A stretch of 64,000 nucleotides of DNA, from the NCBI RefSeq assembly GCF_041886205.1, contig NZ_CP169029.1; one strand, written 5' to 3'. Positions 1-64,000 of the stretch are shown here, piece after piece; within the stretch, counting starts at the first letter, position 1, and each line of letters begins with the position of its first letter. The position numbers were made by a program, and so were the translations under genes. The notes under the pieces are model-generated. The model searched no databases, had not been told where the DNA came from, and was given only the letters and a program-made list of their open reading frames with translations. Origin of the DNA: Escherichia coli (GTDB lineage Bacteria > Pseudomonadota > Gammaproteobacteria > Enterobacterales > Enterobacteriaceae).

Positions 1-257
1 ATATGCCATTCCCGCCCTTCCAGATGCGTCTGGAAAGCCTGAATGGTAAACAAACGGGGAGAACATTAACTTCTGCGGGCAAAGGTCGTCAGGCGGGAAG
101 TTTGTAATGCATGAAGCTGCCAAATGATGTCAACGTGGCTCATTTAGCAGCTTAACATCATCTTCAGTTATCACCGGCCCTGGAGAGTATCATCCATACG
201 CATTACTTCCAGACAACTCATCGCCGGAGAGACGATGAGTTGCAGGATTTCATATGA

Positions 258-1760
258 TCAGTCGAGAGCTAACTCAGGTTTGTTCGCCATGCGACTGCAA
301 TAGTTCTGGTAAATCGCCATCGCTAACAGCGAGAAGAAGACAGGGCCGCCAATCATCCACAATGTGCTGTCCCAGTCTCCGGCTTCAACCACAGGTTGAA
401 TGATGGTGAAGACGTTCGCAAATGTCACCACCAGTACGACAACCACTGTTGCGATCATTGCCGACATACGCGTTTTGAAAATCACAAACGGTCTGTCGAG
501 ATCCTGACGTGCTTTAAAGAATGGGAAAGCCAGCGCGAGGAACAGGTAAGGAAGCGTCATAGACACGTTCGCCATCAGCGTCAGTTTGTTAAAGAACGCC
601 GATGCGGTGCCACCGCCAAACGAAACCAGCAGGATGAAGACAGTAACCAACCCGCACTGCATCCACATGGCGATAGAAGGCATACCCATCGTATTCAGGC
701 GCGTCATCGGTTCCGGCCACAATGCTTTCGGCGTTCCCTGGATGATGGCTTTCAGCGGTGAATAGCAAAGCGTAAAGAACGCACCGGTATAAGCGAGGAA
801 CATCGAAAGCCCGGTAATACGCGCAAACCATACGCCCAGCGACAATGACGCTTCTGGTGACAAATGCAGTGCGTTACCCAGCGTCACCCCGAGGCTCTTC
901 ATCAGCACATAGGTAATATTGCCGAGGTTAACGGAACCATTACTTAATACCTGCTGCCAGTTTGTGCTGACGCCCCATAAAAATATTGCCAGCGAATAAC
1001 CGATTGAAATAACAATAGCGGCAAAAACAATACCTTTGGCAAAGTTCTTTTCTGGATTTTCCGTTTTATCGACCAGACCACCAACCGCTTCAATTCCGCC
1101 ATAGGCAAAAATGGCAAATACCACAAACGATAGCATTGCCAGACCGGACTGATAACCTGGGTTCGGTGATGCAAGGAAATTAATATCCTGCGCGAAATGC
1201 CCACCATTTAATAACAAAATAGTAATGCTTACTAACAGCAATACTAAGTTCAGACACATTACTGCAATACCGCCCACCGCAGTAATGCGGGCAATTTTAT
1301 TAATCCCCTTTGAAGCAACGACGGTGACCAGAATCATCCATGCCACTGCCAGCAGACCAACCACCTGCGTAGGCTCCAGTCCGGCAATACGCCAGTGCTG
1401 GGTCATGTCGCTACCATAGAGGAATGTTGAGAACGGTACCCAAACTTTCGCGGAGGTGCTCACCATCCAGATGATATAAGAGGAAAACCACATAAACGTA
1501 CCAATGAAGGCAAAACGTGGTCCGACACTATTATTCATCCAGGAATAGATACCACCTTCTTCTTTGCGATAAGCAGCTCCCATTTCAGCCATCATTAAGG
1601 CGAATGGAATAAAGAATAACAATGCAGAAAATATATAAAAGGGAATCGCACTATAACCCATTAAGTAATAAGCCGATGGGCTATTGGCAAATCCAAATAC
1701 GGAAGTAAAGATCATCAATATGAGTCCTATCAGACTCATCTTTTTTATCGTGTGAGGCAT
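258..1760 (-). CDS. yjeM: putative amino acid/polyamine permease (APC superfamily) YjeM
   Basis: 514-aa ORF; 500-aa product from internal Met (MPHTIKKMSLIG...); strongly hydrophobic multi-TM profile; synteny next to epmA. Confidence 0.85.
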   Translation of the reverse strand: MPHTIKKMSLIGLILMIFTSVFGFANSPSAYYLMGYSAIPFYIFSALLFFIPFALMMAEMGAAYRKEEGGIYSWMNNSVGPRFAFIGTFMWFSSYIIWMVSTSAKVWVPFSTFLYGSDMTQHWRIAGLEPTQVVGLLAVAWMILVTVVASKGINKIARITAVGGIAVMCLNLVLLLVSITILLLNGGHFAQDINFLASPNPGYQSGLAMLSFVVFAIFAYGGIEAVGGLVDKTENPEKNFAKGIVFAAIVISIGYSLAIFLWGVSTNWQQVLSNGSVNLGNITYVLMKSLGVTLGNALHLSPEASLSLGVWFARITGLSMFLAYTGAFFTLCYSPLKAIIQGTPKALWPEPMTRLNTMGMPSIAMWMQCGLVTVFILLVSFGGGTASAFFNKLTLMANVSMTLPYLFLALAFPFFKARQDLDRPFVIFKTRMSAMIATVVVVLVVTFANVFTIIQPVVEAGDWDSTLWMIGGPVFFSLLAMAIYQNYCSRMANKPELALD

Positions 1761-1978
1761 GAAACCATCCTTCATTTCAGCGCGTGTATAAAACGCGCCC
1801 ACTGAACTGCACTGCCCAACATTGAGCGGGCAGCGTAAAAACCAATACAGAATTGATACCTGGATGATATCAAATATCCAGTCTTAAATTGTGGCCTTTA
1901 ACAGAAAAATGAAAACATATGCTACAGAATGGCGCTTATCACGCCATTCTTCGCTGTTAATTCAGTAATTTTTCAGAA

Positions 1979-2956
1979 TTATGCCCGGTCAACGCTAAAG
2001 GCGATGACTTCAGCCAGTGTCTCCGCGCCCAGCGCCAACATCACCAGACGATCAACGCCTAATGCCACGCCGGAACAGTCAGGCATACCGACTTTCAAGG
2101 CTTCAATCAGATTCTGGTCAATGGGGTGCTGCGGCAAACCACGCGCCGCTCGCTTACGGTTATCTTGTTCAAAGCGTTGTTGCTGCTCACGGGCATCCGT
2201 CAATTCATGGAAACCATTCGCCAGCTCAATACCTTTATAATAAACCTCAAAGCGTTCAGCGACCCGATGATCTTCGGTACTGATTTGCGCCAGTGATGCC
2301 TGGCTGGCTGGAAAGTGGTACACAAAGGTCGGTTTTTCTTTACCAATATTTGGCTCTACGCCAAAGGTAAACAGCAATTGTAGCAACGTGTCGCGGTCTT
2401 CTTCGGTATCAGCAACGTTGCTCAAATCCAGTTTCGCTGCCACTTCCCGCAGTTGCGTTTTGTCGGCAGAGAGTGGGTCAATTTCCAGATAACGCAAGAA
2501 AGCTTGTTGATAAGAAAGGCTTTCTGCTGCCGGGCAGTCCAGCACCTGTTGTAAGAGATCGTCCACCTCGTTCATCAACCGGTACATATCATAGTGCGGT
2601 CGATACCACTCAAGCATAGTGAACTCAGGGTTGTGATAACGCCCCATCTCTTCATTACGGAAGCTGCGGCACAGCTGGAATACTGGCCCACAACCAGCAA
2701 CCAGCAGGCGTTTCATATGGTATTCAGGGCTGGTCATTAACCAGAGATTCATCCCCTGCGAATGCCCGGGGCCAACGAAACGTGTCTCAAACGGGACCAA
2801 ATGAATATCGGTTACCGTCGCCTGGCTCATACAAGGCGTCTCCACCTCCAGCACTCCACGATCGGCAAAGAAACGACGGATCTCCGCCATAATCGCCGCG
2901 CGTTTTAATAAGTTAGGAATGGATGCGCTCGGCTGCCAGGATGCCGTTTCGCTCAT
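1979..2956 (-). CDS. epmA: EF-P Lys34 beta-lysyltransferase (class II LysRS paralog)
   Basis: 340-aa ORF, 325-aa product from Met [10 protein letters not shown]...; class II aaRS-like motifs; synteny between yjeM and frdA. Confidence 0.9.
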
Positions 2957-3133
2957 AGTTAAATCTCCAGTTTTTGACAAGGGCACGAAGTCTACTCGCA
3001 ACGCGACGGCGAGACAAATTTTACGCAGGAATAAAACAACGGTGGGCAGTGACTAAAAAAAGCACGATCTGATGGTTTAGTAATTAAATTAATCATCTTC
3101 AGTGATAATTTAGCCCTCTTGCGCACTAAAAAA

Positions 3134-3147
3134 ATCGATCTCGTCAA
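3134..3147 (+). promoter_or_regulatory. FNR-type binding site (TCGATctcgTCAAA) upstream of frdA
   Basis: near-palindromic TTGAT-N4-ATCAA-like motif about 135 bp upstream of frdA GTG start; frd is a classical FNR-activated operon. Confidence 0.5.
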
Positions 3148-3280
3148 ATTTCAGACTTATCCATCAGACTATACTGTTGTACCTATAAAGGAGCAGTGGA
3201 ATAGCGTTCGCAGACCGTAACTTTCAGGCACTTACCCTGAAGTACGGGGCTGTGGGATAAAAACAATCTGGAGGAATGTC

Positions 3281-5081
3281 GTGCAAACCTTTCAAGCCGA
3301 TCTTGCCATTGTAGGCGCCGGTGGCGCGGGATTACGTGCTGCAATTGCTGCCGCGCAGGCAAATCCAAATGCAAAAATCGCACTAATCTCAAAAGTATAC
3401 CCGATGCGTAGCCATACCGTTGCTGCAGAAGGGGGCTCCGCCGCTGTCGCGCAGGATCATGACAGCTTCGAATATCACTTTCACGATACAGTAGCGGGTG
3501 GCGACTGGTTGTGTGAGCAGGATGTCGTGGATTATTTCGTCCACCACTGCCCCACCGAAATGACCCAACTGGAACTGTGGGGGTGCCCATGGAGCCGTCG
3601 CCCGGATGGTAGCGTCAACGTACGTCGCTTCGGCGGCATGAAAATCGAGCGTACCTGGTTCGCCGCCGATAAGACCGGCTTCCATATGCTGCACACGCTG
3701 TTCCAGACCTCTCTGCAATTCCCGCAGATCCAGCGTTTTGACGAACATTTCGTGCTGGATATTCTGGTTGATGATGGTCATGTTCGCGGCCTGGTAGCAA
3801 TGAACATGATGGAAGGCACGCTGGTGCAGATCCGTGCTAACGCGGTCGTTATGGCTACCGGCGGTGCGGGTCGCGTTTATCGTTACAACACCAACGGCGG
3901 CATCGTTACCGGTGACGGTATGGGTATGGCGCTAAGCCACGGCGTTCCGCTGCGTGACATGGAATTCGTTCAGTATCACCCAACCGGTCTGCCAGGTTCC
4001 GGTATCCTGATGACCGAAGGCTGCCGTGGTGAAGGCGGTATTCTGGTCAACAAAAATGGCTACCGTTATCTGCAAGATTACGGCATGGGCCCGGAAACTC
4101 CGCTGGGCGAGCCGAAAAACAAATATATGGAACTGGGTCCACGCGACAAAGTTTCTCAGGCCTTCTGGCACGAATGGCGTAAAGGCAACACCATCTCCAC
4201 GCCGCGTGGTGATGTGGTTTATCTCGACCTGCGTCACCTCGGCGAGAAAAAACTGCATGAACGTCTGCCGTTCATCTGCGAACTGGCGAAAGCGTACGTT
4301 GGCGTCGATCCGGTTAAAGAACCGATTCCGGTACGTCCGACCGCACACTACACCATGGGCGGTATCGAAACCGATCAGAACTGTGAAACCCGCATTAAAG
4401 GTCTGTTCGCCGTGGGTGAATGTTCCTCTGTTGGTCTGCACGGTGCAAACCGTCTGGGTTCTAACTCCCTGGCGGAACTGGTGGTCTTCGGCCGTCTGGC
4501 CGGTGAACAAGCGACAGAGCGTGCAGCAACTGCCGGTAATGGCAACGAAGCGGCAATTGAAGCGCAGGCAGCTGGCGTTGAACAACGTCTGAAAGATCTG
4601 GTTAACCAGGATGGCGGCGAAAACTGGGCGAAGATCCGCGACGAAATGGGTCTGGCTATGGAAGAAGGCTGCGGTATCTACCGTACGCCGGAACTGATGC
4701 AGAAAACCATCGACAAGCTGGCAGAGCTGCAGGAACGCTTCAAGCGCGTGCGCATCACCGACACTTCCAGCGTGTTCAACACCGACCTGCTCTACACCAT
4801 TGAACTGGGCCACGGTCTGAACGTTGCTGAATGTATGGCACACTCCGCAATGGCACGTAAAGAGTCCCGCGGCGCACACCAGCGTCTGGACGAAGGTTGC
4901 ACCGAGCGTGACGACGTCAACTTCCTCAAACACACCCTCGCCTTCCGCGATGCTGATGGCACGACTCGCCTGGAGTACAGCGACGTGAAGATTACTACGC
5001 TGCCGCCAGCTAAACGCGTTTACGGTGGCGAAGCGGATGCAGTCGATAAGGCGGAAGCAGCCAATAAGAAGGAGAAGGCGA

Positions 5082-5089
<8 letters not shown>
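3281..5089 (+). CDS. frdA: fumarate reductase flavoprotein subunit
   Basis: 602-aa ORF, GTG start; N-terminal FAD-binding GxGxxG ([12 protein letters not shown]). Confidence 0.97.
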
Positions 5090-6222
<1,133 letters not shown>

Positions 6223-6232
6223 GGAGCCTGAG

Positions 6233-7788
<1,556 letters not shown>

Positions 7789-7876
7789 AATTTCATCGGG
7801 TCCGAATTTTCGGACCTTTTCTGCGCTTTTCCTTGCTGTCATCTACACTTAGAAAAAAACCAGTAAGGAAACATTT

Positions 7877-8410
7877 ATGCGCCTGCTCCCTCTCGTTGCC
7901 GCAGCGACAGCTGCATTTCTGGTCGTTGCCTGCAGTTCTCCTACGCCGCCGCGTGGCGTGACAGTAGTGAATAATTTCGACGCTAAACGCTATCTCGGTA
8001 CCTGGTATGAGATTGCCCGTTTTGATCACCGTTTTGAACGTGGACTGGAAAAAGTCACCGCAACATACAGTCTGCGTGATGACGGCGGCCTGAATGTCAT
8101 CAATAAAGGCTATAACCCTGACAGAGAAATGTGGCAGCAGAGTGAAGGGAAAGCGTACTTTACCGGCGCACCAACACGCGCTGCGCTGAAAGTGTCATTC
8201 TTTGGTCCTTTCTATGGCGGTTATAACGTCATTGCACTTGATCGGGAATACCGCCATGCGCTGGTTTGCGGCCCGGACCGCGACTACCTGTGGATACTCT
8301 CCCGCATGCCAACCATTTCTGACGAAGTGAAACAGGAGATGCTGGCAGTCGCGACCCGGGAAGGGTTTGATGTCAGTAAGTTTATTTGGGTACAGCAGCC
8401 CGGTAGTTAG
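7877..8410 (+). CDS. blc: outer-membrane lipocalin Blc
   Basis: 177 aa; lipoprotein signal with lipobox (VVAC); lipocalin fold sequence; synteny. Confidence 0.93.
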
Positions 8411-8724
8411 TGAGTGCTGAGTTTCAGACCAATAATCCCCAATACGATTAACGCCAGACTCGCCAGGCGCATCGGGTTAGCGGACTCACCGAGCAGCACA
8501 ATGCCGGTGATAGCCGCGCCGACTGCGCCAATACCCGTCCACACGGCATAAGCCGTCCCTACTGGTAACGATTTCATCGCCCAGGCAAGTAGCGCCATAC
8601 TGACAATCATCGCCGTCACGGTAATAACACTCGGCGTCAAACGACTAAAGCCGTGGGTATATTTCAGGCCAACGGCCCATACCACTTCCAGCAGACCAGC
8701 AATAACTAAGATAATCCAGGACAT
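8407..8724 (-). CDS. gdx: SMR-family guanidinium exporter Gdx (SugE)
   Basis: 105 aa from [14 protein letters not shown]...; four-TM SMR protein; remainder of the 155-aa ORF is leader. Confidence 0.93.
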
Positions 8725-8739
8725 ATCAGGCTCCGGAGA

Positions 8740-8790
8740 ATTGGGGCCGTCCCCGGTGAAAAGACGCGTTTGCAGGTCGTCCTGCAAAGC
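8740..8790 (-). promoter_or_regulatory. guanidine-II (mini-ykkC) riboswitch in gdx 5' leader
   Basis: two hairpins with ACGR tetraloops on the mRNA strand: GCAGG-ACGA-CCTGC (8772-8785) and GGGG-ACGG-CCCC (8743-8754), just upstream of a GGAG SD and the gdx ATG. Confidence 0.7.
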
Positions 8791-8905
8791 TGATGGTTGA
8801 ACGGATATTTTGCCAGGTGGCAGGGGAATTTCAACTATTACCTTAGTGACTATCGCAGAAAAAACAAACGGCACGACATAGCTGTCGTACCGTTATTGCT
8901 TATTG

Positions 8906-9052
8906 CTATTGCTGCGCTTTCGTTGCTGCGCCAGAAATCGCGTTACCGCCATCAGAAATGTCTTCACCAACGCCACGCGTGGTGTTGCAGGCAGTTAATA
9001 CTGTTGAAAGCACCAGAACAGAAAAGATCGCTGCAATTGTCTTCTTCACCAT
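8906..9052 (-). CDS. ecnB: entericidin B lipoprotein (bacteriolytic)
   Basis: 48-aa [51 protein letters not shown], hand-translated; below ORF-track size cut-off. Confidence 0.85.
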
Positions 9053-9162
9053 AACGTCTTCCTTTTAGGTAATGTTATTTATGTTTGCCTATAGCAAATT
9101 AATAATAGACAACATCGCCAAAAATGACGGAAATCTGATGATTTTTCGGAAGAGAAGAAAAA

Positions 9163-9288
9163 TTAGCTGGCAGCGCGAGAGATGGAGTTGCCGAGATGTT
9201 TGATGTCTTCGCCGAAACCGCGAGCGGTGTTACAGCCCGTGAGCAGCGTGCTGGCAAGCAAAACAAGAACGATAAGGCGTTTCATCAT
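9163..9288 (-). CDS. ecnA: entericidin A lipoprotein (antidote)
   Basis: 41-aa [44 protein letters not shown], hand-translated; paralog of ecnB. Confidence 0.85.
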
Positions 9289-9339
9289 CTCTGACCTGAA
9301 TAAGTGATGGTGCAGCCTGCAGGCCGCACCACAACCGCA

Positions 9340-9906
9340 TTACTTCACGCGAGAGACGTATTCACCAGAGCGGGTATCCACTTTGATGACTTCGCCGATT
9401 TGTACGAACAGCGGAACTTTAACCACTGCGCCAGTAGACAGGGTAGCCGGTTTGCCGCCAGTACCTGCGGTATCACCTTTCAGGCCCGGATCGGTATCAA
9501 CGATTTCCAGTTCAACGAAGTTCGGCGGAGTAACGGAGATCGGCTGACCATTCCACAGAGTTACGATACACTCTGCCTGATCCAGCAGCCATTTAGCGTT
9601 GTCGCCAATTGCTTTTGCGTCAGCAGACAGCTGCTCGAAAGTTTCGTTGTTCATGAAGTGCCAGAACTCACCGTCGTTGTACAGGTAAGTCAGGTTCATA
9701 TCGACAACATCAGCGCCTTCAGCGGAATCAGTAGATTTGAAGGTTTTTTCTACGCGAGTACCGGTCAGCAGACGACGCAGTTTAACGCGAGCAAATGCCT
9801 GGCCTTTACCCGGTTTTACGAATTCACTCGCTTCAACCGCGTAAGGTTCGCCGTCTAACATGATTTTAAGACCAGCACGAAAATCGTTGCTATAGTACGT
9901 TGCCAT
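9340..9906 (-). CDS. efp: translation elongation factor P
   Basis: 188-aa ORF; conserved KPGKGQA loop with the modified Lys34. Confidence 0.97.
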
Positions 9907-9947
9907 AAGGCCCTCTGAAATTTGTTAATTGGTAGCTAAGCCACAAA

Positions 9948-10976
9948 ATGGCGCATATTGTAACCCTAAATACCCCATCCAGAGAAGATTGGTTAACGCA
10001 ACTTGCCGATGTTGTGACCGATCCTGATGAACTTCTGCGTCTTTTGAATATAGACGCGGACGAAAAACTGTTGGCCGGACGCAACGCCAAAAAGCTGTTT
10101 GCCCTGCGTGTGCCCCGCTCATTTATCGATCGCATGGAGAAAGGCAATCCGGACGATCCGCTTTTGCGTCAGGTACTTACCTCGCAAGATGAGTTTGCCA
10201 TCGCGCCCGGATTCTCCACCGACCCGCTGGAAGAACAGCACAGCGTAGTGCCTGGTTTGTTGCATAAATACCACAACCGGGCGCTTTTGCTGGTCAAAGG
10301 CGGCTGCGCGGTAAATTGCCGTTATTGCTTCCGTCGCCACTTCCCTTATGCCGAAAATCAGGGCAACAAGCGTAACTGGCAAACTGCACTTGAGTATGTT
10401 GCTGCGCATCCGGAACTGGACGAGATGATTTTCTCCGGCGGCGATCCGCTGATGGCGAAAGATCACGAGCTGGACTGGTTGCTCACACAACTGGAAGCCA
10501 TCCCGCATATCAAACGTCTGCGGATTCACAGTCGTCTGCCGATTGTGATCCCGGCACGCATCACAGATGCGCTGGTTGAACGCTTTTCACATTCTACGCT
10601 GCAAATCTTGCTGGTGAATCACATCAACCATGCCAATGAGATAGATGAAACATTCCGTCAGGCGATGGCTAAGTTGCGCCGGGCGGGCGTTACTTTGCTG
10701 AACCAGAGCGTTCTGTTACGTGGTGTGAACGATAACGCACAAACGCTGGCAAACCTGAGTAATGCGTTGTTCGATGCCGGCGTGATGCCGTATTACCTGC
10801 ATGTGCTCGATAAAGTACAGGGCGCGGCGCATTTTATGGTGAGTGATGACGAAGCACGGCAGATTATGCGTGAGTTGCTGACACTGGTGTCCGGATATCT
10901 GGTGCCGAAACTGGCGCGAGAAATTGGCGGCGAACCCAGCAAAACGCCGCTGGATCTCCAGCTACGCCAGCAGTAA
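9948..10976 (+). CDS. epmB: EF-P lysine 2,3-aminomutase (radical SAM)
   Basis: 342-aa ORF; CxxxCxxC radical-SAM motif (CAVNCRYCFRRHF); divergent from efp. Confidence 0.95.
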   Translation: MAHIVTLNTPSREDWLTQLADVVTDPDELLRLLNIDADEKLLAGRNAKKLFALRVPRSFIDRMEKGNPDDPLLRQVLTSQDEFAIAPGFSTDPLEEQHSVVPGLLHKYHNRALLLVKGGCAVNCRYCFRRHFPYAENQGNKRNWQTALEYVAAHPELDEMIFSGGDPLMAKDHELDWLLTQLEAIPHIKRLRIHSRLPIVIPARITDALVERFSHSTLQILLVNHINHANEIDETFRQAMAKLRRAGVTLLNQSVLLRGVNDNAQTLANLSNALFDAGVMPYYLHVLDKVQGAAHFMVSDDEARQIMRELLTLVSGYLVPKLAREIGGEPSKTPLDLQLRQQ

Positions 10977-11008
10977 CTGATTAAACAGGGAAGTCAAAAA
11001 TTAAAATT

Positions 11009-11112
<104 letters not shown>

Positions 11113-11370
11113 CAACAAACGCAAGTACAGCAACCTGTCATTAAACTGGGAAGTTTAATCTTTGCCCGTTGCATAACCTTTAATTATTCATATGCATTGC
11201 TGTTGTTACTTTTTATATAGCTAACACCAATAATTAACCTTTCTTTTCTGTTTATATAGAGTGAGCACGGCTATTTATGTTATTTTAACAACTATTACTA
11301 CCAAGCCCATTTATCTGGCTTATAAATTAAAATTAATTATTTAATTGAGAAATGGTTAGGGAGAACCTAC

Positions 11371-12240
11371 ATGGCCATAAGCATCAAGGGTGTTAATACC
11401 GGTGTTATTCGCAAGAGTAATAATTTCATTGCAATGGCGCTGAAAATTAAAGAACCTCGCAATAAAGAATCGTTGTTCTTTATGTCTGTCATGGAACTGC
11501 GCGACCTGCTGATTGCGCTGGAAAGTCGTCTGCATCAAAAGCATAAACTGGATGCTGCTGCACGCCTTCAGTATGAGCAAGCTCGCGATAAAGTCATTAA
11601 GAAAATGGCAGAAAACATCCCAGAAATTCTGGTTGATGAGCTTAAAAATGCCGATATTAATCGTCGGGTTAACACGCTGGAACTTACCGATAATCAAGGC
11701 GAAAATCTTACCTTCGTATTAACGCTACATGACGGTAGCAAATGTGAGTTAGTCGTCAATGAGTTGCAGATTGAAATGCTGGCGCGAGCAATCATTCATG
11801 CAATTAATAATGCGGAAATGCGTGAACTGGCATTACGTATTACCTCACTGTTAGATTTCCTGCCGTTATATGACGTTGACTGCCAGGAAAATGGCAATCT
11901 GGAATATGACACCTATTCCCAACCGGAATGGAAACATAACCTGTTCGACCATTATCTGGCGGTGCTTTACCGCTTTAAAGATGAAAGTGGCAAAGAACAA
12001 TTTAGCGGCGCAGTGGTGAAAACGCGTGAAGCAACGCCGGGTAAAGAAATAGAGGCGATCACTCGCCGAATGCTTGATTTCAGCCCACGACTGAAAAAAC
12101 TCGCGGGTGTGCCATGTCAGGTCTATGTTCGCACCGTAGCGGCGAATAACGCCCAACCGCTAACCCAGGATCAATGCTTACGCGCGCTGCATCACTTACG
12201 TGTTCAATCCACCAGCAAAACTGCACCACAGGCGAAATAA
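11371..12240 (+). CDS. yjeJ: uncharacterized protein YjeJ
   Basis: 289-aa ORF; AT-rich gene with very AT-rich upstream region; synteny between epmB and yjeI. Confidence 0.8.
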   Translation: MAISIKGVNTGVIRKSNNFIAMALKIKEPRNKESLFFMSVMELRDLLIALESRLHQKHKLDAAARLQYEQARDKVIKKMAENIPEILVDELKNADINRRVNTLELTDNQGENLTFVLTLHDGSKCELVVNELQIEMLARAIIHAINNAEMRELALRITSLLDFLPLYDVDCQENGNLEYDTYSQPEWKHNLFDHYLAVLYRFKDESGKEQFSGAVVKTREATPGKEIEAITRRMLDFSPRLKKLAGVPCQVYVRTVAANNAQPLTQDQCLRALHHLRVQSTSKTAPQAK

Positions 12241-12299
12241 TCTCATCTTTGCTAATGCGAGGCTGGAGCCATCCAGCCTGAAATGACTGATAACGTGAT

Positions 12300-12400
<101 letters not shown>

Positions 12401-12432
12401 CCTCTGGCAATTATACGTTTGTCACCATCACA

Positions 12433-12786
12433 TCAGTTCGGGCACTTATAAACCTGACCGATAATCTGGCTATCCGTCGGGACAAAACTGGACAACATTC
12501 CCTGCGACGGGCTGCTGATGCCATAAATCACGTTACCGCCCATTGCAGCCGCCTGGTTGCGCAGATCGTTTGCTGCGCCGCGCATAGAACCGCCCTCTTC
12601 TCCGTGTTGCCCGGAAAGCCAGTTGCTTTGCTTACCTGTCGCAGTACCAATCAGCTGGCACTCTGCGCCTGGCTGCTCGTCCACAATGCGTACACTCTGA
12701 CCGGCAGCACTCAATTCGTTGCTGGAGCTACAACCCGCCATCAGTAGCGCGGCACCGACAATCCCTGATAAGTATTTTACGTGCAT
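12433..12786 (-). CDS. yjeI: uncharacterized lipoprotein YjeI
   Basis: 117 aa from MHVKYLSGIVGAALLMAGCSS; lipobox; synteny next to groL. Confidence 0.85.
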   Translation of the reverse strand: MHVKYLSGIVGAALLMAGCSSSNELSAAGQSVRIVDEQPGAECQLIGTATGKQSNWLSGQHGEEGGSMRGAANDLRNQAAAMGGNVIYGISSPSQGMLSSFVPTDSQIIGQVYKCPN

Positions 12787-12923
12787 GTTATTCCCCATAA
12801 TCAATGAGCTGGACGCCACTCGCGTCGTCCGTGTCTGAATCTTATACTAGAAAGATGACCAAAAGAAAAACCCCCAGACATTTCTGCCCGGGGGTTTGTT
12901 TATTTCTGCGAGGTGCAGGGCAA

Positions 12924-14582
<1,659 letters not shown>

Positions 14583-14613
14583 TTAAATTCGTATGTTCAG
14601 TGTCGTGCGAGGA

Positions 14614-14958
<345 letters not shown>

Positions 14959-14984
14959 TTACGTGGTTTCCCGGCTGGTGACCA

Positions 14985-15020
14985 GAGAAATGGGGATGAG
15001 GATTCGCCCCTTCAAGGGGG
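14985..15020 (-). promoter_or_regulatory. sigma-32 heat-shock promoter of groSL
   Basis: on the minus strand CCCCTTGAA (-35) and CCCCATTT (-10) with correct spacing, about 80-110 bp upstream of groS. Confidence 0.75.
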
Positions 15021-15182
15021 AAAAAGAAAAAAAATTCTGATCAGCACAAAATCGGGTGAAAACCCTGATTCACCTCACATTTCATCGCAATTTCTTCATC
15101 GCCGTCATAAGCGAATCTGATTGTGCTACCATCGAAAATCTACGCAGTTGCCCAAAATTTGGGCGCAATCGGATATCAACCC

Positions 15183-16439
15183 ATGAGTGGACTCAAACAA
15201 GAACTGGGGCTGGCCCAGGGCATTGGACTGCTATCGACGTCATTATTAGGCACTGGCGTGTTTGCCGTTCCTGCGTTAGCTGCGCTGGTAGCGGGCAATA
15301 ACAGCCTGTGGGCGTGGCCCGTTTTGATTATCTTAGTGTTCCCGATTGCGATTGTGTTTGCGATTCTGGGTCGCCACTATCCCAGTGCAGGCGGCGTCGC
15401 GCACTTCGTCGGTATGGCGTTTGGTTCGCGGCTTGAGCGAGTCACCGGCTGGCTGTTTTTATCGGTCATTCCCGTGGGTTTGCCTGCCGCGCTACAAATT
15501 GCCGCCGGGTTCGGCCAGGCGATGTTTGGCTGGCATAGCTGGCAACTGTTGTTGGCAGAACTCGGTACGCTGGCGTTGGTGTGGTATATCGGTACTCGCG
15601 GTGCCAGTTCCAGTGCAAATCTACAAACCGTTATTGCCGGACTTATCGTCGCACTGATTGTCGCTATCTGGTGGGCGGGCGATATCAAACCTGCGAGTAT
15701 CCCCTTCCCCGCGCCAGGAAATATCGAACTTACCGGGTTATTTGCTGCGTTATCAGTGATGTTCTGGTGTTTTGTCGGTCTGGAAGCATTTGCCCATCTT
15801 GCCTCGGAATTTAAAAATCCAGAACGTGATTTTCCTCGTGCTTTGATGATTGGTCTGCTGCTGGCAGGATTAGTCTACTGGGGCTGTACGGTAGTCGTCT
15901 TACACTTCGACGCCTATGGTGAACAAATGGCCGCGGCAGCATCGCTTCCAAAAATTGTAGTGCAACTGTTCGGTGTAGGAGCGTTATGGATTGCCTGCGT
16001 AATTGGCTATCTGGCCTGCTTTGCCAGTCTCAACATTTATATACAGAGCTTCGCCCGCCTGGTCTGGTCGCAGGCGCAACATAATCCTGACCACTACCTG
16101 GCACGCCTCTCTTCTCGCCATATCCCGAATAATGCCCTCAATGCGGTGCTCGGCTGCTGCGTGGTGAGCACTTTGGTGATTCATGCTTTAGAGATCAATC
16201 TGGACGCTCTTATTATTTATGCCAATGGCATCTTTATTATGATTTATCTGTTATGCATGCTGGCAGGCTGTAAATTATTGCAAGGACGTTATCGACTACT
16301 GGCGGTGGTTGGCGGGCTGTTATGCGTTCTGTTACTGGCAATGGTCGGCTGGAAAAGTCTCTATGCGCTGATCATGCTGGCGGGGTTATGGCTGTTGCTG
16401 CCAAAACGAAAAACGCCGGAAAATGGCATAACCACATAA
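15183..16439 (+). CDS. yjeH: APC-family amino-acid exporter YjeH
   Basis: 418 aa from MSGLKQELGLAQ...; multi-TM permease. Confidence 0.9.
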   Translation: MSGLKQELGLAQGIGLLSTSLLGTGVFAVPALAALVAGNNSLWAWPVLIILVFPIAIVFAILGRHYPSAGGVAHFVGMAFGSRLERVTGWLFLSVIPVGLPAALQIAAGFGQAMFGWHSWQLLLAELGTLALVWYIGTRGASSSANLQTVIAGLIVALIVAIWWAGDIKPASIPFPAPGNIELTGLFAALSVMFWCFVGLEAFAHLASEFKNPERDFPRALMIGLLLAGLVYWGCTVVVLHFDAYGEQMAAAASLPKIVVQLFGVGALWIACVIGYLACFASLNIYIQSFARLVWSQAQHNPDHYLARLSSRHIPNNALNAVLGCCVVSTLVIHALEINLDALIIYANGIFIMIYLLCMLAGCKLLQGRYRLLAVVGGLLCVLLLAMVGWKSLYALIMLAGLWLLLPKRKTPENGITT

Positions 16440-16454
16440 TCCGGCGTTTCGACA

Positions 16455-16931
16455 TTAATCCTGGCGATCGTCTTTATGATCAAGGCGGTCGCGCTCATCA
16501 TCCTTTCGCTGGTACTCACCATCAAAAGTATTACCGCCACCGGTCCCGGCGCTAAAACCGCCGCCTGGCATACGAGAAAAGCGCAAATGCGGCATCAACT
16601 TCACTGTCAGATGCTTTTGCACCGGCGGTAATAAAAGCAGAAGACCGAGGAAGTCGGTGAAAAAGCCCGGTAATAAAAGCAGCAAACCGGCAATGATCAG
16701 CGAAACACTTTTAATCATCTCCGCCGCTGGGTTTTCACCCGCCGCCATTTTTTGCTGCATCAGCACGAAATTCTTAAAGCCCTGGTTACGTACCAGTGAC
16801 ATCCCGATAACTGACGTGAATATAACCAGCACGAGGGTCAGCAATACCCCCAATACATGGGCAACCTGAATAAAGATTGAAATCTCAATATAGACATAAA
16901 GGAAAATGGCAATAAAAGGTAACCAGCGCAA
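16455..16931 (-). CDS. fxsA: inner-membrane protein FxsA
   Basis: 158-aa ORF; hydrophobic N-terminus, acidic/basic C-tail; synteny. Confidence 0.9.
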   Translation of the reverse strand: MRWLPFIAIFLYVYIEISIFIQVAHVLGVLLTLVLVIFTSVIGMSLVRNQGFKNFVLMQQKMAAGENPAAEMIKSVSLIIAGLLLLLPGFFTDFLGLLLLLPPVQKHLTVKLMPHLRFSRMPGGGFSAGTGGGNTFDGEYQRKDDERDRLDHKDDRQD

Positions 16932-17267
16932 AGGTTTCTCCTGTAATAGCAGCCGGTAAAACCCGGCTACCTGAATGGGTTGCGAATCGCGTTCAGCTTA
17001 TATTGTGGTCATTAGCAAAATTTCAAGATGTTTGCGCAACTATTTTTGGTAGTAATCCCAAAGCGGTGATCTATTTCACAAATTAATAATTAAGGGGTAA
17101 AAACCGACACTTAAAGTGATCCAGATTACGGTAGAAATCCTCAAGCAGCATATGATCTCGGGTATTCGGTCGATGCAGGGGATAATCGTCGGTCGAAAAA
17201 CATTCGAAACCACATATATTCTGTGTGTTTAAAGCAAATCATTGGCAGCTTGAAAAAGAAGGTTCAC

Positions 17268-18704
17268 ATGTCAAACAACATTCGTATCGAAGAAGATCTG
17301 TTGGGTACCAGGGAAGTTCCAGCTGATGCCTACTATGGTGTTCACACTCTGAGAGCGATTGAAAACTTCTATATCAGCAACAACAAAATCAGTGATATTC
17401 CTGAATTTGTTCGCGGTATGGTAATGGTTAAAAAAGCCGCAGCTATGGCAAACAAAGAGCTGCAAACCATTCCTAAAAGTGTAGCGAATGCCATCATTGC
17501 CGCATGTGATGAAGTCCTGAACAACGGAAAATGCATGGATCAGTTCCCGGTAGACGTCTACCAGGGCGGCGCAGGTACTTCCGTAAACATGAACACCAAC
17601 GAAGTGCTGGCCAATATCGGTCTGGAACTGATGGGTCACCAGAAAGGTGAATATCAGTACCTGAACCCGAACGACCATGTTAACAAATGTCAGTCCACTA
17701 ACGACGCCTACCCGACCGGTTTCCGTATCGCAGTTTACTCTTCCCTGATTAAGCTGGTAGATGCGATTAACCAACTGCGTGAAGGCTTTGAACGTAAAGC
17801 TGTCGAATTCCAGGACATCCTGAAAATGGGTCGTACCCAGCTGCAGGACGCAGTACCGATGACCCTCGGTCAGGAATTCCGCGCTTTCAGCATCCTGCTG
17901 AAAGAAGAAGTGAAAAATATCCAACGTACCGCTGAACTGCTGCTGGAAGTTAACCTTGGCGCAACAGCAATCGGTACTGGTCTGAACACGCCGAAAGAGT
18001 ACTCTCCGCTGGCAGTGAAAAAACTGGCTGAAGTCACTGGCTTCCCATGCGTACCGGCTGAAGACCTGATCGAAGCGACCTCTGACTGCGGCGCTTATGT
18101 TATGGTTCACGGCGCGCTGAAACGCCTGGCTGTGAAGATGTCCAAAATCTGTAACGACCTGCGCTTGCTCTCTTCTGGTCCACGTGCCGGCCTGAACGAG
18201 ATCAACCTGCCGGAACTGCAGGCGGGCTCTTCCATCATGCCAGCTAAAGTAAACCCGGTTGTTCCGGAAGTGGTTAACCAGGTATGCTTCAAAGTCATCG
18301 GTAACGACACCACTGTTACCATGGCAGCAGAAGCAGGTCAGCTGCAGTTGAACGTTATGGAGCCGGTCATTGGCCAGGCTATGTTCGAATCCGTTCACAT
18401 TCTGACCAACGCTTGCTACAACCTGCTGGAAAAATGCATTAACGGCATCACTGCTAACAAAGAAGTGTGCGAAGGTTACGTTTACAACTCTATCGGTATC
18501 GTTACTTACCTGAACCCGTTCATCGGTCACCACAACGGTGACATCGTGGGTAAAATCTGTGCCGAAACCGGTAAGAGTGTACGTGAAGTCGTTCTGGAAC
18601 GCGGTCTGTTGACTGAAGCGGAACTTGACGATATTTTCTCCGTACAGAATCTGATGCACCCGGCTTACAAAGCAAAACGCTATACTGATGAAAGCGAACA
18701 GTAA
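17268..18704 (+). CDS. aspA: aspartate ammonia-lyase
   Basis: 478 aa from [13 protein letters not shown]...; fumarase/aspartase signature [10 protein letters not shown]. Confidence 0.97.
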
Positions 18705-18728
18705 TCGTACAGGGTAGTACAAATAAAG

Positions 18729-18758
18729 AAGGCACGTCAGATGACGTGCCTTTTTTCT
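18729..18758 (+). terminator. aspA rho-independent terminator
   Basis: hairpin AAGGCACGTCAG-ATG-ACGTGCCTT followed by TTTTTTCTT. Confidence 0.85.
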
Positions 18759-18821
18759 TGTGAGCAGTAACTTAAAAACAACAATCTAATATCAACTTGT
18801 TAAAAAACAAGGAAGGCTAAT

Positions 18822-20123
18822 ATGCTAGTTGTAGAACTCATCATAGTTTTGCTGGCGATCTTCTTGGGCGCCAGATTGGGGGGAATAGGTATTGGTTTTG
18901 CAGGCGGATTGGGGGTGCTGGTTCTTGCCGCTATTGGCGTTAAACCCGGTAACATCCCGTTCGATGTCATTTCCATTATCATGGCGGTTATCGCCGCTAT
19001 TTCTGCCATGCAGGTTGCTGGCGGTCTGGACTATCTGGTTCATCAGACAGAAAAGCTGCTGCGCCGTAACCCGAAATACATCACGATCCTCGCACCTATC
19101 GTGACCTATTTCCTGACAATCTTTGCTGGTACTGGCAACATCTCTCTGGCGACACTGCCAGTTATCGCTGAAGTTGCGAAGGAACAAGGCGTTAAACCTT
19201 GCCGTCCGCTGTCTACTGCAGTGGTATCCGCGCAGATTGCGATCACCGCATCGCCAATCTCAGCGGCAGTGGTTTACATGTCTTCCGTGATGGAAGGTCA
19301 TGGCATCAGCTACCTCCATCTGCTCTCCGTGGTCATCCCGTCCACCCTGCTGGCGGTTCTGGTGATGTCCTTTCTGGTCACTATGCTGTTCAACTCCAAA
19401 CTCTCTGACGATCCGATTTATCGCAAGCGTCTGGAAGAGGGCTTGGTTGAACTGCGCGGTGAAAAGCAGATTGAAATCAAATCCGGTGCAAAAACGTCCG
19501 TTTGGCTGTTCCTGCTGGGCGTAGTTGGCGTGGTTATCTATGCAATCATCAACAGCCCAAGCATGGGTCTGGTTGAAAAACCGCTGATGAACACCACCAA
19601 CGCAATCCTGATCATCATGCTCAGCGTTGCAACTCTGACCACCGTTATCTGTAAAGTCGATACCGACAACATCCTCAACTCCAGCACCTTCAAAGCAGGT
19701 ATGAGCGCCTGTATTTGTATCCTGGGTGTTGCGTGGCTGGGCGATACTTTCGTTTCCAACAACATCGACTGGATCAAAGATACCGCTGGTGAAGTGATTC
19801 AGGGTCATCCGTGGCTGCTGGCCGTCATCTTCTTCTTTGCTTCTGCTCTGCTGTACTCTCAGGCTGCAACCGCAAAAGCACTGATGCCGATGGCTCTGGC
19901 ACTGAACGTTTCTCCGCTGACCGCTGTTGCTTCTTTCGCTGCGGTGTCTGGTCTGTTCATTCTGCCGACCTATCCGACGCTGGTTGCTGCGGTACAGATG
20001 GATGACACGGGTACTACCCGTATCGGTAAATTCGTCTTCAACCATCCGTTCTTCATCCCGGGTACTCTGGGTGTTGCCCTGGCCGTTTGCTTCGGCTTCG
20101 TGCTGGGTAGCTTCATGCTGTAA
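18822..20123 (+). CDS. dcuA: anaerobic C4-dicarboxylate transporter DcuA
   Basis: 433-aa polytopic membrane ORF; synteny after aspA. Confidence 0.95.
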   Translation: MLVVELIIVLLAIFLGARLGGIGIGFAGGLGVLVLAAIGVKPGNIPFDVISIIMAVIAAISAMQVAGGLDYLVHQTEKLLRRNPKYITILAPIVTYFLTIFAGTGNISLATLPVIAEVAKEQGVKPCRPLSTAVVSAQIAITASPISAAVVYMSSVMEGHGISYLHLLSVVIPSTLLAVLVMSFLVTMLFNSKLSDDPIYRKRLEEGLVELRGEKQIEIKSGAKTSVWLFLLGVVGVVIYAIINSPSMGLVEKPLMNTTNAILIIMLSVATLTTVICKVDTDNILNSSTFKAGMSACICILGVAWLGDTFVSNNIDWIKDTAGEVIQGHPWLLAVIFFFASALLYSQAATAKALMPMALALNVSPLTAVASFAAVSGLFILPTYPTLVAAVQMDDTGTTRIGKFVFNHPFFIPGTLGVALAVCFGFVLGSFML

Positions 20124-20238
20124 TGACCAATCGCGGGGCGTTCACGCCCCGCTTTCTTTCCCGCCGACTAACATCCTTCCCCCGTCCGTTGTATAGTGAC
20201 CTCTCTCTTGCGGTTCCATCTGTTCTTGCGAGGTGTTT

Positions 20239-20577
20239 ATGCTTGATGAAAAAAGTTCGAATACCGCGTCTGTCGTGGTGCTATGTACGGCACCAGATGA
20301 AGCGACAGCCCAGGATTTAGCCGCCAAAGTGCTGGCGGAAAAACTGGCGGCCTGCGCGACCTTGATCCCCGGCGCTACCTCTCTCTATTACTGGGAAGGT
20401 AAGCTGGAGCAAGAATACGAAGTGCAGATGATTTTAAAAACTACCGTATCTCACCAGCAGGCACTGCTGGAATGCCTGAAGTCTCATCATCCATATCAAA
20501 CCCCGGAACTTCTGGTTTTACCTGTTACACACGGAGACACAGATTACCTCTCATGGCTCAACGCATCTTTACGCTGA
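20239..20577 (+). CDS. cutA: divalent-cation tolerance protein CutA
   Basis: 112 aa from [11 protein letters not shown]... Confidence 0.93.
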
Positions 20578-22250
20578 TCCTGCTACTTTGCAGCACTTCC
20601 GTTTTTGCCGGATTATTCGACGCGCCGGGACGTTCACATTTTGTCCCCGCGGATCAAGCCTTTGCTTTTGATTTTCAGCAAAACCAACATGACCTGAATC
20701 TGACCTGGCAGATCAAAGACGGTTACTACCTCTACCGTAAACAGATCCGCATTACGCCGGAACACGCGAAAATTGCCGACGTGCAGCTGCCGCAAGGCGT
20801 CTGGCATGAAGATGAGTTTTACGGCAAAAGCGAGATTTACCGCGATCGGCTGACGCTTCCCGTAACCATCAACCAGGCGAGTGCGGGAGCGACGTTAACT
20901 GTCACCTACCAGGGCTGTGCTGATGCCGGTTTCTGTTATCCGCCAGAAACCAAAACCGTTCCGTTAAGCGAAGTGGTAGCCAACAACGCAGCGTCACAGC
21001 CTGTGTCTGTTCCGCAGCAAGAGCAGCACACCGCGCAATTGCCCTTTTCCGCGCTCTGGGCGTTGTTGATCGGTATTGGTATCGCCTTTACGCCATGCGT
21101 GCTGCCAATGTACCCACTGATTTCTGGCATCGTGCTGGGTGGTAAACAGCGGCTCTCCACTGCCAGAGCATTGTTGCTGACCTTTATTTATGTGCAGGGG
21201 ATGGCACTGACTTACACGGCGCTGGGTCTGGTAGTTGCCGCCGCAGGGTTACAGTTCCAGGCGGCGCTACAGCACCCATACGTGCTCATTGGCCTCGCCA
21301 TCGTCTTTACCTTGCTGGCGATGTCAATGTTTGGCTTGTTTACTCTACAACTCCCCTCTTCGCTGCAAACACGTCTCACGTTGATGAGCAATCGCCAACA
21401 GGGCGGCTCACCTGGCGGTGTGTTTGTTATGGGGGCGATTGCCGGACTGATCTGTTCACCATGCACCACCGCACCGCTTAGCGCGATTCTGCTGTATATC
21501 GCCCAAAGCGGGAACATGTGGCTGGGCGGCGGCACGCTTTATCTCTATGCGTTGGGCATGGGCCTGCCGCTGATGCTAATTACCGTCTTTGGTAACCGCT
21601 TGCTGCCGAAAAGCGGCCCGTGGATGGAACAAGTCAAAACCGCGTTTGGTTTTGTGATCCTCGCACTGCCGGTCTTCCTGCTGGAGCGAGTGATTGGTGA
21701 TGTATGGGGATTACGCTTGTGGTCGGCGCTGGGTGTCGCATTCTTTGGCTGGGCCTTTATCACCAGCCTACAGGCTAAACGCGGCTGGATGCGTATTGTG
21801 CAAATTATTCTGCTGGCAGCGGCATTGGTTAGCGTGCGCCCACTTCAGGATTGGGCATTTGGTGCGACGCATACCGCGCAAACTCAGACGCATCTCAACT
21901 TTACACAAATCAAAACGGTAGATGAGTTAAATCAGGCGCTCGTTGAAGCCAAAGGCAAACCGGTGATGTTAGATCTTTATGCCGACTGGTGCGTCGCCTG
22001 TAAAGAGTTTGAGAAATACACCTTCAGCGACCCGCAGGTGCAAAAAGCGTTAGCAGACACGGTCTTACTTCAGGCCAACGTCACTGCTAACGACGCACAA
22101 GATGTGGCGCTGTTAAAGCATCTTAATGTCCTTGGCCTACCGACAATTCTCTTTTTTGACGGACAAGGCCAGGAGCATCCACAAGCACGCGTCACGGGCT
22201 TTATGGATGCTGAAACCTTCAGCGCACATTTGCGCGATCGCCAACCGTGA
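20553..22250 (+). CDS. dsbD: thiol:disulfide interchange protein DsbD
   Basis: 565 aa from [12 protein letters not shown]...; periplasmic N-domain, TM core, C-terminal thioredoxin CVAC motif; overlaps cutA 3' end. Confidence 0.96.
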
Positions 22251-22286
22251 ACGACACTTGCAGTGGGAAAGACGGAGGAAAATAGC

Positions 22287-22862
22287 GTGCAACGTGAAGA
22301 TGTACTGGGAGAAGCCCTGAAATTATTAGAATTACAAGGGATTGCCAACACCACGCTGGAGATGGTTGCTGAACGTGTGGATTATCCACTGGACGAGCTA
22401 CGCCGCTTCTGGCCAGACAAAGAGGCAATCCTCTACGATGCGCTGCGTTATCTTAGCCAACAGATAGATGTCTGGCGTCGTCAGCTGATGCTGGACGAAA
22501 CGCAAACCGCCGAACAAAAGCTGCTGGCACGTTATCAGGCGTTATCGGAGTGCGTTAAAAACAACCGCTATCCGGGCTGTCTATTTATCGCTGCCTGTAC
22601 GTTTTATCCCGATCCTGGCCACCCTATTCATCAACTGGCCGATCAGCAAAAAAGCGCGGCCTACGATTTCACCCACGAACTGTTAACCACACTGGAAGTT
22701 GACGATCCGGCGATGGTAGCAAAGCAGATGGAACTGGTGCTGGAAGGCTGTTTAAGCCGAATGCTGGTGAATCGTAGCCAGGCGGATGTCGACACTGCAC
22801 ATCGGCTGGCGGAAGATATCCTGCGCTTCGCCCGCTGCCGCCAGGGTGGTGCATTGACCTGA
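22287..22862 (+). CDS. yjdC: TetR-family transcriptional regulator YjdC
   Basis: 191-aa product, probable GTG start ([12 protein letters not shown]...); N-terminal HTH. Confidence 0.85.
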
Positions 22863-22929
22863 CAGAAACACAGAAAAGAAGCGATTTGCCGCAATCTTAA
22901 GCAGTTGAATCGCTTTTACTGAAATTAGG

Positions 22930-22958
22930 TTGACGAGATGTGCAGATTACGGTTTAAT
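22930..22958 (+). promoter_or_regulatory. pheU tRNA promoter (-35 TTGACG, 17 bp, -10 TTTAAT, GC-rich discriminator)
   Basis: hexamers read at 22930-22935 and 22953-22958, 10 bp upstream of the tRNA 5' end. Confidence 0.65.
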
Positions 22959-22968
22959 GCGCCCCGTT

Positions 22969-23044
22969 GCCCGGATAGCTCAGTCGGTAGAGCAGGGGAT
23001 TGAAAATCCCCGTGTCCTTGGTTCGATTCCGAGTCCGGGCACCA
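22969..23044 (+). tRNA. pheU: tRNA-Phe (GAA anticodon)
   Basis: GCCCGGATAGCTCAGTCGGTAGAGCAGGGGATTGAAAATCCCCGTGTCCTTGGTTCGATTCCGAGTCCGGGCACCA; called pheU rather than pheV from yjdC flank. Confidence 0.97.
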
Positions 23045-23056
23045 AATTCATATCAA

Positions 23057-23082
23057 CGGACCTCCACGGAGGTCCGTTTTTC
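23057..23082 (+). terminator. tRNA-Phe terminator hairpin
   Basis: CGGACCTCC-ac-GGAGGTCCG followed by TTTTTCG. Confidence 0.8.
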
Positions 23083-23241
23083 GTTTCAGAACGCCACAAT
23101 TTAAGCGTTCTACCTACAAATCAATTCTACCGAACTCAACCAGATTCCCCCCACATCAACCCCATTGTGTGGGTATAATTGCGGGCATACCCCAGTTCGA
23201 CAGAATTTGTACCCTCTTTAACGCATTCAGAAGGCTATACT

Positions 23242-24504
23242 ATGGCACTGACTGACGCAAAAATCCGGGCTGCAAAGCCCACTGACAAGGCTTATAAACT
23301 CACTGACGGGGCTGGCATGTTCCTACTGGTTCATCCTAATGGTTCCCGTTACTGGCGTCTCCGTTATCGTATTCTGGGTAAGGAGAAGACTCTGGCACTT
23401 GGTGTGTATCCAGAAGTTTCTCTCTCCGAAGCTCGTACAAAACGGGATGAGGCCCGAAAACTGATTTCGGAGGGGATTGACCCTTGCGAACTGAAAAGAG
23501 CTAAAAAAGTAGTCCCTGATTTACAACTCTCTTTTGAACATATTGCACGACGCTGGCATGCCAGTAATAAACAATGGGCACAATCACACAGCGATAAAGT
23601 ACTCAAAAGCCTCGAGACACACGTTTTCCCCTTTATCGGCAACCGGGATATCACAACACTCAGTACCCCGGACCTGCTTATCCCTGTTCGTGCTGCAGAA
23701 GCTAAACAAATTTATGAAATCGCCAGTCGTCTGCAGCAAAGAATATCTGCTGTAATGCGTTATGCCGTACAGTCTGGCATCATCAGATATAACCCGGCTC
23801 TGGATATGGCTGGTGCATTGACCACGGTAAAACGCCAGCATCGCCCTGCACTGGATCTTTCACGCCTGCCTGAACTTCTGTCGCGTATTGACGGTTATAA
23901 AGGCCAGCCTGTCACCCGACTGGCAGTTATGCTGAATTTACTGGTTTTTATTCGTTCCAGTGAACTCAGATACGCCCGCTGGTCTGAAATTGATATTGAC
24001 AATGCCATGTGGACTATTCCAGCCGAACGCGAACCTCTGCCTGGCGTAAAATTCTCACACCGGGGCTCCAAGATGCGAACACCACATCTTGTGCCACTCA
24101 GCAAACAGGCTGTAGCCATACTGGCAGAACTACAGACATGGGCTGGTGAAAATGGTCTGATCTTTACGGGAGCACATGACCCGCGTAAACCAATCAGTGA
24201 AAATACTGTAAATAAAGCCCTGAGGGTGATGGGGTATGACACAACCCAGGATGTCTGTGGCCATGGATTCCGGGCGATGGCGTGCAGTGCATTGATTGAA
24301 TCAGGTTTGTGGTCCCGCGATGCTGTGGAACGTCAGATGAGCCATCAGGAGCGTAATGGTGTACGTGCTGCGTATATCCATAAAGCAGAACATCTGGAAG
24401 AACGGCGACTGATGTTGCAATGGTGGGCCGATTTTCTGGATGCGAACCGGGAGAAGGGTATCAGTCCGTTTGAATATGCAAAAATTAACAATCCATTAAA
24501 ATAG
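23242..24504 (+). CDS. P4-family tyrosine integrase, tRNA-Phe associated
   Basis: 441-aa ORF, about 420-aa product from MALTDAKIRAAKPTDKAYKLTDGAG; C-terminal catalytic HGFR ... AAYIH (H-x-x-R / Tyr); immediately 3' of tRNA. Confidence 0.88.
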   Translation: MALTDAKIRAAKPTDKAYKLTDGAGMFLLVHPNGSRYWRLRYRILGKEKTLALGVYPEVSLSEARTKRDEARKLISEGIDPCELKRAKKVVPDLQLSFEHIARRWHASNKQWAQSHSDKVLKSLETHVFPFIGNRDITTLSTPDLLIPVRAAEAKQIYEIASRLQQRISAVMRYAVQSGIIRYNPALDMAGALTTVKRQHRPALDLSRLPELLSRIDGYKGQPVTRLAVMLNLLVFIRSSELRYARWSEIDIDNAMWTIPAEREPLPGVKFSHRGSKMRTPHLVPLSKQAVAILAELQTWAGENGLIFTGAHDPRKPISENTVNKALRVMGYDTTQDVCGHGFRAMACSALIESGLWSRDAVERQMSHQERNGVRAAYIHKAEHLEERRLMLQWWADFLDANREKGISPFEYAKINNPLK

Positions 24505-24590
24505 TAAGCAGTCCGGGCAATCAGCCCGGACTGCTGGTGATGCTGCCAACTTACTGATTTAGTGTATGATGGTGTTTTTGAGGTGCTCCA

Positions 24591-24866
24591 GTGGCTTCTG
24601 TTTCTATCAGCTGTCCCTCCTGTTCAGCTACTGACGGGGTGGTACGTAACGGCAAAAGCACCGCCGGACATCAGCGCTATCTCTGCTCTCACTGCCGTAA
24701 AACATGGCAACTGCAGTTCACTTACACCGCTTCTCAACCCGGTACGCACCAGAAAATCATTGATATGGCCATGAATGGCGTTGGATGCCGGGCAACTGCC
24801 CGCATTATGGGCGTTGGCCTCAACACGATTTTACGTCACTTAAAAAACTCAGGCCGCAGTCGGTAA
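24591..24866 (+). CDS. insA: IS1 InsA
   Basis: 91-aa [20 protein letters not shown]...; zinc-finger/HTH protein of IS1. Confidence 0.95.
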
Positions 24867-25288
24867 CCTCGCGCATACAGCCGGGCAGTGACGTCATCGT
24901 CTGCGCGGAAATGGACGAACAGTGGGGCTATGTCGGGGCTAAATCGCGCCAGCGCTGGCTGTTTTACGCGTATGACAGGCTCCGGAAGACGGTTGTTGCG
25001 CACGTATTCGGTGAACGCACTATGGCGACGCTGGAGCGTCTTCTGGGCCTGCTGTCGGCCTTTGAGGTCGTGGTATGGATGACGGATGGCTGGCCGCTTT
25101 ATGAATCACGCCTGAAGGGAGAACTGCACGTTATCAGCAAGCGATATACGCAGCGCATTGAGCGGCATAACCTGAATCTGAGGCAGCATCTGGCAAGGCT
25201 GGGCAGGAAGTCACTGTCGTTCTCAAAATCGGTGGAGCTGCATGACAAAGTTATCGGGCATTATCTGAACATAAAACACTATCAATAA
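24785..25288 (+). CDS. insB: IS1 InsB (expressed as InsAB' transposase by -1 frameshift)
   Basis: 167-aa ORF in -1 frame relative to insA; matches IS1 InsB. Confidence 0.9.
24840..24848 (+). promoter_or_regulatory. IS1 programmed -1 ribosomal frameshift site (TTAAAAAAC)
   Basis: A6C slippery run at the insA/insB overlap. Confidence 0.8.
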
Positions 25289-25354
25289 GTTGGAGTCATT
25301 ACCCGCTTTGCTTTAGCGAGAACTGGTCTTTTATTCGCACTCAGGAGTACATGT

Positions 25355-26116
25355 ATGAGGATTTGCAGCGACCAACCTTGTATTGTTTTATTGACTGAAA
25401 AAGATGTCTGGATAAGGGTGAATGGGAAAGAACCTATTAGCCTTAAAGCTAACCATATGGCGTTATTAAATTGTGAAAATAATATTATCGACGTCTCCTC
25501 TCTTAACAACACTTTGGTTGCTCATATTAGTCACGACATCATCAAAGATTACCTCCGGTTTCTGAATAAAGATCTCTCGCAAATACCAGTATGGCAACGT
25601 AGCGCTACGCCCATACTCACCCTGCCATGCCTGACGCCAGACGTCTTTCGCGTTGCCGCGCAACACAGCATGATGCCCGCAGAAACTGAGTCAGAAAAGG
25701 AACGAACACGCGCATTATTATTCACGGTGCTATCCCGTTTTCTCGACAGTAAAAAATTCGTTTCATTAATGATGTATATGTTACGTAATTGTGTAAGTGA
25801 CAGCGTTTATCAAATTATTGAAAGCGATATTCACAAAGACTGGAATCTTAGTATGGTAGCCAGTTGTTTATGTCTTAGCCCAAGTCTGTTAAAGAAAAAG
25901 TTGAAAAGCGAAAACACCAGTTATAGCCAAATAATCACCACCTGCCGCATGCGTTATGCCGTAAATGAATTAATGATGGACGGTAAAAATATCTCTCAGG
26001 TATCACAGTCCTGCGGCTACAACAGTACGTCGTACTTTATTTCTGTCTTTAAAGACTTCTACGGTATGACGCCGCTGCATTATGTTAGTCAGCACAGAGA
26101 ACGCACTGTCGCCTGA
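25355..26116 (+). CDS. adiY: AraC-family regulator AdiY
   Basis: 253-aa ORF; C-terminal AraC HTH; immediately upstream of adiC. Confidence 0.92.
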   Translation: MRICSDQPCIVLLTEKDVWIRVNGKEPISLKANHMALLNCENNIIDVSSLNNTLVAHISHDIIKDYLRFLNKDLSQIPVWQRSATPILTLPCLTPDVFRVAAQHSMMPAETESEKERTRALLFTVLSRFLDSKKFVSLMMYMLRNCVSDSVYQIIESDIHKDWNLSMVASCLCLSPSLLKKKLKSENTSYSQIITTCRMRYAVNELMMDGKNISQVSQSCGYNSTSYFISVFKDFYGMTPLHYVSQHRERTVA

Positions 26117-26252
26117 TTTTTAACCTTAACGAAGAGCTATATTAATAACGGCATCAGCGATAACCCGGTCGATAATAATTCAACTATCGAATGCAGGCGT
26201 ATGATATGACGTAATTTATTGTCACGAAGCTCGCCTTCGCAGGAGTTTAATT

Positions 26253-27590
26253 ATGTCTTCGGATGCTGATGCTCACAAAGTGGGCTTAATCCCCGTCACC
26301 CTGATGGTGTCGGGGAATATTATGGGGTCAGGTGTTTTTCTGTTACCTGCAAACCTGGCCTCTACTGGCGGGATTGCCATTTATGGATGGTTGGTGACGA
26401 TTATCGGTGCACTGGGGCTCTCGATGGTATACGCCAAAATGTCGTTCCTCGACCCAAGTCCTGGTGGTTCTTACGCTTACGCCCGCCGCTGCTTTGGCCC
26501 GTTTCTCGGTTATCAAACCAACGTCCTCTACTGGCTGGCCTGCTGGATCGGCAATATCGCCATGGTGGTCATTGGCGTAGGATATTTAAGTTACTTCTTC
26601 CCGATTCTGAAAGATCCATTGGTATTAACCATCACCTGCGTCGTGGTGCTGTGGATCTTCGTCCTGCTGAACATTGTCGGTCCGAAAATGATCACCCGTG
26701 TGCAGGCAGTTGCCACCGTGCTGGCGCTGATCCCCATCGTCGGGATTGCCGTATTTGGCTGGTTCTGGTTCCGTGGTGAAACCTATATGGCGGCATGGAA
26801 CGTCAGCGGCCTGGGCACCTTCGGTGCAATTCAAAGTACCCTTAACGTTACGCTGTGGTCGTTCATCGGTGTGGAAAGTGCCTCCGTTGCCGCAGGTGTG
26901 GTGAAAAACCCGAAACGCAATGTCCCTATCGCCACCATTGGTGGGGTATTGATTGCCGCCGTTTGCTATGTACTTTCTACCACCGCGATTATGGGGATGA
27001 TCCCTAATGCCGCACTGCGCGTTTCTGCTTCGCCATTCGGTGATGCCGCACGGATGGCGTTGGGTGACACCGCCGGGGCCATTGTTTCCTTCTGCGCAGC
27101 TGCGGGTTGCTTAGGTTCACTGGGCGGCTGGACGTTGCTGGCGGGTCAAACGGCGAAAGCCGCTGCCGATGACGGACTGTTCCCACCGATTTTTGCCCGT
27201 GTAAATAAAGCGGGTACGCCAGTGGCGGGGCTGATTATCGTCGGTATTTTGATGACCATCTTCCAGCTCAGCAGCATTTCACCAAACGCGACCAAAGAGT
27301 TCGGTCTGGTTTCTTCCGTCTCGGTCATCTTTACACTGGTGCCATATCTTTACACCTGTGCGGCGTTACTGCTGCTCGGACACGGTCACTTTGGTAAAGC
27401 ACGCCCGGCATATCTGGCAGTTACTACCATTGCCTTCCTCTACTGCATCTGGGCCGTGGTGGGGTCCGGAGCGAAAGAGGTTATGTGGTCATTTGTCACC
27501 CTGATGGTCATCACCGCCATGTATGCGCTGAATTACAACCGGCTACATAAAAACCCGTATCCCTTAGATGCACCAATAAGCAAAGATTAA
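26253..27590 (+). CDS. adiC: arginine:agmatine antiporter AdiC
   Basis: 445-aa APC-family transporter ORF. Confidence 0.95.
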
Positions 27591-27613
27591 TTCCCCTTAA
27601 TCCAGCAAACATA

Positions 27614-27650
27614 AAAGCCAACCTTAAGAACTTAAGGTTGGCTTAATTTT
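27614..27650 (+). terminator. adiC rho-independent terminator
   Basis: palindrome AAAGCCAACCTTAAG-aa-CTTAAGGTTGGCTT followed by AATTTT. Confidence 0.8.
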
Positions 27651-27693
27651 GCTTTGCGAGCATATGCGCACTTTGTTCGATGGAAACACCGTG

Positions 27694-29337
27694 ATGTTGA
27701 AGCGCCTACTAAAAAGACCCTCTTTGAATTTACTCGCCTGGCTATTGTTGGCCGCTTTTTATATCTCTATCTGCCTGAATATTGCCTTTTTTAAACAGGT
27801 GTTGCAGGCGCTGCCGCTGGATTCGCTGCATAACGTACTGGTTTTCTTGTCGATGCCGGTCGTCGCTTTCAGCGTGATTAATATTGTCCTGACACTAAGC
27901 TCTTTCTTATGGCTTAATCGACCACTGGCCTGCCTGTTTATTCTGGTTGGCGCGGCTGCACAATATTTCATAATGACTTACGGCATCGTCATCGACCGCT
28001 CGATGATTGCCAATATTATTGATACCACTCCGGCAGAAAGTTATGCGCTGATGACACCGCAAATGTTATTAACGCTGGGATTCAGCGGCGTGCTTGCTGC
28101 GCTGATTGCCTGCTGGATAAAAATCAAACCTGCCACCTCGCGTCTGCGCAGTGTTCTTTTCCGTGGAGCCAATATTCTGGTTTCTGTACTACTGATTTTG
28201 CTGGTCGCCGCACTGTTTTATAAAGACTACGCCTCGTTGTTCCGCAATAACAAAGAGCTGGTGAAATCCTTAAGCCCCTCTAACAGCATTGTTGCCAGCT
28301 GGTCATGGTACTCCCATCAGCGACTGGCAAATCTGCCGCTGGTGCGAATTGGTGAAGACGCGCACCGCAACCCGTTAATGCAGAACGAAAAACGTAAAAA
28401 TTTGACCATCCTGATTGTCGGCGAAACCTCGCGGGCGGAGAACTTCTCCCTCAACGGCTACCCGCGTGAAACTAACCCGCGGCTGGCGAAAGATAACGTG
28501 GTCTATTTCCCTAATACCGCATCTTGCGGCACGGCAACGGCAGTTTCAGTACCGTGCATGTTCTCGGATATGCCGCGTGAGCACTACAAAGAAGAGCTGG
28601 CACAGCACCAGGAAGGCGTGCTGGATATCATTCAGCGAGCGGGCATCAACGTGCTGTGGAATGACAACGATGGCGGCTGTAAAGGTGCCTGCGACCGCGT
28701 GCCTCACCAGAACGTCACCGCGCTGAATCTACCTGATCAGTGCATCAACGGCGAATGCTATGACGAAGTGCTGTTCCACGGGCTTGAAGAGTACATCAAT
28801 AACCTGCAAGGTGATGGCGTGATTGTCTTACACACCATCGGCAGCCACGGTCCGACCTATTACAACCGCTATCCGCCTCAGTTCAGGAAATTTACCCCAA
28901 CCTGCGACACCAATGAGATCCAGACCTGTACCAAAGAGCAACTGGTGAACACTTACGACAACACGCTGGTTTACGTCGACTATATTGTTGATAAAGCGAT
29001 TAATCTGCTTAAAGAACATCAGGATAAATTTACCACCAGCCTGGTTTATCTTTCTGACCACGGTGAATCGTTAGGTGAAAATGGCATCTATCTGCACGGT
29101 CTGCCTTATGCCATCGCCCCGGATAGCCAAAAACAGGTGCCAATGCTGCTGTGGCTGTCGGAGGATTATCAAAAACGGTATCAGGTTGACCAGAACTGCC
29201 TGCAAAAACAGGCGCAAACGCAACACTATTCACAAGACAATTTATTCTCCACGCTATTGGGATTAACTGGCGTTGAGACGAAGTATTACCAGGCTGCGGA
29301 TGATATTCTGCAAACTTGCAGGAGAGTGAGTAAATGA
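27694..29337 (+). CDS. eptA: lipid A phosphoethanolamine transferase EptA (PmrC)
   Basis: 547 aa from [14 protein letters not shown]...; N-terminal TM region plus sulfatase-like periplasmic domain; followed by basRS. Confidence 0.95.
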
Positions 29338-30002
29338 AAATTCTGATTGTTGAAGACGATACGCTGTTATTGCAGGGACTGATTCTGGCGGCGCAAACCG
29401 AAGGCTACGCGTGCGATGGCGTGACAACCGCGCGGATGGCGGAACAAAGCCTTGAGGCCGGTCATTACAGCCTGGTGGTACTGGATTTAGGGTTACCCGA
29501 CGAAGATGGACTGCATTTTCTCGCCCGTATCCGGCAGAAAAAATACACCCTGCCGGTACTGATCCTCACCGCTCGCGATACGCTGACCGACAAAATCGCC
29601 GGGCTGGATGTCGGTGCCGATGACTATCTGGTGAAGCCCTTTGCGCTGGAAGAGTTACACGCCCGTATCCGAGCCCTGCTACGACGCCATAATAATCAGG
29701 GCGAAAGTGAGCTGATTGTTGGCAATCTGACGCTGAATATGGGTCGCCGTCAGGTATGGATGGGCGGTGAAGAGTTGATTCTGACGCCCAAAGAATATGC
29801 TCTGCTGTCACGGTTAATGCTCAAAGCAGGCAGTCCGGTGCATCGGGAAATTCTCTACAACGACATCTATAACTGGGACAATGAACCCTCGACCAACACC
29901 CTGGAAGTGCATATCCACAATCTGCGCGACAAAGTGGGCAAAGCCCGTATCCGCACCGTGCGCGGCTTTGGCTATATGCTGGTCGCGAATGAGGAAAACT
30001 AA
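29334..30002 (+). CDS. basR: response regulator BasR (PmrA)
   Basis: 222-aa OmpR-family ORF (MKILIVEDD...); start overlaps eptA stop. Confidence 0.96.
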
Positions 30003-30011
30003 TTGAATCTG

Positions 30012-31103
30012 ATGCGTTTTCTGCGCCGACCAATATCGCTGCGCCAACGGCTGATATTGACCATCGGGGCCATTTTGTTGGTGTTTGAGCTGATCAGCGT
30101 CTTCTGGCTATGGCATGAAAGTACCGAGCAGATTCAGCTGTTTGAGCAGGCGCTACGCGACAATCGCAACAACGATCGCCACATCATGCGTGAGATCCGC
30201 GAGGCGGTCGCCAGCCTGATTGTCCCCGGCGTCTTTATGGTCAGCCTGACGCTATTTATCTGCTATCAGGCGGTACGCCGCATCACCCGCCCGCTGGCGG
30301 AGCTGCAAAAAGAGCTGGAAGCGCGCACCGCCGACAACTTAACGCCCATTGCCATTCACAGCGCCACCCTCGAAATCGAAGCGGTGGTTTCGGCGTTAAA
30401 CGATCTGGTCAGTCGCCTGACCAGCACGCTGGATAACGAAAGGTTGTTTACCGCTGACGTCGCGCACGAACTGCGAACGCCACTGGCGGGGGTGCGTTTG
30501 CATCTGGAACTGCTGGCGAAAACGCATCACATTGATGTAGCACCGTTAGTGGCACGGCTTGATCAGATGATGGAGAGCGTCTCCCAGCTGCTGCAACTGG
30601 CGCGTGCCGGACAGTCATTTTCTTCCGGTAATTATCAACATGTAAAACTGCTGGAAGATGTCATTCTCCCCTCGTATGACGAACTCAGTACCATGCTCGA
30701 CCAGCGACAGCAAACCCTGCTATTGCCAGAGAGCGCCGCCGACATCACCGTTCAGGGTGATGCAACCCTGCTGCGGATGTTATTGCGAAACCTGGTAGAA
30801 AACGCCCATCGTTACAGCCCGCAAGGCAGCAACATTATGATTAAGCTGCAAGAAGATGACGGAGCGGTCATGGCAGTTGAAGATGAAGGACCAGGTATTG
30901 ATGAGAGTAAATGCGGGGAGTTGAGTAAAGCGTTTGTACGTATGGACAGCCGTTATGGCGGGATTGGTCTGGGGTTAAGTATTGTCAGCCGCATTACACA
31001 GTTGCATCACGGGCAGTTTTTCCTGCAAAACCGGCAAGAGACTTCCGGCACGCGGGCCTGGGTACGGCTGAAGAAAGATCAGTACGTGGCAAACCAGATA
31101 TAA
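30012..31103 (+). CDS. basS: sensor histidine kinase BasS (PmrB)
   Basis: about 363 aa from MRFLRRPISLRQR...; H-box ADVAHELRTP; ATPase domain. Confidence 0.95.
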   Translation: MRFLRRPISLRQRLILTIGAILLVFELISVFWLWHESTEQIQLFEQALRDNRNNDRHIMREIREAVASLIVPGVFMVSLTLFICYQAVRRITRPLAELQKELEARTADNLTPIAIHSATLEIEAVVSALNDLVSRLTSTLDNERLFTADVAHELRTPLAGVRLHLELLAKTHHIDVAPLVARLDQMMESVSQLLQLARAGQSFSSGNYQHVKLLEDVILPSYDELSTMLDQRQQTLLLPESAADITVQGDATLLRMLLRNLVENAHRYSPQGSNIMIKLQEDDGAVMAVEDEGPGIDESKCGELSKAFVRMDSRYGGIGLGLSIVSRITQLHHGQFFLQNRQETSGTRAWVRLKKDQYVANQI

Positions 31104-31168
31104 AGAAAGCTGCTGACCACCAGCACGCTGAACACGGTAGTTAAACTTTCATAAACACGGTTTTTCAT
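31079..31168 (-). CDS. pmrR: small membrane protein PmrR
   Basis: 29-aa ORF MKNRVYESLTTVFSVLVVSSFLYIWFATY, hand-translated, antisense and overlapping the basS 3' end. Confidence 0.75.
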   Translation of the reverse strand: MKNRVYESLTTVFSVLVVSSFLYIWFATY

Positions 31169-31279
31169 TGCACTCTCCTCCGTTAACCTGGAGGAGAGTA
31201 TGCGCGTCAGAGATTAAGTGAACCTTAAGAGTTCAATTGGCCTGATAAGACAGCGTCACATCAGGCCATCCGTTTCAGC

Positions 31280-32782
31280 TTATTCATCAATTCGCGGATG
31301 TTGCTGCACCAGGCGGGTACGTTTCGCCTGCAAATCGGCAATCTCGTGGTCAATATTATCGATTTTCTGCTCGATATTATCGTAATGCTCGACGAGAATT
31401 TCCTTCGCTTCCTGTATATCTGACGCCGCCGGTGTCGCACCTTTCAACGGACGATTTGCCGTCTCTTTCATGGTTACGCCGGTGATTAAACCAATCACCG
31501 CCACTACCATCAGGTAATAGGCAGGCATCATCAGATTCTGCGAGCTTTCGACCAGCCAGGCCGCCAGTGTTGGCGTCAGACCGGCAACCAGCACCGAAAT
31601 ATTAAATGCCGCCGCCAGCGCGCTGTAACGGATATGCGTCGGGAACATCGCTGGCAAGGTAGAAGCCATAACGCCCGTAAAGCAGTTAAGGATCACCGCC
31701 AGCATCAGTAACCCGGCAAAAATCAGGCCGATGACGTTACTGTTAATCAGAATAAACGCCGGGATCGCCAACACAAACAGGGCAACACTACCAAGTAGCA
31801 CAAACGGACGACGGCCAAAACGGTCACTCAGCAAGCCCATCACCGGCTGGACAAACAGCATACCGATCATAATGGCGATAATAATCAGCACCCCGTGGTC
31901 TTCGGAGTAATGCAAGTTATGCGACAAATAACTCGGCATATAGGTCAGCAACATGTAGTAAGTCACGTTGGTGGCAATTACCAGACCAATACATGTCAAC
32001 AGGCTGCGCCAGTATTTAGTGGCAATCTCTTTAAACGAGACTTTCGGGCCATCCTGCAAACCTTCGCGGTCGCCCTGTTCCAGTTTATCAACATGCTGCT
32101 GGAACGCCGGAGTTTCTTCCAGCGCATGGCGCAGGTAAAGCCCGATAATCCCTAACGGCAGAGCAATAAAGAACGGAATACGCCAGCCCCAGTCGAGGAA
32201 GTTCGCTTCGCCGACAATGGTCGAAATTAACACCACCACGCCCGCACCCAGCACAAACCCGGCAATAGAACCGAAGTCCAGCCAGCTGCCCATAAAGCCA
32301 CGTTTACGGTCAGGGGAGTATTCCGCAACAAATATCGACGCCCCGGTATATTCACCGCCGACCGAGAAACCTTGTGCCATCTTACAGATCAACAGCAGAA
32401 TCGGTGCCCAAATACCAATCGTGTCGTAGGACGGTATTAAGCCAATACAGAACGTACTGATCGACATAATCACAATAGTGATAGCGAGGATCTTCTGGCG
32501 ACCATATTTATCGCCCAACATACCAAAGAAGAGTCCGCCAAGCGGTCGAATCAGAAAGGGAACGGAGAAAGTGGCAAGTGCAGCAACCATCTGCACGCTG
32601 GGGTCAGCCCCCGGGAAAAAAACTTTACCTAATGCGTAAGCAACAAAACCATAAACACCAAAATCGAACCATTCCATTGCATTACCCAGTGATGCTGCGG
32701 TAATGGCTTTACGCAGTTTACCGTCATCAATAATGGTGACATCACGAAGGGTAATCGGTTTTACTTTTTTCCTTTTCAGCAT
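31280..32782 (-). CDS. proP: proline/glycine-betaine:H+ symporter ProP
   Basis: 500 aa from MLKRKKVKPITLRD...; MFS transporter with C-terminal coiled-coil tail. Confidence 0.96.
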   Translation of the reverse strand: MLKRKKVKPITLRDVTIIDDGKLRKAITAASLGNAMEWFDFGVYGFVAYALGKVFFPGADPSVQMVAALATFSVPFLIRPLGGLFFGMLGDKYGRQKILAITIVIMSISTFCIGLIPSYDTIGIWAPILLLICKMAQGFSVGGEYTGASIFVAEYSPDRKRGFMGSWLDFGSIAGFVLGAGVVVLISTIVGEANFLDWGWRIPFFIALPLGIIGLYLRHALEETPAFQQHVDKLEQGDREGLQDGPKVSFKEIATKYWRSLLTCIGLVIATNVTYYMLLTYMPSYLSHNLHYSEDHGVLIIIAIMIGMLFVQPVMGLLSDRFGRRPFVLLGSVALFVLAIPAFILINSNVIGLIFAGLLMLAVILNCFTGVMASTLPAMFPTHIRYSALAAAFNISVLVAGLTPTLAAWLVESSQNLMMPAYYLMVVAVIGLITGVTMKETANRPLKGATPAASDIQEAKEILVEHYDNIEQKIDNIDHEIADLQAKRTRLVQQHPRIDE

Positions 32783-33045
32783 AGCTTTCCTCGCAGAGTT
32801 GGCCCATTTCCGCAAACGCCAGAAAAATCAGCGCGACGGCCGCAAAAGGGGAGCGGGAATTGCAGGATGCAATCTCTGTAACAAGCGTAGCGGGTTTGCT
32901 TACACCCTCCGGTTAAGGAATGTACAATCAAACCAGTTGACGCCTGAATTGGGCAGTTAATGACCTTTTTACCCTACCAGTGTTTAAATTTGCGATCAAC
33001 TTCACACATGGATTTCGTTTAGGACTCATTGATGTAACTGATTAT

Positions 33046-33924
33046 TTACGCCAAATTTACAGAGAAGATTTCCTCGACCATTGCCCCCACCAAACGCTGC
33101 GCTGAACAGAGTCGTGGCATCCCCAGCGCGACAGTTTGCCAACGTTGGGTCACTGACCAGCAAACGGGTTGTTTATCTGCCGTGGTCCACTTTCCCAGCC
33201 AACTTAAAAAATCAGCATGATCCCCGCCCGTCGGAACGGTCGAAGAGGCAAACCACTGATGGTAATAGTGACGCGTGGTCGGGGCCGCATTGATACTCTC
33301 TGCCAGATGTTGTGTCGCTTTCACGCGCAAATCACCCAGCAACAACGCCACCGCTTGCGGGCTTCCCAGACGACAGGCATCGCCAAATGCCCCCCAACGC
33401 AACTCTTCGAGAACGATAAAACAGCGCCCAGGCAACGACCAGGCGTTATACGCCCCAGCACGCCAGCGGGTAAAAATTTGCTCGCTCTGTTCACCCGCCT
33501 GCACCAGTAGGCCTCGTTGCGTTAATGCCTTTTCCTTCCAGCGACAACGGGCTGAAAACCACTCATACAAGGCGGCAATTTGCTGGGGGAGCTCCGGGAA
33601 AGCAGAGTGCTGGCGGTGATCCATTTTTTGCAGCAGCGCCAGATGCTGCGCGATCTGCGTCAGTGCCAGATGACCGGGATCCAGCATCGACGCCAGTTTT
33701 TCCACCAATGTCAGACGCAGGCTAAGCGGCGCATTTAACATGCCGCCGTTCGTCCATGTCTGAAGCTGCACGCGCGCAAGAAGTTCCTGCATCAGTCGTT
33801 CACGAAACTGCTGCTGATGGGCTTGTGGAAGGCGGGCATCATCGCCCTGCGCCAGATCCACTAAAAAGCGGGGATAAACCGACTCCAGCACGCGACCGGG
33901 GCCGTCAAGTAACGTCTTGGTCAA
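33046..33924 (-). CDS. yjcZ: uncharacterized protein YjcZ
   Basis: 292-aa ORF; 4-bp overlap with crfC stop (operon partner). Confidence 0.85.
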   Translation of the reverse strand: MTKTLLDGPGRVLESVYPRFLVDLAQGDDARLPQAHQQQFRERLMQELLARVQLQTWTNGGMLNAPLSLRLTLVEKLASMLDPGHLALTQIAQHLALLQKMDHRQHSAFPELPQQIAALYEWFSARCRWKEKALTQRGLLVQAGEQSEQIFTRWRAGAYNAWSLPGRCFIVLEELRWGAFGDACRLGSPQAVALLLGDLRVKATQHLAESINAAPTTRHYYHQWFASSTVPTGGDHADFLSWLGKWTTADKQPVCWSVTQRWQTVALGMPRLCSAQRLVGAMVEEIFSVNLA

Positions 33925-36149
33925 TATCGTTCTGCCGTGAAAAGTGTTTGAATATCATCGCGTAACAGCTGGGCGTCGGTGTAAATCCAGCCGTGAGTCA
34001 TCACAGTCTGCTGCAATTGCTGCTGCATCAGCCTGACCACCGATTCATTTTGTTGACGCAGAGCCAGACTTTCGCGTAAACGCGTCTGTAATTCCGTCAA
34101 ACATGAAGCGAACTCAGCGAAAAAAGTATTCATGCCTGCCGTAACAGATTCATCGACCTGCTCTGCCAGAACTTTAGCCATTTGTTGGCAATAAAGATCG
34201 ACTTCTGCGCTTAATGCTCGTTGCAACACACTGTAATCAACCGTTTCTGTCGGGGATTTCTCATTTCCCCGTCCCCAGTCAGGCTGATTCAACCAGCGCG
34301 AAAAAGTCTCACGCACAACGCCTAATCGCGTGCTCTGCTCGTCCGTTGCTTCCTGGCGCGAAATGACTTCACTGAACAGCTGGCGAGTGTTGAAGTGGGG
34401 AACTACGCCGTGAAAAACAGGAAAATGAAACCCAGGACGAAACCCTGACTCGCTCAATTCCATTTTGACTTGTTGCTCAATGGGGCGAATAACATCGGTT
34501 AACACCCGGCAAAGGGTGGATTCAAGCTCGGCAAAACGCAGCGTAAAGTCGCGACTGATGGTGTTCTGCGCCGTCTGTAACAGTGTCTCACAGCGGGTAC
34601 GAATCTCGCTTAACGGCTCCGAATCATCCTGAAACAAGGCGGCTAACTGCGCATTCAGCGCATCTTGTTGTTGACGCAGAAAGTGGTTGGCGGAGGTCAG
34701 GGCCAGCTCGATTTCATGTTTAATCTCGCCGCTCACCTGCGCCTGATTGAGTTGCAATAGCTGCAAACTTTCTTCGACCTGATGGATATTTTGCCGCAAT
34801 TGTTCACAAGCGACGTTTAACCCGTGCGCACGAAAATCCAGGTATTCCCGCGCCTGCTGCGCGTAATTCAACAGTTTATGCGCAGCAGATCGCAGAGCAT
34901 ACAACGAGGCGTTAGCGTAAGCGGCATGAAGCAACGCCTGAATTGGCTGGGCGAACAGCGAATCTTCCCACAACTGATCGGCAGCATGACGAATATGTTC
35001 GAGGTCCGCCAGATCGGCATGACGCCAGCGCCTGCCGAGCGCGGCATGGGCAAAATCTTCCACCCAGCGTTGTTGCTCTGGCGCGGGTAACTTACCGTTG
35101 TTGGCTAACTCATGGCGCGCCCGATTCGCCAGGTAGCCCCACATCGACGACACCGGAAATATCTGCTGTGGCGTAATACAGCCTTTCATCAGCGTCCCGG
35201 AAATCAGTGCCCGCACCTGGTCGGCGTCGTCACTGTTACGATCCTGTTGATCGAACTTATTGACCAGCACATACAGCGGCACCGATTGCCCCACCGCCAA
35301 AATCGCCTCACGGACCTCTTCATCGGAGATCGATTTCAGTTGCGTATAATCCAGCACCGCCAGTACCGCCGAGGCGCGTGCCAGCTGCTGGTTAAGCATT
35401 TTTTGCAGATGCGGTTGCCCGGCTTCATTTGGCCCGGGGGTATCCAGTAGCGTCAACTGACCGGGATAACTCTCCAGCCCCGCCAGATGGACAAACTCCA
35501 CTTCAATCACGGGAATATGCTCAATGACGGCGTAAGCAGAAAAAGGAAAATCGACGTCCAGCGCCTTCGCCAGTCGCACTAAATCATTCAAACTTTTCAG
35601 ACAATGAAAAATAGGCTGGGCACCCAGATAATATTTTTCGAAAGCGACGCCATTTTCGATCCGCTGCATAAGCGCACGCATATCTTTATCTATTTCCAGC
35701 ACATCGGTCAGATGCTTAATATCGCAATCACGCAGGCGCTGTTGTAATTGTTGAATTAAACGGTCGATTGGCGCGACATGTGAAAAATGCAGTACCGGTT
35801 CTTTTTGCCCGGGCGTATGGCGAATAAGCGTCGGCAGCGCAGTCATTGGGCGATTACGATTAGGCAGAACCTCCGTACCAACAATGGCATTAATGGTGGT
35901 TGATTTCCCTGCTTTCATGGTACCGACAATTGCAAGCACCATTTCCAGTCGGGAAATTTTACGCAACTCATTATTCAGCATCGCGTGACGTTCGGCGATA
36001 TTAGGCTGACTCCAGGGTAAAGCCAGTTGTGGCGCGTCGTCTCCGGGTACAGAGAGAGACATTTTTTCCAGTAACTGCAACTGTTGGCGAGAAAGCTGTA
36101 ACAGGCGTTCAGCCTCCTGACTTAACTCATACAGGGTCTGTGTGTACAT
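33921..36149 (-). CDS. crfC: dynamin-like GTPase CrfC (YjdA)
   Basis: 742-aa ORF; P-loop GTMKAGKSTTINAIVG; long predicted helical C-terminal region. Confidence 0.9.
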   Translation of the reverse strand: MYTQTLYELSQEAERLLQLSRQQLQLLEKMSLSVPGDDAPQLALPWSQPNIAERHAMLNNELRKISRLEMVLAIVGTMKAGKSTTINAIVGTEVLPNRNRPMTALPTLIRHTPGQKEPVLHFSHVAPIDRLIQQLQQRLRDCDIKHLTDVLEIDKDMRALMQRIENGVAFEKYYLGAQPIFHCLKSLNDLVRLAKALDVDFPFSAYAVIEHIPVIEVEFVHLAGLESYPGQLTLLDTPGPNEAGQPHLQKMLNQQLARASAVLAVLDYTQLKSISDEEVREAILAVGQSVPLYVLVNKFDQQDRNSDDADQVRALISGTLMKGCITPQQIFPVSSMWGYLANRARHELANNGKLPAPEQQRWVEDFAHAALGRRWRHADLADLEHIRHAADQLWEDSLFAQPIQALLHAAYANASLYALRSAAHKLLNYAQQAREYLDFRAHGLNVACEQLRQNIHQVEESLQLLQLNQAQVSGEIKHEIELALTSANHFLRQQQDALNAQLAALFQDDSEPLSEIRTRCETLLQTAQNTISRDFTLRFAELESTLCRVLTDVIRPIEQQVKMELSESGFRPGFHFPVFHGVVPHFNTRQLFSEVISRQEATDEQSTRLGVVRETFSRWLNQPDWGRGNEKSPTETVDYSVLQRALSAEVDLYCQQMAKVLAEQVDESVTAGMNTFFAEFASCLTELQTRLRESLALRQQNESVVRLMQQQLQQTVMTHGWIYTDAQLLRDDIQTLFTAERY

Positions 36150-36549
36150 AGAAAATTCTTCCTTAAAGCAAATTTTGTTATTTTATTTAGCCAGATTGTT
36201 TTTGAGTTCTGTTTTCGGCTTTTATAATTACTGCAAGAAATAATTTTATATTTAGTGTGTTGTTTTTTATCAGAATAAATAACGTCTTCTGATACGTTTA
36301 AAACGTCAGAAAGATAAAAATATCATGTGAATTAAAAAAAGAACAAGTAGAGCATTAACATTATCTTAAATAATAAATAGAGGCAAAAAGATTATTTTCT
36401 TTTTGCGTTTCCTTTCAAATGAAAACGATCGTCGTCTAAAATCAGCAGTACCCCCGACAAACTCAGGGATTTTGTGTATAATTGCGGCCTTTTTCGGCAA
36501 TCTGCCGTTTTTTGGCGCTTTTGCCCTGCTGACTTTTGAGGAAATCCAC

Positions 36550-36885
36550 ATGTCATTACCACACTGCCCAAAATGCAACTCCGAATACACCTACGAAGAT
36601 AACGGCATGTACATCTGCCCGGAATGTGCCTACGAATGGAACGACGCAGAACCTGCACAGGAAAGCGACGAGCTGATCGTTAAAGATGCTAACGGCAATC
36701 TGCTGGCTGACGGCGACAGCGTTACCATCATTAAAGATCTGAAGGTGAAAGGTAGCTCTTCGATGCTGAAAATTGGCACCAAAGTGAAAAACATCCGCCT
36801 GGTTGAAGGCGACCATAACATCGATTGCAAAATCGACGGTTTTGGTCCGATGAAACTGAAATCTGAGTTTGTGAAAAAGAACTGA
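36550..36885 (+). CDS. phnA: phosphonoacetate hydrolase-family zinc-ribbon protein PhnA
   Basis: 111 aa from [19 protein letters not shown]...; CPxCN zinc ribbon. Confidence 0.92.
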
Positions 36886-36899
36886 TTGTATTGTGATCG

Positions 36900-37082
<183 letters not shown>

Positions 37083-37142
37083 TCTCATCTGTATAAATTT
37101 CGAACTACACTTAACTGGCTTCTCTTAACTGAGGTCACCATC

Positions 37143-37586
37143 ATGCCGTTAAGTCCCTACCTCTCTTTTGCCGGTAACTGTTCCGACGCGATTGCCTATT
37201 ATCAACGTACGTTGGGCGCGGAACTGCTCTATAAAATCAGCTTCGGCGAAATGCCAAAATCAGCGCAGGACAGCGCCGAGAACTGCCCTTCCGGAATGCA
37301 ATTTCCCGATACCGCCATCGCTCATGCCAACGTGCGCATTGCCGGAAGCGACATCATGATGAGCGATGCCATGCCGTCAGGAAAAGCCAGCTACTCCGGC
37401 TTTACGCTGGTGCTCGATTCGCAACAGGTCGAAGAAGGAAAACGCTGGTTTGACAATCTTGCCGCTAACGGAAAAATCGAAATGGCCTGGCAGGAAACTT
37501 TCTGGGCGCATGGCTTTGGCAAAGTCACCGATAAATTTGGCGTACCGTGGATGATTAATGTCGTTAAACAACAACCAACGCAATAA
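37143..37586 (+). CDS. phnB: glyoxalase/bleomycin-resistance fold protein PhnB
   Basis: 147-aa ORF; synteny between phnA and phnC. Confidence 0.88.
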   Translation: MPLSPYLSFAGNCSDAIAYYQRTLGAELLYKISFGEMPKSAQDSAENCPSGMQFPDTAIAHANVRIAGSDIMMSDAMPSGKASYSGFTLVLDSQQVEEGKRWFDNLAANGKIEMAWQETFWAHGFGKVTDKFGVPWMINVVKQQPTQ

Positions 37587-37718
37587 CCCGCCGGGAGGCC
37601 CGCCCTCCCGCACTGTCATCGAATTCCCGTTAACTCTTCATCTGTTAGTCACTTTTAATTAACCAAATCGTCACAATAATCCGCCACGATGGAGCCACTT
37701 TTTTAGGGAGGCTGCATC

Positions 37719-38507
37719 ATGCAAACGATTATCCGTGTCGAGAAGCTCGCCAAAACCTTCAATCAGCATCAGGCGCTGCATGCGGTTGATCTGAACATTC
37801 ATCACGGTGAAATGGTGGCTCTGCTTGGGCCGTCGGGTTCCGGCAAATCCACCCTTTTACGTCACTTAAGCGGTTTGATTACCGGCGATAAATCCGCCGG
37901 CAGCCATATCGAGCTGCTGGGCCGCACAGTCCAGCGCGAAGGCCGTCTGGCGCGCGATATCCGCAAAAGCCGCGCCAACACCGGCTACATCTTCCAACAA
38001 TTCAACCTGGTGAACCGCCTGAGCGTACTGGAGAACGTGCTGATTGGCGCGCTCGGCAGCACGCCGTTCTGGCGCACCTGTTTTAGCTGGTTTACCCGCG
38101 AGCAGAAACAACGCGCGTTACAGGCGCTGACCCGCGTTGGCATGGTGCATTTTGCCCATCAACGCGTTTCCACCCTCTCCGGCGGACAGCAGCAGCGTGT
38201 GGCGATTGCCCGCGCGCTGATGCAGCAGGCGAAGGTGATTCTGGCCGATGAACCCATCGCCTCGCTGGACCCGGAATCCGCCCGCATCGTGATGGACACC
38301 CTGCGCGACATCAATCAGAACGACGGCATCACCGTGGTCGTCACGCTGCATCAGGTGGATTACGCCCTGCGCTACTGCGAACGCATCGTCGCCCTGCGCC
38401 AGGGGCACGTTTTCTACGACGGCAGCAGCCAACAGTTTGATAACGAACGTTTTGACCATCTCTACCGCAGCATTAATCGCATCGAAGAGAACGCGAAAGC
38501 TGCCTGA
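37719..38507 (+). CDS. phnC: phosphonate ABC transporter ATPase
   Basis: 262 aa; Walker [10 protein letters not shown], signature LSGGQQQR. Confidence 0.96.
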
Positions 38508-38531
38508 CATCCCCATCATTGAGGAAAACGA

Positions 38532-39548
38532 ATGAACGCTAAGATAATTGCCTCGCTGGCCTTCACCAGCATGTTCAGCCTCAGCACCCTGTTAAGCCCG
38601 GCACACGCCGAAGAGCAGGAAAAGGCGCTGAATTTCGGCATTATTTCAACGGAATCACAGCAAAACCTGAAACCGCAATGGACGCCATTCTTACAGGATA
38701 TGGAGAAGAAGCTGGGCGTGAAGGTGAACGCCTTCTTTGCCCCAGACTACGCAGGCATTATCCAGGGAATGCGCTTCAATAAAGTGGATATCGCCTGGTA
38801 CGGCAACCTGTCGGCAATGGAAGCGGTGGATCGCGCCAACGGCCAGGTCTTCGCTCAGACCGTCGCGGCGGACGGATCGCCGGGTTACTGGAGCGTGTTG
38901 ATCGTCAACAAAGATAGTCCGATCAACAACCTGAACGATCTGCTGGCGAAGCGGAAAGATCTCACCTTCGGCAATGGCGATCCTAACTCCACCTCTGGCT
39001 TCCTCGTCCCCGGTTACTACGTCTTTGCCAAAAACAATATCTCCGCCAGCGACTTCAAGCGCACCGTCAACGCCGGGCATGAAACCAACGCGCTGGCCGT
39101 CGCCAACAAGCAGGTGGATGTTGCCACCAACAACACCGAAAACCTCGACAAGCTGAAAACCTCCGCGCCAGAGAAGCTGAAAGAACTGAAGGTGATCTGG
39201 AAGTCGCCGCTGATCCCAGGCGATCCGATCGTCTGGCGCAAGAATCTTTCCGAAACCACCAAAGACAAGATCTACGACTTCTTTATGAACTACGGCAAAA
39301 CGCCGGAAGAAAAAGCGGTGCTGGAACGCCTGGGCTGGGCGCCATTCCGCGCTTCCAGCGACCTGCAACTGGTGCCGATTCGCCAGCTCGCGCTGTTTAA
39401 AGAGATGCAGGGCGTGAAAAGCAATAAAGGACTGAATGAGCAGGACAAGCTGGCAAAAACCACCGAGATTCAGGCGCAGCTGGATGACCTGGACCGCCTG
39501 AACAACGCGCTAAGCGCGATGAGTTCGGTGAGTAAAGCGGTGCAGTAA
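38532..39548 (+). CDS. phnD: phosphonate ABC transporter periplasmic binding protein
   Basis: 338 aa; signal peptide. Confidence 0.96.
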   Translation: MNAKIIASLAFTSMFSLSTLLSPAHAEEQEKALNFGIISTESQQNLKPQWTPFLQDMEKKLGVKVNAFFAPDYAGIIQGMRFNKVDIAWYGNLSAMEAVDRANGQVFAQTVAADGSPGYWSVLIVNKDSPINNLNDLLAKRKDLTFGNGDPNSTSGFLVPGYYVFAKNNISASDFKRTVNAGHETNALAVANKQVDVATNNTENLDKLKTSAPEKLKELKVIWKSPLIPGDPIVWRKNLSETTKDKIYDFFMNYGKTPEEKAVLERLGWAPFRASSDLQLVPIRQLALFKEMQGVKSNKGLNEQDKLAKTTEIQAQLDDLDRLNNALSAMSSVSKAVQ

Positions 39549-39550
39549 AT

Positions 39551-39640
39551 CGTAGGTCGGATAAGACGCCCCGGCGTCGCATCCGACAATGTGCAGGCGT
39601 TGATGCCGGATGCGGTGCAAGCACCTTATCCGGCCTACAG
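39551..39640. repeat. REP units between phnD and phnE
   Basis: GTAGGTCGGATAAGACGC...GCATCCGACA and GCCGGATGCGG...CTTATCCGGCCTAC. Confidence 0.85.
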
Positions 39641-39653
39641 ACCGGAGCCAAAC

Positions 39654-40433
39654 ATGCAAACCATCACCATCGCCCCACCCAAGCGCAGCTGGTTCTCGCT
39701 TCTGAGCTGGGCCGTTGTTCTCGCCGTGCTGGTCGTCTCGTGGCAGGGCGCGGAAATGGCCCCGCTCACGCTGATTAAAGACGGCGGCAACATGGCAACC
39801 TTCGCTGCCGACTTCTTCCCGCCCGATTTCAGCCAGTGGCAGGATTACCTCACCGAAATGGCCGTCACGCTGCAAATCGCCGTCTGGGGCACCGCGCTGG
39901 CGGTGGTTCTCTCCATCCCCTTTGGCCTGATGAGCGCCGAAAACCTGGTGCCGTGGTGGGTTTACCAGCCCGTTCGCCGCCTGATGGACGCCTGCCGCGC
40001 CATTAACGAAATGGTCTTCGCCATGCTGTTCGTGGTCGCCGTCGGTCTCGGACCGTTCGCTGGCGTGCTGGCGCTATTTATCCACACCACCGGCGTGCTC
40101 TCCAAGCTGCTTTCCGAAGCGGTAGAAGCAATTGAACCTGGCCCGGTGGAAGGCATTCGCGCCACCGGTGCCAACAAGCTCGAAGAGATCCTCTACGGCG
40201 TGCTGCCACAGGTGATGCCACTGCTGATCTCCTACTCCCTCTATCGCTTCGAATCCAACGTCCGCTCGGCGACCGTCGTCGGCATGGTCGGCGCAGGCGG
40301 GATCGGCGTCACCCTGTGGGAAGCGATTCGCGGTTTCCAGTTCCAACAAACCTGCGCCCTGATGGTGCTTATCATCGTCACGGTCAGCCTGCTGGATTTC
40401 CTCTCTCAACGGTTGCGTAAGCACTTTATCTGA
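39654..40433 (+). CDS. phnE: phosphonate ABC transporter permease (uninterrupted reading frame)
   Basis: 259 aa from [17 protein letters not shown]...; polytopic permease; continuous ORF. Confidence 0.88.
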
Positions 40434-40453
40434 TAAGCGAGGCATTGATATCT

Positions 40454-41179
40454 ATGCACTTGTCTACACATCCGACCAGCTACCCAACACGCTATCAAGA
40501 GATAGCCGCAAAACTTGAGCAGGAGCTTCGTCAACACTACCGCTGCGGCGACTATCTTCCCGCCGAGCAGCAACTGGCAGCGCGCTTTGAGGTGAATCGC
40601 CACACCCTGCGCCGCGCCATCGACCAACTGGTGGAAAAAGGCTGGGTACAGCGCCGTCAGGGCGTCGGCGTGCTGGTGCTGATGCGCCCGTTCGATTACC
40701 CGCTCAACGCCCAGGCGCGTTTTAGCCAGAATCTGCTGGATCAGGGCAGCCATCCCACCAGCGAAAAACTGCTTTCGGTATTGCGCCCCGCGTCCGGCCA
40801 CGTCGCTGACGCACTGGGGATTACCGAGGGGGAGAACGTCATCCACCTGCGCACCCTGCGTCGTGTCAACGGCGTCGCGCTCTGTTTAATCGACCACTAC
40901 TTCGCGGACCTCACCCTCTGGCCGACGCTGCAACGCTTCGACAGCGGCTCGCTGCACGATTTTCTGCGCGAGCAAACCGGAATTGCGCTGCGCCGCAGCC
41001 AGACGCGGATCAGCGCCCGCCGCGCCCAGGCCAAAGAGTGCCAGCGTCTTGAAATCCCGAATATGTCGCCGCTGCTGTGCGTGCGCACCCTTAACCACCG
41101 TGACGGTGAAAGCAGCCCGGCGGAGTACTCCGTCAGCCTGACGCGCGCCGACATGATTGAATTCACTATGGAGCACTGA
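40454..41179 (+). CDS. phnF: GntR-family repressor PhnF
   Basis: 241 aa from MHLSTHPTSYPTRYQEIAAKLEQ... Confidence 0.93.
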   Translation: MHLSTHPTSYPTRYQEIAAKLEQELRQHYRCGDYLPAEQQLAARFEVNRHTLRRAIDQLVEKGWVQRRQGVGVLVLMRPFDYPLNAQARFSQNLLDQGSHPTSEKLLSVLRPASGHVADALGITEGENVIHLRTLRRVNGVALCLIDHYFADLTLWPTLQRFDSGSLHDFLREQTGIALRRSQTRISARRAQAKECQRLEIPNMSPLLCVRTLNHRDGESSPAEYSVSLTRADMIEFTMEH

Positions 41180-41632
41180 ATGCACGCAGATACCGCGACC
41201 CGCCAGCACTGGATGTCCGTGCTGGCGCACAGCCAACCGGCTGAACTGGCAGCACGCCTGAACGCGCTAAACATCACCGCCGACTATGAGGTGATCCGCG
41301 CCGCTGAAACTGGCCTGGTACAGATTCAGGCGCGGATGGGCGGCACCGGCGAACGTTTTTTTGCCGGCGACGCCACGCTGACCCGCGCCGCCGTGCGCCT
41401 GACTGACGGCACGCTCGGCTACAGCTGGGTGCAGGGGCGTGATAAACAGCACGCCGAACGCTGCGCGCTGATTGACGCGCTGATGCAGCAATCTCGCCAC
41501 TTTCAAAACTTATCAGAAACCCTTATTGCCCCGCTGGACGCTGACCGTATGGCACGCATTGCCGCACGCCAGGCCGAAGTGAACGCCAGCCGGGTCGACT
41601 TCTTTACGATGGTTCGCGGAGACAACGCATGA
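41180..41632 (+). CDS. phnG: C-P lyase core complex subunit PhnG
   Basis: 150 aa; operon position. Confidence 0.93.
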
Positions 41633-42213
41633 CCCTGGAAACCGCTTTTATGCTTCCCGTGCAGGATGCCCAGCACAGTTTTCGTCGCCTGTTAAAGGCC
41701 ATGAGCGAGCCGGGCGTGATTGTCGCCCTGCATCAGCTCAAACGCGGCTGGCAACCGCTGAATATCGCCACCACCAGCGTGCTGCTGACGCTGGCCGATA
41801 ACGACACGCCGGTGTGGCTTTCTACCCCATTAAATAACGATATCGTCAACCAGAGCCTGCGTTTTCATACCAACGCGCCGCTGGTCAGCCAGCCGGAACA
41901 GGCGACCTTCGCGGTGACGGATGAGGCGATTTCCAGCGAACAGCTCAACGCCCTTTCCACCGGCACCGCCGTTGCGCCGGAAGCGGGTGCGACGCTGATT
42001 TTACAGGTCGCCAGCCTGAGCGGCGGACGCATGTTGCGCCTTACTGGTGCGGGTATTGCCGAAGAACGAATGATCGCTCCGCAGCTGCCGGAGTGCATTC
42101 TGCACGAACTCACCGAGCGCCCGCATCCGTTCCCGCTCGGCATCGACCTGATCCTGACCTGTGGCGAGCGCCTGCTGGCTATTCCGCGAACCACTCATGT
42201 GGAGGTGTGCTGA
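41629..42213 (+). CDS. phnH: C-P lyase core complex subunit PhnH
   Basis: 194 aa; overlapping start/stop with neighbours. Confidence 0.93.
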
Positions 42214-43277
42214 TGTACGTTGCCGTGAAAGGGGGCGAGAAGGCGATCGACGCCGCCCACGCCCTGCAAGAGAGCCGACGCCGAGGCGATACCGATTTGC
42301 CCGAACTGAGCGTCGCCCAGATTGAACAGCAGCTTAACCTCGCGGTAGATCGCGTGATGACCGAAGGCGGCATTGCCGACCGCGAACTGGCGGCGCTGGC
42401 GCTGAAACAGGCCAGCGGCGATAACGTTGAAGCGATTTTCCTGCTGCGCGCCTACCGCACCACGTTGGCGAAGCTGGCGGTAAGCGAGCCGCTCGACACC
42501 ACCGGGATGCGTCTCGAACGCCGTATCTCCGCCGTTTATAAAGACATTCCCGGCGGCCAGCTGCTTGGCCCAACCTACGACTACACCCATCGCCTGCTCG
42601 ATTTTACCCTGCTGGCAAACGGCGAAGCGCCGACGCTGACCACCGCCGACAGCGAACAGCAGCCGTCGCCGCACGTTTTCAGCCTGCTGGCGCGTCAGGG
42701 GCTGGCGAAGTTTGAAGAGGATAGCGGCGCACAGCCGGATGACATCACCCGCACGCCGCCGGTTTACCCCTGCTCACGCTCCTCCCGTTTGCAGCAGTTG
42801 ATGCGCGGCGACGAAGGCTATTTGCTGGCGCTGGCCTACTCCACCCAACGCGGTTACGGGCGCAATCACCCGTTCGCAGGCGAGATCCGCAGCGGCTATA
42901 TCGACGTGTCGATTGTGCCGGAAGAGCTGGGATTTGCGGTGAACGTCGGCGAACTGCTGATGACTGAGTGTGAAATGGTTAACGGTTTTATCGACCCGCC
43001 GGGTGAGCCGCCGCACTTCACGCGCGGCTACGGGCTGGTGTTCGGCATGAGCGAGCGCAAAGCGATGGCGATGGCGCTGGTCGACCGCGCTCTGCAAGCC
43101 CCGGAGTACGGCGAGCACGCGACAGGCCCGGCGCAGGATGAAGAGTTCGTGCTGGCACATGCCGACAACGTCGAAGCCGCAGGCTTTGTCTCACACCTCA
43201 AACTCCCCCACTACGTCGATTTCCAGGCCGAACTGGAGCTACTCAAACGTCTGCAACAGGAGCAGAACCATGGCTAA
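42213..43277 (+). CDS. phnI: C-P lyase subunit PhnI (nucleosidase)
   Basis: 354 aa from [13 protein letters not shown]... Confidence 0.93.
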   Translation: MYVAVKGGEKAIDAAHALQESRRRGDTDLPELSVAQIEQQLNLAVDRVMTEGGIADRELAALALKQASGDNVEAIFLLRAYRTTLAKLAVSEPLDTTGMRLERRISAVYKDIPGGQLLGPTYDYTHRLLDFTLLANGEAPTLTTADSEQQPSPHVFSLLARQGLAKFEEDSGAQPDDITRTPPVYPCSRSSRLQQLMRGDEGYLLALAYSTQRGYGRNHPFAGEIRSGYIDVSIVPEELGFAVNVGELLMTECEMVNGFIDPPGEPPHFTRGYGLVFGMSERKAMAMALVDRALQAPEYGEHATGPAQDEEFVLAHADNVEAAGFVSHLKLPHYVDFQAELELLKRLQQEQNHG

Positions 43278-44115
43278 TCTGAGCGGCTACAACTTTGCCT
43301 ACCTCGACGAGCAGACCAAACGCATGATCCGCCGCGCCATCTTAAAAGCGGTGGCGATCCCCGGTTATCAGGTGCCGTTTGGCGGGCGCGAGATGCCGAT
43401 GCCGTACGGCTGGGGAACCGGCGGCATTCAGCTTACCGCCAGCGTGATTGGCGAAAGCGACGTGCTGAAGGTGATTGACCAGGGCGCGGATGACACCACC
43501 AACGCCGTGTCGATTCGCAACTTCTTCAAGCGCGTGACCGGGGTAAACACCACGGAACGTACGGACGATGCGACGGTTATCCAGACGCGTCACCGCATCC
43601 CCGAAACGCCGCTGACCGAAGATCAGATAATTATCTTCCAGGTGCCAATCCCCGAGCCGCTGCGCTTTATCGAGCCGCGCGAAACGGAAACCCGCACCAT
43701 GCACGCGCTGGAAGAGTACGGCGTGATGCAGGTGAAACTGTATGAAGATATCGCCCGCTTCGGTCATATCGCCACCACCTACGCCTATCCGGTGAAGGTA
43801 AATGGGCGCTACGTGATGGACCCGTCGCCGATCCCGAAATTCGATAACCCAAAAATGGACATGATGCCCGCCCTGCAACTGTTCGGCGCGGGGCGCGAGA
43901 AGCGCATCTATGCGGTGCCGCCGTTTACCCGCGTGGAAAGTCTCGATTTCGACGATCACCCGTTCACCGTTCAGCAGTGGGATGAGCCATGCGCCATCTG
44001 CGGATCGACCCACAGCTATCTTGATGAAGTGGTGCTGGATGACGCCGGAAACCGCATGTTTGTCTGCTCCGATACCGATTATTGCCGCCAACAGAGCGAG
44101 GCAAAAAACCAATGA
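43270..44115 (+). CDS. phnJ: C-P lyase PhnJ (radical SAM, C-P bond cleavage)
   Basis: 281 aa from MANLSGYNFAYLDEQ...; C-terminal Cys cluster CAICGSTHSYLDEVVLDDAGNRMFVCSDTDYC. Confidence 0.95.
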   Translation: MANLSGYNFAYLDEQTKRMIRRAILKAVAIPGYQVPFGGREMPMPYGWGTGGIQLTASVIGESDVLKVIDQGADDTTNAVSIRNFFKRVTGVNTTERTDDATVIQTRHRIPETPLTEDQIIIFQVPIPEPLRFIEPRETETRTMHALEEYGVMQVKLYEDIARFGHIATTYAYPVKVNGRYVMDPSPIPKFDNPKMDMMPALQLFGAGREKRIYAVPPFTRVESLDFDDHPFTVQQWDEPCAICGSTHSYLDEVVLDDAGNRMFVCSDTDYCRQQSEAKNQ

Positions 44116-44870
44116 ATCAACCGTTACTTTCGGTCAATAACCTGACCCACCTTTACGCGCCGGGCAAAGGCTTTAGCGATGTCTCTTTTGATTTATGGCC
44201 GGGGGAAGTGCTGGGCATTGTCGGGGAATCCGGCTCCGGGAAGACCACGCTGCTGAAGTCGATCTCCGCGCGCCTGACGCCGCAGCAGGGGGAAATTCAC
44301 TACGAGAACCGTTCGCTGTATGCAATGAGCGAGGCCGACCGCCGTCGCCTGCTGCGTACCGAATGGGGCGTGGTGCATCAGCATCCACTCGACGGCCTGC
44401 GCCGCCAGGTGTCGGCAGGCGGCAATATCGGCGAGCGGCTGATGGCGACCGGGGCACGTCATTACGGCGATATTCGTGCCACCGCGCAGAAGTGGCTGGA
44501 AGAGGTGGAGATTCCCGCCAACCGGATCGACGACCTGCCGACCACCTTTTCCGGCGGTATGCAGCAGCGTTTGCAGATTGCCCGCAACCTGGTGACGCAT
44601 CCGAAGCTGGTGTTTATGGATGAACCGACCGGCGGGCTGGATGTGTCGGTGCAGGCCCGCCTGCTCGACCTGCTGCGCGGCCTGGTGGTGGAGCTGAACC
44701 TCGCGGTGGTGATTGTCACCCATGATTTAGGCGTCGCCCGCCTGCTGGCGGACCGTTTGCTGGTGATGAAGCAGGGGCAAGTGGTGGAGAGTGGGTTAAC
44801 CGACCGCGTGCTCGACGACCCGCATCATCCGTATACACAGCTGCTGGTGTCATCGGTTTTGCAGAATTGA
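44112..44870 (+). CDS. phnK: C-P lyase accessory ATP-binding protein PhnK
   Basis: 252 aa; Walker [10 protein letters not shown]. Confidence 0.94.
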
Positions 44871-44960
<90 letters not shown>

Positions 44961-44980
44961 CCCGAACCACGAGGCGAAAA

Positions 44981-45661
44981 ATGATTAACGTACAAAACGT
45001 CAGTAAAACCTTCATCCTGCACCAGCAAAACGGCGTGCGCCTGCCCGTCCTCAATCGCGCCTCGCTCACCGTCAACGCGGGCGAATGCGTGGTGCTCCAC
45101 GGCCATTCCGGCAGCGGCAAATCAACTCTGCTACGCTCGCTGTACGCCAACTATCTACCCGACGAAGGTCAAATCCAGATCAAACACGGTGACGAGTGGG
45201 TAGACCTGGTCACCGCGCCAGCGCGCAAAGTGGTGGAAATCCGCAAAACCACCGTCGGCTGGGTGAGCCAGTTTCTGCGCGTCATCCCGCGTATCTCAGC
45301 ACTGGAAGTGGTGATGCAGCCGCTGCTCGATACCGGCGTTCCGCGTGAAGCCTGCGCCGCTAAAGCCGCGCGTCTTCTCACCCGCCTGAACGTGCCGGAA
45401 CGCCTGTGGCACCTGGCACCATCGACATTTTCCGGTGGCGAACAGCAGCGCGTCAACATCGCCCGCGGCTTTATCGTCGACTACCCCATTCTGCTGCTTG
45501 ACGAACCTACCGCCTCGCTGGACGCCAAAAACAGCGCCGCGGTGGTGGAACTGATTCGCGAAGCCAAAACCCGTGGCGCAGCCATCGTAGGCATCTTCCA
45601 TGACGAAGCTGTACGTAATGACGTCGCCGACCGCCTGCACCCAATGGGAGCCTCTTCATGA
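44981..45661 (+). CDS. phnL: C-P lyase ATP-binding protein PhnL
   Basis: 226 aa from [11 protein letters not shown]...; Walker [10 protein letters not shown]. Confidence 0.94.
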
Positions 45662-46794
45662 TTATCAATAACGTTAAGCTGGTGCTGGAAAACGAGGTGG
45701 TAAGCGGTTCGCTGGAGGTGCAGAACGGCGAAATCCGCGCCTTTGCCGAAAGCCAGAGCCGCCTGCCGGAGGCGATGGACGGCGAAGGCGGCTGGCTGCT
45801 GCCGGGGCTGATTGAGCTGCATACCGATAATCTGGATAAATTCTTCACCCCGCGCCCGAAAGTTGACTGGCCTGCCCACTCGGCGATGAGCAGCCACGAC
45901 GCGCTGATGGTGGCGAGCGGCATCACCACCGTACTGGATGCCGTGGCAATTGGCGACGTGCGCGACGGCGGCGATCGGCTGGAGAATCTGGAGAAGATGA
46001 TCAACGCCATCGAAGAGACGCAGAAACGCGGCGTCAACCGCGCCGAGCACCGTCTGCATCTGCGCTGCGAACTGCCGCATCACACCACGCTGCCGCTGTT
46101 TGAAAAACTGGTGCAGCGCGAGCCGGTGACGCTGGTGTCGCTGATGGACCACTCGCCGGGCCAGCGCCAGTTCGCCAACCGCGAGAAGTATCGCGAATAT
46201 TATCAGGGCAAATACTCCCTCACTGATGCGCAGATGCAGCAGTACGAAGAAGAGCAACTGGCGCTCGCCGCACGCTGGTCGCAGCCGAATCGCGAATCCA
46301 TCGCCGCCCTGTGCCGCGCGCGAAAAATTGCGCTTGCCAGCCACGATGACGCCACCCACGCCCACGTTGCTGAATCTCACCAGCTTGGCAGCGTGATCGC
46401 CGAATTTCCCACCACGTTCGAAGCGGCGGAAGCCTCGCGCAAGCATGGCATGAACGTGCTGATGGGCGCGCCGAATATTGTGCGCGGCGGCTCGCACTCC
46501 GGCAACGTGGCGGCCAGTGAACTGGCGCAGCTTGGCCTGCTGGATATCCTCTCTTCCGACTACTACCCCGCCAGCCTGCTCGATGCGGCATTTCGCGTCG
46601 CCGATGACGAGAGCAACCGCTTTACGCTGCCGCAGGCGGTGAAGCTGGTGACTAAAAATCCAGCGCAGGCGCTTAATCTCCAGGATCGCGGGGTGATTGG
46701 CGAGGGCAAACGCGCCGACCTGGTGCTGGCGCATCGCAAGGACAATCATATTCATATCGACCACGTCTGGCGTCAGGGTAAAAGGGTGTTCTGA
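45658..46794 (+). CDS. phnM: RPnTP diphosphohydrolase PhnM (amidohydrolase family)
   Basis: 378 aa; HxH-type metal site (ELHTDNLDK). Confidence 0.94.
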
Positions 46795-47351
46795 TGATGG
46801 GAAAACTGATTTGGTTAATGGGGCCGTCCGGCTCCGGGAAAGACAGCCTGCTGGCGGAACTCCGCCTGCGGGAACAAACTCAGTTACTGGTGGCGCATCG
46901 CTACATCACGCGCGATGCCAGCGCCGGAAGTGAAAACCATATCGCCCTGAGCGAGCAGGAGTTTTTTACCCGCGCGGGGCAAAATCTGTTGGCCTTAAGC
47001 TGGCACGCTAACGGTCTGTATTATGGCGTCGGCGTCGAGATTGATCTCTGGCTGCACGCCGGATTCGACGTGCTGGTCAACGGCTCACGCGCCCATCTGC
47101 CGCAGGCGCGGGCGCGCTATCAATCGGCGCTGCTGCCCGTCTGTTTACAGGTTTCGCCGGAGATCCTCCGCCAGCGCCTGGAAAACCGTGGCCGTGAAAA
47201 CGCCAGTGAAATTAACGCCCGCCTGGCGCGCGCCGCCCGCTATACTCCACAGGATTGCCATACGCTCAACAATGACGGCAGCCTGCGCCAGTCGGTCGAC
47301 ACGCTGCTGACGCTGATCCATCAGAAGGAGAAACACCATGCCTGCTTGTGA
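46794..47351 (+). CDS. phnN: ribose 1,5-bisphosphate phosphokinase PhnN
   Basis: 185 aa; P-loop [10 protein letters not shown]. Confidence 0.94.
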
Positions 47352-47772
47352 GCTTCGCCCGGCCACGCAGTACGACACCGACGCGGTTTACGCGCTGATT
47401 TGTGAGCTAAAACAGGCGGAGTTTGACCACCACGCGTTTCGCGTGGGTTTTAACGCCAATCTGCGCGACCCAAACATGCGCTACCATCTGGCGCTGCTTG
47501 ATGGCGAAGTTGTCGGCATGATCGGCCTGCATTTGCAGTTTCATCTGCATCATGTCAACTGGATCGGCGAAATTCAGGAGTTGGTGGTAATGCCGCAGGC
47601 GCGCGGTCTGAACGTCGGCAGTAAGTTACTGGCGTGGGCAGAAGAAGAAGCCCGCCAGGCCGGGGCCGAAATGACCGAACTTTCGACCAACGTGAAGCGC
47701 CACGACGCGCACCGTTTCTATCTGCGCGAAGGCTACGAGCAGAGCCACTTCCGCTTCACCAAGGCGCTGTAA
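47338..47772 (+). CDS. phnO: aminoalkylphosphonate N-acetyltransferase PhnO
   Basis: 144 aa; GNAT fold. Confidence 0.93.
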
Positions 47773-47773
47773 C

Positions 47774-48532
47774 ATGAGCCTGACCCTCACGCTCACCGGC
47801 ACCGGCGGCGCACAGGGCGTTCCGGCATGGGGCTGCGAGTGTGCGGCCTGCGCCAGAGCGCGGCGCTCGCCGCAGTATCGCCGCCAACCGTGCAGCGGCG
47901 TAGTGAAGTTTAACGACGCAATCACCCTGATCGACGCCGGGCTGCACGATCTCGCCGATCGTTGGTCGCCCGGATCGTTCCAGCAGTTTTTGCTGACGCA
48001 TTATCATATGGATCACGTCCAGGGGCTGTTTCCGCTGCGCTGGGGCGTTGGCGATCCGATCCCGGTTTACGGCCCGCCGGATGAACAGGGCTGCGACGAT
48101 CTGTTTAAACATCCGGGCCTGCTTGATTTCAGCCACACGGTGGAACCGTTTGTGGTGTTTGATTTGCAGGGGTTACAGGTCACGCCCCTGCCGCTCAACC
48201 ACTCAAAACTGACCTTCGGTTATCTGCTGGAAACGGCACACAGCCGGGTGGCGTGGCTGTCTGACACCGCAGGCTTGCCGGAAAAAACGCTGAAATTTTT
48301 ACGCAATAATCAGCCGCAGGTAATGGTGATGGATTGCAGTCACCCGCCGCGCGCGGATGCACCGCGTAATCACTGTGATTTAAATACCGTGCTTGCGCTG
48401 AATCAGGTTATCCGCTCGCCACGGGTGATTCTGACCCATATCAGCCACCAGTTTGATGCGTGGCTGATGGAAAACGCACTACCGTCAGGGTTTGAGGTGG
48501 GGTTTGATGGGATGGAGATTGGGGTGGCGTGA
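47774..48532 (+). CDS. phnP: phosphoribosyl cyclic phosphodiesterase PhnP (metallo-beta-lactamase fold)
   Basis: 252 aa; HxHxDH motif ([10 protein letters not shown]). Confidence 0.94.
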
Positions 48533-48540
48533 TGAGAGGG

Positions 48541-48660
48541 AATGTGCGCGCTGGCCCCCTCACCCTAACCCTCTCCCCAGAGGGGCGAGGGGACCGATTG
48601 TGCTCGATATTGAATATTGCGCTCGTTTTCTCCCTCTCCCCATTGGGGTGAGGGGCGATG
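48541..48660. repeat. paired G/C-rich palindromic intergenic repeats (BoxC-like)
   Basis: two copies of CCCTC(A/T)CCC...GGGG(C/T)GAGGGG-type imperfect palindromes; family name uncertain. Confidence 0.4.
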
Positions 48661-48678
48661 CCTGCTCCATACCCAACC

Positions 48679-49008
48679 TCATCGCCCATACTCATCTTCC
48701 ATTCTCCGCTCTTCATCCTCCAGTTGCCGACGCTCCTGATCAAGCTGGCGCTGGCGATCGTCCAGCTGCCTGCGGCGATCTTCAAACTGGCGGCGGCGGT
48801 CGTCATATTGTCTGCGCCGATCGTCGCTCACTTCACGCTGCCAGCCGTCGTCGCGCGAATCTTCATAGTCTCGCCCACGGTCAGGGTTATAAGCGTCATT
48901 AATCGCCTGCTGAATATTGCCAATGGTGTCGTCGATAATATCGGCCTGGGCCGGAACGGTGGACAGCGTGAGCAGGGTGAATAAAAGAAATAGCGGAAAG
49001 CGTTTCAT
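48679..49008 (-). CDS. yjdP: secreted low-complexity protein YjdP
   Basis: 109 aa; signal peptide MKRFPLFLLFTLLTLSTVPAQA followed by D/E/R/Q-rich repeats. Confidence 0.8.
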   Translation of the reverse strand: MKRFPLFLLFTLLTLSTVPAQADIIDDTIGNIQQAINDAYNPDRGRDYEDSRDDGWQREVSDDRRRQYDDRRRQFEDRRRQLDDRQRQLDQERRQLEDEERRMEDEYGR

Positions 49009-49076
49009 TAGCCAACCTCAAAAAGAAACTCTATCCACATTAATCATTACTCATCCATGCAAGTAGTGGATGAATC

Positions 49077-49394
49077 TCAATTTCTCCGCTGCTCTATTGC
49101 CGTAATCGCCTCCACGCGTTGTTGATGACGACCGCCTTCGTACTGTGCGCCCAGCCACGCATCCACAATCATTTTTGCCAGTTCGAGGCCAACCACTCGT
49201 GAACCAAAAGCCAGTGCAACTTCACTGGCGTAATGCGGATAATCAGTGCGCTCTGACGACCTGGTTTCTTTATCAATCCCCTCACTCATTGACCATGAAT
49301 AAAAGGCTGGCACAGCAACACAGAATCCTGCGGTGCCAGCGACATGACCGCCCATTGCTCCGGTACGTTTTTTAATAAAAAACACCGGTTGCAT
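49077..49394 (-). pseudogene. rpiB: rpiB-like remnant (ribose-5-phosphate isomerase B fragment)
   Basis: 105-aa ORF; C-terminal about 60 aa (SSERTDYPHYAS...FGSRVVGLELAKMIVDAWLGAQYEGGRHQQRVEAITAIEQRRN) match my recollection of RpiB; the catalytic-loop segment is missing and the N-terminal 40 aa are unrelated. Confidence 0.6.
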
Positions 49395-49646
49395 TGATTA
49401 ATTGTGCTCAGTATTTGCCGAAGTACAATATATATAATAAATATATAAAACACCTCATATTATTTACAGAGATAATAAATTCGCGTACTTTTCCCTCTTC
49501 AGCACAAATGCCTAATAAAATGGCGCGTTCAGCTCACACTTCCACTTATTAAAGTCGCAATTTCCCAATTATGATAACGCCAGCTTTAAATGACGTATTT
49601 TGCATGGATTACATATTTACGACATAAATGATAAATGGAGATTTAT

Positions 49647-51632
49647 ATGAATAACTCTCGGTTATTCCGTTTGAGCAGGATTGTTATTGCGTTAACTGCC
49701 GCCAGCGGCATGATGGTAAATACCGCTAACGCGAAAGAGGAAGCGAAAGCCGCCACTCAATATACCCAACAGGTTAATCAGAATTACGCCAAATCATTAC
49801 CGTTTAGCGATCGTCAGGATTTTGACGATGCCCAGCGTGGATTTATCGCCCCGCTGCTGGATGAAGGTATTCTGCGTGATGCGAACGGTAAAGTTTACTA
49901 CCGCGCGGACGATTACAAATTTGATATTAATGCCGCAGCGCCGGAAACCGTAAACCCCAGCCTGTGGCGTCAGTCGCAAATCAACGGTATTTCTGGCCTG
50001 TTCAAAGTCACCGATAAAATGTATCAGGTGCGCGGCCAGGATATCTCTAACATTACGTTCGTTGAGGGCGAGAAAGGCATTATTGTTATTGACCCACTGG
50101 TGACGCCACCTGCCGCAAAAGCCGCACTTGACCTTTACTTCCAGCATCGTCCGCATAAACCGATTGTTGCCGTTATCTACACTCACAGCCACACTGACCA
50201 CTATGGTGGCGTGAAAGGTATTATCTCTGAAGCCGATGTTAAATCCGGCAAAGTTCAGGTGATTGCCCCTGCAGGCTTTATGGACGAAGCCATCAGCGAA
50301 AACGTGCTGGCGGGTAACATCATGAGCCGCCGTGCGCTCTACTCTTACGGTCTGTTACTGCCGCACAACGCGCAAGGCAACGTGGGTAATGGCCTTGGCG
50401 TGACGCTGGCAACGGGCGACCCGAGCATTATTGCACCGACTAAAACTATCGTCAGAACTGGCGAGAAGATGATTATTGACGGCCTGGAGTTTGACTTCCT
50501 GATGACCCCAGGTAGCGAAGCGCCAGCCGAAATGCACTTCTATATTCCGGCCCTGAAAGCCCTGTGTACCGCCGAGAACGCCACGCATACCCTACACAAC
50601 TTCTACACTCTGCGCGGCGCGAAAACCCGCGATACCAGCAAGTGGACCGAGTACCTGAACGAAACGCTGGATATGTGGGGTAACGACGCGGAAGTCCTGT
50701 TTATGCCGCACACCTGGCCGGTCTGGGGCAATAAGCATATCAATGATTATATTGGTAAATATCGCGATACTATCAAGTACATTCACGACCAGACCCTGCA
50801 CCTGGCGAACCAGGGCTACACCATGAATGAAATCAGCGACATGATTAAGCTGCCGCCTGCACTTGCCAATAACTGGGCCAGCCGTGGCTATTACGGTTCT
50901 GTCAGCCACAACGCCCGCGCGGTGTATAACTTCTATCTTGGCTATTACGACGGTAACCCGGCTAACCTGCATCCGTATGGTCAGGTGGAGATGGGTAAAC
51001 GTTACGTGCAGGCGCTGGGCGGTTCTGCCCGTGTCATCAACCTAGCGCAAGAAGCGAACAAGCAAGGTGATTACCGCTGGTCGGCAGAACTGCTGAAACA
51101 GGTGATTGCCGCCAACCCGGGTGACCAGGTCGCGAAGAATCTGCAAGCGAATAACTTTGAACAGCTGGGCTATCAGGCCGAATCCGCCACCTGGCGCGGT
51201 TTCTACCTGACCGGCGCGAAAGAGCTGCGCGAAGGGGTGCATAAGTTCAGCCACGGCACCACCGGTTCCCCGGACACCATTCGCGGGATGTCGGTCGAAA
51301 TGCTGTTCGACTTTATGTCCGTTCGCCTCGATAGCGCGAAAGCCGCGGGTAAAAATATCAGCCTGAACTTCAATATGAGCAATGGCGATAACCTCAACCT
51401 GACGCTGAACGATAGCGTGCTTAACTACCGTAAAACACTGCAATCCCAAGCTGACGCCTCTTTCTACATCAGCCGTGAAGATCTGCACGCCGTGCTAACC
51501 GGGCAAGCCAAAATGGCGGATCTGGTAAAAGCGAAGAAAGCCAAAATTATTGGCAATGGCGCGAAACTGGAAGAAATTATCGCCTGTCTGGATAATTTCG
51601 ATTTGTGGGTGAATATCGTAACCCCAAATTAA
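49647..51632 (+). CDS. yjcS: putative alkyl/aryl sulfatase YjcS (metallo-beta-lactamase plus SCP2-like domains)
   Basis: 661 aa from [13 protein letters not shown]...; signal peptide; HSHTDH metal motif. Confidence 0.9.
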
Positions 51633-51840
51633 TGTCACTCGCTTTTGGGGGCGCTGAAGCCCCCAAAAGCATTTATTTTAAAAATATATACAGCCAATTA
51701 ATAAATAAAATATATAAGTTATGAATGCGGTGGCTGAATAAAGCTATTTTTATTCATCGAGAAAATAGCCATACTGACGCCTTCAATGGATATTGATATT
51801 CACTACAGATATTGTTCGCAGCAGACAGGATGTATTTAAT

Positions 51841-52116
51841 ATGCCAACAGTTCTCTCTCGCATGGCGATGCAACTCAAAAAAACAGCCTGGATAATTCCC
51901 GTCTTCATGGTTTCGGGATGCTCATTATCTCCGGCAATCCCGGTGATCGGTGCTTATTATCCCAGCTGGTTTTTCTGCGCCATTGCCAGCCTTATTTTGA
52001 TGCTCATCACGAGGCGAGTTATTCAGCGGGCAAATATCAATCTGGCATTTGTCGGAATTATTTATACCGCCCTTTTTGCTCTCTACGCCATGCTGTTCTG
52101 GCTGGCATTTTTCTAA
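51841..52116 (+). CDS. ytcA: small lipoprotein YtcA
   Basis: 91 aa from MPTVLSRMAMQLKK...; lipobox MVSGC; immediately upstream of mdtN. Confidence 0.8.
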   Translation: MPTVLSRMAMQLKKTAWIIPVFMVSGCSLSPAIPVIGAYYPSWFFCAIASLILMLITRRVIQRANINLAFVGIIYTALFALYAMLFWLAFF

Positions 52117-52134
52117 TCTATTTGAGACGCGCTC

Positions 52135-53166
52135 ATGGAAAGTACGCCGAAAAAAGCTCCTCGCAGTAAATTCCCTGCTCTGTTAGTGGTTGCGTTGGCG
52201 CTGGTTGCCCTTGTTTTCGTTATCTGGCGCGTAGACAGTGCGCCATCAACTAATGACGCTTACGCGTCAGCAGATACCATTGATGTGGTGCCGGAAGTCA
52301 GCGGTCGCATTGTAGAACTGGCGGTCACCGACAACCAGGCGGTGAAACAGGGCGATTTGCTGTTCCGCATCGACCCGCGCCCGTACGAAGCCAACCTGGC
52401 GAAAGCCGAAGCCTCCCTCGCGGCGCTGGATAAGCAAATTATGCTCACCCAGCGTAGCGTTGACGCCCAACAGTTTGGTGCCGACTCGGTTAATGCCACG
52501 GTAGAAAAAGCCCGTGCCGCCGCTAAACAGGCCACAGATACATTACGCCGCACCGAGCCATTACTGAAAGAAGGTTTTGTCTCAGCGGAAGACGTTGACC
52601 GTGCGAGGACCGCGCAGCGCGCTGCAGAAGCCGATCTTAATGCCGTATTGTTACAGGCGCAGTCAGCCGCCAGCGCCGTCAGCGGCGTCGATGCGCTGGT
52701 GGCGCAACGTGCGGCGGTCGAAGCGGATATTGCCCTGACCAAACTTCATCTGGAAATGGCGACCGTACGCGCGCCGTTTGATGGCCGGATCATTTCCCTC
52801 AAAACCTCCGTCGGGCAATTTGCTTCTGCCATGCGCCCTATTTTTACCCTAATCGACACTCGTCACTGGTACGTGATCGCCAACTTCCGCGAAACCGATC
52901 TGAAAAATATTCGCTCAGGTACACCCGCAACGATTCGCCTGATGAGTGACAGCGGCAAAACCTTCGAGGGTAAAGTGGATTCGATTGGCTACGGCGTGCT
53001 ACCGGATGATGGCGGCCTGGTGCTGGGCGGCCTGCCGAAAGTTTCTCGTTCTATTAACTGGGTCCGCGTTGCCCAGCGTTTTCCGGTCAAAATCATGGTC
53101 AATAAACCTGACCCGGAAATGTTCCGCATCGGCGCTTCGGCAGTCGCTAATCTTGAGCCGCAATAA
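52135..53166 (+). CDS. mdtN: multidrug efflux membrane-fusion protein MdtN
   Basis: 343 aa; HlyD/EmrA-like; single N-terminal TM. Confidence 0.93.
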   Translation: MESTPKKAPRSKFPALLVVALALVALVFVIWRVDSAPSTNDAYASADTIDVVPEVSGRIVELAVTDNQAVKQGDLLFRIDPRPYEANLAKAEASLAALDKQIMLTQRSVDAQQFGADSVNATVEKARAAAKQATDTLRRTEPLLKEGFVSAEDVDRARTAQRAAEADLNAVLLQAQSAASAVSGVDALVAQRAAVEADIALTKLHLEMATVRAPFDGRIISLKTSVGQFASAMRPIFTLIDTRHWYVIANFRETDLKNIRSGTPATIRLMSDSGKTFEGKVDSIGYGVLPDDGGLVLGGLPKVSRSINWVRVAQRFPVKIMVNKPDPEMFRIGASAVANLEPQ

Positions 53167-55217
53167 TGAGCGCGCTCAACTCCCTGCCATTACCGGTGGT
53201 CAGGCTGCTGGCGTTCTTTCATGAAGAGTTAAGCGAGCGGCGACCAGGTCGCGTGCCGCAGACCGTGCAACTCTGGGTAGGCTGCCTGCTGGTGATTCTG
53301 ATCTCGATGACTTTTGAGATCCCTTTTGTGGCGTTATCGCTGGCAGTGCTGTTTTACGGTATTCAGTCGAACGCGTTTTACACCAAATTTGTCGCGATCT
53401 TGTTTGTGGTTGCCACGGTGCTGGAGATCGGCAGCCTGTTTTTGATCTACAAATGGTCATACGGCGAACCGTTGATCCGATTGATCATCGCCGGGCCGAT
53501 CCTGATGGGCTGCATGTTTTTGATGCGCACCCATCGCTTGGGGCTGGTCTTTTTCGCCGTCGCCATTGTCGCTATTTACGGGCAAACCTTCCCCGCCATG
53601 CTCGACTATCCGGAAGTGGTCGTGCGCTTAACGCTGTGGTGTATCGTTGTTGGCCTCTATCCAACCTTGCTGATGACGTTAATCGGCGTGCTGTGGTTTC
53701 CCAGTCGTGCCATTTCGCAAATGCATCAGGCGCTTAATGATCGGCTTGATGATGCCATTAGTCACCTGACAGACAGCCTCGCACCGCTACCCGAAACGCG
53801 GATTGAAAGAGAGGCGCTGGCGCTGCAAAAACTCAATGTCTTTTGCCTCGCGGACGATGCCAACTGGCGAACTCAGAGCGCATGGTGGCAAAGCTGTGTG
53901 GCAACGGTAACCTACATTTACTCGACGCTGAATCGCTACGATCCCACCTCTTTTGCGGATTCTCAGGCAATTATTGAATTCCGACAAAAATTAGCCTCAG
54001 AAATCAACAAGCTGCAGCATGCCGTTGCTGAAGGTCAGTGCTGGCAAAGCGACTGGCGGATCAGTGAAAGTGAAGCGATGGCGGCACGGGAATGTAACCT
54101 GGAGAATATCTGCCAGACGTTGTTACAACTGGGTCAGATGGACCCGAATACGCCGCCAACGCCCGCAGCCAAACCGCCATCAATGGCCGCCGATGCTTTT
54201 ACCAATCCAGACTATATGCGCTACGCGGTAAAAACGCTGCTCGCCTGTTTGATCTGTTACACCTTTTACAGCGGCGTGGACTGGGAAGGCATTCACACCT
54301 GTATGCTGACATGCGTGATCGTCGCTAACCCAAATGTCGGTTCGTCGTACCAGAAGATGGTGCTGCGTTTTGGCGGGGCCTTTTGCGGCGCGATTCTGGC
54401 GCTGTTATTCACGCTACTGGTCATGCCTTGGCTGGACAATATTGTCGAATTGCTGTTTGTGCTGGCACCGATTTTCCTGTTGGGCGCATGGATTGCCACC
54501 AGCTCTGAACGCTCTTCTTATATCGGCACACAGATGGTGGTCACCTTCGCGCTCGCCACGCTCGAAAACGTTTTTGGCCCAGTGTACGACCTGGTGGAAA
54601 TTCGCGATCGCGCCCTGGGTATCATCATTGGTACCGTGGTGTCCGCGGTGATTTACACCTTTGTCTGGCCTGAAAGTGAAGCGCGCACACTGCCGCAAAA
54701 ACTGGCTGGCACGCTGGGTATGTTAAGTAAAGTAATGCGGATCCCACGCCAGCAGGAAGTCACGGCTCTGCGCACTTATCTGCAAATTCGTATCGGTCTG
54801 CATGCGGCGTTTAATGCCTGTGAAGAGATGTGCCAACGCGTGGCGCTGGAGCGTCAACTGGACAGCGAAGAACGCGCCTTACTGATTGAACGTTCGCAAA
54901 CGGTTATTCGTCAGGGCCGCGATATTCTTCACGCCTGGGATGCCACCTGGAACTCGGCGCAGGCGCTGGATAACGCACTACAGCCGGACAGAGCAGGTCA
55001 GTTTGCCGACGCCCTGGAGAAATACGCTGCCGGTCTGGCAACCGCACTCAGCCGTTCTCCTCAAATAACGCTTGAAGAGACACCCGCCTCGCAGGCCATC
55101 CTGCCCACCTTATTAAAACAGGAGCAACACGTCTGCCAGCTTTTCGCCCGCTTGCCAGACTGGACAGCCCCGGCATTAACGCCCGCCACGGAACAGGCAC
55201 AAGGAGCCACGCAATGA
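53166..55217 (+). CDS. mdtO: multidrug efflux inner-membrane component MdtO
   Basis: 683 aa; polytopic; start overlaps mdtN stop. Confidence 0.93.
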   Translation: MSALNSLPLPVVRLLAFFHEELSERRPGRVPQTVQLWVGCLLVILISMTFEIPFVALSLAVLFYGIQSNAFYTKFVAILFVVATVLEIGSLFLIYKWSYGEPLIRLIIAGPILMGCMFLMRTHRLGLVFFAVAIVAIYGQTFPAMLDYPEVVVRLTLWCIVVGLYPTLLMTLIGVLWFPSRAISQMHQALNDRLDDAISHLTDSLAPLPETRIEREALALQKLNVFCLADDANWRTQSAWWQSCVATVTYIYSTLNRYDPTSFADSQAIIEFRQKLASEINKLQHAVAEGQCWQSDWRISESEAMAARECNLENICQTLLQLGQMDPNTPPTPAAKPPSMAADAFTNPDYMRYAVKTLLACLICYTFYSGVDWEGIHTCMLTCVIVANPNVGSSYQKMVLRFGGAFCGAILALLFTLLVMPWLDNIVELLFVLAPIFLLGAWIATSSERSSYIGTQMVVTFALATLENVFGPVYDLVEIRDRALGIIIGTVVSAVIYTFVWPESEARTLPQKLAGTLGMLSKVMRIPRQQEVTALRTYLQIRIGLHAAFNACEEMCQRVALERQLDSEERALLIERSQTVIRQGRDILHAWDATWNSAQALDNALQPDRAGQFADALEKYAAGLATALSRSPQITLEETPASQAILPTLLKQEQHVCQLFARLPDWTAPALTPATEQAQGATQ

Positions 55218-56680
55218 TCAATCGTCAACTTTCACGTCTGCTGTTGTGCAGCATTCTCGGCAGCACGACGCTGATTTCCGGCTGTGCCTTGGTACGTAAG
55301 GATTCTGCACCTCATCAACAGCTCAAACCGGAACAAATCAAACTGGCCGACGATATTCATCTTGCCAGCTCCGGCTGGCCGCAGGCGCAGTGGTGGAAAC
55401 AACTCAATGACCCGCAGCTGGATGCGCTGATCCAACGGACGCTAAGTGGTTCACACACCCTCGCCGAAGCGAAACTGCGGGAAGAAAAAGCGCAGTCCCA
55501 GGCCGATTTGTTAGATGCCGGTTCACAATTACAGGTCGCAGCGTTAGGGATGCTCAACCGCCAACGCGTCTCGGCGAACGGCTTTTTAAGCCCTTATGCG
55601 ATGGATGCGCCAGCACTGGGTATGGACGGGCCGTACTATACGGAAGCCACAGTAGGTTTGTTTGCCGGACTGGATCTTGATTTGTGGGGTGTGCATCGCT
55701 CAGCGGTTGCCGCCGCCATTGGCGCGCATAATGCCGCGCTGGCAGAAACCGCAGCAGTAGAGCTATCGCTGACCACGGGCGTAGCGCAGCTTTATTACAG
55801 TATGCAGGCCAGCTATCAGATGCTCGATCTGTTAGAACAAACTCGCGATGTGATTGATTACGCGGTGAAAGCGCACCAAAGTAAAGTGGCGCACGGTCTG
55901 GAAGCGCAAGTGCCTTTCCACGGCGCGCGGGCACAGATTCTGGCGGTCGATAAACAAATTGCTGCCGTTAAAGGGCAAATCACCGAAACGCGAGAATCTC
56001 TGCGTGCATTGATTGGCGCGGGAGCCAGCGATATGCCGGAGATCAAACCGGTGGCATTACCGCAAGTACAGACCGGCATTCCGGCGACGCTCTCTTATGA
56101 GTTGCTCGCCAGACGCCCGGATCTGCAAGCCATGCGCTGGTATGTTCAGGCGTCATTAGATCAGGTGGATTCCGCGCGGGCGTTGTTCTACCCGAGCTTT
56201 GATATCAAAGCGTTTTTCGGCCTTGATGCCATCCACCTGGATACCTTATTCAAAAAAACCAGTCGCCAGTTCAACTTCATCCCGGGTCTGAAATTGCCGC
56301 TGTTTGACGGTGGACGGTTGAATGCCAATCTCGAAGGCACTCGCGCCGCCAGCAACATGATGATTGAACGTTACAACCAGTCAGTACTGAACGCGGTGCG
56401 CGACGTTGCCGTCAACGGCACGCGTCTGCAAACGCTCAACGACGAGCGAGAGATGCAGGCTGAACGCGTGGAAGCAACGCGCTTCACCCAGCGCGCTGCC
56501 GAGGCCGCCTATCAGCGCGGCTTAACCAGCCGCTTACAGGCCACTGAAGCCCGGTTGCCAGTACTTGCCGAAGAGATGTCATTACTGATGCTGGACAGCC
56601 GCCGGGTGATCCAAAGCATTCAGTTGATGAAATCGCTGGGCGGCGGGTATCAGGCGGCTCCCGTCGTCGAGAAAAAATAA
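55214..56680 (+). CDS. mdtP: multidrug efflux outer-membrane factor MdtP
   Basis: 488 aa; lipoprotein signal (LISGC); TolC-family. Confidence 0.93.
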   Translation: MINRQLSRLLLCSILGSTTLISGCALVRKDSAPHQQLKPEQIKLADDIHLASSGWPQAQWWKQLNDPQLDALIQRTLSGSHTLAEAKLREEKAQSQADLLDAGSQLQVAALGMLNRQRVSANGFLSPYAMDAPALGMDGPYYTEATVGLFAGLDLDLWGVHRSAVAAAIGAHNAALAETAAVELSLTTGVAQLYYSMQASYQMLDLLEQTRDVIDYAVKAHQSKVAHGLEAQVPFHGARAQILAVDKQIAAVKGQITETRESLRALIGAGASDMPEIKPVALPQVQTGIPATLSYELLARRPDLQAMRWYVQASLDQVDSARALFYPSFDIKAFFGLDAIHLDTLFKKTSRQFNFIPGLKLPLFDGGRLNANLEGTRAASNMMIERYNQSVLNAVRDVAVNGTRLQTLNDEREMQAERVEATRFTQRAAEAAYQRGLTSRLQATEARLPVLAEEMSLLMLDSRRVIQSIQLMKSLGGGYQAAPVVEKK

Positions 56681-56809
56681 AATGTCTGCCGCGTGATGGC
56701 TGTCACGCGGTATTTCGTTTCGTCACGTCAAAACTGACGACAGCCTGTTTTTCGTCAGAGTTTTGAATAAATAGTGCCCGTAATATCAGGGAATGACCCC
56801 AAATAAAAT

Positions 56810-56826
56810 GTGGCATAAAAGATGCA
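56810..56826 (+). promoter_or_regulatory. sigma-54 (-24/-12) promoter of fdhF
   Basis: TGGCATAAAAGATGCA: GG-N10-GC spacing; upstream TGTCACG / CGTCACG repeats consistent with an FhlA UAS. Confidence 0.7.
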
Positions 56827-56877
56827 TACTGTAGTCGAGAGCGCGTATGCGTGATTTGATTAACTGGAGCGAGACCG

Positions 56878-59025
56878 ATGAAAAAAGTCGTCACGGTTTG
56901 CCCCTATTGCGCATCAGGTTGCAAAATCAACCTGGTCGTCGATAACGGCAAAATCGTCCGGGCGGAGGCAGCGCAGGGGAAAACCAACCAGGGTACCCTG
57001 TGTCTGAAGGGTTATTATGGCTGGGATTTCATTAACGATACCCAGATCCTGACCCCGCGCCTGAAAACCCCCATGATCCGTCGCCAGCGTGGCGGCAAAC
57101 TCGAACCTGTTTCCTGGGATGAGGCACTGAATTACGTTGCCGAGCGCCTGAGCGCCATCAAAGAGAAGTACGGTCCGGATGCCATCCAGACGACCGGCTC
57201 CTCGCGTGGTACGGGTAACGAAACCAACTATGTAATGCAAAAATTTGCGCGCGCCGTTATTGGTACCAATAACGTTGACTGCTGCGCTCGTGTCTGACAC
57301 GGCCCATCGGTTGCAGGTCTGCACCAATCGGTCGGTAATGGCGCAATGAGCAATGCTATTAACGAAATTGATAATACCGATTTAGTGTTCGTTTTCGGGT
57401 ACAACCCGGCGGATTCCCACCCAATCGTAGCGAATCACGTAATTAACGCTAAACGTAACGGGGCGAAAATTATCGTCTGCGATCCGCGCAAAATTGAAAC
57501 CGCGCGCATTGCTGACATGCACATTGCACTGAAAAACGGCTCGAACATCGCGCTGTTGAATGCGATGGGCCATGTCATTATTGAAGAAAATTTGTACGAC
57601 AAAGCATTCGTCGCTTCCCGTACAGAAGGCTTTGAAGAGTATCGTAAAATCGTTGAAGGCTACACGCCGGAGTCGGTTGAAGATATCACCGGCGTCAGCG
57701 CCAGTGAGATTCGTCAGGCGGCACGGATGTATGCCCAGGCGAAAAGCGCCGCCATCCTGTGGGGCATGGGTGTAACCCAGTTCTACCAGGGCGTGGAAAC
57801 CGTGCGTTCTCTGACCAGCCTCGCGATGCTGACCGGTAACCTCGGTAAGCCACATGCGGGTGTTAACCCGGTTCGTGGTCAGAACAACGTACAGGGTGCC
57901 TGCGATATGGGCGCGCTGCCGGATACGTATCCGGGATACCAGTACGTGAAAGATCCGGCTAACCGCGAGAAATTCGCCAAAGCCTGGGGCGTGGAAAGCC
58001 TGCCAGCGCATACCGGCTATCGCATCAGCGAGCTACCGCACCGCGCAGCGCATGGCGAAGTGCGTGCCGCGTACATTATGGGCGAAGATCCGCTGCAAAC
58101 TGACGCGGAGCTGTCGGCAGTACGTAAAGCCTTTGAAGATCTGGAACTGGTTATCGTTCAGGACATCTTTATGACCAAAACCGCGTCGGCGGCGGATGTT
58201 ATTTTACCGTCAACGTCGTGGGGCGAGCATGAAGGCGTGTTTACTGCGGCTGACCGTGGCTTCCAGCGTTTCTTCAAGGCGGTTGAACCGAAATGGGATC
58301 TGAAAACGGACTGGCAAATCATCAGTGAAATCGCCACCCGTATGGGTTATCCGATGCACTACAACAACACCCAGGAGATCTGGGATGAGTTGCGTCATCT
58401 GTGCCCGGATTTCTACGGTGCGACTTACGAGAAAATGGGCGAACTGGGCTTCATTCAGTGGCCTTGCCGCGATACTTCAGATGCCGATCAGGGGACTTCT
58501 TATCTGTTTAAAGAGAAGTTTGATACCCCGAACGGTCTGGCGCAGTTCTTCACCTGCGACTGGGTAGCGCCAATCGACAAACTCACCGACGAGTACCCGA
58601 TGGTACTGTCAACGGTGCGTGAAGTTGGTCACTACTCTTGCCGTTCGATGACCGGTAACTGTGCGGCACTGGCGGCGCTGGCTGATGAACCTGGCTACGC
58701 ACAAATCAATACCGAAGACGCCAAACGTCTGGGTATTGAAGATGAGGCATTGGTTTGGGTGCACTCGCGTAAAGGCAAAATTATCACCCGTGCGCAGGTC
58801 AGCGATCGTCCGAACAAAGGGGCGATTTACATGACCTACCAGTGGTGGATTGGTGCCTGTAACGAGCTGGTTACCGAAAACTTAAGCCCGATTACGAAAA
58901 CGCCGGAGTACAAATACTGCGCCGTTCGCGTCGAGCCGATCGCCGATCAGCGCGCCGCCGAGCAGTACGTGATTGACGAGTACAACAAGTTGAAAACTCG
59001 CCTGCGCGAAGCGGCACTGGCGTAA
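56878..59025 (+). CDS. fdhF: formate dehydrogenase H (selenoprotein; UGA140 = Sec)
   Basis: 139-aa ORF and 559-aa ORF are in the same frame, separated only by TGA at 57295-57297; N-terminal CPYCASGC Fe-S motif; 715-aa molybdoenzyme. Confidence 0.96.
57295..57340 (+). promoter_or_regulatory. in-frame UGA Sec codon plus SECIS stem-loop of fdhF
   Basis: TGACACGGCCCATCGGTTGCAGGTCTGCACCAATCGGTCGGTAATGGC immediately 3' of UGA. Confidence 0.85.
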
Positions 59026-59118
59026 TACAGTCCTTTCTACAGCCTCCTTTCGGAGGCTGTTTTTTTATCCATTCGAACTCTTTATACTGGTTACTCCCTA
59101 CCCAATCGTATTATCAAA

Positions 59119-59808
59119 ATGAAAAAAATTATCGCATTGATGTTGTTTTTGACATTCTTTGCCCACGCCAACGACTCCGAGCCTGGCAGCCAGTATTTAA
59201 AGGCAGCAGAGGCCGGGGACCGACGCGCACAATATTTTCTTGCCGACAGCTGGTTTAGCTCCGGCGATTTGAGCAAAGCCGAATATTGGGCACAGAAAGC
59301 CGCCGACAGCGGTGATGCTGATGCCTGCGCGCTGTTGGCGCAGATCAAAATCACCAATCCGGTCAGTCTGGACTATCCACAAGCAAAAGTTCTTGCAGAG
59401 AAAGCGGCGCAAGCGGGCAGTAAAGAAGGTGAAGTAACGCTGGCGCATATTCTGGTAAATACTCAAGCGGGTAAACCGGATTATCCAAAGGCGATTTCGC
59501 TGTTAGAAAACGCCTCGGAAGATCTGGAGAACGACTCTGCCGTCGATGCCCAAATGCTGCTTGGTTTGATTTACGCCAACGGCGTGGGCATTAAGGCCGA
59601 CGATGACAAGGCAACCTGGTATTTCAAACGCAGCTCTGCAATTTCCCGAACCGGTTATTCCGAGTACTGGGCGGGAATGATGTTCTTAAACGGTGAAGAA
59701 GGTTTTATCGAGAAGAACAAGCAAAAGGCGCTGCACTGGTTGAACCTGAGCTGTATGGAAGGGTTTGATACCGGGTGTGAAGAGTTTGAAAAATTAACCA
59801 ACGGTTAA
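59119..59808 (+). CDS. yjcO: Sel1-repeat periplasmic protein YjcO
   Basis: 229 aa; signal peptide; repeated Sel1/TPR-like A-x-x-Y/W-x-x-K-A-A units. Confidence 0.88.
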   Translation: MKKIIALMLFLTFFAHANDSEPGSQYLKAAEAGDRRAQYFLADSWFSSGDLSKAEYWAQKAADSGDADACALLAQIKITNPVSLDYPQAKVLAEKAAQAGSKEGEVTLAHILVNTQAGKPDYPKAISLLENASEDLENDSAVDAQMLLGLIYANGVGIKADDDKATWYFKRSSAISRTGYSEYWAGMMFLNGEEGFIEKNKQKALHWLNLSCMEGFDTGCEEFEKLTNG

Positions 59809-59886
59809 GATAGGCCTGATAAGACGCGTTAAGCGTCGCATCAGGCATTCACACATTGCCGGGTGGATATCCCCGGCAATCTTCAA

Positions 59887-61200
59887 TTATTGATCCGCAG
59901 TTTTATCAAATTTGCCCAGCACTTCACGCTCATAAGCCAGCGCCTTTTTGCGGTCAAATTTGTGTTCCCACTTGGCAATCACCAGCACCGCCAGCGCATT
60001 ACCCACCACGTTCAGCGCAGTACGCGCCATGTCGAGGATACGGTCAACACCAGCAATAAACGCCAGACCTTCCAGCGGAATACCTACGCTACCCAGCGTT
60101 GCCAGCAACACCACAAACGACACGCCCGGCACGCCAGCAATCCCTTTCGAGGTCACCATCAGCGTCAGCACCAGAATGATTTCCTGCCAGATGGACAGGT
60201 CAATGCCATACAGCTGAGCGATGAAAATAGCGGCAATACTTTGATACAGCGTCGAACCATCAAGGTTAAAAGAGTAACCGGTCGGCACCACGAAGCTGGT
60301 GATCGACGCCGGTGCTCCGTAGGCTTCCATCTTCTCAATAATTCGCGGCAGTACGCTTTCAGAGCTGGCAGTGGAGTACGCCAGAATCAGCTCATCTTTC
60401 AGAATACGAATCAGGATCCAGACGCTTAACCCGCACAGGCGCGCCACAATTCCCAGCACTACCAGCGCGAAGAACAGAATGGCGAAATGCACCAGCAACA
60501 CCAGTTTCGCCAGTGGCCACAGAGAAGAGAAACCAAAGTTAGCCACCGTCACCGCAATCAGCGCAAACACACCCACCGGCGCATAACGCATCACCATGTG
60601 CGTCACTTTAAACATGGTTTCAGAGATGGAGCGGAACACGGTCACCAGCGGTTCACGATGCGTCGCGGGCAGGGAGGAAAGCCCCAGACCAAACAGCACC
60701 GAGAAGAAGATGATCGGCAGCATTTCGCCTTTCGCCATCGACGCCACAATGTTCGTCGGCACCAGCGACAAAATCGTGCCCATAATGCCGTGGGAACTGC
60801 TTTGTACCGCTTCCGTAGTGCTCTGATATTTCGAGATATCGACGGTCGCCAGCTGCGACATATCCACCCCGGCACCGGGCTGGAAGACGTTAGCCAGAGT
60901 GATCCCCAAAATGATGGCGACGGTGGTGATCACCTCGAAGTAGATAATGGTTTTCGCGCCAATACGCCCGAGCTGTTTGGCATCACCCACACCCGCGATA
61001 CCCACCACCAGCGTGGAGATCACAATCGGCACAACAATCATTTTGATCAGATGGATGAAGATATCACCCGCCGGAGAGAGCAAATTGACGACCAGCCAGT
61101 CGCGGCTGTCGCTATGGTAGTGCAGATAGCTTCCCAGGAGAATGCCCAGCACCATAGCAAACAGAATCTGCCAGGCCAGGCTGAATTTTATATTTTTCAT
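59887..61200 (-). CDS. gltP: proton/glutamate-aspartate symporter GltP
   Basis: 437-aa ORF; dicarboxylate/amino-acid:cation symporter family. Confidence 0.96.
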   Translation of the reverse strand: MKNIKFSLAWQILFAMVLGILLGSYLHYHSDSRDWLVVNLLSPAGDIFIHLIKMIVVPIVISTLVVGIAGVGDAKQLGRIGAKTIIYFEVITTVAIILGITLANVFQPGAGVDMSQLATVDISKYQSTTEAVQSSSHGIMGTILSLVPTNIVASMAKGEMLPIIFFSVLFGLGLSSLPATHREPLVTVFRSISETMFKVTHMVMRYAPVGVFALIAVTVANFGFSSLWPLAKLVLLVHFAILFFALVVLGIVARLCGLSVWILIRILKDELILAYSTASSESVLPRIIEKMEAYGAPASITSFVVPTGYSFNLDGSTLYQSIAAIFIAQLYGIDLSIWQEIILVLTLMVTSKGIAGVPGVSFVVLLATLGSVGIPLEGLAFIAGVDRILDMARTALNVVGNALAVLVIAKWEHKFDRKKALAYEREVLGKFDKTADQ

Positions 61201-61541
61201 CAGAATAACTTCCTCAATGGAGCGCCGTTCCCCGTTCAGAAACGCGAGAACGTGACATACTGCCAGGGCATGAATTGTGTTGCGTTGGTTTGTAGATTTT
61301 TTTAACGCTTATGATCAGTATCATTTGCGCGGTATGTTGCGCAACCCTTTAACAACAGAGCTTTTCGCTGCATTAATGCATAATAACGCGAGTTTATGGC
61401 AGGATTAATGAATAACCATTTGTTATGGAAAGATTTTTATTTGTTTAATCTGCAATAATACTGATTAGTGATTATTTTTGGCATATGTTCATTCGATTAT
61501 TTTTTATGCAGCTCAATAACATAATCTTCATCACCAGATGA

Positions 61542-62138
61542 TTAATCCGATCTCCGCTGCAACAGTTTCGCCATATTAATCGACTCGACCAGCTGTGTCC
61601 GGTTGATCCGGGGTGAGTTGAGATCCATCACTTTTTGCCATAGTTCGATGGCTTGCGCGTAATTCGCCTGCATAAACGCATCGGAAGCCAGCAGCATCAG
61701 AGCAGTGATTTCGTTAGAGTCCAGCGCGAGGGCTTTGTCGATCATTGCGCGAGTCTGGGCGGTCATATGCTGGCTGGCCTGGTAATAAAGCACCGTCGCC
61801 AGCGCCGCATACAGTTCAGCGTTCTCACCACGTAGTTGCAACGCCTGACGGTACGCCAGCAACGAATTGCTGTAATCGTTTTGCCACAGATAGTACTCGC
61901 CCAGTAACGCCCACTGTTCGCTGTTTTGTGGATTAGCGCGGATTTTATCCTGCAATGCCTGAAGCTGCGCTTCCGGGGTTTGCTGGCTGGCAAACTGATG
62001 TAGCGGATCGCGCTGACGCTGATACTCCGCACGTACCGCCTGCCATTTTGGGCTTAACAGATAACTGCCGACACAGAGAAATACCATCAAAATCGTGAGT
62101 GTTGTCAGCATTTTCACCGGTATTTTGGGCTGTTTCAT
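61542..62138 (-). CDS. nrfG: formate-dependent nitrite reductase assembly protein NrfG (TPR)
   Basis: 198 aa from [14 protein letters not shown]...; TPR repeats. Confidence 0.92.
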
Positions 62139-62518
62139 CGCTTCGCCCTCACTCGCCAGAGGATCAGTGCCATCAGCAGTAACAACACCACTGGCAGCGC
62201 CCACAACACCAGCGTCTGACCCGTTAACGGTGGGTTATAGCGAACAAAATCTCCGTAGCGTTCGGTCATCCAGCCAATGATTTCGACTTCGTTCTTCCCC
62301 TCCGCCACCATGCTGTAAACCTGATGGCGCATACTGACCGCCACCGGCGCGTTGGATTCCAGTAAGTTCTGATTCTGGCACTGCGGACAACGTAACTGGC
62401 TGGCAATATTTAACGCCTGTTGCTGTTGTTGCGGATTGGCGAATTGCCAGGTGTCTACGACCTGAGCGCGCGCAAAACAGGTAAATAACAGCAGTAGCGT
62501 GAGAAGCCCTTTATTCAT
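62135..62518 (-). CDS. nrfF: cytochrome c-type biogenesis protein NrfF (CcmH-like)
   Basis: 127 aa; CPQC thiol-redox motif ([11 protein letters not shown]). Confidence 0.93.
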
Positions 62519-64000
62519 CGCGCTTCTTCCCCCGCCATCCGCTTAACAATGCGCCCGCAATCATCAACAATCCTCCCCCCCAAATCCAGCGCACACCGCT
62601 TTGTACATACAAACGAACAGCGTAACGATCCGCTCCGGTTTTTTCACCCATGACCACATACCAGTCATGGATGCCGTTCCAGCGAATTGACGGTTCCATC
62701 ATTTGCTGACGGCGTGCTTCATAAAAACGCCGCTCCGGCGTTAATTCACCAATGCGTTGCTGATGGTCAAACAGCGCCACTATCGCTTTTTCGCTGGTGT
62801 AATTGCCTTTGGCTTGCAGATCGAGGCGCTCAAAACGGAAGGTGTATCCTGCCAGCGTCACCGGCTGACCCGGCTGTAAATTCAGGCTGATTTCCTGACG
62901 GCTGACGCTGGAAACCACGACCCCAGCGGCAAATAACAGCACGCCCGCATGAGCTACCAGCGCCGGAAGCTGCGCGCGTTTGCCAGAGACAAACGTCGCC
63001 AGCACAATCACCACCAGCATCAACAGACCAAACGGTAACGTCGCGCGGTTAAAATAAGGTGCGCCAACGGAGAGGCGTCCCCAGCCCAGCAGGCCGTAAA
63101 TCATCGGATAAAGCGTTCCCACCAGCACGATCAGTAGCACTGCGCAAAACAGCAACAGCGTAGCGAGGATTAACATTTCCCGCGATAACCCCGAAAAACG
63201 CACCGCCGGGCCACCGTCCCGCGCTCGCCAGCCATACAGAGCCAGAGACGCAAGGCTAATCAGTGCAAACAGGCTGAACAACGGCACGGCGCGGACGTTA
63301 TCCAGCGCGAACGCATGAACCGAAACCAGAATGCCAGAACGGACAATTAAGGTGCCCAGCAGCGACAGCATCAGAGTAACTATCGCCAGCAGCAGCGACC
63401 AGTGGCGGAAAATCCCCCGCTGACGTGTCAGAGATAAACTGTGCAGCAGCGCAGTGGCAGAAAGCCAGGGTAATAAAGAGGCGTTTTCCACCGGATCCCA
63501 GAACCACCAGCCGCCCCAGCCCAGTTCGCAATAGGCCCACCAGGAACCGAGGATGATCCCCGCCGTTAATGCACTCCAACCAGGTAACGCCCAGCACCAG
63601 CAAATTCGGGCGCAGGCACCATCAAACTCGCCGCGCAGTAGACTCGCCAGCGCCACGCTCGCCGCTACCATCAAACCGCCATAGCCAAGGTAAAGCAGCG
63701 GTGGATGAAAGATAAGACCGGGATGTTGCAGCATCGGATTGAGATCGCGGCCTTCGATTGCTGGTGGAAATATCCGCACGAAGGGATCGGACCACAGCAC
63801 TACAAACAGTAGCAGTGCGGCGAGCATGAGAGATAAAACGGCTAGCGTCAGCGGAAATAGCGGATCGGTTTGCTGCCGATAATGCCAGGCAAACAGCGCG
63901 CTCCAGGCGGAAAGCAGCAGCACCCAAAGCAGCAGCGAACCTTCATGACCGCCCCACACCGCCGCCAGTTTGAGTTCCCACGACAGCAGGCTGTAGCTAT
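62511..64000 (-). CDS. nrfE: haem lyase NrfE (CcmF-like), 5' end beyond the window
   Basis: 482-aa ORF from an internal Met; gene continues in frame to the window edge; polytopic CcmF-family sequence. Confidence 0.9.
   Translation of the reverse strand, partial: SYSLLSWELKLAAVWGGHEGSLLLWVLLLSAWSALFAWHYRQQTDPLFPLTLAVLSLMLAALLLFVVLWSDPFVRIFPPAIEGRDLNPMLQHPGLIFHPPLLYLGYGGLMVAASVALASLLRGEFDGACARICWCWALPGWSALTAGIILGSWWAYCELGWGGWWFWDPVENASLLPWLSATALLHSLSLTRQRGIFRHWSLLLAIVTLMLSLLGTLIVRSGILVSVHAFALDNVRAVPLFSLFALISLASLALYGWRARDGGPAVRFSGLSREMLILATLLLFCAVLLIVLVGTLYPMIYGLLGWGRLSVGAPYFNRATLPFGLLMLVVIVLATFVSGKRAQLPALVAHAGVLLFAAGVVVSSVSRQEISLNLQPGQPVTLAGYTFRFERLDLQAKGNYTSEKAIVALFDHQQRIGELTPERRFYEARRQQMMEPSIRWNGIHDWYVVMGEKTGADRYAVRLYVQSGVRWIWGGGLLMIAGALLSGWRGKKRDE

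Follow-up and report, generated by a model that had tools for sequence, protein, structure and literature searches.

What does a dynamin-like GTPase gene do in the Escherichia coli chromosome when it overlaps a smaller downstream gene of another family? The original prediction treated the function of this pair as unresolved and hinted at membrane repair or phage resistance. We found that the locus in the window (the whole 64,000-nucleotide stretch of DNA analyzed) is an already known one, the rdcA(crfC/yjdA)–rdcB(yjcZ) operon ordinarily carried in the E. coli core genome, and we put at roughly 0.8 the probability that it acts as the RdcA/RdcB switch for the diguanylate cyclase DgcE. The two genes and their junction are as follows.

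33921 to 36149, minus strand: rdcA (= crfC = yjdA), 742-aa dynamin-like GTPase with an ATG start (ORF list)
33046 to 33924, minus strand: rdcB (= yjcZ), 292-aa RdcA partner protein with a TTG start (ORF list)
33921 to 33924, minus strand: rdcA/rdcB overlap TTGA, translational-coupling junction of the rdcB start TTG and the rdcA stop TGA (sequence)

The genes are co-oriented neighbors on the minus strand with overlapping stop and start codons, and their boundaries are the same in the RefSeq annotations of an identical genome and of K-12. On that strand the junction reads ...CGA TAT TGA CC..., and the T that ends the RdcA Tyr codon, together with the TG of the TGA stop, makes up the rdcB TTG start (33924-33922), so that the coordinates of the two genes share 4 nt (33921-33924). 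Based on profile matches, neither gene is a chance ORF: RdcA matches Pfam Dynamin_N (2e-18) and the NCBIfam CrfC equivalog NF007368 (1591 bits against a cut-off of 1146, with 1-742 of 742 covered), and RdcB matches Pfam YjcZ PF13990 (3e-145; 483 bits against a cut-off of 27, over 1-272 of the 272 profile positions).

RdcA is 99% identical to K-12 RdcA, with 8 amino acid substitutions (e.g., P31S, C130R, and K499N/V500A), and RdcB is 98% identical to K-12 RdcB, with 7 (e.g., L200R/E201V); none falls within a known motif. K-12 RdcA/RdcB (b4109/b4110; Pfiffer et al. 2019) is the same system, sharing the upstream region, the 4-nt overlap, the TTG start, the FliA promoter, and residues K82 and T103, and the K-12 RefSeq gene names are already rdcA and rdcB, “regulator of diguanylate cyclase.” Of 5426 complete E. 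coli genomes, 5417 carry the rdcA–rdcB locus, which occupies a fixed chromosomal position between proP and yjdM in essentially all E. coli and does not lie on an island. These identities and counts uphold the original naming of the genes as crfC and yjcZ and the description of the pair as conserved with K-12 and “not new.” The coordinates and junction sequence likewise agree with the 4-nt overlap of 742-aa and 292-aa genes described there, although the TTG (not ATG) start of rdcB had gone unmentioned.

RdcA carries the P-loop GTPase domain and the long helical stalk that had been proposed for it. In addition to the Dynamin_N match, the P-loop GTMKAGKST lies at aa 76-84, and the G1 (GTMKAGKST), G2 (RPMT103), G3 (DTPG), and G4 (NKFD) motifs are all invariant in 79/79 RdcA orthologs. 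Two features of the gene are relevant here.

35898 to 35924, minus strand: G1/P-loop codons G76-T-M-K-A-G-K82-S-T84, invariant in 79/79 orthologs
34248 to 34454, minus strand: codons for RdcA aa 566-634, an aromatic-rich segment between long helices and candidate paddle/tip equivalent (pLDDT 41-58)

In the AlphaFold2 model, helices at 414-505, 513-568, and 639-741 form an extended stalk after the G domain. Foldseek comparison of this model with the PDB returned full-length members of the dynamin superfamily as the best matches (SynDLP, 1e-10; BDLP1, 2e-10; IniA; Cj-DLP1/2; mitofusins; LeoA), and the best 50 matches were all dynamin-family chains. RdcA thus shares a G1-G4 G domain and long helical stalk with BDLP1 (Nostoc), SynDLP, IniA, Cj-DLP1/2, DynA, and LeoA; for alignments of about 700-850 columns with bacterial dynamin-like proteins, E values ranged between 1e-10 and 5e-6, at 11-15% identity. 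GTP hydrolysis and nucleotide-dependent self-assembly of CrfC were reported by Ozaki 2013, as cited in two later papers (PMC6510439 and PMC6374313). Unlike these relatives, RdcA has no tandem partner gene and no detectable membrane paddle, is partnered by a YjcZ-family protein, and has a signaling enzyme, not a membrane, as its known target. We found no second dynamin-like gene beside rdcA, the downstream gene belonging to the YjcZ family by Pfam, and Michie et al. (PMC4159319) described yjdA as “a notable exception” to the usual tandem dynamin-like gene pairs in bacteria. Such tandem pairs are common in the bacterial family and are not a strict requirement. No hydrophobic segment of transmembrane strength was detected across RdcA or RdcB (maximum KD(19), 1.34), and RdcA/CrfC has been described as soluble and without a membrane-binding motif (PMC6374313 and Pfiffer et al.). 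As judged from the sequences, the lack of such segments in both proteins is consistent with soluble RdcA/RdcB docking on a membrane partner, and the segment at aa 566-634 may be what contacts the MASE1 domain or the membrane.

RdcB is predicted with confidence to adopt an all-helical fold, for which we found no fold relative in the PDB, and we recognized no catalytic motif in the protein. An invariant surface of RdcB comprises LEELRWGxFGD, W154, W224, R277, and E285. We scanned genomes for the RdcB family with a 19-sequence RdcB alignment. At all 80 of the 80 loci from named species, the gene was adjacent to an RdcA-type gene and always downstream of it, and a 4-nt overlap was present at 74/80 of the junctions compared. 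The overlap is ATGA in other genera, and TTGA was seen solely in the window and in two other Escherichia loci. Trees of the RdcA-type proteins and of RdcB are largely mirror images. The adjacency, the overlaps, and the mirrored trees together fit an obligate two-protein unit. An AlphaFold2 prediction of RdcA fused to RdcB through a 30-aa linker (24 paired sequences) had a pLDDT of 77.9 and a pTM of 0.67, which are whole-chain scores from which no interface is claimed.

To the gene identities, intact motifs, gene pairing, and folds observed here, the literature adds interactions, phenotypes, and GTP-state dependence. Pfiffer et al. (PLoS Genet 2019, PMC6510439) identified RdcB, RdcA itself, and the MASE1 domain of DgcE as two-hybrid partners of RdcA. 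In the same study, deleting rdcA or rdcB reproduced, without additivity, the effects of losing dgcE on CsgD, curli, macrocolony matrix, and c-di-GMP; the known phenotypes were fully epistatic with dgcE, and the older motility-suppressor phenotype was also shown. RdcA/RdcB thus switches on c-di-GMP synthesis and curli/cellulose production via DgcE (PMC6510439). The dependence on GTPase state comes from mutation of K82 and T103 of RdcA: the K82A variant complements, and T103D fails to do so and loses DgcE binding (PMC6510439). DgcE could not be purified, which precluded in vitro reconstitution, and the published mechanism comes from genetics and two-hybrid analysis, with the GTP pool as signal deduced by the authors (PMC6510439). 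An independent, genome-wide FRET-To-Sort screen from 2026 likewise found low c-di-GMP in rdcA, rdcB, and dgcE mutants (PMC13031359). Given this published function, confirmed by the screen, the view of the locus as unresolved is outdated, as is that of yjcZ as uncharacterized: rdcB is named in K-12 RefSeq, and its interaction and deletion phenotypes are published (PMC6510439). Both a phenotype and an interaction for the pair, the two things on which the original prediction was to stand or fall, have already been demonstrated experimentally (PMC6510439). As a core operon that is well annotated and whose role is published, the locus carries little weight as an open question, and we do not carry it forward as one.

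In the mechanism that we favor, RdcA is a dynamin-like GTPase that is soluble, associates with itself, and binds RdcB; the latter, whose exact role is putative, is small, all helical, and translated from the overlapping downstream gene. RdcA would be freed from a GTP-bound lock either after hydrolysis or when the GTP pool drops at entry into stationary phase, the pool being the presumed signal. The RdcA/RdcB complex would then dock on the membrane-embedded MASE1 domain of DgcE, which would promote DgcE dimerization and c-di-GMP synthesis. The dgcE gene, for a MASE1-PAS-GGDEF-EALdeg protein, is not in the 64-kb window but far from it. Expression of rdcA-rdcB is linked to the flagellar regulon, one element being a FliA promoter that lies within rdcA and drives rdcB. 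The regulatory features are listed below.

34149 to 34176, minus strand: intragenic sigma-28 (FliA) promoter in rdcA driving rdcB, an exact match (0 mismatches) to the published site
36150 to 36549, no strand assigned: AT-rich divergent rdcA/yjdM intergenic region (GC 35-40%), upstream control region of the operon

Fitzgerald et al. 2014 (PMC4183435) gave the published FliA site as TAAAGTTCTGGCAGAGCAGGTCGATGAA. In most orthologs a similar FliA-type motif is found at the equivalent position (-252); we do not take this cross-genus conservation as evidence, because the motif overlaps conserved codons. The intergenic region is 100% identical to that of K-12 and contained sigma-70-like matches alone. 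A FliA promoter 5' of rdcA was rejected, with no FliA consensus found within 3 mismatches at 36150-36549 and an earlier prediction of such a promoter called wrong by Fitzgerald et al. (PMC4183435). Control of yjcZ-proP by NtrC was also set aside, since the source paper paired a ChIP peak with a negative EMSA.

The strongest competing account assigns the 742-aa protein mainly to replication and the nucleoid under the name CrfC (Ozaki et al. 2013; Taniguchi et al. 2019), which is the same polypeptide as RdcA with another proposed function. In this account, CrfC oligomers bind the beta sliding clamp through an N-terminal QLALP motif and hold sister forks together just after initiation, and the protein also localizes to nucleoid poles to bring about equal chromosome partition. 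The motif is present in the window as follows.

36015 to 36029, minus strand: beta-clamp-binding motif codons Q41-L-A-L-P45, as defined in PMC6374313

We consider it rather unlikely that this is the primary role of the protein, which might also moonlight alongside its RdcA role. In its favor, NCBIfam names the family “clamp-binding protein CrfC,” Q41-LALP is intact in the window, and the motif sits in a low-confidence, predicted disordered loop (aa 35-43, pLDDT < 50) between two helices, as is usual for short linear clamp motifs. PMC6374313 also describes binding to the clamp, the appearance of anucleate cells when crfC is deleted or carries Q41A, and focus localization that depends on HU and MukB. 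However, Q41, whose mutation abolishes clamp binding, is found in at most 3/79 orthologs (it is missing in at least 76/79) and is thus essentially limited to E. coli; Escherichia sp. E1V33 and E. whittamii have PLTLPW, and most genera have N-V-L-P-L-H-F. Conservation within RdcA is lowest at residues 26-50 (0.57, compared with 0.9-1.0 in the G domain). An L-x-L-x-[F/W] pattern persists in the RdcA orthologs, and a degenerate clamp motif is possible. Additionally, clamp binding is GTP independent, many of the in vivo experiments used plasmid-expressed protein, and the deletion has no growth defect (PMC6510439). A CrfC role also leaves the strictly conserved pairing with rdcB and control by the flagellar regulon unexplained. 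The near confinement of the clamp Gln to E. coli, set against invariant GTPase motifs and RdcB pairing, favors RdcA/RdcB signaling as the conserved function, a distinction possibly useful to specialists.

We regard as very improbable the remaining alternative, in which the pair acts like DynA or LeoABC (“Dynamins”/Eleos) by sealing or reshaping membranes under stress or phage lysis. RdcA does have the fold of a full-length bacterial dynamin-like protein, PADLOC returned weak partial matches of RdcA to LeoBC (3.6e-6) and LeoA (2e-5), DynA and Leo proteins are documented in defense, and distant relatives of the pair are tied to a patatin phospholipase among defense genes. Against this, the core pair is fixed between proP and yjdM, off any island, in essentially all E. 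coli; a membrane-binding segment was not detected in RdcA, which the literature describes as soluble; and the known phenotypes are wholly epistatic with dgcE (PMC6510439). The PADLOC scores reflect family-level G-domain/stalk similarity alone and are far below the LeoA/LeoBC family level, RdcB had no match, and “Dynamins”/Eleos (LeoA plus LeoBC, both dynamin-superfamily GTPases) needs two or three dynamin-like genes, whereas rdcA-rdcB comprises one and a YjcZ protein. Neither a patatin gene nor a relic of one was found in the 64-kb window (tblastn with six module patatins; best E, 0.42, away from the locus), and rdcB is followed by 230 bp of the proP promoter region, with no patatin-like phospholipase gene directly downstream. 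We thus rejected a defense system as the role of the core pair, and the original hint of membrane repair or phage resistance finds no support for it.

RdcA/RdcB as a switch for DgcE may nonetheless be one branch of a broader family. The family comprises about 200 clusters, and in all 10 of the 10 distant members examined, the dynamin and YjcZ genes share an operon with a third gene, for a patatin phospholipase, located on mobile or defense islands. This accessory module of E. coli islands and enterobacterial plasmids is paralogous to rdcA-rdcB (33% identity for the dynamin and about 31% for the YjcZ protein), has the same gene order and 4-nt overlap, and is absent from the window. One example lies in E. 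coli MS 200-1 (NZ_CP146679.1, 1934865–1939218). What sets the module apart from the core pair is its third gene, whose patatin product retains the GGGAxG, GASIG, and DG[AG] motifs intact. A 2026 paper (PMC12922286) called the module a “putative defense system,” a function that is predicted. A phage origin of the family was rejected, with no tblastn match in 50,697 phage genomes and a single match among 2.9 million IMG/VR contigs. Midpoint-rooted neighbor-joining trees without an outgroup disagree on loss versus gain of the patatin: the RdcA tree unites one three-gene member with the two-gene clade, whereas in the RdcB tree the two-gene and three-gene groups are reciprocally monophyletic.

We tentatively suggest, at somewhat short of even odds, that the core rdcA-rdcB pair is a chromosomally fixed, effector-less branch of this mobile three-gene family, whose modules occupy defense or integrative islands, plasmids, and a prophage end. 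The GTPase and YjcZ protein could then form a switch of general use, set by nucleotide state, that permits a membrane-directed effector to act: the patatin phospholipase in mobile modules, possibly in abortive infection, and the MASE1 cyclase DgcE in the domesticated enterobacterial copy. The widespread dynamin–YjcZ–patatin operon, which may likewise be of use to specialists, offers a concrete approach to the function of RdcB-type proteins and to the possibility that a dynamin-like GTPase controls a phospholipase effector. The three-gene module occurs in about 45% of E. coli genomes; if the suggestion is correct, this proportion of strains carries both versions, with possible cross-talk into c-di-GMP signaling. 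Its carriers include a CP4-44-type island, 44 plasmids, and one prophage-like contig.

The rdcA-rdcB pair (alternatively crfC or yjdA, and yjcZ) is a locus whose function is already known, not new. The following features were located within it and elsewhere in the window:

33046..33924, minus strand: rdcB, 292 aa, TTG start (ORF list)
33921..36149, minus strand: rdcA, 742 aa, ATG start, co-oriented with rdcB (ORF list)
33922-33924, minus strand: rdcB start codon TTG, inside a TTGA overlap (junction sequence)
34149–34176, minus strand: published 28-nt FliA promoter inside rdcA, zero mismatches
36015-36029, minus strand: clamp-binding motif QLALP, RdcA aa 41-45, the motif that defines "CrfC"
49889-49915, plus strand: second FliA-consensus-like site, TAAAGTTT-N11-GACGATTA, 2 mismatches

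Both ORFs are genuine genes, based on their Pfam and NCBIfam matches, near-universal presence in E. coli, and identity to K-12. The 742-aa protein carries the P-loop GTMKAGKST (aa 76–84) and a Dynamin_N match (2e-18) and scores 1591 bits against the NCBIfam equivalog "clamp-binding protein CrfC" (cutoff, 1146); the 292-aa protein matches YjcZ/PF13990 over its full length (3e-145). The P-loop and the two-gene dynamin-like/yjcZ architecture named in the original prediction are thus borne out, as is conservation with K-12: protein identity to MG1655 is 99% for RdcA (734/742) and 98% for RdcB (285/292), the 400 bp upstream of rdcA show no difference, and the gene order is the same (eptA-basRS, pmrR, proP, rdcB-rdcA, yjdM, yjdN, phnCDE). 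The 3.5-kb rdcB-rdcA region was found in 5417 of 5426 complete E. coli genomes. One of these matches at 100%, with the RefSeq gene names crfC and rdcB; the K-12 RefSeq names are rdcA and rdcB, “regulator of diguanylate cyclase.”

The view that the function is unresolved is outdated, as a role with the diguanylate cyclase DgcE has been published (PMC6510439, PMC13031359). Pfiffer et al. (2019, PMC6510439), who took earlier motility-suppressor mutations in yjdA and yjcZ as their starting point, reported that deletion of either gene phenocopies a dgcE deletion, nonadditively, in macrocolony matrix, CsgD, csgB::lacZ, and c-di-GMP. In two-hybrid assays, RdcA bound RdcB, itself, and the DgcE MASE1 domain. 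RdcB interacted neither with itself nor with DgcE; RdcA-K82A complemented the deletion, and the GTP-locked variant RdcA-T103D did not complement and lost DgcE binding. In their model, a falling GTP pool places GTP-free RdcA/RdcB on the membrane-embedded MASE1 domain, leading to DgcE dimerization. Both K82 and T103 are unaltered in the window RdcA. A genome-wide FRET-To-Sort screen in 2026 again recovered rdcA, rdcB, and dgcE as low-c-di-GMP mutants and found a strong association of ynjH, a FliA-regulon gene of unknown function, with the RdcA/RdcB/DgcE system (PMC13031359); ynjH, which lies outside the window, may be a further component. With a probability of about 0.8, the likeliest mechanism is the published one, in which RdcA/RdcB would act on DgcE (MASE1), this step would lead to the c-di-GMP switch, and the flagellar regulon would control RdcA/RdcB. 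A FliA promoter within yjdA that drives yjcZ was mapped by Fitzgerald et al. (2014, PMC4183435). The plus-strand FliA-like site at 49889-49915 is absent from the published FliA site list consulted for comparison, and two such matches in the window are within chance expectation (11/100 shuffles).

We modeled RdcA fused to RdcB through a 30-aa Gly/Ser linker, using 24 paired sequences (17 core and 7 distant; AF2 pLDDT, 77.9; pTM, 0.67). RdcA is predicted to comprise a G domain (about aa 69–350), very long helices (414–505, 513–568, and 639–741), a disordered loop around the clamp motif (aa 35–43), and a low-confidence segment rich in aromatics (aa 566–634). Its best PDB matches all belong to the dynamin superfamily: SynDLP (1e-10), BDLP1 (2e-10), IniA, Cj-DLP1/2, Fzo1/mitofusins, dynamin, Drp1, LeoA, and OPA1. 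Because of these helices and matches, the expected long helical stalk typical of dynamin-like proteins holds. A sequence scan of RdcA and RdcB found no transmembrane-strength hydrophobic segment in either.

The RdcB family is small: 5.8 billion proteins include just 232 of its clusters when grouped at 90% identity. At 50% identity it has 197 representatives, the most distant at about 22% identity. A relative is encoded in 143 of 100,044 species genomes scanned. The titles of the best 80 of these 143 are almost solely Enterobacteriaceae (among them Escherichia, Citrobacter, Enterobacter, Kosakonia, Phytobacter, Lelliottia, Leclercia, Trabulsiella, Yokenella, Atlantibacter, and Franconibacter), and an RdcA ortholog lies directly upstream on the same strand in 80/80 of those loci. 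Relative to 76/79 orthologs (~784 aa), the 742-aa Escherichia RdcA is missing two segments, one of 8 aa following residue 34 and one of 36 aa following residue 512; the longer gap coincides with the turn that joins the two long stalk helices and would therefore shorten the stalk hairpin in E. coli RdcA. Three E. coli database proteins of 438-442 aa (P0020-P0022) match Dynamin_N and YjcZ in a single chain, the last ~210 aa of RdcB being joined behind another segment; they probably represent rdcA-rdcB alleles that carry a frameshift or deletion in some E. coli genomes.

RdcA had previously been reported under the name CrfC, as a dynamin homolog that binds the clamp, carries the motif 41-QLALP, and is needed for sister-fork colocalization and nucleoid partition (PMC6374313). 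Clamp binding of this type is possible as a moonlighting role, seemingly specific to E. coli: Q41-LALP is intact in the window RdcA, but no more than 3 of 79 orthologs have Q41, the sequence being PLTLPW in two other Escherichia species and N-V-L-P-L-H-F in most genera. By this alignment, there is no conservation of the glutamine shown to be required in E. coli. The motif lies in the disordered and least conserved stretch of RdcA (aa 26–50), in contrast to the G1–G4 motifs, which are unchanged in 79/79 orthologs. An LxLx[F/W] pattern is retained at its position across orthologs, which might conceivably represent a degenerate clamp motif. The suggestion of phage resistance for the core pair is unsupported: likeness to the “Dynamins” defense systems is confined to weak, partial PADLOC matches of RdcA to LeoBC and LeoA, with nothing stronger and none for RdcB; the pair is fixed in the E. 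coli core genome; and the locus has no second dynamin-like gene, whereas tandem genes are usual elsewhere, yjdA being a “notable exception” (Michie et al., PMC4159319).

At the minus-strand junction (...CGA TAT TGA CC...), the rdcB TTG start runs into the rdcA TGA stop, so that the ORFs have 4 nt in common, as predicted originally. A 4-nt overlap occurs at 74/80 junctions compared (the window and 79 related loci); it is TTGA in just three Escherichia loci, one of them that of the window, and ATGA, with an ATG start, in all 71 others, which come from other genera. By this comparison, Escherichia has evidently replaced a strong rdcB start codon with a weak one, a lineage-specific weakening that should lower RdcB output or tie it to coupling. 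Given the weak start and no obvious Shine-Dalgarno sequence before the window rdcB (junction judged by eye), Escherichia probably needs coupling to rdcA translation for RdcB synthesis.

Outside the window, distant YjcZ-family proteins (~300 aa; 23–32% identity to RdcB) are encoded in a three-gene operon whose genes overlap tightly. A dynamin-like GTPase of ~800 aa is encoded ahead of the YjcZ-like protein, and a patatin-like phospholipase of ~355–380 aa, which the core pair lacks, after it. The patatin gene lies directly downstream of the YjcZ-like gene in 10/10 contexts examined (L083–L086 and L088–L093), and GGGAxG, GASIG, and DG[AG] motifs are intact in the 6 patatins among them with full-length protein. 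Operon loci include E. coli MS 200-1 (L088:7361-11714), plasmid pAW1.7_2 (L092), L085, L089, L090, L091, and L093. One version, which belongs to a 4,088-member protein cluster found in E. coli itself, is present in 2445/5426 complete E. coli genomes. It is located on a CP4-44-type island, adjoining antirestriction and cbtA/cbeA genes. Relatives occur on 44 plasmids (Escherichia, Klebsiella, Enterobacter, and Citrobacter) and one prophage-like contig, beside a tape-measure gene at the prophage end, with none among 50,697 phage genomes. Neighbors elsewhere include type I R-M genes, HEPN with MoxR/VWA, a PIN/Phd toxin-antitoxin pair, and a NERD-helicase; the operon usually sits beside defense or toxin-antitoxin genes. 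It has no PADLOC model. A 2026 transcriptomics paper found it strongly upregulated in a lysogen and named it a “putative defense system” without a functional test, its authors having found no dynamin-phospholipase link in the literature (PMC12922286). The window contains neither an operon copy nor a patatin relic. In trees, the two-gene clade is monophyletic, and the divergence of the three-gene members is no less deep; one of the latter clusters with the core clade for RdcA but not for RdcB. The core pair might be a domesticated branch of a mobile dynamin-YjcZ-patatin family, a reading that concerns loci outside the window.

One further difference from K-12 lies in the yjdM-yjdN intergenic region:

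36886-37142: REP/BIME-type tandem array of ~100-bp units

The array has about 2 units (257 bp) in the window versus about 6 (657 bp) in K-12, and related units lie near window positions 11.07, 12.3, 39.6, 44.9, and 59.8 kb.

Follow-up and report, generated by a model that had tools for sequence, protein, structure and literature searches.

Uninterrupted phnE with two 8-bp units within a complete phnCDEFGHIJKLMNOP operon of an Escherichia coli chromosome

The stretch of DNA analysed here, referred to below as the window, comprises 64 kb of an Escherichia coli chromosome. It contains on its plus strand the 14 genes for phosphonate uptake and carbon-phosphorus (C-P) lyase-mediated degradation, phnC to phnP, together with the intergenic region upstream of phnC. 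The genes and features of this locus are listed below in the order of their occurrence, together with the family models matched by their products.

37587..37718, + strand: yjdN-phnC intergenic region, containing a pho-box-like sequence, CTGTTAGTCACTTTTAATTAAC; expected site of the PhoB-dependent phnC promoter
37719..38507, + strand: phnC, ATPase of the PhnCDE ABC importer, 262 aa; NF007438, 608 bits (cut-off 365), full length
38532..39548, + strand: phnD, periplasmic phosphonate-binding protein, 338 aa; TIGR03431, 376.5 bits (cut-off 261)
39549..39653, + strand: phnD-phnE spacer, 105 bp, with REP-like palindromic units; identical to K-12
39654..40433, + strand: phnE, continuous frame of 259 codons in the ON state, encoding the membrane permease of PhnCDE
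40059..40074, + strand: two tandem 8-bp units within phnE, GCTGGCGT GCTGGCGC (codons 136-141, ORF nt 406-421); slippage-prone tract
40454..41179, + strand: phnF, GntR-family regulator, 241 aa; NF007486, 518.6 bits (cut-off 363); 100% nt identity to K-12
41180..41632, + strand: phnG, C-P lyase core subunit; TIGR03293, 178.8 bits (cut-off 89); 100% nt identity to K-12
41629..42213, + strand: phnH, C-P lyase core subunit; TIGR03292, 205.2 bits (cut-off 91.5); 100% nt identity to K-12
42213..43277, + strand: phnI, C-P lyase core subunit (RPnTP synthase); PF05861, 512.9 bits; 100% nt identity to K-12
43270..44115, + strand: phnJ, radical-SAM subunit cleaving the C-P bond; PF06007, 502 bits; 100% nt identity to K-12
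44112..44870, + strand: phnK, ABC-type ATPase of the C-P lyase complex; TIGR02323, 412.3 bits (cut-off 302.85); 100% nt identity to K-12
44871..44980, + strand: phnK-phnL spacer, 110 bp, with REP-like sequence; no difference from K-12, REP-type translations in the ORFs that cross it
44981..45661, + strand: phnL, ABC-type ATPase; TIGR02324, 370 bits (cut-off 256.3); protein identical to that of K-12
45658..46794, + strand: phnM, RPnTP diphosphatase, Q318E relative to K-12 and B; NF011981, 808 bits (cut-off 375)
46794..47351, + strand: phnN, ribose 1,5-bisphosphokinase; NF007485, 357.8 bits (cut-off 153); 100% nt identity to K-12
47338..47772, + strand: phnO, aminoalkylphosphonate N-acetyltransferase; NF007530, 314.7 bits (cut-off 142); 100% nt identity to K-12
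47774..48532, + strand: phnP, cyclic phosphate phosphodiesterase; TIGR03307, 431.7 bits (cut-off 272.25); protein identical to that of K-12

The 14 genes follow one another in the canonical order on one strand, and each of them is as long as its counterpart in K-12 and E. coli B REL606 and free of internal stops, which bears out the statement of a preliminary description of this DNA that phnC through phnP are all full length. Curated family models match all 14 products almost from end to end with scores above the cut-offs, 12 of them in NCBIfam (equivalog models); PhnI and PhnJ, for which no NCBIfam match was obtained, are above those of PF05861 and PF06007 in Pfam. PhnJ retains Cys241, Cys244, Cys266 and Cys272 as well as Gly32, all of which we take to be catalytic residues. 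The same description attributed overlapping start and stop codons to the operon as a whole; such overlaps are present at seven of the 13 junctions (G/H, H/I, I/J, J/K, L/M, M/N and N/O) and absent from the other six, where, according to the junction table, phnF and phnG abut, and gaps of 24, 105, 20, 110 and 1 bp occur at the junctions C/D, D/E, E/F, K/L and O/P, respectively. Judging from the appearance of the sequence, the units of the phnD-phnE spacer are presumably REP elements.

In the list of SNPs, positions 37566-37843 of the window, including the whole yjdN-phnC intergenic region, are identical to the relevant sequence of K-12. Makino et al. are said to have placed a Pho-box promoter in the yjdN-phnC region in 1991. 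The promoter upstream of phnC is presumably the same as that of K-12 and Pho-regulated.

The reading frame of phnE, as found both in the ORF listing and by direct reading, extends from ATG at 39654 to TGA at 40431-40433 and comprises 259 codons and the stop codon. Its product matches the TIGR01097 equivalog model with 311.5 bits (cut-off 216.7, E=4e-93), and on account of this score phnE cannot be regarded as a chance ORF. Residues 16-258 of PhnE align with positions 8-251 of the 252 positions of the model, and residues 88-258 are covered by the Pfam domain BPD_transp_1 (PF00528) with 91.8 bits. The loop downstream of the 8-bp repeat, which from a reading of its sequence we assume to be the EAA-type cytoplasmic loop, is read in frame. 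The assignment of PhnE to the importer is consistent with the presence, directly upstream, of its partner genes phnC (ATPase) and phnD (binding protein), the products of which are both above equivalog cut-offs. The earlier account of phnE as a continuous 259-codon ORF at 39654-40433 is exact in its coordinates.

The mechanically delimited ORF of phnE reaches further upstream, to GTG at 39591, and the annotation of the K-12 pseudogene starts at the counterpart of ATG at 39603, 51 nt upstream of ATG 39654. We rejected both GTG 39591 (which would give a protein of 280 aa) and ATG 39603 as the phnE start, as both fall within the REP-like palindromes between phnD and phnE. A GGAG Shine-Dalgarno sequence is found 6 nt before ATG 39654. 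An N-terminal extension of PhnE is not needed, given that the alignment with TIGR01097 begins with model position 8 already at residue 16. PGAP likewise calls phnE as a gene of 780 bp.

The difference between the window phnE and that of K-12 concerns an 8-bp unit with the consensus GCTGGCG(T/C), which is present in three copies in MG1655 (GCTGGCGT GCTGGCGT GCTGGCGC) and in two copies in the window (GCTGGCGT GCTGGCGC). When positions 39549-40454 of the window were aligned with the sequence of MG1655 (NC_000913.3), a single indel was found in the phnD-phnF interval, and it is located at the repeat. Alignment with K-12 thus confirms that the frameshifting 8-bp duplication is absent from the window phnE, as the preliminary description had expected, two units standing against three in MG1655. 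Neither the alignment nor the pattern search revealed a third GCTGGCGT unit at ORF nt 406-429, which places the window outside the K-12-type cryptic class. The pattern search over the 64 kb found no such site other than the tract at 40059-40074, the chance expectation being 0. The 8-bp array does not appear in the output of Tandem Repeats Finder, where two copies score too low, and it was located by the alignment and the pattern search.

Read from the ATG used in the window, the K-12 frame diverges after residue 140; the residues from 141 onward form an aberrant tail, and a stop comes after codon 189. The third unit (+8 bp) costs the K-12 permease its C-terminal half, including the EAA-type loop, whereas the window keeps this half in frame. 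Removal of one 8-bp unit from K-12 phnE yields exactly the PhnE protein of the window, all 14 nucleotide differences between the two being synonymous. The window protein is also identical to PhnE of E. coli B REL606 (WP_001193500.1).

Strain K-12 is deficient in growth on phosphonates through the 8-bp duplication, and its revertants lose this duplication (PMC3463581; PMC6469041; PMC4759930). The deletion in a K-12 revertant has been described as the loss of 5'-GCTGGCGT at ORF nt 407-414 (PMC6469041); the tract of the window starts at nt 406 and is the same tract. Like the products of the phn(EcoK+) revertants with the 8-bp deletion (Makino 1991; Iqbal 2004; Stasi 2019, strain RI57), the window PhnE equals that of K-12 minus one unit. 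In contrast to these laboratory revertants, the window carries a natural allele with B-type synonymous SNPs. The reversion of K-12, which occurs at high frequency, has been attributed to replication slippage (PMC4759930). Even with two copies, the tract remains a short direct repeat, in which slippage could produce the OFF state.

The frequency of the two states was assessed by searching 5,426 complete E. coli genomes with a 118-nt probe from K-12 that has the three-copy tract at its centre. The matches fall into three classes according to their identity to the probe.

At least 99% identity: 1,000 records; span of 118 nt in the sampled matches; three copies
95-99% identity: 9 records, none of them among the matches listed; counted as three copies
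Below 95% identity: 4,379 records; span of 110 nt in every full-length sampled match but one; two copies

Across the repeat, about 1,009 records thus have three copies, a number inflated by, though not limited to, laboratory derivatives of K-12, about 4,379 are consistent with two copies, and at least one has four. In other words, about 81% of records share the two-copy state of the window, and about 19% carry the three-copy OFF tract. In the three-copy class, seven of 11 evenly spaced matches among those listed name a human, chicken or dog host. The one sampled match with a different span is the four-copy tract of strain FDAARGOS_1248 (NZ_CP069542.1, a human isolate), where four 8-bp units at 647-678 give a span of 126 nt in a gene of 796 bp annotated as 'frameshifted'. 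Two, three and four copies of the phnE unit all occur, therefore, in complete genomes. Because the population counts and the literature agree, the finding reported here is that of a known common allele: the ON state of phnE is the majority state in the species and has already been well described. As a by-product, the count puts about one fifth of complete E. coli records in the OFF state, which fits the slippage-driven, phase-variable view of phnE in the literature.

Short tandem repeats can in principle be miscounted, and the two-copy state could then be an artefact of assembly or sequencing, with a true three-copy tract collapsed. We consider such an artefact extremely improbable. A tract of 16 to 24 bp is trivial for any sequencing platform, and the same 110-nt span is found in the approximately 4,379 complete-genome records mentioned above. 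Moreover, strains wlxctx60 (NZ_AP045833.1) and 6EVA each match the surrounding 24 kb (window positions 30000-54000) at 100.0%, and phnE of wlxctx60 is annotated with a length of 780 bp. In the matching stretch of wlxctx60, PGAP lists 14 phn genes, none of them flagged as a pseudogene.

The whole operon was compared with those of K-12 MG1655 (cryptic phn(EcoK0), with phnE as pseudogene b4583) and E. coli B REL606 (phn(EcoB), NC_012967). Relative to K-12, the window shows no difference in the intergenic spacers or upstream of phnC, and phnF-phnP have nucleotide identities of 99.97-100% (3 differences in about 8 kb); the proteins PhnD, PhnF-L and PhnN-P are the same in both. The genes phnC, phnD and phnE differ from their K-12 counterparts at 24, 18 and 14 synonymous or near-synonymous sites, respectively, and PhnC differs at four amino acid residues. 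REL606 shares with the window all 14 genes, their order and the two 8-bp units, its phnC is without a single nucleotide difference, and PhnC and PhnE are identical in protein sequence. In contrast, phnH, phnI and phnJ of the window differ from those of REL606 by 10, 31 and 15 nucleotides and are of K-12 type instead, and PhnD, PhnG, PhnI, PhnJ, PhnK, PhnM and PhnP each differ from the REL606 proteins by one or two residues. All 14 products are residue for residue identical to the K-12 or the B protein, save for PhnM Q318E, which is the only residue found in neither. At least 1,471 further records in the collection of complete genomes contain the exact 61-nt context of PhnM E318, and for this reason we regard Q318E as a common natural allele.

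Both E. coli B and the phn(EcoK+) revertants of K-12 are proficient in growth on phosphonates (PMC3463581; PMC6469041; PMC4759930). The window PhnE, being identical in protein sequence to PhnE of E. coli B and of the K-12 revertants, would function in vivo as a transporter of phosphonate, and of phosphate as well. Growth of the window strain on phosphonate is a strong sequence-based prediction, and the reading of the operon as an active uptake and degradation pathway, put forward in the preliminary description, is supported to the extent that sequence data allow. From what is known of the pathway, phosphate limitation would lead PhoB to activate the promoter in front of phnC. Periplasmic PhnD would then bind phosphonate, and PhnE would import it, driven by the ATPase PhnC. 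PhnI, together with PhnG, PhnH and PhnL, is predicted to join the phosphonate to the ribose moiety of ATP, PhnM to remove pyrophosphate, and the radical-SAM enzyme PhnJ to cleave the C-P bond, after which the product would be converted to PRPP by PhnP and PhnN. Aminoalkylphosphonates would be acetylated by PhnO, and PhnF is a putative regulator.

An operon that is intact in sequence might nevertheless be silent or impaired, owing to PhnM Q318E, to the four residues in which PhnC differs from that of K-12, or to a defect located elsewhere, for instance in phoBR. The residue E318 is indeed absent from both K-12 and B, and our inspection covered the 64-kb window, outside which PhoB, PhoR and the remaining genome lie. 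However, the phnC gene does not differ by any nucleotide from that of Phn+ E. coli B, the 61-mer containing E318 recurs in the at least 1,471 records noted above, the replacement of Q by E is conservative, and PhnM matches its equivalog model with 808 bits. We therefore judge an impaired operon to be very unlikely. The reading that we prefer, with a probability of roughly 0.9, is that the window represents an E. coli chromosome, K-12-like over part of its length, with a standard phnCDEFGHIJKLMNOP operon and with phnE in the common ON state. The strain is predicted, like most E. coli, to use alkylphosphonates as a phosphorus source and to take up phosphate via PhnCDE. The pseudogene annotation of K-12 phnE should not be transferred to it; beyond annotation, the finding has little significance.

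A three-way comparison of the window with K-12 and B divides the operon region into alternating segments.

37844-38840: B-type
39122-39479: K-12-type
39719-40139, containing the repeat: B-type
40208-47792: K-12-type

A B-type patch of about 0.4-0.7 kb, embedded in otherwise K-12-type sequence, thus carries the ON tract, and the switch from B-type to K-12-type takes place 66-134 bp downstream of the 8-bp repeat. Elsewhere in the window, 25304-29000 contains no SNPs relative to K-12 in 3.7 kb, and 40140-49000 contains three in about 9 kb; the flanks of both stretches are 1-3% divergent. The patchwork of the phn operon is ordinary recombinational mosaicism of E. coli.

This pattern allows, though it does not show, the arrival of the ON tract on a short recombination patch. 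Under such a scenario, the ON allele would be neither ancestral nor a product of slippage, and would have been gained by short-patch homologous recombination over an OFF three-copy allele. In the three-way SNP map, the segment 39719-40139 differs from K-12 at 15 positions and from B at none, while its flanks, 39122-39479 and 40208-47792, are of K-12 type. The same pattern would result, however, if K-12 or B were the recombinant, and such mosaicism extends along the whole window. The comparison covered K-12 and B, and the scenario concerns the history of the allele and not its present function. We consider this origin of the tract unlikely. Similarly doubtful is a broader proposal, according to which the copy number of the phnE unit would be a contingency switch in natural E. 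coli and no mere laboratory peculiarity of K-12, and the ON tract of the window may have been regained by recombination and not by slippage. This proposal starts from the occurrence of two, three and four copies among complete genomes, with human, chicken and dog isolates in the three-copy class, and from the B-type patch around the tract.

Two features in other parts of the window, the integrase-IS1 junction at pheU and the absence of the als operon, are more unusual than the state of phnE. The tRNA-Phe gene pheU (22969-23044) is followed by an ORF for a tyrosine recombinase/integrase (23179-24504), and an IS1 element (insA/insB, about 24591-25303) directly abuts adiY (25355-26116). This integrase-IS1 junction takes the place of 24.5 kb of K-12 sequence, from adiA to cadC, with adiA, melRAB, yjdF, fumB, dcuB, dcuRS, yjdIJ, ghoST, lysU, dtpC and cadABC. 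With the region of adiA and cadABC missing, the strain would therefore be without both the lysine and the arginine decarboxylases. The whole pheU-integrase-IS1-adiY arrangement was found in none of the 15 best-scoring complete genomes, and the IS1-adiY junction is present as a single aligned piece in only three records. In wlxctx60, a smaller and different IS1-bounded deletion is located next to pheU (26633-28830 of NZ_AP045833.1); it takes cadCBA and the 5' part of dtpC, encoding the N-terminus, and keeps adiA-lysS. This strain also appears to be without melB, melA running straight into yjdF. The different extent of the IS1-bounded deletion in wlxctx60 suggests repeated IS1-mediated deletions at the pheU site in this lineage.

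Downstream of the phn operon, at 49214-49423, the window lacks the D-allose operon (alsRBACEK) together with the 5' part of rpiB, a stretch of about 6.8 kb in both K-12 and REL606. What is left between yjdP and yjcS is a truncated rpiB remnant of 318 bp, in agreement with the annotation of strains 504239 and wlxctx60. Upstream of the operon, between yjdM and yjdN (36900-37079), a REP/BIME-like tandem unit of 100 bp is present in 1.8 copies, compared with 5.8 copies in K-12 MG1655, and this array is therefore variable in copy number.

Follow-up and report, generated by a model that had tools for sequence, protein, structure and literature searches.

The spacer between the convergent genes phnP and yjdP of the analysed Escherichia coli DNA (the window, i.e. 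the whole stretch of 64,000 nt) holds a pair of BoxC repeats, which is real, non-random and already known, and which does not represent a new kind of element. In the explanation that we hold to be probable, with moderate confidence, it is a head-to-head BoxC pair composed of an intact type-A copy (element 1) and a deleted type-B copy (element 2), which serves as a deletion substrate at the DNA level and whose C-rich-strand hairpin would set the mRNA end at the RNA level. The additions made in this study are small: the recognition of element 2 as a truncated type-B partner, a series of deletions at this locus and an orientation-specific hint from Term-seq data.

Location of the repeat pair

Both the list of open reading frames (ORFs) and the RefSeq annotation place phnP at 47774-48532 (plus strand) and yjdP at 48679-49008 (minus strand), in convergent orientation. 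The spacer between them has 146 nt (48533-48678) and comprises both elements, which are therefore intergenic, as is required of BoxC/PIT/TMECO repeats (strictly intergenic). A pair of G/C-rich palindromes between these genes had been reported in a preliminary description of this DNA, and its observation is confirmed: the strings CCCTCACCCTAACCCTCTCCCCAGAGGGGCGAGGGGAC (start at 48557) and TCTCCCTCTCCCCATTGGGGTGAGGGGCG (start at 48629) are found exactly, and the 64 kb of the window contain two occurrences of the pattern CCCTCTCCCC-N3-6-GGGG[ACT]GAGGG vs 0.00 expected (100 dinucleotide-preserving shuffles). The similarity ascribed to the two elements is correct as far as a 24-nt direct repeat with 88% identity is concerned (48569-48592 vs 48632-48655, one copy per element); it does not extend to their architecture, as element 1 has three blocks and element 2 is a truncated type-B copy. 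The coordinates of the features are presented in Table 1. When the spacer is folded as a whole, the AT-rich inverted repeat located between the elements gives a small hairpin in the interior of the structure.

Table 1. Features of the phnP-yjdP spacer (positions in the window).
Feature	Position	Strand	Basis or remarks
phnP stop codon	48530..48532	+	23 nt upstream of element 1; ORF list, RefSeq annotation of identical sequence
Element 1 core, complete BoxC/PIT/TMECO copy, type A 'mm'	48556..48591	-	published-consensus regular expression; no. 22 of Holder et al.
Conserved 5' flank of type-A BoxC	48592..48605	-	minus strand GAGCACAATCGGTC, plus strand GACCGATTGTGCTC; flank alignment
Predicted 3' end zone of the phn operon mRNA	48595..48603	+	4-12 nt after the hairpin of element 1; analogy with sister copies
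Spacer between elements 1 and 2 (GATATTGAATATTGCGCTC)	48606..48624	.	small AT-rich inverted repeat
T-rich 5' flank GTTTTCT, typical of type-B BoxC	48625..48631	+	flank alignment
Element 2, truncated type-B BoxC, CCCTCTCCCC-ATT-GGGGTGAGGGG	48632..48655	+	two-block regular expression only
yjdP stop codon	48679..48681	-	23 nt from element 2; ORF list, RefSeq annotation

Across both elements runs an ORF of 40 aa (48529-48651, plus strand, GTG start), which was rejected as a gene candidate and is most likely a spurious product of the repeat sequence. The last 45 nt of phnP (48488-48532) are G-rich and internally repetitive (GGGTTTGA occurs twice), and the 3' end of this gene contains ATTGGGGTG, a 9-nt exact match to the loop and G-block of element 2 (48642-48650). 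In B2-type strains PhnP has a different C-terminus, i.e. …EIEVE vs …EIGVA. The end of the phnP gene may have been reshaped by the adjoining repeat.

Element 1 is a published member of the BoxC family

BoxC elements, known since 1992, are G/C-rich intergenic repeats of about 50 bp, composed of one CCCTCNCCC block and two GGGNGAGGG blocks. The family has been treated by Bergler et al. 1992, Bachellier et al. 1999, Hoyne et al. 2000 and Holder et al. 2015. In the last of these (PMC4666352), TMECO is equated with BoxC (Bergler 1992) and with the PIT element (Hoyne et al. 2000). Its consensus is given there as CCCTCNCCC-N3-6-GGGNGAGGG-N3-GGGNGAGGG, with 23 strict copies in strain MG1655 (Holder et al. 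2015; PMC4666352). Used as a regular expression, this consensus has a sole match in the window, at 48557-48591 (minus strand), within element 1.

On the minus strand, element 1 reads CCCTCGCCCC-TCT-GGGGAGAGGG-TTA-GGGTGAGGGG (in full, CCCTCGCCCCTCTGGGGAGAGGGTTAGGGTGAGGGG), i.e. one C-block and two G-blocks, which together provide four G-runs. Its plus strand is composed of three blocks (C-rich, C-rich and G-rich), CCCCTCACCC-TAA-CCCTCTCCCC-AGA-GGGGCGAGGGG. Positions were converted to MG1655 coordinates by subtracting the window position from 4,362,876 (phnP ends at 4,314,344 in NC_000913.3), and element 1 is identical at 36/36 positions with TMECO no. 22 (MG1655 4,314,285-4,314,320). It also corresponds to HPGQ 51 of Kaplan et al. 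2016 (PMC5100583), whose midpoint is given there as 4,314,309, in the yjdP-phnP interval. By exact sequence match, element 1 is thus the published BoxC/PIT/TMECO copy no. 22, or HPGQ 51, and the dispersed, BoxC-like repeat family that the preliminary description had proposed with some hesitation is the correct one.

That description had also stated that the elements are not REP/PU units, and indeed no naRNA4/REP-type Rfam match was found at this site: within 48000-49300, a search with a permissive threshold yielded chance-level matches only (E = 4-9, far under the gathering scores). The RefSeq record NC_000913.3 carries no repeat feature and no REP at the phnP-yjdP site.

The dispersed character of the sequence is evident from a 51-nt query around element 1: of 5,426 complete E. 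coli genomes, 5,425 have matches, and the number of places per genome has a median of 19 and reaches 34. Of such BoxC-like places in E. coli genomes, 359 are located on plasmids, and TMECO nos. 3 and 4 (within MG1655 281,950-282,290 and 289,100-289,430, respectively) lie inside the annotated cryptic prophage CP4-6. These prophage and plasmid copies are hard to square with the published view that there is no association between the motif and mobile elements. The flank of TMECO no. 3 also carries a truncated type-A partner (CCCCAAAGGGGAGAGGGGACTGCACCGAGC).

The two types of copies were compared in a flank alignment of 20 rows, of which 11 are type A (10 from MG1655, including the K-12 yjdP-phnP copy, and one from strain 19A14) and 9 are type B (8 from MG1655 and one from 19A14). 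All type-A rows (n = 11, with a TTA loop) share ...GNGCNC-N4-5-CGGTC directly 5' of the C-block. In the type-B rows, with a CCG, TCG or CTG loop, TTTTCT or TTTTCC stands directly 5' of the C-block in 7/9 cases, and for their HPG2 class Kaplan et al. 2016 (PMC5100583) described a T-rich stretch of 4 conserved nt that precedes the C-rich region. The TTA loop and the GAGCACAATCGGTC flank assign element 1 to type A, and its core and 5' flank together form a unit of about 50 nt.

Element 2, a probable deletion derivative of type B

Element 2 retains one C-block and one G-block, and the middle G-block and the CCG loop are absent. In strain 19A14 the corresponding site is occupied by a type-B copy that is complete and lies on the plus strand (CCCTCGCCCCATTGGGGAGAGGGCCGGGGTGAGGGG, with the CCG loop); this orthologue matches the three-block consensus, whereas element 2 of the window does not. 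Compared with 19A14, the window shows a 12-nt gap (GGGGAGAGGGCC), with GGGG microhomology at 48645-48648, and, besides this gap, a G-to-T change in the C-block. Given the complete copy in 19A14, element 2 is most likely a deletion derivative, i.e. a type-B copy whose middle G-block has been lost by a 12-nt deletion between GGGG repeats, with the polarity of the change read from the family consensus and the pairing rule and not from an outgroup.

According to this rule, paired copies are always composed of type A and type B on opposite strands (Holder et al. 2015; PMC4666352). Here, a type-A copy (minus strand) and a type-B copy (plus strand) face each other head-to-head, 40 nt apart. From the type-specific flanks, the 19A14 allele and the pairing rule taken together, we read the arrangement in the window as a degenerate type-A/type-B pair. 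The truncated form of element 2 is the common allele (about 3,085 records), and both G-blocks are kept at this site, in a full or fused allele, in 151 of the 5,426 genomes.

Deletion alleles of the phnP-yjdP spacer

Spacer alleles were sampled across E. coli, and seven of them were fetched and aligned, with deletions defined relative to the full pair. These are: (i) a 12-nt deletion in the window and K-12-like allele, with GGGG microhomology, (ii) a 63-nt deletion in L004 (ST38), with GAGGG microhomology, by which both elements are fused into one long four-block palindrome, (iii) an 82-nt deletion in L005, with GAGGGGCGA microhomology, and (iv) a 124-nt deletion in L007, with GGG microhomology. 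In two further alleles, L006 and L008, nearly all or all of the repeat is gone, and the alignments are too diverged for placement of the junctions; in L008, an O25b:H4 strain, the spacer has 27 nt, a length also seen in B2/ST131-type strains. Every well-defined breakpoint falls inside a repeat block.

This series fits slippage or microhomology-mediated deletion at repeat blocks, and the strain alleles show that, at the DNA level, the blocks act as substrates for these processes. Raised variability around TMECO loci, described in terms of 'genomic instability' and the 'palindrome effect', was reported by Holder et al. 2015 (PMC4666352), and the phnP-yjdP locus is a concrete case of it. A miniature transposable element (MITE), suggested by a pair with 36-nt inverted arms, was also considered; this reading was not adopted, as the comparison of the filled allele (19A14) with the BoxC-free one (L008) gave no clear target-site duplication in an ambiguous alignment with 13 mismatches.

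RNA 3' ends at type-A copies

The phn operon, a part of the Pho regulon, is silent in LB and in high-phosphate M63. The 61-nt sequence of every 3' end in Supplementary file 1 of Adams et al. 2021 (PMC7815308) was searched, and in this dataset, which covers LB and high-phosphate M63 glucose only, no 3' end is recorded for phnP, yjdP or positions 43142xx/43143xx. As regards the RNA 3'-end mapping to which the preliminary description had pointed, none is thus recorded at phnP-yjdP in these phosphate-replete data. In the same data, 3' ends follow five sister type-A copies (all from PMC7815308): (i) 164,636 (plus strand; hrpB), 5 nt after the type-A hairpin, (ii) 3,781,065 (plus strand; lldD, classed as 'primary'), 4 nt after it, (iii) 624,567 (minus strand; fepB leader), 12 nt after it, (iv) 632,098 (plus strand; cstA), 11 nt after it, and (v) 4,231,270 (minus strand), 4 nt after the hairpin of a degenerate type-A copy. 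Our reading of the 3'-end table is confirmed by the published TMECO coordinates, with which these offsets are consistent.

In all five cases transcription runs through the copy in the C-rich orientation, as phnP transcription does through element 1. Strings of the G-rich orientation (CCCTCGCCCC and GGGAGAGGGTTA) were found zero times within -50/+10 nt of any recorded 3' end. The orientation bias therefore amounts to 5 vs 0 cases, and a library bias against G-rich structured ends could explain it. Most type-A copies in the C-rich orientation, e.g. those facing hemB, tusA, aaeR, frlR and fimH, have no 3' end in this dataset. The lldD end lies inside a significant Rho termination region, and its intrinsic-terminator score is 1.32 (threshold 3.0).

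At fepB, the leader has a very abundant 3' end at 624,680 (minus strand; read count 243,213; Adams et al., PMC7815308), which precedes by 4 nt a BoxC copy of type B (TMECO no. 8) whose transcription would run in the G-rich orientation. As this end is upstream of the type-B copy, hairpin protection does not explain it. A second fepB end is placed 12 nt after the type-A partner (MG1655 624,430-624,830 region).

By analogy with the five sister copies, whose ends all occur in the C-rich orientation, the 3' end of the phn mRNA is predicted at 48595-48603. Transcription of the C-rich strand of the type-A copy would produce a G-poor, C-rich tract and then a stable GC hairpin, and in the phn mRNA the hairpin of element 1 most probably defines or shields a 3' end that lies a few nucleotides beyond it. 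Transcription would probably end further downstream through Rho, and 3'-to-5' exonucleases would then shorten the RNA as far as the hairpin.

A wider proposal, which we regard as tentative and rather doubtful, is that type-A BoxC copies in general are orientation-specific determinants of RNA 3' ends that operate without a U-tract, in which the G-free, C-rich tract may load Rho and the hairpin would fix the end 4-12 nt further on. If this is true, element 1 would define the mRNA 3' end of the 14-gene phn operon, and selection for that role in RNA or structure would account for the near-identity of the core across distant phyla. The 3' ends found in one orientation at type-A copies, together with the deletion series at phnP-yjdP, could feed into this question of what the family does, although both come from small numbers of cases and from published data.

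Alternative explanations

A possible, although on balance unlikely, explanation is that the pair is a neutral or selfish relic, which is tolerated in a 3' spacer and decays by deletion, with the sister 3' ends being incidental, as any stable hairpin stops exonucleases. The state of the locus agrees with this: most genomes carry element 2 in its truncated form, the pair is partly or wholly missing from many strains (among them the B2/ST131-type strains with the 27-nt spacer), and no transcript end is recorded at phnP-yjdP in the phosphate-replete data of Adams et al. Moreover, published work detected neither promoter nor terminator activity and found the elements unconnected with gene function. 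The coincidence of five sister copies with mapped 3' ends, all in one orientation, speaks against a mere relic, and so does the conservation of the core.

Regarding the latter, a scan of 100,044 species genomes with the TMECO pattern, whose listed matches come from five genomes, found the same three blocks in distant genomes. Among the matches listed are Mitsuaria chitosanitabida (Burkholderiales), with 145 copies and 25 head-to-head pairs, a Methylomirabilota metagenome-assembled genome (MAG) with 13 copies, and a Contendobacter MAG and an unclassified MAG in which the three-block pattern is present. In these listed matches, the variable positions are near-fixed (T/G in the C-block; A and T in the first and second G-blocks, respectively), and the loops and flanks are lineage-specific, which would suggest convergence rather than horizontal spread. 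The wide distribution of BoxC/TMECO was already published (Holder et al. 2015; PMC4666352). Judged by the matches listed, the BoxC core hardly varies between E. coli, Burkholderiales and Methylomirabilota, and such near-identity with fixed variable positions in very distant bacteria is hard to obtain by drift alone.

A regulatory structure formed by the DNA itself is improbable. In this explanation, the G-rich strand of element 1, when transiently single-stranded, would switch to an intrastrand purine-motif triplex or a G-quadruplex and thereby regulate replication, recombination or flanking transcription. Isolated TMECO oligonucleotides do form very stable triplexes, as seen by CD and NMR, with melting at 70-82 C (Holder et al. 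2015; PMC4666352), and a K+/Mg2+-dependent switch between quadruplex and hairpin was observed in vitro (Kaplan et al. 2016; PMC5100583). Judging from sequence, the fixed A of the first G-block and T of the second would fit A·A-T and T·A-T triads. However, DMS footprinting in vivo showed no guanine protection, and only duplex was formed when the complementary strand was present (PMC4666352). Furthermore, the published distances of TMECO copies to neighbouring ORFs show no regulatory pattern. At this locus, element 1 alone keeps the three blocks, and thus the four G-runs, that a triplex or G-quadruplex of the kind folded by oligonucleotides in vitro would need. Element 2, with its two blocks and two G-runs, can form a hairpin only, and yet this truncated form is the majority allele.

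Strong RNA hairpins are predicted on both strands, for element 1 (-23.2 kcal/mol in the phnP sense; -32.3 kcal/mol in the yjdP sense, z = -3.6) as well as for element 2 (-18.8 kcal/mol on the plus strand and -16.3 kcal/mol on the minus strand). The preliminary description had suggested that they could constitute a bidirectional terminator, and a site between convergent genes, 23 nt from each stop codon, is typical of one; nevertheless, a bidirectional intrinsic (Rho-independent) terminator of phnP and yjdP is not supported and is very improbable, since none of the four hairpin readings (both elements, both strands; tails ACCGAUUG, CGAUGCCU, AGAAAACG and GCCAGCGC) is followed by a U-tract, a promoter/terminator scan of 48533-48678 found no terminator-like site, the sister copy at lldD scores below the threshold, the ilvC/ppiC transcripts run past their type-B BoxC copy and end at a separate, canonical hairpin-plus-U terminator, and reporter assays of Hoyne & Maher 2002, as reported by Holder et al. 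2015 (PMC4666352), revealed no promoter or terminator activity and left RNA polymerase unaffected.

Other features of the window

Downstream of yjdP the window departs from the K-12 arrangement. The genes rpiB, alsR and alsB come after yjdP in MG1655, whereas in the window there is an rpiB remnant (a 105-aa ORF, 49077-49394, in which the RpiB C-terminus is kept and an internal deletion is present), the alsRBACEK operon is absent and yjcS (49635-51632) comes directly next. The junction found in the window (region 49077-49634) is common to 1,568 of the 5,426 genomes. Rfam matches above the gathering score in the window include a Guanidine-II riboswitch (8742-8788, minus strand), a tRNA (22969-23041, plus strand), the sRNA STnc630 (31072-31237, minus strand) and a SECIS_2 element (57290-57344, plus strand).

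Comparison with known systems

REP/BIME elements resemble BoxC in being short, G/C-rich, imperfectly palindromic intergenic repeats that are often found in 3' UTRs. REPs have an established role as exonuclease-blocking hairpins, similar to the role proposed here for BoxC. They differ in that they constitute an unrelated sequence family, whose consensus is not present at phnP-yjdP. In contrast to the BoxC pair, three matches to Rfam naRNA4 (REP-derived, nucleoid-associated RNA) exceed the gathering score in the window, within 36903-37079 and 39555-39635.

Within the BoxC family, HPG1 and HPG2 of Kaplan et al. 2016 (PMC5100583) correspond to type A and type B, respectively, and pairs on opposite strands were noted in that study as well. 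The element was interpreted there as a switch between G-quadruplex and hairpin; element 2, having two G-runs, cannot form a quadruplex. The closest counterpart of element 1 is TMECO no. 22 itself, as the 36-nt sequence, the MG1655 coordinates, the intergenic location and the type-A flanks are the same, with no difference. In the published TMECO table no. 22 is given as a single element, and its type-B partner 40 nt away, i.e. element 2, is unlisted because it fails the three-block pattern.

For the arrangement as a whole, the best parallel is the lldD-trmL pair (TMECO nos. 17 and 18). There, both partners are intact and a Term-seq 3' end is located 4 nt after the type-A hairpin, whereas at phnP-yjdP the type-B copy is truncated and no such end is recorded. 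In both pairs, a type-A copy, a spacer and an opposite-strand type-B copy follow one another with the C-blocks facing, and in both of them the upstream gene reads the type-A copy in the C-rich orientation.

Follow-up and report, generated by a model that had tools for sequence, protein, structure and literature searches.

The window that we analyzed is a 64,000-nucleotide stretch of Escherichia coli DNA that carries, on its minus strand, a gene annotated in RefSeq as "DDRRRQL repeat protein YjdP." A reading of the window made from the sequence alone (hereafter the sequence-only reading) had called this gene yjdP, and rightly so: at the DNA level it does not differ from yjdP of E. coli K-12 MG1655 (100% identity), and its inferred product matches the NCBIfam equivalog NF041443, which bears the same name, over the whole profile (positions 1-101 of 101) with 147.9 bits against a curated cut-off of 90 (E 8.9e-44). 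A search with a local copy of Pfam gave nothing above cut-off for YjdP; the newer family PF28054 (YjdP) appears only as a precomputed annotation, which is carried by all of the homologues. Nor does the protein have a Pfam match, at E <= 1, to the LTXXQ profile of the Spy/CpxP periplasmic chaperones. The presence of yjdP in 5,404 of 5,426 complete E. coli genomes makes it a core gene. The literature that we searched contained no functional study of yjdP or of the YjdP family, in agreement with the earlier statement that the function of the protein is unknown. The heptad repeat with which this report is mainly concerned is already known and so is not new, as it gives the curated family (NF041443/PF28054) its name. 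The features of the gene and of its upstream region are as follows.

49066..49079, minus strand: RcsB-box-like motif TGAGATTCATCCAC (family consensus TGAGATTCCTCCGC), overlapping the stop codon of an rpiB remnant
49037..49042, minus strand: candidate -10 hexamer TAATGT (family consensus TAacgT, with T, A and the last T conserved)
49016..49019, minus strand: Shine-Dalgarno sequence GAGG, 7 nt before the ATG, with GAG conserved in the upstream alignment
48679..49008, minus strand: yjdP coding sequence, 109 aa plus stop codon
48943..49008, minus strand: signal peptide, aa 1-22, consisting of MKR, a hydrophobic core and AQA, then D, a layout seen in 70 orthologues
48955..48981, minus strand: three degenerate 9-bp units, TTCACCCTG CTCACGCTG TCCACCGTT, encoding FTL LTL STV (the K-12 state)
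48889..48942, minus strand: conserved amphipathic helix at the start of the mature protein, aa 23-40, DIIDDTIGNIQQAINDAY
48826..48888, minus strand: acidic linker, aa 41-61, of variable length (conservation 0.51, with gaps; AlphaFold2 pLDDT ~52-62)
48700..48825, minus strand: heptad array, six in-frame 21-bp units, aa 62-103, of which four near-perfect units occupy 48742-48825
48679..48699, minus strand: C-terminal acidic tail EDEYGR and stop codon, as read from the sequence

The sequence-only reading had placed imperfect tandem repeats of about 21 bp at 48690-48840, an interval that correctly brackets the array, and the four heptads that it quoted are those given by translation. The complete array reads DDRRRQY/DDRRRQF/EDRRRQL/DDRQRQL/DQERRQL/EDEERRM, with the consensus (D/E)-D-R-R-R-Q-(L/Y/F). 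The first heptad corresponds to aa 62-68 (48825-48805), the fourth ends at 48742, and the last two are degenerate; EDEYGR, which follows EDEERRM, can be counted as a further degenerate unit, giving two to three of these in all. Tandem Repeats Finder reported a repeat of period 21 at 48753-48825 (3.5 copies, 75% matches, score 76). Self-comparison likewise revealed the period: nucleotide identity at a lag of 21 within the array was 0.63, as compared with 0.35 +/- 0.05 after codon shuffling (0 of 5000 shuffles reached 0.63), and the identity of the protein with itself at a lag of 7 was also reached by 0 of 5000 shuffles. The tandem repeat itself is thereby borne out.

Two other features were called over the same DNA on the opposite strand. 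A terminator-like hairpin at 48788-48805 (plus strand), which lies inside the array and antisense to yjdP, is probably a by-product of runs of CGG and CGC (CGN-rich) codons. An antisense open reading frame of 108 aa at 48658-48984 (plus strand) was rejected as a mirror of the yjdP repeat; alleles differ from one another chiefly at the third bases of codons read in the yjdP frame.

The array forms the C-terminal part of a modular protein. Read from the sequence, the N-terminus, MKRFPLFLLFTLLTLSTVPAQA|D, looks like a Sec signal peptide, with an n-h-c layout and an A-x-A cleavage motif, in keeping with the earlier proposal that the heptads stand behind such a peptide. YjdP has no lipobox cysteine and is therefore not a lipoprotein. 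The mature protein is predicted to begin with an amphipathic helix (hydrophobic moment 0.52) bearing the motif DIIDDxIGNIQQAINDAY, in which the mean frequency of the commonest residue is 0.86 among 71 sequences, with no gaps. The array is almost as well conserved (0.83, in columns without gaps, among the same number of sequences). Between these two modules lies the acidic linker; counted from where the N-helix motif ends, the first hydrophobic residue in register comes after 19-36 aa, depending on the species. The linker is thus another low-complexity tract that varies within the family; its length differs by species, and in Raoultella planticola (L052:3001-3351) and at two other loci (L068 and L066) it has short repeats of its own (DDRYDDDRYDDGRY and similar). 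The 87 residues of mature YjdP include 20 R, 19 D, 10 Q and 9 E, such that 55% are charged and the net charge is -8; in the array itself the charges almost cancel (16 basic residues, 17 acidic).

Charged residues account for 33 of the 48 positions of aa 62-109, and the array contains 36 pairs of opposite charge at spacings i/i+3 and i/i+4, whereas shuffled versions contain 21 +/- 3.4 (0 of 10,000 reach 36). Conversely, like-charge pairs at i+3/i+4 number only 2, against 19.8 in shuffles, a value beyond all 10,000. The heptad order acid-acid-base-base-base would maximize salt bridges within the helix, since nearly every i/i+3 and i/i+4 contact would join opposite charges and hardly any would join like ones. 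Together with the presence of one hydrophobic residue in seven, this order leads us to infer a stiff helix stabilized by salt bridges. High charge and dense opposite-charge pairs at i to i+3/i+4 are what is expected of a single alpha-helix (SAH); by composition the comparison is equivocal, in that SAHs are rich in Glu, Lys and Arg, and the array is Arg-rich but has mainly Asp as its acid and contains no Lys.

Secondary-structure and coiled-coil prediction had been suggested from the sequence alone as a check on the repeat. AlphaFold2 drew one continuous helix at aa 53-108 (56 residues, pLDDT 87-96) and assigned low confidence to the rest of YjdP. The hydrophobic a and d core of a canonical coiled coil is lacking. 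Family-wide, a hydrophobic residue occupies position 7 of the heptad in 99% of cases, but position 4 in only 4%; in the window protein, with the d positions reading YFLLLM, the a positions read RRRQRE, while g is mostly R and e is D or E. The array would thus fold as a stiff rod of ~6-8 nm with a single seam of leucine and aromatic residues rather than as a classical coiled coil, and this rod would probably be monomeric. Three considerations temper this reading. First, Asp, which makes up most of the acid, forms helices less readily than Glu, the usual acid of SAHs, and there is no Lys. Second, one hydrophobic residue per heptad, combined with R/D pairs in the style of g-e', could still allow self-association. 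Third, the confidence of the AlphaFold2 helix says little about oligomeric state, as the program tends to draw long confident helices for sequences of this kind whatever that state may be, and the alignments contained only 19-21 sequences.

The main competing explanation is accordingly that the array is a coiled-coil oligomerization domain, in which the d stripe and Arg-Asp g-e' pairs zip together two or three chains of YjdP, or YjdP and a partner. We give it a modest though real chance of being correct. The strict heptad period, the nearly invariant hydrophobic residue at position 7 and the complementary charges at g and e are all as a coiled coil would have them, but at position a the residue is R, Q or E and almost never a hydrophobic one. 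As a proxy for a dimer, we modeled with AlphaFold2 a tandem construct in which two mature copies are joined by a 30-residue Gly-Ser linker. It showed no confident packing, and the pLDDT of the helix was lowered; its pTM of 0.44 is nonetheless compatible with contact. A Foldseek search with the tandem construct found no match in the PDB, neither to a hairpin nor to a bundle. A profile search of PDB sequences returned only insignificant coiled-coil matches (E >= 0.03), of which the weak ones to a GCN4-adhesin fusion and to M protein (E 0.03-0.09) could be counted in favor of oligomerization.

Alternatively, the C-terminal region could be a disordered polyampholyte whose bulk charge does the work; in the stressed periplasm it might, for instance, buffer lysozyme or cationic antimicrobials or serve them as a decoy. 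The charge of the mature protein as a whole and the richness of the region in Asp would fit such a role, as would the joint induction of yjdP and the genes for two lysozyme inhibitors, ivy and mliC (see below). Bulk charge, however, needs neither the strict seven-residue order that is conserved in the family nor the near absence of like-charge pairs, and the near neutrality of the array and the confidence with which AlphaFold2 predicts its helix also argue against disorder of this kind, which we regard as improbable. The salt-bridged helix remains the preferred reading of the array.

The sequence-only reading had held that arrays of this sort are prone to slippage and copy-number variation, and independent variants do exist. 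When a 309-bp allele that is shorter by one heptad was used as the query, 16 records matched at 99% or more and 2 at 95-99%; other 309-bp alleles are found in four more records (three of ST2747 and one of EC42405), and one E. coli strain carries an in-frame deletion of 72 bp in the array. At least three in-register deletions of 21 bp arose independently in E. coli, two of which remove different units, and one 21-bp deletion lies between 9-bp direct repeats, GATCGCCGC, of the UTI89-type allele. An allele of E. albertii has a duplication of 42 bp that adds two heptads. The protein database contains further 102-aa forms, as well as in-frame indels that are out of register, and one 102-aa allele is widespread in public assemblies. 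These variants lend weak support to the view that the array is slippage-prone. They are what could be cited in favor of a contingency or VNTR locus whose copy number varies with the strain. Such variants are rare, however, amounting (the figures are bounds) to at least 23 and at most ~92 of ~5,405 complete E. coli records, the upper bound being taken from a ranking of 5,403 records.

Comparison among species also tells against such a locus. A scan of one genome per species yielded 72 loci from ~20 genera of the Enterobacteriaceae, and at the 70 species loci at which the open reading frame could be defined, 68 had exactly six in-register hydrophobic heptad positions and the other 2 had five. 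Individual heptads are conserved as such, without homogenization; heptad 4, for instance, has Q at its position 4 in all 71 sequences. At the DNA level, any two units share 13-17 of 21 nt, and the longest exact matches in register are 7-8 nt. The first four units have a mean pairwise identity of 0.706, and peptides back-translated with the codon usage of three neighboring genes, which gives a crude estimate, have 0.698 +/- 0.035; at positions with the same residue, the codon is identical in 16 of 31 cases, as compared with 14.6 expected. Neither comparison gives a sign of recent duplication or gene conversion among the units. Since the identity of the units is that which the protein imposes, the DNA repeat is a by-product of the protein repeat. 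A VNTR has near-identical DNA units and frequent differences in copy number, and the array has neither; we regard a contingency locus as largely refuted and highly improbable. The sequence-only reading was to be abandoned if the number of repeats proved invariant and self-comparison showed no periodicity. Variants and periodicity both exist, yet the array is not hypervariable. We infer that purifying selection acts on the six-heptad length.

Length variation in yjdP resides in a different repeat, one of 9 bp in the signal peptide, that the sequence-only reading had missed. In other E. coli strains the hydrophobic core of the signal peptide contains 3-7 units of a VNTR, TTCAC(G/C)CTG (Phe-Thr-Leu), and yjdP alleles of 339-375 bp differ in this peptide and not in the heptad array. 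A 260-nt query representing the expanded allele matched 300 records at 99% or more, 401 at 95-99% and 264 at 90-95%, so that an expanded array, in several copy-number states, is present in ~965 of 5,405 E. coli records (~18%). Loci with the expanded repeat include L001:1528-1572, L002, L085 and L086. The 9-bp repeat is thus usable as a length marker among strains of E. coli.

We now turn to the region upstream of the gene. The upstream regions of the 70 species have otherwise diverged, but TTGAGATTCCTCCGCTAC is common to them at a fixed distance from the start codon. All 70 loci have a match to the pattern TNRGAN4TCYN within 140 nt upstream, which in 69 of them is located between -71 and -75 relative to the ATG, against a background rate of 0.019 per 140 nt. 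It resembles the RcsB box, for which the published consensus is TN(G/A)GAN4TC(T/C)NA (PMC7913699) and which the yjdP box fits except for the final A (its right half is TCCGC). In the window the motif is 23 nt upstream of the candidate -10 hexamer, which would center it near -42; RcsB homodimer sites are usually located just upstream of the -35 region (PMC5651002). Expression data point the same way: in an RNA-seq study of LolCDE inhibition, yjdP rose 9.5- and 10.6-fold, together with osmB, bdm, wca, rcsA, ivy and mliC, but also with Cpx- and σS-dependent genes (PMC5105897). In a separate study, yjdP was 3.5-fold repressed upon induction of CsiR, with a genic ChIP peak (PMC5217608). We consider it likely that yjdP is activated by phosphorylated RcsB, which, as part of the Rcs envelope-stress response, would switch the gene on through the box just upstream of the -35 region. 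Against Rcs control stand the missed final A, the inclusion of Cpx and σS genes in the response to the LolCDE inhibitors, and a scan with the σ70 consensus, which found no promoter upstream of yjdP. The conserved box offers a direct handle on the regulation of the gene.

The start of the gene shows a further feature in other members of the family. In most genera (for example, at L014, L032, L066 and L079) an inverted repeat, AAGCCAG ... CTGGCTT, extends from about -30 to +3 of yjdP with a minimum free energy (MFE) of -13 to -21 kcal/mol. It brackets the Shine-Dalgarno sequence and reaches the ATG, and its 5' arm may lie upstream of the transcriptional start site. Its pairing was 73%, as compared with 70.1% in shuffles (3 of 500 reached the observed value), and its covariation was 0.221, as compared with 0.185 (8 of 500), indicating some compensatory changes. 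The inverted repeat is absent from K-12 and from the corresponding segment of the window (49006-49048, minus strand; MFE -2.3). Rfam gave no match in 47000-51000 of the window.

Downstream of yjdP in the window lie phnP and phnO, in convergent orientation and in the same place as in K-12, and phnP is convergent with and downstream of yjdP in ~60 of the 70 species, while the upstream neighbor varies. This constancy might be taken to mean that YjdP serves the phosphonate (C-P lyase) pathway, but the convergent orientation means that phnP and yjdP are not co-transcribed, eight of the species loci have none of phnP, phnO, rpiB, alsR and yjcS within 3 kb, and the conserved promoter motif resembles an RcsB box at a gene known to be induced by envelope stress; we hold this to be the least probable of the explanations considered and read the adjacency as inherited synteny rather than as shared function.

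Several other features of the neighborhood vary among strains. A GC-rich palindromic repeat element of ~120 bp at 48540-48660 (ccctcaccctaaccctctcccc...ggggcgagggg) fills the 146-bp spacer between phnP and yjdP in K-12 and in the window, and is missing from UTI89, AVS0542 and others, whose spacer measures 27 bp. One paper (PMC5100583) includes the yjdP-phnP interval in a list of G-quadruplex-hairpin elements. Upstream of yjdP the window is not K-12-like: a 105-aa remnant of RpiB (49077-49394, minus strand), with a replaced N-terminus and an internal deletion, is directly followed by a gene for a 665-aa YjcS-like alkyl-sulfatase (49635-51632, plus strand), and from this succession the allose (als) operon appears to have been deleted. 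Strain EC42405 is annotated with the same 318-bp rpiB-like coding sequence. In EHEC, the place of the als genes, between yjcS and yjdP, is taken by the OI-167 island with lmvK/lmvR (PMC10128022). Finally, E. coli O145 (L003:1485-1814) and Escherichia sp. E1V33 (L026) have a second haplotype of the 5' end of yjdP, encoding MKPYSTLFLF..., with a different upstream region, and a recombination breakpoint seems to lie within the first ~40 bp of the gene.

Taken together, the repeat finds an ordinary explanation: it is the name-giving repeat of an annotated gene that belongs to the E. coli core, and not a hypermutable locus. On balance we favor the interpretation that the 21-bp periodicity mirrors in the DNA an ancient repeat selected at the level of the protein, which would be a small, Sec-exported, RcsB-induced stress protein containing a six-heptad, salt-bridged, SAH-like rod. 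What remains of interest is the strikingly fixed number of heptads and the resemblance of the charge pattern to that of single alpha-helices. YjdP would then be a non-enzymatic periplasmic stress protein whose rod serves as a spacer or as a regularly charged binding surface and whose N-helix is the docking end. We offer a more detailed proposal, that of an RcsB-induced, periplasmic Asp/Arg charged single alpha-helix that acts as a length-defined spacer or probe of six heptads anchored by the N-helix, only tentatively, and it is doubtful that it holds in full. If it were true, YjdP would add a new structural protein to the Rcs response.

How, then, does YjdP compare with known systems? With respect to NF041443/PF28054, the window protein is a member from which nothing sets it apart, and the annotation of the family is a descriptive name without a function. 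The canonical heptad coiled coil is a general structural class with which YjdP shares the heptad periodicity and the hydrophobic stripe. The second core position is missing from YjdP, however, and no solved coiled coil is a sequence relative of it at significant E-values. A likeness of another kind is to the small envelope proteins induced by Rcs (osmB, bdm, ivy, mliC, ypeC, ycfJ and others), which are co-induced with yjdP upon LolCDE inhibition and with which yjdP shares an RcsB-box-like motif by the presumed -35 region, although the proteins are unrelated in sequence. A further parallel is with the charged single alpha-helices (SAH, ER/K motif; PMC5347031; PMC5812594), which have in common with YjdP heptads of the order acid-acid-base-base-base; de novo heptads of the form AEEEXXX (X = K or R) are reported to form single alpha-helices (PMC5347031). 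The likeness, which implies no homology, extends to the dense opposite-charge pairs, the lack of an a/d core and the long continuous predicted helix. YjdP departs from these helices in using Asp, Arg and Gln in place of Glu, Lys and Arg, in having one conserved Leu, Tyr or Phe in each heptad, and in being a bacterial protein that is exported.

Follow-up and report, generated by a model that had tools for sequence, protein, structure and literature searches.

The 638-bp interval between yjdP and yjcS (positions 49009-49646 of the window, the 64-kb stretch of Escherichia coli DNA analysed here) is, with high confidence, a deletion allele, old and non-functional, of the rpiB-alsR-alsBACEK island. 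The same anchors are separated in K-12 MG1655 by 7270 bp, which hold rpiB, alsR, alsB, alsA, alsC, alsE and alsK in that order. The gene order in the window is phnN-phnO-phnP (plus strand), yjdP (minus), one 105-aa open reading frame (ORF; minus, 49077-49394) and yjcS (plus). An earlier note on this DNA had described an interval of about 640 bp with a single 105-aa ORF and without the rpiB, alsR and alsBACEK genes that K-12 carries there, and these points held when measured. Both anchors are intact. The left one, yjdP (48679-49008, minus strand), is a 109-aa ORF that is 100% identical to K-12 and is annotated as yjdP in an identical RefSeq locus; the right one, yjcS (49647-51632, plus strand), encodes an alkyl sulfatase and was recognized from the ORF list, the RefSeq annotation and blastn. 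The region 48900-49800 is 100% identical in a complete RefSeq genome, that of strain 504239. Using tblastn we detected no als gene in the 64-kb window, the only matches being generic ABC-ATPase matches in the phn operon, and the transporter, kinase and epimerase genes of a D-allose regulon were absent from it.

Alignment to K-12 rpiB and its flanks, proposed in the earlier note as the way to set the breakpoints, revealed two separate deletions and not one. On the left, positions 48600-49214 (yjdP, the spacer and rpiB nt 313-450) matched K-12 at 100% over 615 bp in blastn. The rpiB part of this match (49077-49214, minus strand) corresponds to residues 107-149 and the stop codon. It ends at the first junction (49209-49214), where a single CTGGCT copy is left and the adjoining blastn pieces overlap by 10 bp. 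Beyond it lies a trapped, divergent middle piece of rpiB (49215-49284, minus strand; about nt 84-153, residues 29-53); the alignment, of 49205-49284 with K-12 rpiB nt 84-163, has 88.75% identity, or 9 differences in 80 nt. The second junction (49285-49292) is a gap between blastn pieces, about 8 bp without assignable origin. It is followed by the last 6 nt of alsK (CCATGA) and a terminator-type hairpin (49293-49344, plus strand), which are highly divergent, with 76.9% identity over 52 bp (E = 9e-6). This als hairpin is GC-rich, and its stem is kept with changes on both arms, from GTTGGCAC/GTGCCAAC to GCTGGCAC/GTGCCAGC. The next 78 bp (49345-49422) are private to the remnant allele and contain the start codon of the ORF (49392-49394) and, by fold prediction, a second hairpin (CCGGTAC-GTTTTTT-AAT-AAAAAAC-ACCGG). 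Last comes the conserved yjcS upstream region (49423-49646, plus strand), homologous to K-12 and other Escherichia, 97% identical to K-12 from 49423 onwards, and with a right border common to all alleles.

The first deletion removed 159 bp (53 codons) in frame and with them RpiB residues 54-106. In K-12 this segment is flanked at both ends by the 6-bp direct repeat CTGGCT, of which one copy survives. The earlier note had placed an in-frame gap with loss of the catalytic Cys loop between VALA and FGSRVV, exactly where this deletion lies; it takes the ILICGTGVG loop with Cys66 and also His99. The second deletion, of about 6.56 kb, spans from codon 28 of rpiB to the final two codons of alsK and covers rpiB nt 1-83 (codons 1-28), the rpiB-alsR intergenic and control region, alsR and alsBACEK. 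As a result of the two, ORF residues 38-62 correspond to RpiB 29-53 and residues 63-105 to RpiB 107-149, as shown by both the DNA alignment and the alignments to the E. coli RpiB structures 1nn4 and 2vvr, which match the ORF in two pieces. Codons 63-105 are nucleotide-identical to K-12 rpiB codons 107-149, and codons 1-37 consist of the antisense strand of the alsK terminator hairpin and private DNA, with no RpiB origin. The RpiB-like C-terminal part anticipated in the earlier note was thus recovered, although it amounts to 68 residues in two pieces and not to about 60, and the unrelated start of the ORF is indeed unrelated to RpiB but counts 37 residues in place of about 40.

The same picture was obtained at the protein level. 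Instead of a complete domain of about 140 residues, the Pfam model LacAB_rpiB (PF02502) matched at only positions 27-49 (weakly, E = 1.7) and 102-138 (E = 6e-9) of its 138. Asp9 and His10 are known from RpiB structures to have a role in the enzyme. The N-terminal region that contains them went with residues 1-28 in the second deletion, and Cys66 with its Gly-Thr-Gly-x-Gly loop (E. coli numbering) and His99 went in the first. Previous work has shown that Cys66 is the catalytic base and that the H99N substitution lowers kcat 26-fold (PMC4783025). Since residues 1-28, the Cys66 loop and His99 are missing, together with the AlsR-controlled promoter region, the 105-aa product is predicted to have neither ribose-5-phosphate nor allose-6-phosphate isomerase activity.

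Collinear nucleotide homology, the orthologous position, the same neighbours yjdP and yjcS and the loss of essential parts together identify the stub, on its sequence, as a derivative of rpiB at the orthologous site. Because it still carries the final 6 nt of alsK with the terminator hairpin, the stub comes from an als-bearing ancestor. This ancestor underwent the two deletions, and the loss of 159 bp between CTGGCT repeats is typical of slipped-strand or illegitimate recombination. The leftover is an accidental 105-codon ORF, made of 37 antisense or private codons and 68 codons from two RpiB fragments. A separate 90-aa protein (P0029; NCBI, from an 18.6-kb contig) is a K-12-like RpiB with a different internal deletion (TDYPH joined to LAFGSRVV) whose right border is almost the same as that of the 159-bp deletion; it could reflect a recurrent deletion hotspot or an assembly error.

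Another ORF, of 158 aa, keeps the internal 53 residues and was found in at least eight metagenome assemblies (protein cluster P0002; loci L011 and L074-L080). We considered it as an intermediate with only the 6.56-kb deletion and rejected it as most likely a chimeric assembly. None of 5426 complete E. coli genomes contained it, nor did any isolate protein at NCBI. Its 3' parts are identical to als+ alleles that co-occur with it and that differ between contigs, being of the B2/SE15 type in L078 and of the K-12/H131 type in L074, and its switch point varies within a 24-38-nt stretch common to the remnant and als+ alleles. There remains a small chance that it is a rare real recombinant. Treated as a chimera, it gives no order for the two deletions. 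The case is a caution for protein catalogues built on metagenome assemblies.

We then found the remnant to be frequent. Its whole 901-bp structure was present in one piece in 1567 of the 5426 complete E. coli genomes, and its 208-bp trapped region in 1569 (about 29%). The alsR-alsK genes were present in 3404 of the 5426, with no overlap with the remnant carriers, and the als genes that the earlier note had suggested searching for elsewhere in the genome were thus not found in carriers. As a probe, the 208-bp region also matches intact rpiB, and it hit 4982 places in 4979 genomes, which means that practically no genome carries both the remnant and als. No complete E. coli genome among the 5426 had only one of the two deletions. 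The carriers come from many hosts and serotypes, and there are at least two remnant haplotypes, which differ at 7 of 208 private positions (about 3.4%). These results indicate that the remnant is a common, ordinary polymorphism of the E. coli pan-genome, real and well explained.

The divergence from K-12 is distributed as a mosaic. Left of the internal junction the window and K-12 differ at 3 positions in 7.2 kb. Just past the right border, 15 differences fall within 77 bp, and further on the level is about 1.5-2%. Every remnant copy that we read combined a near-K-12 3' piece of rpiB with the divergent trapped piece, and the latter was 88.6-92% identical to every intact E. coli rpiB; whole als clusters differ by at most 2.6% within the species. 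The substitutions relative to K-12 that the earlier note had seen in the retained part of rpiB are therefore confined to the 5' piece, with its 9 differences in 80 nt, the 3' piece being identical to K-12. This identity is most likely due to recombination with als+ strains. Such recombination would repeatedly replace the flanks up to the structural breakpoints, and only the approximately 210 bp trapped between the junctions would keep the old, decaying sequence of the allele itself. The view of the earlier note that this is a long-standing, decaying remnant is supported as to age by the wide distribution and the two haplotypes, but decay was seen only in the DNA trapped between the junctions.

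To judge its age, we set the remnant beside the intact alleles that E. whittamii, E. marmotae and two other Escherichia lineages carry. Its rpiB piece had 6-9 differences in 74 nt from the intact alleles of five Escherichia lineages, compared with 1-7 among the others. Its hairpin piece had 13-17 differences in 54 nt from every intact Escherichia allele, compared with 7-11 among the others. The remnant pieces are thus as far from the E. coli alleles as those of other Escherichia species, or farther. We found no parental als+ allele with the divergent edges of the remnant, either in the 3404 als+ E. coli (the best reaching 92% over 64-70 nt) or among the five other Escherichia alleles. Some of its states (GCGC, CCGC and GAA) also occur in the alleles of other species, and the trapped rpiB piece has private radical changes (Gly33Glu and Trp35Arg). 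Because shared states and private radical replacements occur together, the divergence appears to be part old polymorphism and part decay. On an estimate from about 130 bp, the allele would be at least comparable in age to the deepest E. coli splits and possibly older. On this view the locus shows how recombination erases divergence up to a breakpoint and leaves the age of an allele in the trapped DNA.

The site also accepts other cargo. A third allele, a 9.5-kb cluster, fills the space between yjdP and yjcS in Escherichia sp. E1V33 and in 411 of the complete E. coli genomes, and it accounts for most genomes without als or remnant. Its genes encode a hybrid sensor kinase, a sugar ABC transporter, a D-lyxose/D-mannose isomerase, a ketose-bisphosphate aldolase, a kinase and a response regulator. 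The interval is therefore a three-allele cargo site (als island, remnant and D-lyxose-type cluster) and not just a case of als being present or absent. The right border lies at 49423-49429 in K-12, E. whittamii, E. marmotae and two further Escherichia lineages, in every configuration. The private 78 bp are absent from K-12 and all als+ E. coli, and no E. coli genome has a second copy of them. Their last 32 bp (49391-49422), which no als+ allele contains, are collinear with the DNA upstream of the response-regulator gene of the third cluster; a match of this quality was reached by 26 of 300 shuffles and is not significant alone, so that the sharing of these 32 bp with the third allele is suggestive. 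Smith-Waterman comparisons against shuffles gave no significant match for the 78 bp in K-12, E. whittamii, E. marmotae, the loci L013 and L089, the Pluralibacter loci or the rest of the window, and word-7 blastn found no source in the als loci of other species. The first 46 bp (49345-49390), which include the second hairpin, had no partner in those comparisons.

A broader account would make this a sugar-cassette locus with three alleles older than E. coli, maintained through balancing or niche-dependent selection, or exchanged among Escherichia lineages by recombination in the flanks; the remnant would then be a trans-species or introgressed haplotype and not simply a loss that happened inside E. 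coli. We regard this account as unlikely. Several further configurations were observed around the site. On one metagenome contig (L084) alsE-alsK abuts the third cluster, a sign that the two may stand in tandem in some lineage. Two more genomes have independent deletions of their own at this site. In E. coli 300490 (L091, 7113-8260) an IS5 stands in place of the cargo, yjcS and part of ytcA. Escherichia sp. MOD1-EC7003 (L012, about 9700-9800) has a truncated phnO joined, at a CGAAGTG microhomology, to the DNA upstream of yjcS, and phnP, yjdP and any cargo are gone. In E. marmotae (L087) and in a locus labelled E. coli (L089), yjdP adjoins yjdN, the whole phn operon is absent and rpiB-als-yjcS is intact.

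We next considered whether the chimeric ORF is alive. RefSeq lists it as WP_001183282.1, an 'RpiB/LacA/LacB family sugar-phosphate isomerase', annotated by PGAP as a CDS with no pseudogene flag. This name overstates the ORF, and together with that of WP_001183287.1 it invites metabolic models to credit carriers with an isomerase that they do not have. A crude consensus scan of 48600-49900, which weak transcription or read-through could escape, found no sigma-70-like promoter, and there was no Shine-Dalgarno sequence upstream of the ORF's ATG. The 105-codon frame was open in 7 of 7 complete-genome copies that we read. Their polymorphisms are few, 6 synonymous and 6 non-synonymous, with 7 of the 12 at third codon positions. 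Among public protein data there are many versions of the ORF with frameshifts, truncations or additional deletions, several of them from isolate genomes. This variation fits neutral decay, and 12 polymorphisms would also be compatible with weak constraint.

One might suppose that the ORF has been co-opted as a small protein, for example a partner-binding protein or regulator with a de novo N-terminus and the C-terminal helices of RpiB, as its frame is open in all complete-genome copies read, third positions hold 7 of 12 polymorphisms and the allele persists at 29% frequency. We consider co-option very unlikely: no promoter-like or ribosome-binding site was found, non-synonymous changes, radical ones included, are as frequent as synonymous ones, truncated or frameshifted variants are many in isolate genomes, and an open 318-nt frame is expected by chance at so little divergence.

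The history of the site was examined in other genera. In Kluyvera phnP, yjdP and yjcS are adjacent, with no rpiB or als, and in Salmonella arizonae the order is phnP-yjcS. Because of these arrangements, the als island was probably inserted in the Escherichia line. They would also agree with a short allele that is the ancestral empty site, from which K-12-type strains gained the island, as would the ability of the site to take alternative cargo. However, the window has two pieces of rpiB, correctly ordered and oriented, and the end of alsK with its hairpin. Such fragments are impossible in an empty site, and therefore the allele of the window is a secondary loss; that it is the ancestral state is highly improbable.

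The last two readings can be set aside almost entirely. The PGAP name RpiB/LacA/LacB without a pseudogene flag and a frame open in every copy read might suggest that the ORF is a complete though shorter protein from another RpiB/LacAB subfamily with working sugar-phosphate isomerase activity, and the earlier note had named a full-length protein of a different subfamily with intact catalytic residues as the finding that would overturn its view; this is not the case, as Cys66, His99 and the entire N-terminal strand-loop are absent, Pfam model positions 1-26 and 50-101 are missing, the DNA is collinear with K-12 rpiB except for a 159-bp hole and the missing first 83 nt, and the N-terminal 37 residues are antisense terminator DNA. 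Equally little can be said for a recent strain-specific deletion or an assembly artefact, for, despite 100% identity to K-12 in the left flank and the 3' rpiB piece, which by itself might point to a fresh event in a K-12-like background, the identical structure recurs in 1567-1569 complete genomes, the private haplotypes differ by about 3.4%, the trapped pieces diverge from K-12 by 11-23%, and the allele is present in E. coli W, which was isolated decades ago.

Two other parts of the window also differ from K-12. The region 22969-26116 begins with tRNA-Phe (pheU, 22969-23044); a P4-type integrase (23179-24504) and an IS1 (24591-25288) come next, and adiY stands directly after them. At pheU-adiY 24.5 kb of K-12 (4337981-4362436) are absent, comprising yjdQ, cadCBA, dtpC, lysU, ghoST, yjdIJ, dcuSR, dcuB, fumB, yjdF, melBA, melR and adiA, and the integrase-IS1-adiY junction occurred in none of the 5426 complete E. 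coli genomes. In its lack of cadA the region may resemble the 'black hole' of Shigella and enteroinvasive E. coli, and the DNA of the window may stem from a Shigella-like strain. Between yjdN and yjdM there is a tandem repeat of about 100 bp (36896-37079), at which the window, judged by the offset of overlapping blastn alignments, is apparently about 400 bp (four units) shorter than K-12.

The same 318-nt ORF, in its second haplotype (WP_001183287.1), lies between yjcS and yjdP in E. coli W. A previous report stated that E. coli W (ATCC 9637, phylogroup B1) cannot catabolize allose and is without alsBACEK, and attributed the phenotype to this absence (Archer et al. 2011, PMC3032704). In its passages on allose, rpiB and als, the W paper makes no mention of the stub or of rpiB. 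The absence of als in strain W and its phenotype are thus already in the literature. The publications retrieved by our literature search contain the absence of alsBACEK in W and no description of the stub itself.

From what is missing, carriers are expected to have no D-allose transport or catabolism and no RpiB as a backup for RpiA. In K-12, derepression of rpiB is a route to suppression of rpiA mutations. This route would be closed to carriers, because they have no RpiB. The inability to use D-allose would thus extend to the industrial strain W and, in all, to about 29% of the complete E. coli genomes. Nothing here alters what is known of the allose pathway.

Compared with known systems, the allele of the window and that of E. 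coli W are two haplotypes of one stub, WP_001183282.1 and WP_001183287.1, which differ by 4 amino acids. With K-12 rpiB (alsI, b4090; allose-6-phosphate/ribose-5-phosphate isomerase B) it shares the yjdP-yjcS site, the alsK stop codon and the terminator hairpin. In contrast to the K-12 als regulon, it is without rpiB codons 1-28 and 54-106, the rpiB promoter and AlsR operator region, alsR and alsBACEK. The third cargo allele shares the yjdP-yjcS interval and the right border with the remnant, but it has no rpiB or als sequence and is a functional-looking 9.5-kb gene cluster.

Follow-up and report, generated by a model that had tools for sequence, protein, structure and literature searches.

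The window analysed here, by which we mean the whole 64-kb stretch of Escherichia coli DNA, carries fdhF, the gene for formate dehydrogenase H, on the + strand. The gene is interrupted by a single in-frame TGA codon that lies within a predicted RNA hairpin, and it is flanked by candidate signals for the start and the end of transcription. The features, with the evidence for each, are as follows.

56811..56826, + strand: sigma-54-type -24/-12 promoter-like site, TGGCATAAAAGATGCA (two mismatches to the pattern; 52 nt upstream of the ATG)
56878..59025, + strand: fdhF coding sequence, 715 codons plus TAA (translation, identity to PDB 1AA6, TIGR01591, and a RefSeq CDS in identical DNA)
57290..57344, + strand: bacterial SECIS at its full Rfam extent (SECIS_2 at 87.1 bits; the minimum free energy [MFE] structure is the consensus structure)
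57295..57297, + strand: UGA codon 140, almost certainly recoded as selenocysteine (Sec140) (the only in-frame stop; aligns with X140 of the crystallised protein)
57309..57325, + strand: apical 17-nt hairpin, GGUUGCAGGUCUGCACC (read from the sequence; folds of the 46-nt and 55-nt segments)
59039..59070, + strand: intrinsic terminator-like hairpin plus T-run (terminator scan; 14 nt past the fdhF stop codon)

Reading frame and flanks of fdhF

In the mechanical list of open reading frames (ORFs), fdhF is represented by two + strand ORFs in one frame, 56878..57297 (139 aa) and 57346..59025 (559 aa). The 48-nt gap between them is an artefact of the ORF lister, which does not begin a new ORF until the first ATG (57346), and all 16 of the codons in the gap (57298-57345) are open. 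Translation of 56878-59025 gives the TGA at 57295-57297 as the sole internal stop, and from 57298 the frame stays open to the TAA at 59023-59025. The first-pass annotation had described a same-frame pair of ORFs parted by TGA alone and a gene of 715 codons; the ORF list and the translation agree with the former, and the codon count (139 + 1 + 575 = 715 before the TAA) with the latter.

The split in the ORF list is also the starting point for two other readings of the locus. In the first, the gene is truly truncated, that is, a pseudogene in which the TGA is only a stop, the product is a 139-aa fragment, and the 575 downstream codons are a decaying remnant; a mechanical ORF finder does split the gene at this point. 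In the second, there are two genes, one for a 139-aa Fe-S protein and one for a 559-aa molybdopterin protein that starts from the ATG at 57346, and the second of the two listed ORFs does have an ATG start. The evidence that bears on each of these readings is given below, where it arises.

Transcription of fdhF is known to start from a sigma-54 promoter that depends on FhlA and formate. In the window, the sigma-54 pattern occurs no more often than expected (22 matches versus 29), and therefore the assignment of this promoter to the site at 56811..56826, which we infer, draws on prior knowledge. The hexamer TCGTCA occurs at 56720-56725 and again at 56752-56757, with an inverted copy (TGACGA) at 56735-56740. 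These copies precede the sigma-54-like site by about 55-105 nt, a position that we take to fit the FhlA upstream activating sequence known for fdhF. Just before them, at 56687-56712, is a terminator-like hairpin for mdtP. The hairpin downstream from fdhF has a 9-pair stem with six G-C pairs and a 4-nt loop, and is followed by TTTTTTT.

Identity of the product

Formate dehydrogenase H (FDH-H), which contains selenium and molybdenum, is the catalytic subunit of formate hydrogenlyase, and we take Sec140 to be the molybdenum ligand in its active site. When the TGA is counted as one residue, the joined product is identical to E. coli formate dehydrogenase H (PDB 1AA6) at 715 of 715 positions, and the non-standard residue X140 (as annotated by the depositors) sits opposite the TGA in the alignment. 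PDB entries 1FDO, 1FDI, 2IV2, and 7Z0T are matched as well. The joined product also passes the NCBIfam equivalog TIGR01591 (1095.7 bits versus a cutoff of 666.25). Its Pfam domains occur in the order Molybdop_Fe4S4, Molybdopterin, Molydop_binding, and the formate dehydrogenase homologues in PDB have this domain order and the molybdopterin/tungstopterin fold in common with it.

The closest known counterpart is fdhF of E. coli K-12 (WP_001300547.1), with which all 715 protein positions are identical, the UGA being at codon 140 in both. The neighbourhood (mdtP-fdhF-yjcO-gltP) is also the same, and we found no differences in the gene, so that the strain background alone differs. Some FdhF/Fdh-alpha homologues have a Cys encoded by a normal codon at the Sec position and have no need for a SECIS or for sel genes; in contrast, the codon here is UGA.

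These comparisons decide against the two-gene reading. When the two pieces were scanned separately, the TGA was found to cut PF00384, the upstream piece matching profile positions 1-80 and the downstream piece 90-352. Because one PF00384 domain thus spans the TGA, two independent genes are ruled out. In addition, the 16 codons after the TGA contain no stop and correspond to residues 141-156 of the single-chain structure that has been solved, and RefSeq has one CDS. On these three grounds (the span of the domain, the open intervening codons, and the RefSeq CDS) we rejected the two-gene reading, which we consider exceedingly improbable. The truncation reading is also at odds with these comparisons, given that the frame downstream from the TGA is intact and identical to that of a functional, crystallised enzyme.

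The SECIS element

A SECIS hairpin had been proposed to follow the TGA directly, and both the fold of 57295-57340 and the Rfam search agree with this. The sequence at 57290-57344 (55 nt) matches Rfam RF01988 (SECIS_2) over model positions 1-55 of 55, at 87.1 bits versus a gathering score of 70. The local search gives an E-value of 7.9e-19 and a search of the whole window one of 1.8e-17, and this is the sole SECIS match at the gathering threshold in the 64 kb. There is an overlapping weak match to RF01989 (SECIS_3), but at 35.8 bits it is below the gathering score of 63, so the fdhF element is not a member of that family. A SECIS that scores above the curated Rfam threshold also argues against the TGA being only a stop.

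The 46-nt segment at 57295-57340 forms a stem of 15 pairs, with interruptions, that is capped by a GGUC loop (-14.9 kcal/mol). For the full 55 nt at 57290-57344 (-19.7 kcal/mol), the MFE structure is exactly the Rfam SECIS_2 consensus, including the 5-bp outer helix in which 57290-57294 pair with 57340-57344 around the UGA. It should be noted that these folding energies are no better than chance (z about -1.3, with 22-25 of 200 dinucleotide shuffles equalling the native energy for the 46-nt and 55-nt segments). Energy alone therefore cannot establish the element, and we used the covariance-model score instead.

The apical hairpin begins 11 nt past the UGA, and we take it to be the minimal SelB-binding element of fdhF. 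Its loop (GGUC, 57316-57319) occupies positions 22-25 counted from the U of the UGA, and two adjacent U residues are found at positions 17 and 18 (57311/57312), one of which is bulged in both the MFE and the Rfam structures. A bulged U at position 17/18 and the loop residues G23 and U24 are determinants of SelB binding. The element in the window thus carries determinants of the type described in the literature, both in the loop and in the bulge. A departure from the SECIS_2 consensus is a G-U pair (U at 57291) where the consensus has a C-G pair, and a U at this position is also present in 9 of 33 distinct Enterobacterales variants. The SECIS elements of E. coli fdnG and fdoG, two genes that are located outside the window, follow the same principle of an in-frame UGA and then a SelB-binding hairpin.

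Conservation within E. coli and across Enterobacterales

Among five E. coli variants with identities down to 96%, the TGA and the next 42 nt are invariant, whereas flanking wobble positions vary. Across species, we scanned one genome per species for a TGA, 11 nt, and the identical apical hairpin, and found this arrangement at 120 or more Enterobacterales loci. The genera among the loci listed include Citrobacter, Enterobacter, Klebsiella, Salmonella, Kluyvera, Serratia, Budvicia, Arsenophonus, and others. Each of the loci listed (at least 120) has the TGA in frame; upstream of it, about 140-210 codons are open, and downstream, wherever the locus is uncut, 575. A stop that is kept in frame across at least 120 loci, with 575 open codons after it, is difficult to reconcile with truncation.

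When the 33 distinct Enterobacterales 56-mers are placed on the Rfam structure, 93.2% of cells are paired, compared with 22-50% when the partners are slid. The variation is almost wholly at third-codon positions, and C/U changes opposite G retain pairing. No compensatory double changes were found in the SECIS stem across the 33 variants, a sample of coding sequence in which the apical hairpin is identical by selection, and for which the shuffle control is uninformative. Thus, the comparative evidence is conservation of the arrangement, not covariation. Several pairs of the lower stem (columns 9/48, 18/40, 13/45, and 16/42) are disrupted in some species, in line with the view from the literature that the SECIS is essential only in its apical part.

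Among the 33 variants, the free wobble positions in the outer helices change only with pairing kept (C to U opposite G), and this is a hint of some added function. We raise tentatively, as a suggestion that we consider rather doubtful, that the lower stem and the 5-bp helix that encloses the UGA (57290-57294/57340-57344) may serve a conserved function beyond that of the minimal SelB-binding hairpin. The outer helices might, for example, protect the UGA from RF2 or set the timing of SECIS refolding between ribosomes.

The sel genes

The first-pass annotation had made the recoding depend on the presence of selA, selB, selC, and selD. Based on the annotations of matching genomes and a tRNA search, none of the four is in the 64-kb window, where the sole tRNA is tRNA-Phe. 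The expectation that they are present holds by proxy only. The nearest complete genome is that of E. coli wlxctx60 (NZ_AP045833.1), which is 99.99% identical over positions 39001-64000 of the window (25 kb), and in which selA, selB, selD, and tRNA-Sec (selC) are all present and none is flagged as a pseudogene. We also used the K-12 genes as queries against 5426 complete E. coli genomes, a set that the source strain is outside of, and found selAB in 5425, selC in 5424, and selD in 5425 of the 5426.

The indirectness of this check could speak in favor of truncation, as could the unusual IS1-associated deletion that the window carries elsewhere (see below). Against this, the sel genes are intact in a relative that is 99.99% identical and occur in at least 5424 of 5426 genomes of the species.

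In NZ_AP045833.1 (L012 15170-16602 and L009 1-8052, next to selC), an integrase gene directly follows tRNA-Sec, and next to it is a P4-like satellite element with sid, psu-like (polarity suppression), ogr/delta-like, and primase-helicase genes. The selC gene is a common integration site for such elements.

Public annotation of fdhF

The 2.4-kb fdhF region is 100% identical to that of many complete E. coli chromosomes, with a match in 5419 of 5426 complete genomes (seven have no match, and four matches are on records typed as plasmids). On identical DNA, RefSeq gives a single 2148-nt fdhF CDS between mdtP and yjcO, and some records label the product "selenocysteine-containing." It had been remarked in the first-pass annotation that automated pipelines often call such a gene a truncation or pseudogene. 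This does not apply to the RefSeq/PGAP records examined, which list an intact fdhF in the best 10 rows, in 30 of 30 sampled rows, and in two whole-gene feature tables. The split of fdhF is seen only with naive ORF finders.

A separate point concerns the name of the product. In some RefSeq records it is given as [quoted passage not shown] As fdhF encodes FDH-H, the FDH-N naming looks like an inconsistency in public annotation.

Other features of the window

The region at 22969-26116 comprises tRNA-Phe (22969-23044), a long ORF (23179-24504) that is a tyrosine recombinase/integrase in the annotation of relatives, IS1 (about 24535-25305), and adiY (25355-26116). Compared with wlxctx60, which is 99.99% identical, about 17 kb is missing at this junction, including adiA, melR, melA, yjdF, fumB, dcuB, dcuRS, yjdIJ, ghoST, the lysine-tRNA ligase gene, and a dtpC fragment. 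In wlxctx60, cadCBA is not annotated next to tRNA-Phe, which we assume to be its usual position in K-12, and IS1 abuts the dtpC fragment. No genome among the 5,426 complete E. coli ones matches the junction (23158-25304) over at least 80% of its length. The junction looks like an IS1-associated deletion that removed the arginine decarboxylase gene adiA along with anaerobic fumarate genes.

At about 49215-49422, the allose operon (alsR, alsB, alsA, alsC, alsE, and alsK; about 6.8 kb) is absent compared with strain EcPF16, and rpiB, which lies between yjdP and yjcS, is cut down relative to the same strain to an ORF of 318 nt. The allose operon and rpiB are in the same state in wlxctx60 as in the window. 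Other Rfam matches above the gathering score are at 8742-8788 (-), 31072-31237 (-), 36903-37079 (+), and 39555-39635 (-); the kinds represented are a guanidine-II (mini-ykkC) riboswitch, the sRNA STnc630, and three naRNA4 (REP-derived) copies.

Recoding of UGA140 as selenocysteine

The selenoprotein reading proposed in the first-pass annotation is supported by the 715/715 identity to 1AA6 with X140 opposite the TGA, by the SECIS_2 match, and by TIGR01591. We regard it as practically certain that fdhF here is one 715-codon selenoprotein gene, in which UGA140 is read as selenocysteine with the help of the SECIS. This is a textbook case and was already known: bacterial selenocysteine recoding has fdhF as its founding example, and the field takes the SECIS of this gene as its reference element.

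What the analysis shows is which gene this is, where its UGA lies, that the SECIS matches Rfam, that the arrangement is conserved across species, and that the sel genes are present in the nearest genome and across the species. From established knowledge, recoding would be expected to proceed as follows. As the ribosome nears the UGA, the mRNA just downstream would fold into the SECIS hairpin. The C-terminal domain of SelB would bind the apical 17-nt stem-loop (57309-57325), 11 nt past the UGA. SelB would act as a specialised elongation factor that carries GTP and Sec-tRNA(Sec), the product of selC; this tRNA would have been charged with serine, and SelA would have converted the serine to selenocysteine with selenophosphate from SelD. 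At the A site, the Sec-tRNA(Sec) brought by the tethered complex would compete with RF2, and translation would then run on to the TAA at 59023-59025. In the finished protein, Sec140 would become the molybdenum ligand in the FDH-H active site.

Published work has placed the SECIS of fdhF in the sequence encoding residues 141-153, after UGA140, and gives 30-40% recoding in vivo (PMC4513850). SECIS-dependent Sec insertion was shown experimentally in the same study for a fragment of fdhF (aa 130-179) that includes UGA140 and the SECIS (PMC4513850). Given that only 30-40% of ribosomes recode UGA140 in these reporter assays, some ribosomes must therefore terminate, releasing the 139-aa fragment. To this extent the truncation reading describes a product that is really made. 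As an account of the gene, it was rejected, as the stop is conserved in orthologues and there is no decay downstream, and we consider it very improbable, although a little less so than the two-gene reading.

In one further alternative, the UGA is read through by a standard tRNA (e.g., a near-cognate Trp or Cys tRNA), giving a selenium-free protein of full length. Low-level Sec-independent misreading of UGA does exist in E. coli, and a construct without the SECIS has served as the control for it (PMC4513850). In the case of fdhF, the non-standard residue at position 140 of the crystallised protein and the conservation of a dedicated SECIS and of the sel genes led us to reject this explanation, to which we give as little credence as to two separate genes. 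The Cys140 variant of FDH-H is far less active, and thus a product made with a standard tRNA would be at most a minor side product.

Implications

For annotation, the consequence of reading UGA140 as selenocysteine is that the two apparent ORFs should be joined into one fdhF CDS, with the UGA marked as selenocysteine and no pseudogene call. Current RefSeq annotation already handles fdhF correctly in this respect. If the outer helices of the SECIS do have a function of their own, this would refine the known mechanism of selenocysteine insertion and would not represent a new kind of element, given that the Rfam model already has these helices.
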